A DNA stretch of 20,000 nucleotides from an uncultured virus (IMG/VR IMGVR_UViG_3300016469_000321) (taxonomy: Duplodnaviria > Heunggongvirae > Uroviricota > Caudoviricetes), in the IMG/VR virus record IMGVR_UViG_3300016469_000321; one strand, 5' to 3'. The position numbers were made by a program, and so were the translations under genes. Position 1 is the stretch's first letter. Each line of letters opens with the position of its first letter. The notes under the pieces were generated by a model, which saw only the letters and a list, made by a program, of their open reading frames with translations, made no database searches and had not been told where the DNA came from. Below, one piece after another: positions 1 through 20,000 of this stretch.

Positions 1-58
1 CGACGGCGGCGATGACGTCGAGCAGCCAGTGCCCGACGTCGATGATGTCTGCTTGCAT
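1..58 (-). CDS. 5' end of a hypothetical protein (MQADIIDVGHWLLDVIAAV...), runs off the window
   Basis: ATG at 58-56 preceded by GGAGAAG Shine-Dalgarno-like sequence and a sigma70-like promoter; open to the window edge. Confidence 0.6.
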   Translation of the reverse strand, partial: MQADIIDVGHWLLDVIAAV

Positions 59-80
59 GTCTTCTCCAGAAGGCACTCTT

Positions 81-109
81 GGTATAGCAATGCCTTACCG
101 GAGCGTCAA
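81..109 (-). promoter_or_regulatory. sigma70-like promoter TTGACG-N17-TATACC with extended -10 TG
   Basis: Minus strand reads TTGACG ctccggtaaggcattgc TATACC; the -35 overlaps the polymerase stop codon. Confidence 0.6.
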
Positions 110-2937
110 GCCTCCTTGAGGTTTCTTCCGACGCTGGCCTCGGCGGTGAGCGGCACCTCCCATCCGGGGATGCGGACGGTCATGCACTCCTCGACCTCGC
201 GGCGGTACGCCTCCAACTCAGGCGGCAGCGCCTCGCCCTTCACTGGCTTCCAGTTGGCCAGCCCCGGCGGCGCCTCGATCTCGATGGCGATGGAGTCGTG
301 GCACTGGTGGATGAGGCCCGTCCGGCTCCACAGATCCCACGGGAAGCGACGGATCAGCGCCTGCTCGGCGAGGCGCATGACGCTCGTCTCGGCGGCGAGG
401 ATCGGGAAGTTGACGACCTCGTTCTTCTTGCCGTCGGAGAGGCTGCCGGAGCGCCGTCCCAGCACCGGTTCCTCCATGTAGCCCTGATGCCGGTAGAGGG
501 AGAGCATCGCCTCCCAGGCCGACAGCCATTCCGGCTCCGTCTTGAGCCACGTCTCGTGGAAGTGGCGCACCTCCTTTGAGGTCATGTTGAGGTACGGCAT
601 CTCGCCGTTGTCGGCCTCGGTCGAGGTCAAGACCTGCCAGACCGTCATCGGGTCGGCCCAGTAGATCGAGGCGTAGCGGAACGTCTTCATGACGTCGCGC
701 ATCGCCTTCGCCATGCCACCGCCCGGCTTCTTGTAGAGGCTGAACCCGTCCGGTCCCCACCCCGTGGCGGCCTTGAACTTGTCGCCGAACACCTGATACG
801 CGAGCGTGTTGTGCGGATCCTTCCCCTCGCTGAAGCACTCCAGCAGGAGCGGGATCTTCCAGTAGTTGGCCGTGATGCGGAGATGCGCCTGGTCGAGGTC
901 CGCCCCCACGAGCAGATGCCCGCGCTCCGCAGCGAACAGGGTCTTCAACTTGCCCTGTCCCTTGCGGCTGCCGATGTTCTGTAGGTTCGGGCCGCTCGAC
1001 GACAGCCGCCCCGGTGCCGTGACGTGCGCGTTCCACGTCGAGCGCACGCGCCCGTCCGGGTGCCAGACGATGCCCTTCTTGGGATCGTGCGCCGTGAGGT
1101 TCAGCGGCAGGAGCACCGTGCCGAGGATCTTGTTCTTCTCCCGGCGGTACAGGCGCAGTTCGCGGATGAACGCCTCCTGCTCGGGCGTGAGGCGCCCGCC
1201 GGCGAGGTGGCCACGGAGCACCTTGTCCCCGGTGCCGGGCATCCCCGACGCCGTGTAGAAGTCGCGCGCCTCCATGCTTGGCGGGATGCCGAGCTTCCAC
1301 GTCTCGTACAAGAGGTCGCGGATCTGGTCGGCGCTGCCGGGCTTCACGCCGGCCACCTCGTCGCCGTCGTCGTTCGCGCCCGCGCTCTTCAGGTCGATGT
1401 TGCCCAGGCCCACGGCGTAGGCCAGCTCGGAGAGGTTCTTCTCGCGCTTCGCCACGCTGGCGCGTGTCTCCATCTCCATCTTGAAGCGCGCTTCCTGGTC
1501 GATGTACACGCCGATCTTGTGGAGGTTGACGCACATGTCCTGTGTCGCGTGGTCGAGTTCGTGGAGATCCCAGCGCCGGTTCTCCCAGCCCTTCGGGCGC
1601 AGCGCCTCCGGCAGGTCGCGGAACGCCCCGGCCTCCTCAGCCGCATCGAAGAGCGGCACCACGATGCGCGCGTTTACGCTGCTGTCGGTGCAGTTGTAGG
1701 CGAGGCGGTCCCAGTCGTCGACCTGCCCGTGCGCGAGGCTCTCGCCCTTCTCCGTCGTCTCCCAGCGGTCGACGTCGGTGAGGACGGATCCGACGACCTT
1801 CAGCCCCTTCGGCAGTTCCGGCGCCCGGAAGCGCGCCGCGAACAGCGTGTCGATGACCGGCGCCGGCGTCACGCCGAGCCACTGCTCGACGACCTGGCGG
1901 TCATAGTAGCCGGCGTTGTGGCCCACCTTTGTCTTAGAGGTGTCGCATAGGAACCGGCGTAGAATGTCGATGATCCGGTCCTCGTCGGCCTCGCTATAGA
2001 ACCTCGTAAAGCCGTCGCCGCTCAGCAGGTTGAGGCCGACCACGGCAGCGCGCCGTGCCTCCTCCTGACCGGGCCGCAGCGCGCGGCCCTCGGCGTTGAG
2101 GTCCGGGTGCGCGATGGCGATGGAGCGCACCTTGCACGTCATGGACTCAATGCCGTCCGTCTCAAGGTCGTAGGCCCAGAACGGCATGTCCTGCGAGAGG
2201 AACGCCTCCAGCTCGTCAGGCGTCGGGTTGAAGGCGCGTTCCGGCTCCGTCCAGCGCAGGTTGCCGCTGAACCAGCGCAGCGCCTTGGAGAGGTCGGCGT
2301 GGAGCGTGGCGCGCCAGCCCGGAGACTTCTGCACGAAGCCAGGGTGGAACGTCGGGAAGACCTTCCGCACCGCGCCCTCCGGCACGACGTTGGCGAGCGG
2401 CGTCTCCATGAGCGCGCCCCAGTTCTCGTCGACCCACACCGGGCCGCCGCGCAGCGCGAAGATGGACTGCGTCTTGGCGGTCAGCGAGTTGGCGGCGACG
2501 CGACCCAGCGCCACGATGTTCTCGTACTCTTGTGCCTCCGAAAGTAGACGCGGACGGCAGCACGCGATAGGGTCCGGGAGGGCCGGGAGTCCTGTAGCAA
2601 GACGACGACGGTTCTCCTTGTCGAGCGCCTTGGTCATCTTCTCCCATGCGTTCTGCTGCGCGCCGGCAGAGCAGGCGACGACGTGCGTGAGGTCGATGTC
2701 GTTGCGCTTGCGCCCGATGGACAGGAGCGCGAGGTTCCACTCGCCACCGCTGCGCCCCGACAGCGGGCGCTCGTTGGATGCGTCATCGACGCCCGGCATC
2801 TCGGCCACAGCGAGGACGGTCGCGCCCTTGTGGACTTCGGGAGGAACGGGACGCCACGGGCCATCCCGATGGCTGCCGTTGGGGCCGAGCGGACACTCGT
2901 CGCAGCGAGCGCCGCAGGCGCGTGGATCGTATGTCAT
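106..2937 (-). CDS. polA: Phage family-A DNA polymerase with N-terminal family-4 uracil-DNA-glycosylase-like domain and 3'-5' exonuclease (SPO1-type architecture), about 943 aa
   Basis: UDG-like: CxxCPL, AEMPG, RPLSGRSG, IVALGRVA, PTFHPG. Exonuclease: YDLETDG, GHNAGYYD, YNCTD. Polymerase: GRLSSSGPNLQNI, motif A GADLDQAHLR, motif B RDVMKTFRYASIY, motif C CHDSI. Start set at MTYDP (2937) because the longer ORF overlaps the Dps-like gene. Confidence 0.93.
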   Translation of the reverse strand: MTYDPRACGARCDECPLGPNGSHRDGPWRPVPPEVHKGATVLAVAEMPGVDDASNERPLSGRSGGEWNLALLSIGRKRNDIDLTHVVACSAGAQQNAWEKMTKALDKENRRRLATGLPALPDPIACCRPRLLSEAQEYENIVALGRVAANSLTAKTQSIFALRGGPVWVDENWGALMETPLANVVPEGAVRKVFPTFHPGFVQKSPGWRATLHADLSKALRWFSGNLRWTEPERAFNPTPDELEAFLSQDMPFWAYDLETDGIESMTCKVRSIAIAHPDLNAEGRALRPGQEEARRAAVVGLNLLSGDGFTRFYSEADEDRIIDILRRFLCDTSKTKVGHNAGYYDRQVVEQWLGVTPAPVIDTLFAARFRAPELPKGLKVVGSVLTDVDRWETTEKGESLAHGQVDDWDRLAYNCTDSSVNARIVVPLFDAAEEAGAFRDLPEALRPKGWENRRWDLHELDHATQDMCVNLHKIGVYIDQEARFKMEMETRASVAKREKNLSELAYAVGLGNIDLKSAGANDDGDEVAGVKPGSADQIRDLLYETWKLGIPPSMEARDFYTASGMPGTGDKVLRGHLAGGRLTPEQEAFIRELRLYRREKNKILGTVLLPLNLTAHDPKKGIVWHPDGRVRSTWNAHVTAPGRLSSSGPNLQNIGSRKGQGKLKTLFAAERGHLLVGADLDQAHLRITANYWKIPLLLECFSEGKDPHNTLAYQVFGDKFKAATGWGPDGFSLYKKPGGGMAKAMRDVMKTFRYASIYWADPMTVWQVLTSTEADNGEMPYLNMTSKEVRHFHETWLKTEPEWLSAWEAMLSLYRHQGYMEEPVLGRRSGSLSDGKKNEVVNFPILAAETSVMRLAEQALIRRFPWDLWSRTGLIHQCHDSIAIEIEAPPGLANWKPVKGEALPPELEAYRREVEECMTVRIPGWEVPLTAEASVGRNLKEA

Positions 2938-2949
2938 GCACCCCGGTAT

Positions 2950-2965
2950 CCTTACCGGAGTGTCA
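2950..2965 (-). promoter_or_regulatory. 16-bp element TGACRCTCCGGTAAGG, second copy at 93-108 (putative operator/promoter element)
   Basis: ccttaccggagtgtca (2950-2965) vs ccttaccggagcgtca (93-108), 15/16 identical, each upstream of a gene start. Confidence 0.6.
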
Positions 2966-2972
2966 TGGCAAC

Positions 2973-3419
2973 CTACATCTTCGCTGGGCCGGCGGCGTAC
3001 CGCTGCTTCAGCAGGTACACGTCCGCCAGGTGCTTCGTGCCGATGCCGGACACGAGGTTCGACAGGGCGCCCGGATACGGGCACTCGCCACCGTTCACGA
3101 TGGCGTCGTTCGCGGCCTCGGACAGTTCCATCAGCATCTCGGCGATGACCAGCGGCGTGCCGCCCTGCTGCGCGATCATGCCAATCTTCTCGCCGGCCGC
3201 GGCCCACGCCTTGATCGGGTCGAGCTTGTCGCTGCCGTAGTGTCCCGCGATCACCTCGGCCAGGTCGTCGATGTCACCCTCGACGCCCTCGTAGAGGCGC
3301 TTGAACATGAGATGGTCGCCGTAGAACGGCTGTCCCTTCGCCTGCCAGTGCAGCGTGTGGTACAGGTGGTGCGCGGCGCGCAGGCCAGCCCACAGGTCGA
3401 GCAGGACGGGAAGAAGCAT
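2973..3419 (-). CDS. Dps/ferritin-like protein
   Basis: HTLHWQAKGQPFYGDHLMFKRLYEGVEGDIDDLAE matches the Dps ferroxidase signature HW-x2-KG-x2-F-x3-H-x2-F-x2-LY...D-x-LAE; 148 aa. Confidence 0.8.
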   Translation of the reverse strand: MLLPVLLDLWAGLRAAHHLYHTLHWQAKGQPFYGDHLMFKRLYEGVEGDIDDLAEVIAGHYGSDKLDPIKAWAAAGEKIGMIAQQGGTPLVIAEMLMELSEAANDAIVNGGECPYPGALSNLVSGIGTKHLADVYLLKQRYAAGPAKM

Positions 3420-3428
3420 CTCGGCCCC

Positions 3429-3824
3429 CTACTTCTTGGCCGAGGGCAGCGTTCCCTCGATGTACTCTTCCTCGAACACCATCGTCTTGGCGGGTGCCTC
3501 AAGGTCGGCGAGACGCTTCTCCATGTCCACGGAACGCTGGATGTCGTCCATGATCTTCTCATGGACCTGCGTGCCGGGCAGGATCTTCTGACCGCCTGCG
3601 CTCTTGGGCGACTTGGCGATGGTGATGGTGCCGTCGGTGTCGACCTTGTACTCGTAGCCGCCGCTGCCCTTGTACATGCCAGCGCCGAACCCGTAGGATC
3701 CAGGCTCGCTGACCTTGACGAACGACTTGGGACCGGGCTGGCCTTCCGTCGGACGGTGGACGCGCTCGCGCTCCATCTGTCCTTCGCGGCGCATCTTGTC
3801 CATCATCTCGCGGTAGTCGGCCAT
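3429..3824 (-). CDS. Hypothetical protein, about 131 aa (MADYREM...)
   Basis: GC3-rich codon usage, GGGGG RBS, 9 bp from the Dps-like gene. Confidence 0.7.
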   Translation of the reverse strand: MADYREMMDKMRREGQMERERVHRPTEGQPGPKSFVKVSEPGSYGFGAGMYKGSGGYEYKVDTDGTITIAKSPKSAGGQKILPGTQVHEKIMDDIQRSVDMEKRLADLEAPAKTMVFEEEYIEGTLPSAKK

Positions 3825-3845
3825 GCAGCCCCCGATCACGACGAG

Positions 3846-3855
3846 GCTATCACAA
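3846..3855 (-). promoter_or_regulatory. Putative phage promoter motif TTGTGATAGC
   Basis: Identical 10-mer at 19752-19761 with identical spacing to CTGC-ATGGC. Confidence 0.5.
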
Positions 3856-3885
3856 AAACGAACGCCCCGCCACTAAGGGCGGGGC
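3854..3885 (-). terminator. Rho-independent terminator downstream of the SSB-like gene
   Basis: Minus strand GCCCCGCC-cttagt-GGCGGGGC followed by GTTCGTTTTT. Confidence 0.75.
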
Positions 3886-3976
3886 CGAGCTTACGTTCTC
3901 GCTGGACTAAACCTCGCCGTCATTACAACGGGTCGAACAGCACGCCAGGTCCTACGATCCCCTGCGGCCGCAGGGA

Positions 3977-4594
3977 CTAACGGGCGACGTTCACGGCCGG
4001 GGGCGGCGGCAAGCGGAGGCCGCCGGCGGGAGCCGGGGCGACCGTCTGCACCGCTGCGCCTGCCGACGCGGACGGGGCCGCGGGGATGGCACCGGGGATC
4101 GACGGGGCCGCGCTGCGGGACGCGCTGCCCGCGTCGCGGGACACGGGCACGGAGCCGGACGCCTTGGCCTTCTCGTACTGCTCCTTCGTGAGGAACTTGT
4201 TGATGCGGGCGTAGGAACCCTGGACGCCCTGCTGGCCGGGGACGAACTCGACGAACGCCTTGCGGCCGCCGTTGGTCGCGCTGACGAGCCAGGCGTCGGT
4301 GACGGCGCTGTTCTCGATCTGCTCATCGCTGAAGCCGAACGAGACGAGGATCGTCTTCAGGGCAGCCACGCGGCCCTTCAACGACTTCTCCGGGAGGCCG
4401 TCCACCGGGAGGTGGAGGAACTCAAACATCTTGAACCCGTTGGGGAACTCGACGGTGAAGCGGCGGGCATCGGCCTTGTCGCCCTGCTTGTACTCGACGG
4501 ACACGCCGGACACCTCGTAGTAGCCGGCCTCCGGCATGGAGGAGCCGAGCGTGGAGACGCCCTTGAAGGAAGAACCGTTGATGCTGAAGGACAT
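3977..4594 (-). CDS. Putative phage single-stranded DNA-binding protein (DUF669-like)
   Basis: MPEAGYYEV N-terminus, predicted beta-rich core, Ala/Pro low-complexity tail; lies directly downstream of an AAA_24 ATPase, as is usual for this family. Confidence 0.55.
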   Translation of the reverse strand: MSFSINGSSFKGVSTLGSSMPEAGYYEVSGVSVEYKQGDKADARRFTVEFPNGFKMFEFLHLPVDGLPEKSLKGRVAALKTILVSFGFSDEQIENSAVTDAWLVSATNGGRKAFVEFVPGQQGVQGSYARINKFLTKEQYEKAKASGSVPVSRDAGSASRSAAPSIPGAIPAAPSASAGAAVQTVAPAPAGGLRLPPPPAVNVAR

Positions 4595-4636
4595 GGTGAA
4601 CTCCGTTTGGTGGTCTGTGATGCTGTGGTTGTCGGA

Positions 4637-5632
4637 CTACGGGGCGCCCGGAGGAGGGGGAGGCAGTGGCACGCCACCACCCTTCTTCGGGTCATCCTTC
4701 GGCGCGAGGTCGAAGAGGTTCCTCGCCTTGCGCTTCTGGAACGTAGCGCGGGCAATACCATCTTGGCAAGCCCAGCGCAGATGAATTTGTTGATGACCGG
4801 CGTGGAAGAGCGGGTGCTCCTCCGAGATCACCTTGATGGAACCGTGGACATCGCCCGTCTCCACGATGCGCTCGGCCAGCGCATCCGCGACGTCGTCCTG
4901 CCACTCCAGCCCCGGCACCCGGCTGAGCTGGTAGCCGCCCGCCGACGCGCGCAGGATCTCGCGCAGGTTGCCGGGCGTCTTCGCCCAGCACACGCCGGTG
5001 CGGTCGCCCGTCACCCAGTCTGGCGACGTGGGGTCACAGAAGTAGATGCCGGGGAACCACGGGTCGGGGTAGGTCGCGTCGACCATCGCGCGGACGTTGA
5101 TGTCGCACCACGACGGCAGCGTCTCGACCTGGTTCCGCGAAGGCACGTTCGGGCCGCCGGGGCAGAAGAACCCCTCGGCGTTCGTGCCGGGCATGCGCTC
5201 GTGGAACGTGAAGGCGAGGTGGACGCCCATGTGGCGGGACAGGCCCGACAGCATGAGCAGGTACTTGTTCAGTTGCTGGTAAGCGTAGAACTTGTCCTTC
5301 TTGCCGCTCTTGCCCGCCGGCGCCTCCTCGTGCCAGACCATCATGCTGCGGTCGCAGATGTGGCTGGCGTCGTCGATGATGACCGCGCCGTACTGGCGCG
5401 CGAGGCCCGTCTTGTGGGCGTACTCCAGAAGGCCGATCAGCTCAGGCAGCGTCTGCGGTGGCTCCGGGTGGACGGCGGGCGTGAAGCCCAGTTCGTTCTG
5501 CCCGACGAGCGTGATGGCGCTCGGCACGCCGATGCACAGCGCGGTCGGGAAGGCGGCGAGCACGTCGCTCGTCTTCTTCTTCTTTGGCTTTCCGTAGACC
5601 GTCACCATGACGGTCGGGTTGTCGGTGGTCAT
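4637..5632 (-). CDS. AAA_24 / Sak4-like P-loop ATPase (recombination/annealing)
   Basis: VTVYGKPKKKKTS (degenerate Walker A), AVIIDDAS (Walker B), HLAFTFHE; between exonuclease and SSB-like genes; GGAG RBS before MTTDNP. Confidence 0.7.
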   Translation of the reverse strand: MTTDNPTVMVTVYGKPKKKKTSDVLAAFPTALCIGVPSAITLVGQNELGFTPAVHPEPPQTLPELIGLLEYAHKTGLARQYGAVIIDDASHICDRSMMVWHEEAPAGKSGKKDKFYAYQQLNKYLLMLSGLSRHMGVHLAFTFHERMPGTNAEGFFCPGGPNVPSRNQVETLPSWCDINVRAMVDATYPDPWFPGIYFCDPTSPDWVTGDRTGVCWAKTPGNLREILRASAGGYQLSRVPGLEWQDDVADALAERIVETGDVHGSIKVISEEHPLFHAGHQQIHLRWACQDGIARATFQKRKARNLFDLAPKDDPKKGGGVPLPPPPPGAP

Positions 5633-5694
5633 GTGGCACACTCCGGCCCGGTGGTCGAGCCTCGTCGCAGGGCCAAAGACGACGAGGCACTCCT

Positions 5695-6678
5695 TCAGCC
5701 GCGAGGACCGAGGGAGCAGAGGTCAAGCCCGGCACAGGCTCCATAGCGCCCATAGCACGACAGTTCGTTCTGCGCCTTCGGCCATTCCCACGGATCGGTG
5801 GTGAGGTCGAGGTGGGCGATCTGATGCTCGGCCCACCAGAGCCACTTCGCAAAGTGGGCGTCCCGGTGCGGCGTCTGCGGCACCTGGGCGCGGGCCACGC
5901 GACCCGGCTGTGTGCTGCTGATGAGGTTCAGCGTCAGCCCGCCGAAGCGGTCGCCGTACAACTGGCGACCCATGATGCGGAACGCCGCGAAGCCGCCGTC
6001 GATTGCATAGGCCGCAGCACTGCTCTCCGCATTGATAGATGCTTGGTGCTTGTGGTCCCATATGTAGTAGCGTCCCGACGCATCGCGGGTTACGAGGTCT
6101 ATACGGCGCGTGAGCGTTATCGGACGCCCATGTTCTCGGTGGTCGGGCATGTGAAGCGGCGTCACCTCGATGTCGGCACCGTCGAGGCTGCGCCACGCGC
6201 CGTCCCTTTCCTCCCCTACCCATAGGCCCCACTCCCCGCGCAGGTTGCCCAGCACGGCGACGACGGGCGCCTCCACGGCGATCACGTCACCGGGCGACTC
6301 GGGGAACTTCGCCAGGTAGGCGTGGAACACCTTGAGCATCTGCGGCAGCAGTTCGTGGCTGCCGTACTTGTCGCACCATGCGCGGGCCGCGTCCTCCGGC
6401 TCCATGAACATGGACGGATCGTGGTGCATCGTCTCGTCGACCATGACGCCCTGCGGCTGGGCTGCGCCCCAGATGGCGTGCAGATGGGCCTGGAGCGTAT
6501 GGCCGATGGATCCCTTCGCCAGCGCCTCGATGGGCGGGGCGATGTCGGGCGTGCGGCCCTGCCCGTCGGCCATGCGGGAGGCGCGGTTCAGGTACGCGAA
6601 GAGCTGGGGACACTTTGCGAAGTTGCCGATGCGGCTCCAGCCGCGGCCGGACTTGCCGGCGTCGATGAGCATCTTCAC
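5695..6678 (-). CDS. Cas4-like / AddB-type PD-(D/E)XK exonuclease with probable Fe-S staple
   Basis: WSR..FAKCP, KGSIGH, AVE, RIDL, IWDHK, and C-terminal C-x6-C-x5-C; GTGA overlap with helicase stop. Confidence 0.8.
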   Translation of the reverse strand: MKMLIDAGKSGRGWSRIGNFAKCPQLFAYLNRASRMADGQGRTPDIAPPIEALAKGSIGHTLQAHLHAIWGAAQPQGVMVDETMHHDPSMFMEPEDAARAWCDKYGSHELLPQMLKVFHAYLAKFPESPGDVIAVEAPVVAVLGNLRGEWGLWVGEERDGAWRSLDGADIEVTPLHMPDHREHGRPITLTRRIDLVTRDASGRYYIWDHKHQASINAESSAAAYAIDGGFAAFRIMGRQLYGDRFGGLTLNLISSTQPGRVARAQVPQTPHRDAHFAKWLWWAEHQIAHLDLTTDPWEWPKAQNELSCYGRYGACAGLDLCSLGPRG

Positions 6679-8600
6679 GCTTCCTCCTCGTCGAGCACCA
6701 TGAGCTTCGACGCAACGTCATCCATGAGGGCCTCGCGGTCCTCCATGCCGAGCAGCTTCTCGCCCATGCCGGACAACTCGTCGGCGGCGAGGAACTGTTC
6801 GATGGGACCGAACTTGTCCGTGAGGATCTCGACCACACGCTCGTCGTAGGTCGAGGCGGCGACGACGACCTTCAGCAGCGTGGCCCGCCCGCCATGTCGG
6901 TCGAACCGACCACGCCACTGAAGGAAGTCACCGGGCTTCCAGGGGAGCATGGCGAAGATCGCAAGATCGGCCGTCTGCATGCCATCGACCGCGATCCCGA
7001 ACGCCTGGCCCGTGCCGACGAGGCAACACGGGCCAGGACTGTTTCGGAACCCGTCGATCATGTCGTTGCGCTCGGACTCGCTTACGCCGCCGTGCCCAAC
7101 CCAGACCGTCGCGTTCTTCACCTCGTCGCTGGAACTGGCGGCCTTTCGGATCGCCTCTCCCCAACGCTCGGCTTCCCGGCGGCGCGCAGTGAACACGATG
7201 ACCTTGCCGCCACCCTTCAGTCCTTCAAGGACCTCCGCCACGACATAGCCACGTTTACGACTGCTCGCCTCCGCGAGACGCGCCTCGATGAGACGTTCTC
7301 GCGCCGGCACATCTTCATATTCACCTCGCGCCTGTCGCGCAAGTTCTTTGATCGCTTGATCGAAGGTTTTTGCGTCGTCGTATCGCTCGGCCTTGTCCTG
7401 CGCCGACACCGGCAGGTAGACGACCTGGATGCGCGTCGGGGGCAGGCTGGCGTGGCTCTCGGTGTACGGCACCTCGTGCGTGAAGAACGAGCAGCGCGCC
7501 CGCAGTTCGTCGAGGTTGCTGCTGCCCTTGTCGTCCAGCCCGCCGTAGGGGTTCGCCACCGCGTCGCAGTAGCGGGTCGCGAAGCTGCGGTAGCTGTGCG
7601 CAAAGCCGCCGGGCGTGAGGAGGTCGAGCTGCGCCCACAGCCGTCGGGGACGCCCGTCGTCGAGCGGCGTGGCGGAGAGGCCGACGCGCAGTTGCAGGGT
7701 CGGCAGGCGGCTGATGTCCATGATGGCGACGGCCCACGCATCCTTGTCGCCGCCGGCAGTCTGCCGCCGGTGGAAGTCCACGGACCCGTCCGACTTGTTG
7801 ACCGCCTTCCACCGCTTCGCTTGCCCGTGGATGTGCAGTTCGTCCAGGATCAGCACCGCCGGTTGGAGGCGCGTCACGAAGTCGAGGTTGTCGTTCAGCG
7901 ACTCGGCACCCACGATCACAAAGCGGCGCTGTCCCGTCTTGGCGCAGTGGTCGACGTACTGCGGCCACGTCATGTCGCCCTTGCGGCGCTCGCTCTCCGG
8001 CAGGAGACGCCACGGCAGGATGTTCGTGTACTGCTGGACCTGCGTCCACCAGACGTGCCGCGCCTTGGCCGGGCAGATGACGAGGACGGTGCCTTGCCGG
8101 GTCAAGGTGTCGATCAGCGCGCCTACGGTCTTGCCGCTGCCGCACGGCCAGATGTTCATCACCCACGGGCGAGCGGCGGCCCACGCCGCGCTGCGCTTCT
8201 GATACGGCGTCGCCATCCGAACGACGTGCGGCTTCAGTTCGCCGGACGACGCCTCGCGCACGAGGATCTGCTCGCCGACCTCTTGCAGCGCATCGAGGCT
8301 GGCCGGGTCCGTCGGCCACGGGGCGATGCCCTGCGCCTTGCGGGACTCGACGCTCCACTGCCCGCCGAGGCCCCAGCCGGCGAGGAAGTGTTCCACGATG
8401 AAGGCTGCGTGGACGGGCGAGTAGACGTCGATGTGCGACGGAGGTCCGTCGTCGGGCCACTCGTTCTTCGTGAGCCGGTACTTGCGGCGGCCACGGATGG
8501 CCCACACCAAGACGCCGGGGATGTTCTGCTCCAGCGCGATGGCGTGCTGGGCGAGTTGCGGGTCGTGCAGTCGGTACATGTAGTGGGGCTGGTCCCACAT
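6675..8600 (-). CDS. SNF2-like superfamily-2 helicase/ATPase
   Basis: PYQ, CGSGKT, LVICPA, LILDELH, LSATP, LWAQLDLL, KVIVFT, QWRGRFDRHG; AGGAG RBS. Confidence 0.88.
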   Translation of the reverse strand: MWDQPHYMYRLHDPQLAQHAIALEQNIPGVLVWAIRGRRKYRLTKNEWPDDGPPSHIDVYSPVHAAFIVEHFLAGWGLGGQWSVESRKAQGIAPWPTDPASLDALQEVGEQILVREASSGELKPHVVRMATPYQKRSAAWAAARPWVMNIWPCGSGKTVGALIDTLTRQGTVLVICPAKARHVWWTQVQQYTNILPWRLLPESERRKGDMTWPQYVDHCAKTGQRRFVIVGAESLNDNLDFVTRLQPAVLILDELHIHGQAKRWKAVNKSDGSVDFHRRQTAGGDKDAWAVAIMDISRLPTLQLRVGLSATPLDDGRPRRLWAQLDLLTPGGFAHSYRSFATRYCDAVANPYGGLDDKGSSNLDELRARCSFFTHEVPYTESHASLPPTRIQVVYLPVSAQDKAERYDDAKTFDQAIKELARQARGEYEDVPARERLIEARLAEASSRKRGYVVAEVLEGLKGGGKVIVFTARRREAERWGEAIRKAASSSDEVKNATVWVGHGGVSESERNDMIDGFRNSPGPCCLVGTGQAFGIAVDGMQTADLAIFAMLPWKPGDFLQWRGRFDRHGGRATLLKVVVAASTYDERVVEILTDKFGPIEQFLAADELSGMGEKLLGMEDREALMDDVASKLMVLDEEEA

Positions 8601-8623
8601 GGCGGTTCTCCTGAGGCCCGACC

Positions 8624-8687
8624 ACCGTAGCGGGTCTATGCCACGGCGTCAAGGGTTCTTGACGCAGCGGTAGAGAAGTGGTACATG
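8624..8687. promoter_or_regulatory. Back-to-back divergent sigma70-like promoters
   Basis: Plus: TTGACG(8659-8664)-N17-TACATG(8682-8687). Minus: TTGACG(8652-8647)-N17-TACGGT(8629-8624). The two -35 boxes form the inverted repeat GCGTCAAG-ggtt-CTTGACGC. Confidence 0.7.
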
Positions 8688-8721
8688 GTCGACGTGGGCC
8701 GCGATGGCCCCGGAGGAACAC

Positions 8722-9030
8722 ATGAACGAGAGTCCCATCAGCGTCATCGACCCGGCCACCGATCCCTTCATCCTGCTCGTCGAGCGACATCGCAAGGCAC
8801 GGCACTGGTCGTTCGCCGAGCTGGCCCGTCGCGGCGGCCTCACGCAGCCGGAGGTGTCGCGCGTCGTCCACGGCATCCGCATGCCCACGCTGCGCCACGT
8901 CCGCGGCCTCGCCGAGGCGTTCGCCAGCGCGCCGTCCAGCCTCACCGAGCCGGCCTCGCCCGCCGAGTGGGTCGCCCTGCTCGTCGACTTGGCCGAGAAC
9001 GCGCGTCTCGGCGTGCGAACGAAGGAGTAG
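8722..9030 (+). CDS. XRE/Cro-CI family helix-turn-helix regulator
   Basis: RKARHWSFAELARRGGLTQPEVSRVVHGIRMPTL; GGAGG RBS before ATG 8722. Confidence 0.85.
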   Translation: MNESPISVIDPATDPFILLVERHRKARHWSFAELARRGGLTQPEVSRVVHGIRMPTLRHVRGLAEAFASAPSSLTEPASPAEWVALLVDLAENARLGVRTKE

Positions 9031-9032
9031 CG

Positions 9033-9509
9033 ATGTCATTTCACGCGAACATGACTGACTTGTCCGGGCGGCGCGTAGGCCGACTGATTATTGACGGTCC
9101 CGTGGGTCGGTCAGCAGACGGGCATGTCTTATGGCGCTGCCTCTGCGAGTGCGGCAAGACGAAGAACATCGCCTCAAACAGTCTCACGCGATCCGCGCCT
9201 GTTCAGTCATGCGGCTGCATGAACGCGACCACCGCACAGCGCAGGCGAAACCCGAACGGCGCGTGGAACGAAGGCAAGAGTTACGTCATTTCAAGCGGCG
9301 AGCACTGCTACAAGACCCGTCACGGGTGGGCGAAAGCTGCGATCCGACACTACGGAAACCGCTGCGAACGATGCGGCTGGGACAAGGCACGTTGCGATGT
9401 TCACCATCGCCATCCAAAGTCGCTGGGAGGGGCGCACACGCTGAAAAACGCCATCGTTCTGTGTCCAAACTGTCATCGAGTAGAGCACGAGGCCCGTCAT
9501 GTCGCTTAA
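9033..9509 (+). CDS. HNH endonuclease with N-terminal Cys-rich phage homing-endonuclease-type domain
   Basis: DLSGRRVGRL...WRCLCECG...SCGC, then CERCG...DVHH..PKSLGG....NAIVLCPNCHRVEH; AAGGAG RBS. Confidence 0.85.
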   Translation: MSFHANMTDLSGRRVGRLIIDGPVGRSADGHVLWRCLCECGKTKNIASNSLTRSAPVQSCGCMNATTAQRRRNPNGAWNEGKSYVISSGEHCYKTRHGWAKAAIRHYGNRCERCGWDKARCDVHHRHPKSLGGAHTLKNAIVLCPNCHRVEHEARHVA

Positions 9510-11115
9510 GTTCATCTCCATCTGTTCGGGCATCGAAGCCGCCTCAATGGCGTGGGAGCCTCTGGGATGGACGCCGCTGGCGTTCTCTGAGATTGAGCCG
9601 TTTCCCTGCGCCGTGTTGAAGCATCACTACCCGCATGTCCCGAACTTTGGAGACATGACGAAGTTCGATGAGTGGCCGGAGGACGTACTCGCTGAGTGCG
9701 ACGTGCTGGTGGGGGGCTGTCCATGTCAGGCGTTCTCAGTAGCCGGACTGCGCCAGTCGCTGGCCGACGCGCGCGGCAACCTTACGCTCGTCTTCGTCAA
9801 GTTGATCAACCACATCGACGCCATTCGGAGCAAGCATGGAAGACCACCCATCATCATCGTCTACGAGAATGTTCCAGGCATCCTCAGCACCGGCGACAAC
9901 GCCTTCGGCAACTTCCTTGGGGCGCTGTCCGGAGAAGACGGGCCACTCGAACCTCCAGGGGGCAAGTGGACAAACGCTGGTCTGGTGTGCGGACCCACGC
10001 GCGACCTCGCGTGGCGCATCCTTGACGCTCAATATTTCGGAGTGGCCCAACGACGCCGTCGTGTGTTCCTTGTCGGACATTCTCGTGCCGGCAGCCTCCG
10101 TCCCGTCAAGGTTCTTCTTGTCGAGCAAGGCGTGCAGCGGCATTCTCCGCCGAGCCGAGAAGCGGGGCAAAGAGCTGCCGCCGTTGCTGCTCGCGGCGCT
10201 GAGGGCGGTGGCGGGGGACTCGGAGCCGGACACGACGGAGGACGAGGAGGAGTAGCCTACGGGTTCAACTTTGAACAGTTCTCCGGAACAGAGGGTCCGA
10301 TCAGTCCGTGCCTCACGAAGACAGAGCACAAGGGCAAGACGCTCGTCTATGACGGGCCGCATGTCGTCGCCCCTCCACGCGCCACGTTCTGGAACGGCTC
10401 AGACCTCGCCGAGACGCTCACAGCAACTAGCGACGATCAGCGCATGCCCGACAAGGGACGCATGCAGATGGTCGTGCAGCCTATGGATAGCGCCCACAAC
10501 GGAGGCGGGCTGAACGGACAGGACGCCTATACGGGGCGCGTTCTGCCGGTCGTTCAATGCGTGACCGGCGAGCGAACGCATGCGCTCAAGGCTGAAGGAG
10601 CAGATGGTTCCGAGGACGGCACAGGCCGCGGGACGCCTATCGTCACATCCATAGGCTTCTACCCGACGGAAGGACGAGACTTCCCAGCGTTCAATGAGCT
10701 ATCGCCTACCGTGAAGGTCGGTTCTGGCGGCACATCAGGGAACCCCCCTGGTGTGATGTCAGCGATGGCCGTCCGCCGCCTCACGCCCGTCGAGCATGCA
10801 CCGGGTGAAACGACGTACATGATCACCGACTATCGGACCAACACGTTCTCTGAAACCAATCTCAGCGGCCCGCTGACAACATCTCGCACAATGTTTCGGT
10901 CAGCCCCGCTCGCGGCTGAGATGGCCGTCCGCCGCCTCACGCCCATCGAGTGCGAGCGCCTCCAAGGCTTCCCCGACGACTACACGCGCATCCCTTGGAA
11001 GGGCAAGCCCGCGAGCGAGTGTCCTGACGGTCCGCGCTACAAGGCGCTCGGCAACTCAATGGCGGTTCCCTGCATGTACTGGATCGGATGGCAGATCCGA
11101 AAGGCGATGACATGA
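9499..11115 (+). CDS. DNA (cytosine-5) methyltransferase with long variable region
   Basis: Motif I SICSGIEA, II FSEIE, III GDM, IV GGCPCQAFSVAG, VI YENVPG, VIII QRRRRVF, IX RRLTPIECERLQGFPD, X RYKALGNSMAVP. Confidence 0.95.
   Translation: MSLKFISICSGIEAASMAWEPLGWTPLAFSEIEPFPCAVLKHHYPHVPNFGDMTKFDEWPEDVLAECDVLVGGCPCQAFSVAGLRQSLADARGNLTLVFVKLINHIDAIRSKHGRPPIIIVYENVPGILSTGDNAFGNFLGALSGEDGPLEPPGGKWTNAGLVCGPTRDLAWRILDAQYFGVAQRRRRVFLVGHSRAGSLRPVKVLLVEQGVQRHSPPSREAGQRAAAVAARGAEGGGGGLGAGHDGGRGGVAYGFNFEQFSGTEGPISPCLTKTEHKGKTLVYDGPHVVAPPRATFWNGSDLAETLTATSDDQRMPDKGRMQMVVQPMDSAHNGGGLNGQDAYTGRVLPVVQCVTGERTHALKAEGADGSEDGTGRGTPIVTSIGFYPTEGRDFPAFNELSPTVKVGSGGTSGNPPGVMSAMAVRRLTPVEHAPGETTYMITDYRTNTFSETNLSGPLTTSRTMFRSAPLAAEMAVRRLTPIECERLQGFPDDYTRIPWKGKPASECPDGPRYKALGNSMAVPCMYWIGWQIRKAMT
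9836..10255 (+). CDS. Nested +1-frame protein, putative methyltransferase beta-type subunit (M.EcoHK31I beta-like)
   Basis: Own GGAG RBS 5 nt before ATG; TLNISEWPNDAVVCSLSDIL...VPSRFFLSSKACSGILRRAEKRGKELP resembles, from memory, alternative-frame MTase partner polypeptides. Confidence 0.72.
   Translation: MEDHPSSSSTRMFQASSAPATTPSATSLGRCPEKTGHSNLQGASGQTLVWCADPRATSRGASLTLNISEWPNDAVVCSLSDILVPAASVPSRFFLSSKACSGILRRAEKRGKELPPLLLAALRAVAGDSEPDTTEDEEE
10764..10950 (+). repeat. 31-bp direct repeat (10764-10794 and 10920-10950, one mismatch) encoding MAVRRLTP(V/I)E
   Basis: GATGGCCGTCCGCCGCCTCACGCCC(G/A)TCGAG occurs twice, 156 bp apart, in frame. Confidence 0.92.
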
Positions 11116-11792
11116 TCCCCGAAGAGACACTCGACCAGGCGATGCGCCTCCGATCCACGGGCCTCCTGTGGCGCGAGGTGGCTGAGCAGCTCGGCCTCGT
11201 GACCAACACGCTGCACAAGCATCTCGTCCGTACTCGACGCATCGTGCCACCCCCAAGCAAGCGCAAGTTGGCAACGTGGCCGATCTGTGTTATTCGGGAC
11301 GCGCACCGGCGCTGCGTGCAAGGAGAACGCATCGAGGACGTCGCGGCAACGCTCGGCATCTCGGTGGTCGCCCTGCGCTCGCAGTTCGTGAAGAAGGGGT
11401 ATCCGCCTCTCCGGCCTCCGCCTGAACGATGGACCGCCAAGGAGGTCCGCCAGGCATACGAGCGGTACGTGAACGGCGAGGACCGCCACGCCATCGCCGC
11501 GAGCTTCGGCACGTCGTGGGTGCTGCTCTACGGTGCGATGCGCCGCCGCGGCTACTACACCCGCGAGATCGGCAACGCGCGCCGCCGGCACGACAACCTC
11601 GGCCGGCAGGTCTGGCGCATGCGGATGGAGGGCATCTCCATCAAGGAGATCGCCGAGCGGCTCGGTGCGTGGGAGCACACGAGCAACCCGGCGCAGCGTG
11701 TCTCGCAGTGCCTCTACACGTACTGCAAGCGCAACCGCATCGTGAAGCCACCCCGCAAGGTCACTTCGCCGGCAAAGCCGCCAGTGCCTTGA
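11112..11792 (+). CDS. DNA-binding protein with four tandem HTH-like repeats
   Basis: GLLWREVAEQLG, GERIEDVAATLG, GEDRHAIAASFG, GISIKEIAERLG; ATGA overlap with MTase stop. Confidence 0.75.
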   Translation: MIPEETLDQAMRLRSTGLLWREVAEQLGLVTNTLHKHLVRTRRIVPPPSKRKLATWPICVIRDAHRRCVQGERIEDVAATLGISVVALRSQFVKKGYPPLRPPPERWTAKEVRQAYERYVNGEDRHAIAASFGTSWVLLYGAMRRRGYYTREIGNARRRHDNLGRQVWRMRMEGISIKEIAERLGAWEHTSNPAQRVSQCLYTYCKRNRIVKPPRKVTSPAKPPVP

Positions 11793-12564
11793 AGCAGGAC
11801 TCGTCCTTGGCCGCGATCTTGTTCTTCGCGTCGGCGTCGGAGCACTTCAGCGCCGACGCGAGCGAGGAGATGGTCTTCGGTCCGACGATGCCGTCGACCG
11901 GCCCGATGGCGAACCCGGCGCGCAGGAGCAGCGCCTGGATGACCGCCTCGAAGGAGGAGAGGTCGCCGTGGCCCACGAGGATCGCTCCGGTGCGGGCCGC
12001 CTGCTCGTAGCCCATGCGCTCCTTCAGCGGAGCGAGCTCACCCCAGAAGTCGAAGTGCCACGCCTCCGACGCGCCCTCGTCGGCGTTCTTGATGATGGGC
12101 TCCCAGCCGAGGGGCTTGGCGATCTCCCACAGCTTGTCGAGCTGCTTGTCCGCCGGCACGCCGGGGAACTTCAGCATGCCGAGGTGGACGTCGATGGACC
12201 GGCCGGCGTTGTGGCCGCTGCGACCAGGTGCCGCCACGAAGGCCGCCTTCATGGTCTTGGCGTCCCACTTCACGGAGCCGGGAGCGGGCTTGCCCGCGTT
12301 GACCCAGTTGTCGTACTTCTGCCGGGCCGCCTTCTGCACGGCCACGTCGCGGTGACACTCGGTCACGCGGAAGTCGCCACCCGCCTTGAACACGGCGTCG
12401 GAGAGCTGCTTGAGCGCGAAGGCCATCTCAGGCACGGCTACGCCCGCCTTCCCCAACTTGCACAGCGAGGTCAGGTCGACGCGGGGGCCACCCGTCTTTC
12501 CTGCCTTGTCGTAACTCGACGCGATGGTGGCGTCCACAGGAACAAGGGAGATTGCAGCAGTCAT
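11761..12564 (-). CDS. Endolysin: M15-family Zn peptidase with C-terminal peptidoglycan-binding domain
   Basis: VTECHR..Q, APGRSGHNAGRSIDV (SxH-x6-D), EAWHF (ExxH), QALL..AGF..GPVDGIVGPKT; AAGGAG RBS. Confidence 0.85.
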   Translation of the reverse strand: MTAAISLVPVDATIASSYDKAGKTGGPRVDLTSLCKLGKAGVAVPEMAFALKQLSDAVFKAGGDFRVTECHRDVAVQKAARQKYDNWVNAGKPAPGSVKWDAKTMKAAFVAAPGRSGHNAGRSIDVHLGMLKFPGVPADKQLDKLWEIAKPLGWEPIIKNADEGASEAWHFDFWGELAPLKERMGYEQAARTGAILVGHGDLSSFEAVIQALLLRAGFAIGPVDGIVGPKTISSLASALKCSDADAKNKIAAKDESCFKALAALPAK

Positions 12565-12574
12565 ATTGAACTCC

Positions 12575-14077
12575 TTAGATGTCTTCGATCCAGACGACGG
12601 ACGCGCTCACGTCGCTCGCGTTCACGCTGTACGCGGTGATGGTGACGACGTCTCCCGCCTGCATGAACAGGGCGAGGTCGGTCACGCTCTCCGTGGTGTT
12701 GCCCGTCTTGTTGACGGAGAAGGCGTAGACCTGCGTGCCGGATCCGATGGCGAACCCCGTCGCCGCAGAGTCGTAGTCCGCTGCGCTGGTGTTGGAGTTG
12801 ACGCGCGCGAACTGAGGCGCGGTCAGCACCCCGTTCTTGTAGACCTTGAAGTCCACGGTCTTCGTACCATCGCAGGCCACGCTGAAGCGGTCGATCTGAA
12901 GCTGCGCGGTCGAAAGCCGGTTGAGGTACACCGTGCTAGCGCGGACCGACAGCACGGGTGTTTCTGTCGCAGCGCCGATGCTCTTGGTCCCGATGGCGGC
13001 GAACTGCGCGCCGAGGAACTCAATCGGACCCTCGACGAACGCGCCGCCAGATGCGCCGTACATCGTGACCGACGTGCCGGTGCCCGTGTTTTTAGATTCC
13101 CATGTCAGGTAGAGGTTCGGGTTCCGAAGGTTCGTGGACGTGCGCGTGTTGGCGTTCCGCACGACATGCACGAGCGTGGGTCGGCCCGTCGTCCCGTTGA
13201 CGACGTAGAAGAAGGCGTCGCCGTAGCCGAGATACTGGAACTGCACGCCGTAGACGTTGCCCTTCGTGGGATCGAGGACGACCCGGCTAGGGCTGAACTG
13301 TCCGCCGTCCATGCGGTCCACGTTCCACGTCGACTGCGGAATGAACTGCTCGGTCGGGCTGACACCCGTCGTGAGGATAGCGAACGTGCCCGTCGCACCG
13401 CTGGTCCCAGGGTTGAACGTCGAGGCGCCCGCCGGCCCTGCGATCTTGCGGGTGAAGTAGACGACGTTCCCGACAGCGACCGCGTCCCATCCGCCCGCCG
13501 CGGCAGAGTAGTTGGCCGCCGCGATCTCGGCTGCGGTCACGCTAGTGTTCGCGCCGTTGGTGACCGGCACCGTCACGGCCGGGCCTCCATCAAGCGTCAC
13601 CGTCACGTTCGTGGCGCTGCTCGCCTTGACCGTGATCGTCAGCGTCTGCACCTCGACGGTTGCCGATTCGGTGTAGAGGATGCCGAACACCGTGTCGCGG
13701 TAGCCGAACTGATAGCCGGCTTCGACGTTGTAGAGGCCAGCCATCTGCTGGTTGCCCGTGCTGCCCACGGTGAACCGCGCGGTCCACTTCGCCATCGTGG
13801 CCTGGCCCGCACGATACTTCGCCACCTTCTTCGACGTCAGGCGTGCGTAGCCCGTGGTGCTTGTGCCGCTCGCCATGATGGCTTCGCCGCTGAGCGAAGT
13901 CACAGAGGCGCCCGTGCCGAACGTGTCCGAGGTCGTGAGCAGGGGGTTCAGCCCCGACACGAACGCGACCTGGCTCGTCGGCGTCGGTGTCACCGTCTCC
14001 AACTCCCCGAAGCCTGACAGCGGCCCGGTGATCACGGCGGAAACGGTGTCTTGCCGAAGCGGGAAGGTCTGAGACAT
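12575..14077 (-). CDS. Putative virion structural / fibre-associated beta-rich protein, 500 aa
   Basis: Thr/Ser/Gly/Val-rich; QSTWNVDRMDG...LDPTKGNVY..QFQYLGYG motif recalled from uncharacterised phage structural proteins; operon context. Confidence 0.6.
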   Translation of the reverse strand: MSQTFPLRQDTVSAVITGPLSGFGELETVTPTPTSQVAFVSGLNPLLTTSDTFGTGASVTSLSGEAIMASGTSTTGYARLTSKKVAKYRAGQATMAKWTARFTVGSTGNQQMAGLYNVEAGYQFGYRDTVFGILYTESATVEVQTLTITVKASSATNVTVTLDGGPAVTVPVTNGANTSVTAAEIAAANYSAAAGGWDAVAVGNVVYFTRKIAGPAGASTFNPGTSGATGTFAILTTGVSPTEQFIPQSTWNVDRMDGGQFSPSRVVLDPTKGNVYGVQFQYLGYGDAFFYVVNGTTGRPTLVHVVRNANTRTSTNLRNPNLYLTWESKNTGTGTSVTMYGASGGAFVEGPIEFLGAQFAAIGTKSIGAATETPVLSVRASTVYLNRLSTAQLQIDRFSVACDGTKTVDFKVYKNGVLTAPQFARVNSNTSAADYDSAATGFAIGSGTQVYAFSVNKTGNTTESVTDLALFMQAGDVVTITAYSVNASDVSASVVWIEDI

Positions 14078-14084
14078 GCGGCTC

Positions 14085-14762
14085 CTACTTCGGCGCGGTG
14101 GCCTTCTTCAGTTTCTCGTCGATCTTCTTGAGCAGGCGCTTCTCAAACTCGGCCTCGTCGAAGTCGCTCGACACGAAGGAGCGGACCTGCTTCTCCATCT
14201 TGGACACCTTCGTCTCCAAAGAAGCGATCTCCTTCTTGAGCTCGGCCGTCACGGTCTGGCACGGCGGGGGCTGCGCGCCGGCGAGGCCCGCCTGCTGGGC
14301 CTCGATCTCCAGCATCTTCATCTTCTGCTCGTGCTTCTGCTCCGAGAACTTGTTCCAGAACTTCCACCCGGCGCCGCCGCCGACCACGACGATGACCGCC
14401 AGGATCACCATCAGCATCGGGTTGTCGCCGGCGAGCCCCTCGAGCTGCGACAGGTCAGCCGGAGCCTCCGTCAGCGCCTCGGTCGGGACCGTCTGCGCGT
14501 GCGCGGGTGCGGCCACCACGGGGGGCACAGACGCCGCTTCAGGCGCCACAGGAACCTCAGGAGAAGCGCCAGCAGAAGCCTCGGCGGGCTGGTCGGGCGT
14601 CGCAACGATGGGCTCGGATTCGGGCATGACGACCTCGTCGTAGGGGAGAGAGAAGATGACGCCTTCGGGGATCATGCAGCCTTTGAGCCGGTCGGCGGTG
14701 AGCGGCGTCAGCCAGATGCGGTCGCCGGGCATCACTTCGCAGTTGGCGAGGCCGCTGTCCAC
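14085..14762 (-). CDS. Single-pass membrane protein with coiled coil (possible lysis accessory); start uncertain
   Basis: Pro/Ala/Glu linker, hydrophobic MLMVILAVIVVVGGGAGW, charged heptad C-terminus. Confidence 0.6.
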   Translation of the reverse strand: MDSGLANCEVMPGDRIWLTPLTADRLKGCMIPEGVIFSLPYDEVVMPESEPIVATPDQPAEASAGASPEVPVAPEAASVPPVVAAPAHAQTVPTEALTEAPADLSQLEGLAGDNPMLMVILAVIVVVGGGAGWKFWNKFSEQKHEQKMKMLEIEAQQAGLAGAQPPPCQTVTAELKKEIASLETKVSKMEKQVRSFVSSDFDEAEFEKRLLKKIDEKLKKATAPK

Positions 14763-14763
14763 C

Positions 14764-14949
14764 TTAGTCGAGAACGTCGAGCGCGACCTTGGCGGTCAGG
14801 GTCGTCAGGCGACGGAGCAGCTCCTTGCCCTCGTCCTTGTCGAGGCGCACCTTCCCCGTGTCGTCCTTGCGGAGCGCCTTGTCGAGGAACGCGCCGAGCT
14901 CGGCGAGCTCAACAGACAGCGAGATGGCTTCATCGGGGGTGAACGGCAT
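14764..14949 (-). CDS. Hypothetical protein, 61 aa
   Basis: AGGAG RBS, tight operon packing, GC3-rich codons. Confidence 0.7.
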   Translation of the reverse strand: MPFTPDEAISLSVELAELGAFLDKALRKDDTGKVRLDKDEGKELLRRLTTLTAKVALDVLD

Positions 14950-14957
14950 GGTGTCTC

Positions 14958-15236
14958 CTACGGTGTTGCGAGGGCCGCGTCGAGGGCCGCGACCTGTGCC
15001 GATGACAGAGATCCTCGCTCTGCGTCGAGTGCCATCAGCACGGCCTTCTCCTCGGTGTCGGCGAGAGGATAGCGGCGCAGCGCATCGGGTGCCGACTCAC
15101 GCCACACGGCCCATCCGGCCACCGCCGACGACGCCGGCGTGTCCTGCCCTTCGCGGGAGGTCACGTCCCAGACGAGGGCGACGTAGGCGTAGGGGTCGCC
15201 GACGATGGTGCGAAGCAGGGCGAGGTCGAGTGTCAT
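14958..15236 (-). CDS. Hypothetical protein, 92 aa
   Basis: AGGA RBS, operon packing. Confidence 0.65.
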   Translation of the reverse strand: MTLDLALLRTIVGDPYAYVALVWDVTSREGQDTPASSAVAGWAVWRESAPDALRRYPLADTEEKAVLMALDAERGSLSSAQVAALDAALATP

Positions 15237-15246
15237 GTCGTGTGTC

Positions 15247-16224
15247 CTATGGCAGATAGCCGACGCGCAGGAAGCCCGCCGCCCATCGGTTCGCGTTCGT
15301 CCTGGTGACGCACTGGAAGCCGGCGCGCAGTAGAACGCTGCTGCGCGGGAGCGTAGTATTGATCGTGCCGCTCTTGAGCAGCGTCGTCTTCGGATAGTTC
15401 CAAACCTCGTAGTACATCGCCGTCCCGGCGGTGTTCACTTCGACGCTGACATAGAGGTCGGTCGGCGTCGTGAAGCTGGCCGAGCCCACCGTGGTATCCG
15501 TCACCGTCTGCGCGGTGCCGTTCGCCGTCACGATCTTGAGGGTCGTGTCACTGGCCGACGTGGAGTACCGGAGGAGCAGACAGTCCGCGATCACGCCGTC
15601 CGTCAGAGCCGTCGTCCACGCCCCCGAGGACTGTAGTCCCCACCATGCCGAGATGCTCGAGGCGTTGTTTATGCGCAGGATGCAGTCGAGATACGGCGTG
15701 CTGGTGATCGCAGCGCGGTCGGCCTTTGCGCCGTAGCACGCGACGTTTGCGGTGACGTTGCTGGTCTGGACGTAGTAGCCGCCCGTCTGCGTCGTGTTGT
15801 TTGTGCCGGCGCCGACGTTGTCGAGATCGCCAGCCACCGCGCCCTCGACGTTCGGAAAGTTACCTCCACCGAACGTGCGCGCCTGAGAGCCCGACAAGAC
15901 GAGCGCGTAGCCGATGCCCCACCGAGGCACCCACTTGATGTTCCCTAGCGGATCGTAGCCGAGGATGTAGGTGCCATCGTTGCGGTACGGTGCTGGCAGG
16001 CCGGAGATCGAGGTCACCGTCCCGCTCGGTCCCTTGATATTCGCCGTTACCGCCCACGACCCGCTTGACTTCGTGTAGACATCGCCAGTGGCGTCGTCGA
16101 GGTAGTAGTCGCCGTCCGCGCCGAGGCCCGCGGCGGGGGCACCCGTTCCATCGTACCACGCGGCCCCGCTACCGCCTCCACCTCCGCTGCCGGCCGGCGG
16201 GGTCGGGAATACCTGCGTACTCAC
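15247..16224 (-). CDS. Putative tail-fibre / receptor-binding protein
   Basis: N-terminal GTGAP....GADGDYYLD..TGDVY.K..GSW....NIKGP.G segment typical of phage fibre proteins, then a beta-rich domain. Confidence 0.65.
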   Translation of the reverse strand: MSTQVFPTPPAGSGGGGGSGAAWYDGTGAPAAGLGADGDYYLDDATGDVYTKSSGSWAVTANIKGPSGTVTSISGLPAPYRNDGTYILGYDPLGNIKWVPRWGIGYALVLSGSQARTFGGGNFPNVEGAVAGDLDNVGAGTNNTTQTGGYYVQTSNVTANVACYGAKADRAAITSTPYLDCILRINNASSISAWWGLQSSGAWTTALTDGVIADCLLLRYSTSASDTTLKIVTANGTAQTVTDTTVGSASFTTPTDLYVSVEVNTAGTAMYYEVWNYPKTTLLKSGTINTTLPRSSVLLRAGFQCVTRTNANRWAAGFLRVGYLP

Positions 16225-16451
16225 TCAGCCCTCCAGGGGGCATGCGGACCGGCCACAAGGAACGCGCCGAATGGCGGCCACTCGGTCTGTGGCACGCCCC
16301 AGCAGACAGGCACCCGCGCGCCGTTGTCCATGTAGACACCGAGCGTCGAGTCCCATCCGTTCAGCACCCACACCTGTCCCGCACACGCCGGGGGCGGGTT
16401 CGCAGGATCGGGCGTCGGGGCAGCGGTGCCGTAGAGCGTCCAGAAGTCCAT
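16221..16451 (-). CDS. Hypothetical Pro/Trp-rich protein, 76 aa
   Basis: Exactly fills the gap between the SGNH gene and the fibre gene, with GTGA coupling. Confidence 0.6.
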   Translation of the reverse strand: MDFWTLYGTAAPTPDPANPPPACAGQVWVLNGWDSTLGVYMDNGARVPVCWGVPQTEWPPFGAFLVAGPHAPWRAE

Positions 16452-16452
16452 G

Positions 16453-17094
16453 TCAGTACCCCGCAGCGGTGAGAGCCGAGGCCCAGGTCGCAGCGATCAC
16501 GCCGTAACCGTAGTCGTTCGGGTGGGTGTCATCGAACATCCACTCCGTCGTCCAGTTCACGTTGGCCTTGATCGCCGCGTAGACATCGACGATTGTGATG
16601 AGAGAAGCGTCACTTCTCCCCGCAATCTGCGTGACAAACGCGCTGTTCTGTGCTACAATCAAGGCATCGACGGCTGCGTTCCTGCTGGGGCAGATCTTCG
16701 CAAAGAAGACGCGCCCGGAGGGGTTCGCCGCGCGCAGGCTGTCCAGCATGATGGTCAGGTTGGCTTGGCTCGTGGCGAGCGTCGGCGTTCCGCCGCTGTT
16801 GCGCTGCGTGGCATCGTTCGTGCCGACGTGCAGAAGCGCGACATCCCACGACCACTGGACCGCGTCACGCGCGACTTCCGGGTTGATCTGGTCGATGCGG
16901 AAGCCGGCGGCCCCGACCCACTTGTTCTCGCCGCCGAACAAGCTGAGCGTGTTGGTGCCGCGCGTCTCCATCTGCGTGTTGTACGGCAGTTTGGTGGAGA
17001 GCAACTGGCCGCGGTAGCCGCCGTAGTTGGTCGCGCTCCCGGTGGTGCCGCCGGTGATGCTGTCGCCGACGAACATGACCTTGAGACGGTTCAC
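16453..17094 (-). CDS. SGNH/GDSL hydrolase (esterase/deacetylase)
   Basis: Block I VGDSIT, block II G, block III VGTND, block V DDTHPN. Confidence 0.9.
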   Translation of the reverse strand: MNRLKVMFVGDSITGGTTGSATNYGGYRGQLLSTKLPYNTQMETRGTNTLSLFGGENKWVGAAGFRIDQINPEVARDAVQWSWDVALLHVGTNDATQRNSGGTPTLATSQANLTIMLDSLRAANPSGRVFFAKICPSRNAAVDALIVAQNSAFVTQIAGRSDASLITIVDVYAAIKANVNWTTEWMFDDTHPNDYGYGVIAATWASALTAAGY

Positions 17095-18047
17095 TGCGCC
17101 ACCCCCGCCACGAAGATGTCGATGGTGCCCGCCGTGCCGGGGAGGCCCGTCAGGCCGCCGCCCGCACCCGCGCCGCCGAGGCCACCCGACACGCGCATCG
17201 TGCCCTGCGTGACGAGCTCCTCATCGACGATGATGTGGATCACGCCGCCAGGGCCGCCGCCTCCACCGCCCGCCTTGCCGACGGCGGTGCCCGTGATTGT
17301 GCCAGCCGCGCCATTCGAGCCGATGGCCTCAATGGTTCCCTGGTTGTCGAGGGTGCCGCAGCGGAACGCGAGGATGCCGCCTCCTGCTCCACCGCCACCG
17401 CCCGTGATCGTTCCGGTGCCGGAGGTGAACTCGACGCCGCCTCCTCCACCGCCGCCTCCGCACGAGGCGAGCGCGAACGAGGAGCCGGAGCCCGTCGGCG
17501 GAACCTTCCAGCCGGTCGAGCCCATGAAGATGGTGCGCCACAGCTTGAACTGCGTGGCCGCGAGCATGGCCGAAGCGTTTCCGGCACCACCGGCTCCCGC
17601 TCCGCCCGCGCCACCTGAGCCGCCAACGCCACCGACGTTGTTACCGCCGGAACCGCCGCCCGCAGAGCCACCTGTGCTTCCCACCGAGGTGGTCCGCGAG
17701 GCGCCGTTGCCGCCGGCTCCGATGGAGAAGCCGAGGTAGCCGCGCGTGGTGACGATGGCACCGCCTGTGCCACCCGACGGCGCGTTGCCGTTCATGGAGA
17801 TGGTGCCGTAGTTGTTCACGCGCTTGGCGTAGATGATGTAGCCATCCATGATGAGGCGCACGCCAGCGCGCACCGTGACCGTGTCGGCCACGATGTTCTG
17901 GTTGAGCGTGTAGACGTTCGCCGCAGGGATGATTCCCAACACGGTCGCCGTACCGTTGAAGTCGGGCGAACCGTCGGACAGGTCCGACCCATACTGCGCG
18001 AATGTCGCGCTCGACGACGGCAGCGTAGGGTAGACCTGTGTACTCAC
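17091..18047 (-). CDS. Glycine-rich putative virion fibre protein
   Basis: Repeated poly-Gly tracts (GGGGGGAGGG) alternating with short beta strands; GTGA coupling at both ends. Confidence 0.65.
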   Translation of the reverse strand: MSTQVYPTLPSSSATFAQYGSDLSDGSPDFNGTATVLGIIPAANVYTLNQNIVADTVTVRAGVRLIMDGYIIYAKRVNNYGTISMNGNAPSGGTGGAIVTTRGYLGFSIGAGGNGASRTTSVGSTGGSAGGGSGGNNVGGVGGSGGAGGAGAGGAGNASAMLAATQFKLWRTIFMGSTGWKVPPTGSGSSFALASCGGGGGGGGVEFTSGTGTITGGGGGAGGGILAFRCGTLDNQGTIEAIGSNGAAGTITGTAVGKAGGGGGGPGGVIHIIVDEELVTQGTMRVSGGLGGAGAGGGLTGLPGTAGTIDIFVAGVAQ

Positions 18048-18448
18048 CCTACCACCTCGTAGACCACATCATAGGCGAAGGCGTTGTCGGCTCCTGCGTT
18101 CGGGCCGGGCTCAAGGTAGAACTGGCCCGAGGTGTCCGTGTTGAACACGACACCGGAGCACGCCACGTCGAACAGCGCCGCGACTGCCGTGCTGCTGCCT
18201 TCAAACTCCATGTCGATGGACCCCGCAGCGCCCGCCACCGCGCTGTAGAGTCGAGGCGTGAACGATGCCGCCGCGCCCGCCGTCCAGTCGATCTTGATGC
18301 GGAGGACGTTCACGGTGGCGACGCCGCCACCTACGTCAATGGCGAGCCGCGTGGTAGAGCCGTAGTTCGTCAGCGTCCCCGCCGCGATCTTCACGTTGCC
18401 GATGGAGGTGCAGCTCGTCGAGCCGCCGGAGCCGGAACCGCAGGACAT
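18044..18448 (-). CDS. Hypothetical (probable virion) protein, 134 aa
   Basis: Operon packing, beta-rich composition. Confidence 0.65.
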   Translation of the reverse strand: MSCGSGSGGSTSCTSIGNVKIAAGTLTNYGSTTRLAIDVGGGVATVNVLRIKIDWTAGAAASFTPRLYSAVAGAAGSIDMEFEGSSTAVAALFDVACSGVVFNTDTSGQFYLEPGPNAGADNAFAYDVVYEVVG

Positions 18449-18451
18449 GGG

Positions 18452-18712
18452 CTACCTTCCCTTGATGAGGATGTTCTCGATGCGCGCGAGCCGGGCGTCC
18501 ATCTGCTCCATCTGAGCCTTCAGGGCCGCGACGTCTTCCTTGACGCTGTCCAGCTCGTTGCAGTTGGCCGCGGCGGCGGCCGTCTCAGCACCCTGTGCCT
18601 GCTGCCACGTCAACCAGCCACCGCCGCCAGCGAGGCTAAGCGCCAAGACCCACGCCGGGATCTGAATGGGCTTGCTGATGTTGATCGTTCCTTCGCCGGC
18701 CGAAGCAGACAT
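18452..18712 (-). CDS. Small membrane protein with coiled coil (possibly holin/XhlA-like)
   Basis: IPAWVLALSLAGGGGWLTW hydrophobic stretch plus heptads; TGATG overlap with upstream stop and AAGGAG RBS. Confidence 0.6.
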   Translation of the reverse strand: MSASAGEGTINISKPIQIPAWVLALSLAGGGGWLTWQQAQGAETAAAAANCNELDSVKEDVAALKAQMEQMDARLARIENILIKGR

Positions 18713-19137
18713 CAGGACTCCTTCATCACCGGGCCGCCGGTGATCCATGCGTCACAGGTGCGCTTCGCCGCACAGGCGAAGTCGAACGCCGCGCAGAACC
18801 CGATCTGCCCAGCGATCATCACTTCCTCCGCGTCCGCGCGGATCCCGCCCTCGATGCACTTGAGCATCTTCGGCGTGATGATGAACTTGGCGCAGTTGCC
18901 GCACAGCATCTTCTTGATGCCCGCCTCGTCGGCGTTCATGCGCTCGGCCTTCTGCATCCAGTAGTCGCCCGGCTCCTGCGGATTGGCGGGGCCGTAGTTG
19001 GCGCTGTCGATGGCCTTCTGCCGGTTGGCGAGGTTCATCTCGACGCTCTGCGTCGCCGCAGGACACGCCTCGCCTTCCTCGGAAACGGCGTCCGCCTTCA
19101 TGGCGCGCATGGCGCTGTAGTAGTCCTGCTCGGCCAT
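18712..19137 (-). CDS. Cys-rich protein with HiPIP-like (putative Fe-S) motif
   Basis: CGNCAKF...C...GFCAAFDFACAAKRTCDAW; TGATG coupling. Confidence 0.6.
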   Translation of the reverse strand: MAEQDYYSAMRAMKADAVSEEGEACPAATQSVEMNLANRQKAIDSANYGPANPQEPGDYWMQKAERMNADEAGIKKMLCGNCAKFIITPKMLKCIEGGIRADAEEVMIAGQIGFCAAFDFACAAKRTCDAWITGGPVMKES

Positions 19138-19730
19138 CAGTTCGCCCGGCCCGCGTCGATCTCGACCATGAGCTCAGAGCCGGCCGTGGCGGCATCGGTC
19201 TGAAGCAGCACGGAGAGCGTGTTGCCGGCCGCCGGCGTCGTCACCTCAAACTCAAACACGATGACGATGCTCTCGCCGGGGACGAACGTCTGATTGGGGA
19301 CGCTCACCGTGATGTTGTTCTCGGTGTAGGTCGCGCCGCCGCCGACATCGAGCGCGCGTGGGATACCGGATCCCTTCACCAGGCCCGCGATGCTCGACAC
19401 GTTGCCGCTAGTGTCCTTGCGGCGCACGTCCATGTTCATCCGGCCCCGCGCACCGGCGGGGGCCGCAGCGACCTGCTGCCATCGGACACGCGCGCGGATC
19501 TGACCGGCGAACGACACGTTGTAGGCGCAGCGGAGACTGTAGAAGTAGGAGAACTTGATGCCCGTCGCCGTGGTGTCCACCGTGGCGATGGTCGACGAGG
19601 TCAGCGTCGGCACCTTGTTGAGCGCCGCGCCGGGAATGAGAACGCCATCGGTGTAGGCCGTGGCCGCGACCGCCGTAGACGACGGAGCCGCGTACCAGCC
19701 ACCGCTGAACATGTTCGCTACGTCAGCCAT
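19137..19730 (-). CDS. Hypothetical (probable virion) protein, 197 aa
   Basis: GAGAGG RBS, beta-rich Thr/Ala/Val composition. Confidence 0.65.
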   Translation of the reverse strand: MADVANMFSGGWYAAPSSTAVAATAYTDGVLIPGAALNKVPTLTSSTIATVDTTATGIKFSYFYSLRCAYNVSFAGQIRARVRWQQVAAAPAGARGRMNMDVRRKDTSGNVSSIAGLVKGSGIPRALDVGGGATYTENNITVSVPNQTFVPGESIVIVFEFEVTTPAAGNTLSVLLQTDAATAGSELMVEIDAGRAN

Positions 19731-19735
19731 GCAGA

Positions 19736-19772
19736 CCTCTCTCGCGCCTACGCTATCACAACGCGAGAGAGG
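19736..19772 (-). promoter_or_regulatory. 11-bp hairpin occluding an RBS, with TTGTGATAGC motif in the loop
   Basis: CCTCTCTCGCG-ttgtgatagcgtagg-CGCGAGAGAGG-tctgc-ATG on the minus strand. Confidence 0.65.
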
Positions 19773-19792
19773 ACGCTATCAGCGAGCAGAAA

Positions 19793-20000
19793 CTATGCGC
19801 GCCAGTGCAGACGAAGGTTGCCGTTGGCCGTGCCCGCGTTAAGCTTGATCACGACGTAGACAGTCCCACGCACCTCGGCGGCAAGCGCCTGGTAGTGGTA
19901 GTCGAGGTCGATGCACGAGATCGTTGCGCCGTCGCTGGCAGTCGTGAAGCCGAACTGCACGGACGAAGTCTGCTCTGCGACGTCGCGCGCGAGGAAGAAC
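19793..20000 (-). CDS. 3' end of a hypothetical protein (...TVYVVIKLNAGTANGNLRLHWRA*)
   Basis: Translated by hand: open frame from 19999 to TAG at 19795-19793, coding-like codon usage; not in the ORF track because it has no start in the window. Confidence 0.65.
   Translation of the reverse strand, partial: FFLARDVAEQTSSVQFGFTTASDGATISCIDLDYHYQALAAEVRGTVYVVIKLNAGTANGNLRLHWRA

What the first reader, a model, noticed from the sequence alone, without database searches (positions are those of the whole stretch)
9827..10255. Gene within a gene: second polypeptide in the +1 frame of the C5 methyltransferase
Seen: a 139-codon same-strand ORF lies wholly inside the MTase gene, has its own GGAG-N5-ATG and a protein-like C-terminal half. 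The main frame keeps motifs VI-VIII across the overlap, then decays into a Gly/Ala linker (AAAVAARGAEGGGGGLGAG) near the end of the nested ORF, as expected if selection acts on the other frame. Known: M.EcoHK31I needs alpha and beta polypeptides, with beta encoded in an alternative frame inside alpha and carrying motif IX. From memory, this ORF resembles the N-terminal part of such beta chains (E-x-P...CSLSxxL...FL....LxRA..R...LP). Inference: motifs IX and X stay in the main chain here, so this would be a differently split two-chain phage MTase that gene callers would miss.
Basis: partly seen in the sequence, partly recalled or inferred. Interest (0 to 1): 0.82.

Follow-up and report, generated by a model that had tools for sequence, protein, structure and literature searches.

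The report
Hidden partner gene inside methyltransferase gene
Inside this phage's DNA cytosine methyltransferase gene a second, smaller protein is encoded one base out of step; the same hidden gene is kept in hundreds of related phage and prophage genes and is related to the small subunit of the one known two-protein enzyme of this design, M.EcoHK31I.

Summary
In detail: a 139-codon ORF (9836..10255, GGAG-N5-ATG) lies in the +1 frame of the 538-codon C5 methyltransferase gene (9499..11115). In this window alone the open frame is no more than chance (P about 0.2). The relatives decide it. In 230 of 232 related loci the +1 frame is open for at least 100 codons, and 226 start with ATG. In a sample chosen without regard to the overlap, the +1 frame of the ORF's C-terminal half is better conserved than the main frame, and most differences there are silent in +1. 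The ORF is homologous to the N-terminal 100 residues of the beta chain at an E. coli locus matching the published M.EcoHK31I primers (hhalign 98.5%). In this lineage the family's usual start codon is lost and a start 9 codons downstream is used. Expression and binding to the enzyme are inferred, not shown. The scan has reported this kind of nested gene before on other DNA. Four literature searches found only the M.EcoHK31I papers.

The parts
9499..11115 (+). Main ORF: C5 cytosine DNA methyltransferase, 538 aa, with motifs I-VIII, a variable region, and motifs IX and X in one frame
   Evidence: ORF. (PF00145, E 1.3e-40, 140 bits against a cut-off of 22). (invariant P75 C76 Q77, E123 V125, Q184 R186 R188, R478 L480 E484, G518 N519 S520). 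(AF2: residues 1-209 and 470-538 confident, 210-469 below pLDDT 50).
9803..9805 (+). TGA in the +1 frame that closes the nested frame upstream
9808..9813 (+). Main codons N104-H105 (AAC CAC). This is the position where relatives read GAT/AAT GCA, which gives the conserved nested ATG. Here the +1 codon is ACC, so the usual start is lost.
   Evidence: At this column 61 of the 68 Asp/Asn codons (69 non-redundant relatives, one has GAG) end in T, against 36% elsewhere in the same genes. The window and its sisters L004 and L005 are among the exceptions.
9827..9830 (+). GGAG, a Shine-Dalgarno-like site 5 nt before the nested ATG
9836..10255 (+). Nested +1 ORF, 139 codons plus TAG; a second in-frame ATG lies at codon 12 (9869)
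   Evidence: Homologues.
10031..10225 (+). Conserved core of the nested protein (residues 66-130: ISEWPND...SLS..L...FFLS.KAC.GILRRAEKRGK.LP..L.AL). Residues 90-130 (10103-10225) are predicted with confidence, with two helices at 97-110 and 116-126.
   Evidence: invariant L79 L83 L95 R106 P115 L118 L122. (pLDDT 91-97 for residues 90-130, 45-64 elsewhere). (+1-frame purifying selection).
10174..10230 (+). Main-frame Gly/Ala stretch (aa 226-244), which overlaps the conserved core of the nested ORF
   Evidence: (main-frame identity 0.23-0.30 across main aa 211-240). (pLDDT below 50).
10927..10983 (+). Motif IX (VRRLTPIECERLQGFPDDY) in the main frame, not in the nested ORF
11050..11070 (+). Motif X (GNSMAVP) in the main frame

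Best explanation
The 139-codon ORF is this phage's copy of a conserved gene nested in the +1 frame of a large family of phage and prophage C5 methyltransferase genes. It is homologous to the N-terminal two-thirds of the beta polypeptide of M.EcoHK31I.

It is most likely translated by internal initiation on the methyltransferase mRNA. In this window that start is the ATG at 9836 behind GGAG, which replaces the family's usual start 9 codons upstream. The product would be a protein of about 15 kDa. Its N-terminal half is a loosely constrained, probably disordered leader laid over motifs VI-VIII. Its C-terminal 60-70 residues form a conserved two-helix module.

By analogy with M.EcoHK31I beta, whose N-terminal part is needed for association with alpha, the product most likely docks on the methyltransferase as a small subunit. 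Here the main chain keeps motifs IX and X.

Shown here: the ORF, its homology, its conservation, and selection on the +1 frame. Inferred: translation, binding, and any effect on methylation.
For: Conservation. The +1 translation has relatives in at least 592 viral contigs, 135 phage records and 157 confirmed stretches in bacterial genomes (the 80 kept span several phyla). In 145 of 151 viral or phage loci and 81 of 82 genome or metagenome loci it lies in +1 relative to motifs I-VIII. Motifs IX-X lie in the main frame in 81, 63 and 67 loci of the three sets. The +1 frame is open for at least 100 codons in 230 of 232 loci, and 226 have an ATG-initiated ORF of at least 100 aa.

Openness. In the set chosen by main-frame aa 1-110 (41 non-redundant loci), the median open length is 164 codons. 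The median chance of that under synonymous shuffling is 0.008, and 31 of 41 loci fall below 0.05. Outside the interval the +1 stop density predicts 6.5 stops.

Selection. In the same set, synonymous-site identity is 0.74-0.83 at main aa 196-240 against 0.31-0.50 in the motif I-V and IX-X regions. Differences by main codon position are 0.52/0.35/0.33 there against 0.29/0.22/0.59 upstream. Differences silent in +1 but not in the main frame are 0.43 there against 0.14-0.18 outside.

Start signals. 61 of 68 Asp/Asn codons at the start column end in T, against 36% background (binomial 3e-20). A Shine-Dalgarno-like tetramer precedes the start in 34 of 40 and 39 of 68 loci, against 21-24% background.

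This lineage. Between the window and L004, the C-terminal half has 13 differences silent only in +1 and 6 silent only in the main frame. Upstream the counts are 23 and 40 (Fisher P 0.018). Against L005 the counts are 12:8 and 21:42 (P 0.04). L004 has GGAG-N6-GTG opening a 119-codon version.

Link to M.EcoHK31I. An E. coli locus matches a published M.EcoHK31I beta primer 31/31. It has a 309-aa alpha gene, a +1 beta starting at alpha codon 104, and a NotI-family nuclease next door. Beta aligns to the ORF at BLASTP E 9e-8 and hhalign 98.5%. PMC2836561 (passages read) states that beta is needed for activity and that N-terminal deletions of 42 or more residues reduce association with alpha. It also reports that internal Met codons can start a shortened, partly active beta.
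Against: In the window alone the open frame is expected by chance about one time in five.

The family's usual ATG is missing here and in both closest relatives. L005 also has a +1 stop in the N-terminal part.

The N-terminal half of the ORF shows no +1 constraint beyond background in the unbiased set: third-position differences are 0.56 against 0.59-0.61.

The nested protein has no Pfam or PDB sequence match. Only residues 90-130 fold with confidence.

The main chain has every catalytic motif, so a need for a second chain is not obvious.

The two lineage tests use L004 and L005, which are near-identical, so they are not independent. Pairwise counts ignore phylogeny.
Confidence: 0.62

Rival explanations
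1. In this window the nested ORF is a decaying relic. The family gene is real, but this lineage lost its start codon and the frame is open only because the DNA is G+C-rich. No product is made.
For: The usual ATG is lost in the window, L004 and L005. L005 has a +1 stop. The chance of the frame being open is 0.18-0.21. Synonymous sites in the N-terminal half differ almost as much as upstream between the window and L004 (0.42 against 0.50).
Against: The C-terminal half still evolves as a +1 coding region between the window and L004/L005: 13:6 and 12:8 against 23:40 and 21:42. Third main-codon positions are the least variable there (0.18-0.22). The +1 stop and the acidic tail are kept in all three. 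Each has a replacement start behind GGAG. For M.EcoHK31I, shortened beta chains from internal Met codons keep partial activity (PMC2836561).
Confidence: 0.15
2. The nested gene is real and expressed, but its product is not a methyltransferase subunit. It acts on its own, for example as a small DNA-binding or regulatory protein or a host-directed factor, and merely shares the transcript.
For: The main chain carries all motifs. The only confidently folded part is a basic two-helix hairpin. No test of binding could be run.
Against: The gene was found only inside C5 methyltransferase genes, and always at the same place: 226 of 233 loci in +1 relative to motifs I-VIII. Its homologue in M.EcoHK31I is a subunit required for methylation (PMC2836561 passages; PMC3404938 passage).
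Confidence: 0.18
3. The +1 module is reached by ribosomal frameshifting from the main frame, giving a truncated methyltransferase fused to the module, rather than by its own start.
For: Database proteins exist that read motifs I-VI and then switch into the +1 text (P0029, P0042).
Against: A start codon is under strong selection at a fixed site with Shine-Dalgarno-like sites ahead of it. The +1 frame is kept open from that start in 226 of 232 loci. The fused forms I inspected are frameshift derivatives or broken genes. I made no systematic search for slippery sites.
Confidence: 0.05

Closest known systems
M.EcoHK31I (E. coli, YGGCCR), an alpha/beta C5 methyltransferase. Source: Lee, Kam and Shaw 1995 as described in PMC2836561 (passages and supplement read) and PMC3404938 (passage read); the 1995 paper itself is not held.
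   Same: A second polypeptide is encoded in the +1 frame inside the methyltransferase gene, over motifs VI-VIII and the stretch after them. The window's ORF is homologous to beta residues 9-109. In most relatives the nested ATG sits at the same main-frame position as the beta ATG, codon 104.
   Different: M.EcoHK31I beta (176 aa at the E. coli locus) runs on to carry motif IX, and alpha lacks it. Here the nested ORF stops before the variable region and the main chain keeps motifs IX and X. The window's start is displaced 9 codons downstream. Whether both chains are needed here is unknown.
M.AquI (CYCGRG), an alpha/beta C5 methyltransferase, as described in PMC3404938 (passage read)
   Same: A C5 methyltransferase made of two polypeptides.
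   Different: According to that passage, M.AquI is cut within the variable region: one chain has motifs I-VIII and the other has IX-X. The passage does not describe a nested alternative-frame gene. No sequence comparison was made here.
phrog_16143, a PHROGs v4 family of 139 profile positions labelled 'DNA methyltransferase'
   Same: 22 of 48 nested proteins match it (best E 1e-9). So do the E. coli beta chain (E 7e-6, residues 20-82) and the nested ORF of mycobacteriophage Dove (E 1.5e-7). The family therefore corresponds to the nested module.
   Different: The window's ORF matches only weakly (E 8.9e-4, residues 57-99). The nested ORFs of Vibrio phage 1.046.O and Bcep22 do not match at E 0.01. 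The label says nothing about a nested, out-of-frame gene.

Membership tests
C5 cytosine DNA methyltransferase (PF00145), main ORF | Pfam match above the gathering score | tested here: met
   E 1.3e-40, 140.3 bits against a cut-off of 22, two stretches.
C5 cytosine DNA methyltransferase (PF00145), main ORF | Motifs IV (PCQ), VI (ENV), VIII (QxRxR), IX and X (GNS) in one chain. The motif names come from established knowledge of the family. | tested here: met
   P75 C76 Q77, E123 V125, Q184 R186 R188, R478-Y495, G518 N519 S520, all in the 9499..11115 frame.
M.EcoHK31I-type alpha/beta C5 methyltransferase | A second polypeptide encoded in another reading frame inside the alpha gene | tested here: met
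   (a +1 ORF inside the main ORF). Expression was not tested.
M.EcoHK31I-type alpha/beta C5 methyltransferase | The nested product is homologous to the beta polypeptide | tested here: met
   BLASTP E 9e-8 (33% over 69 aa) and hhalign 98.5%, E 1.6e-15, over 101 columns. The comparison was against the +1 ORF of E. coli locus L284, which matches the published beta primers.
M.EcoHK31I-type alpha/beta C5 methyltransferase | Beta carries motif IX and alpha lacks it | tested here: not met
   motif IX is in the main frame (10927-10983), and the nested ORF ends at 10255.
M.EcoHK31I-type alpha/beta C5 methyltransferase | Both polypeptides are required for methylation | not testable with these tools
   This needs an activity assay.
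Conserved +1 nested gene of phage C5 methyltransferase genes (the family defined here; phrog_16143-like) | Lies in the +1 frame relative to motifs I-VIII, spanning motifs VI-VIII and the stretch after motif VIII | tested here: met
   the window shares the layout of 81 of 83, 63 of 68 and 67 of 82 loci.
Conserved +1 nested gene of phage C5 methyltransferase genes (the family defined here; phrog_16143-like) | Conserved C-terminal module (SLS..L, LS..AC.GILRRA..RGK.LP..L..AL) | tested here: met
   all invariant columns are present in the window's ORF (L79 L83 L95 R106 P115 L118 L122).
Conserved +1 nested gene of phage C5 methyltransferase genes (the family defined here; phrog_16143-like) | Purifying selection on the +1 frame of the C-terminal half | tested here: met
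   Family level. Window against L004/L005: (P 0.018 and 0.04, not independent).
Conserved +1 nested gene of phage C5 methyltransferase genes (the family defined here; phrog_16143-like) | ATG at the family's usual start site (main codon about 104, or about 50-66 in the second subgroup) | tested here: not met
   the window reads ACC there, and its first ATG is at main codon 113.
Conserved +1 nested gene of phage C5 methyltransferase genes (the family defined here; phrog_16143-like) | Match to phrog_16143 | tested here: inconclusive
   E 8.9e-4 for the window's ORF, and no match at 1e-5. 22 of 48 relatives match.

The most novel reading that the evidence does not exclude
The two-protein requirement shown for M.EcoHK31I may be the rule, not an oddity. 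In that case the large family of phage and prophage C5 methyltransferases that databases list as single genes would in fact be heteromers. A full-length catalytic chain would be inactive, or unregulated, without the 14-18 kDa chain read from its own gene in the +1 frame. The amount of active enzyme would then be set by internal initiation within one mRNA.
Probability: 0.35. Interest if true: 0.85.

Novelty: new variant of a known kind. Interest (0 to 1): 0.68.

Why it matters
Same-strand nested genes of more than 400 bases are rare in bacteria and phages, and annotation pipelines discard them. This one is kept across phages and prophages of many phyla. It ties a 1995 curiosity (M.EcoHK31I) to a widespread gene family. 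If the small chain is a subunit, then phage methyltransferases used to predict host range, escape from restriction and methylomes are being expressed, modelled and annotated without part of the enzyme. The case also offers a clean natural system for studying how two proteins share one stretch of DNA. One half of the overlap is ruled by the old frame (motifs VI-VIII). The other half is ruled by the new frame, where the main chain becomes a linker.

Tried and rejected
1. My first idea was that the C-terminal half of the +1 ORF is the ancestral main frame, displaced by compensating frameshifts or by a sequencing error. I rejected it because none of 233 loci has the module in the same frame as motifs I-VIII, and the main ORF is continuous in most.

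2. I considered database proteins that fuse the module to the variable region and motifs IX-X (94 longer proteins) as evidence of a functional link. I rejected this. In L233 the fusion arises from a frame change at a run of G. L220, L072 and L115 have interrupted main ORFs. So such forms are frameshift derivatives.

3. Sequence searches with the nested protein against Pfam and PDB chains, as a single sequence and as a 48-sequence profile, found nothing relevant. The ESM Atlas returned only unnamed, mostly viral clusters of 97-121 aa.

5. The AF2 model of the main chain shows the linker below pLDDT 50, but the whole variable region is equally low. It therefore does not separate 'linker' from 'poor alignment'.

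6. Searches for closer relatives of this phage found nothing nearer than L004/L005, about 65% identical (variable region against viral contigs; whole protein against metagenome contigs). No whole genome is held, and there is no nucleotide match to known phages beyond 33 bases.

I used the single protein instead.

8. Lee et al. 1995 is not held. Its content is cited only through PMC2836561 and PMC3404938.

9. I recalled that the module resembles the segment after motif VIII in ordinary single-chain methyltransferases. This could not be tested, because no PF00145 match was found for any of 48 nested proteins. It carries no weight in the report.
Full report
THE OBSERVATION

The window holds a 538-codon ORF (9499..11115, + strand) that matches the C5 cytosine methyltransferase family (PF00145, E 1.3e-40). 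Inside it, offset by +1, lies a 139-codon ORF (9836..10255). GGAG sits at 9827-9830 and 5 nt separate it from the ATG. The +1 frame is open from 9806, after a TGA at 9803-9805.

The main frame carries ENV (aa 123-125) and QRRRR (aa 184-188) within the overlap. It then reads a Gly/Ala-rich stretch (aa 226-244). Motifs IX (aa 477-495) and X (aa 518-524) are in the main frame.

Taken alone, the open frame is not remarkable. Shuffling synonymous codons of the main gene leaves the interval open in 18-21% of trials. The opposite strand also holds a 208-codon ORF over the same DNA. The surroundings are those of a phage: DNA polymerase, Sak4-like protein, helicase, HNH endonuclease and a virion structural protein. 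There is no nucleotide match to a known phage beyond 33 bases.

RELATIVES

The translation of the +1 ORF has many relatives:
- 94 database proteins longer than 245 aa
- 135 phage records by tblastn
- at least 592 viral contigs
- 157 confirmed stretches in bacterial genomes. The 80 kept include Pseudomonas, Janthinobacterium, Sphingomonas, Mesorhizobium, Xenorhabdus, Acidobacteriota, Verrucomicrobiota, Planctomycetia, Nitrospirota, Saccharibacteria, Oscillospiraceae and Paludibacter.

I classified reading frames in three sets of loci:
- Set 1: 80 viral loci found with the +1 ORF, plus 3 phage records.
- Set 2: 67 viral loci found with main-frame residues 1-110. These lie outside the overlap, so this set is unbiased with respect to the +1 frame.
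- Set 3: 80 genome loci plus 2 metagenome loci.

The results were consistent:
- The module lies in +1 relative to motifs I-VIII in all 83 loci of set 1, in 65 of 68 of set 2 (window included) and in 81 of 82 of set 3.
- Motifs IX-X lie in the main frame in 81, 63 and 67 loci.
- No locus has the module in the main frame.
- The +1 frame is open for at least 100 codons in 230 of 232 loci.
- An ATG-initiated ORF of at least 100 aa is present in 226 of 232.

The sets are not fully disjoint; L054 and L209 are the same DNA.

In six of six annotated phage records that I opened, the match lies in +1 of the annotated methyltransferase gene and no nested gene is listed. These were Vibrio phage 1.046.O, Bcep22, Providencia PSTRCR_117lys, Mycobacterium phage Dove, Caulobacter BL94 and Akkermansia Chantilly. 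In the Vibrio phage (54% G+C) the +1 frame is open for 147 codons and begins with ATG directly after a stop.

IS THE FRAME KEPT OPEN AND CONSTRAINED?

All figures in this section come from the unbiased set 2 (41 sequences after removing those above 90% identity), unless stated.

Openness:
- The median open length is 164 codons.
- The median probability of this under synonymous shuffling is 0.008.
- 31 of 41 loci are below 0.05.
- The density of +1 stops elsewhere in the same genes predicts 6.5 stops per interval.

Conservation along the gene shows two regimes:
- Over motifs VI-VIII (main aa 113-190) the +1 frame is no more conserved than background. Third-position differences are 0.56, against 0.59 upstream and 0.61 at motifs IX-X.
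- From motif VIII onward (aa 196-240) the picture reverses. Main-frame identity falls to 0.23-0.43 while +1 identity is 0.55-0.66.
- Identity at main-frame synonymous sites rises to 0.74-0.83, against 0.31-0.50 in the motif I-V and IX-X regions.
- The most variable codon position becomes main position 1, which is the wobble position of the +1 frame (0.52/0.35/0.33).

Classifying single differences gives the same answer. Those silent in +1 but not in the main frame make up 0.43 in this stretch, against 0.14-0.18 outside. Those silent only in the main frame make up 0.21, against 0.48. Set 1 gives the same figures.

So the C-terminal half of the nested ORF evolves as a protein-coding region in the +1 frame, and the main chain there is a tolerant linker.

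START SIGNALS

In set 1, 53 of 69 non-redundant loci start the nested ORF at the same column (main codon 104). There the main-frame Asp/Asn-Ala pair reads GAT or AAT followed by G. At that column 61 of 68 Asp/Asn codons end in T, against 36% of such codons elsewhere in the same genes (binomial 3e-20, ignoring relatedness).

A second subgroup, mostly in set 2, starts at main codons 50-66 with a similar N-terminal text (M..QLTF.).

A Shine-Dalgarno-like tetramer lies 5-16 nt upstream in 34 of 40 (set 2) and 39 of 68 (set 1) loci. The same tetramers occur in 21-24% of 12-nt windows in the same genes.

THE PROTEIN

An AlphaFold2 model built on 48 nested proteins is confident only for residues 90-130, with two helices at 97-110 and 116-126 and pLDDT 91-97. 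The first 90 residues score 45-64.

There is no Pfam or PDB sequence match. PHROGs holds a family that corresponds to the module: phrog_16143, labelled 'DNA methyltransferase'. 22 of 48 nested proteins match it, and the window's ORF matches at E 8.9e-4.

The main-chain model is confident for residues 1-209 and 470-538 and low in between. That low region includes the whole variable region, so the model adds little.

THIS WINDOW'S LINEAGE

The window and its two nearest relatives (L004 and L005, about 65% identical in the N-terminal domain) all lack the usual ATG. The window reads ACC there; L004 and L005 read ACG. Each has a replacement start:
- The window has an ATG 9 codons downstream behind GGAG-N5.
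- L004 has GGAG-N6-GTG opening a 119-codon version.
- L005 has a +1 stop, and the +1 frame reopens directly after it at the codon that is L004's GTG start, running on to the shared stop.

The +1 stop and the acidic tail are shared by all three.

Between the window and L004, the C-terminal half has 13 differences silent only in +1 and 6 silent only in the main frame. Upstream the counts are 23 and 40 (Fisher P 0.018). Against L005 the counts are 12:8 and 21:42 (P 0.04). L004 and L005 are near-identical, so this is in effect one comparison. It argues that the conserved half has stayed under +1 selection in this lineage, while the N-terminus has been shortened.

THE LINK TO M.EcoHK31I

PMC2836561 (passages read) makes four points:
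- The beta chain of M.EcoHK31I is encoded entirely in another frame within the alpha gene.
- Alpha holds motifs I-VIII, X and the recognition domain, and beta holds motif IX.
- Deleting 42 or more N-terminal residues of beta abolishes activity in vitro through weaker association.
- After the beta start codon was removed silently, internal Met codons 17 or 26 still gave some activity.

PMC3404938 gives the same division of motifs.

The supplement of PMC2836561 lists the cloning primers. The 31-base gene-specific part of one beta primer matches 80 of 5,426 complete E. coli genomes at 100%, in every case inside a gene annotated only as 'DNA cytosine methyltransferase'.

At one such locus (L284) I found the following:
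- The annotated gene is 309 codons long.
- A NotI-family restriction endonuclease gene lies next to it.
- The +1 frame holds a 176-codon ORF that begins at alpha codon 104. This is the same position as the usual nested start in the phage family.
- By eye, the ends of both ORFs agree with the other primers. One primer implies Val where the locus has Leu.

This beta chain aligns to the window's ORF with BLASTP E 9e-8 (33% over 69 residues). It aligns to the profile of 48 nested proteins with hhalign probability 98.5%, E 1.6e-15, beta residues 9-109 on window residues 39-125. It also matches phrog_16143 (residues 20-82). Beyond residue 115 it matches the motif IX part of PF00145.

M.EcoHK31I beta continues into motif IX, whereas the window's ORF ends before the variable region and the main chain keeps motifs IX and X.

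HOW IT MOST LIKELY WORKS

The proposed mechanism has three steps:
- Ribosomes initiate inside the methyltransferase mRNA at the +1 start and make a small protein. This step is inferred from the start-codon and Shine-Dalgarno statistics, and from the precedent of M.EcoHK31I.
- The protein's N-terminal half is a leader whose sequence is dictated by motifs VI-VIII in the other frame. Its C-terminal 60-70 residues are the selected module. This is shown by the conservation pattern.
- The product probably docks on the methyltransferase. This rests on homology to a subunit whose N-terminal part mediates association. Binding itself is an inference.

What the product adds to a main chain that already has all the motifs is open.

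Rival readings are set out in the Rival explanations section: a relic in this lineage, an independent function, or access to the module by frameshifting.

NOVELTY

The principle has been known since 1995 from one enzyme. What is not in the papers I could search is twofold. The nested gene is a conserved feature of a large phage and prophage methyltransferase family, and the common form leaves motif IX in the main chain.

Earlier agents of this scan reported the same kind of nested gene on other genomes. Those notes are not independent evidence. I did not check their statement that phage P1 carries the nested gene.

Noticed in passing
window 10764-10794 and 10920-10950: A 31-nt direct repeat (30 of 31 identical) spaced 156 nt apart (52 codons, in frame). 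It duplicates the start of motif IX (MAVRRLTPVE / MAVRRLTPIE) in the main ORF. It looks like an in-frame insertion flanked by a duplicated target. L005 has a single copy.
   Followed up: partly
window 9033-9509: An HNH endonuclease gene (PF01844, E 7e-10) ends 11 nt inside the methyltransferase gene. An HTH-rich 234-aa ORF (11088..11792) overlaps the methyltransferase gene's end by 28 nt.
   Followed up: partly
L284 (E. coli chromosome NZ_CP024886.1, 3943260-3948290): 80 of 5,426 complete E. coli genomes carry a locus matching an M.EcoHK31I beta primer. At the locus I inspected, RefSeq lists only the 309-aa alpha gene, next to a NotI-family restriction endonuclease gene. The 176-codon beta ORF is not annotated.
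   Followed up: partly
L281 (Mycobacterium phage Dove) 1365-2483: The methyltransferase is annotated as two genes in one frame (107 and 108). The nested +1 ORF (157 aa from its ATG) is present. Text typical of the variable region (ALTANGVGTCGADDNQ) lies in the third frame at 1997-2206, so the gene is spread over three frames.
   Followed up: no
L233 (Rhizorhapis suberifaciens contig) 2131-3679: Here the nested ORF runs on into the variable region and motifs IX-X (364 aa), while the main ORF stops early. The frame change sits at a run of G in the text AFGGG. This could be a natural split form, a switchable homopolymer or a dead gene.
   Followed up: no
alignment A1; loci: The nested proteins fall into two subgroups that start at different main-frame positions (codon 104, and codons 50-66). 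Both nonetheless begin with a similar N-terminal text (MQLTMF.. / M.EQLTFW.EEP.A.PS). This suggests selection on the N-terminus itself.
   Followed up: partly
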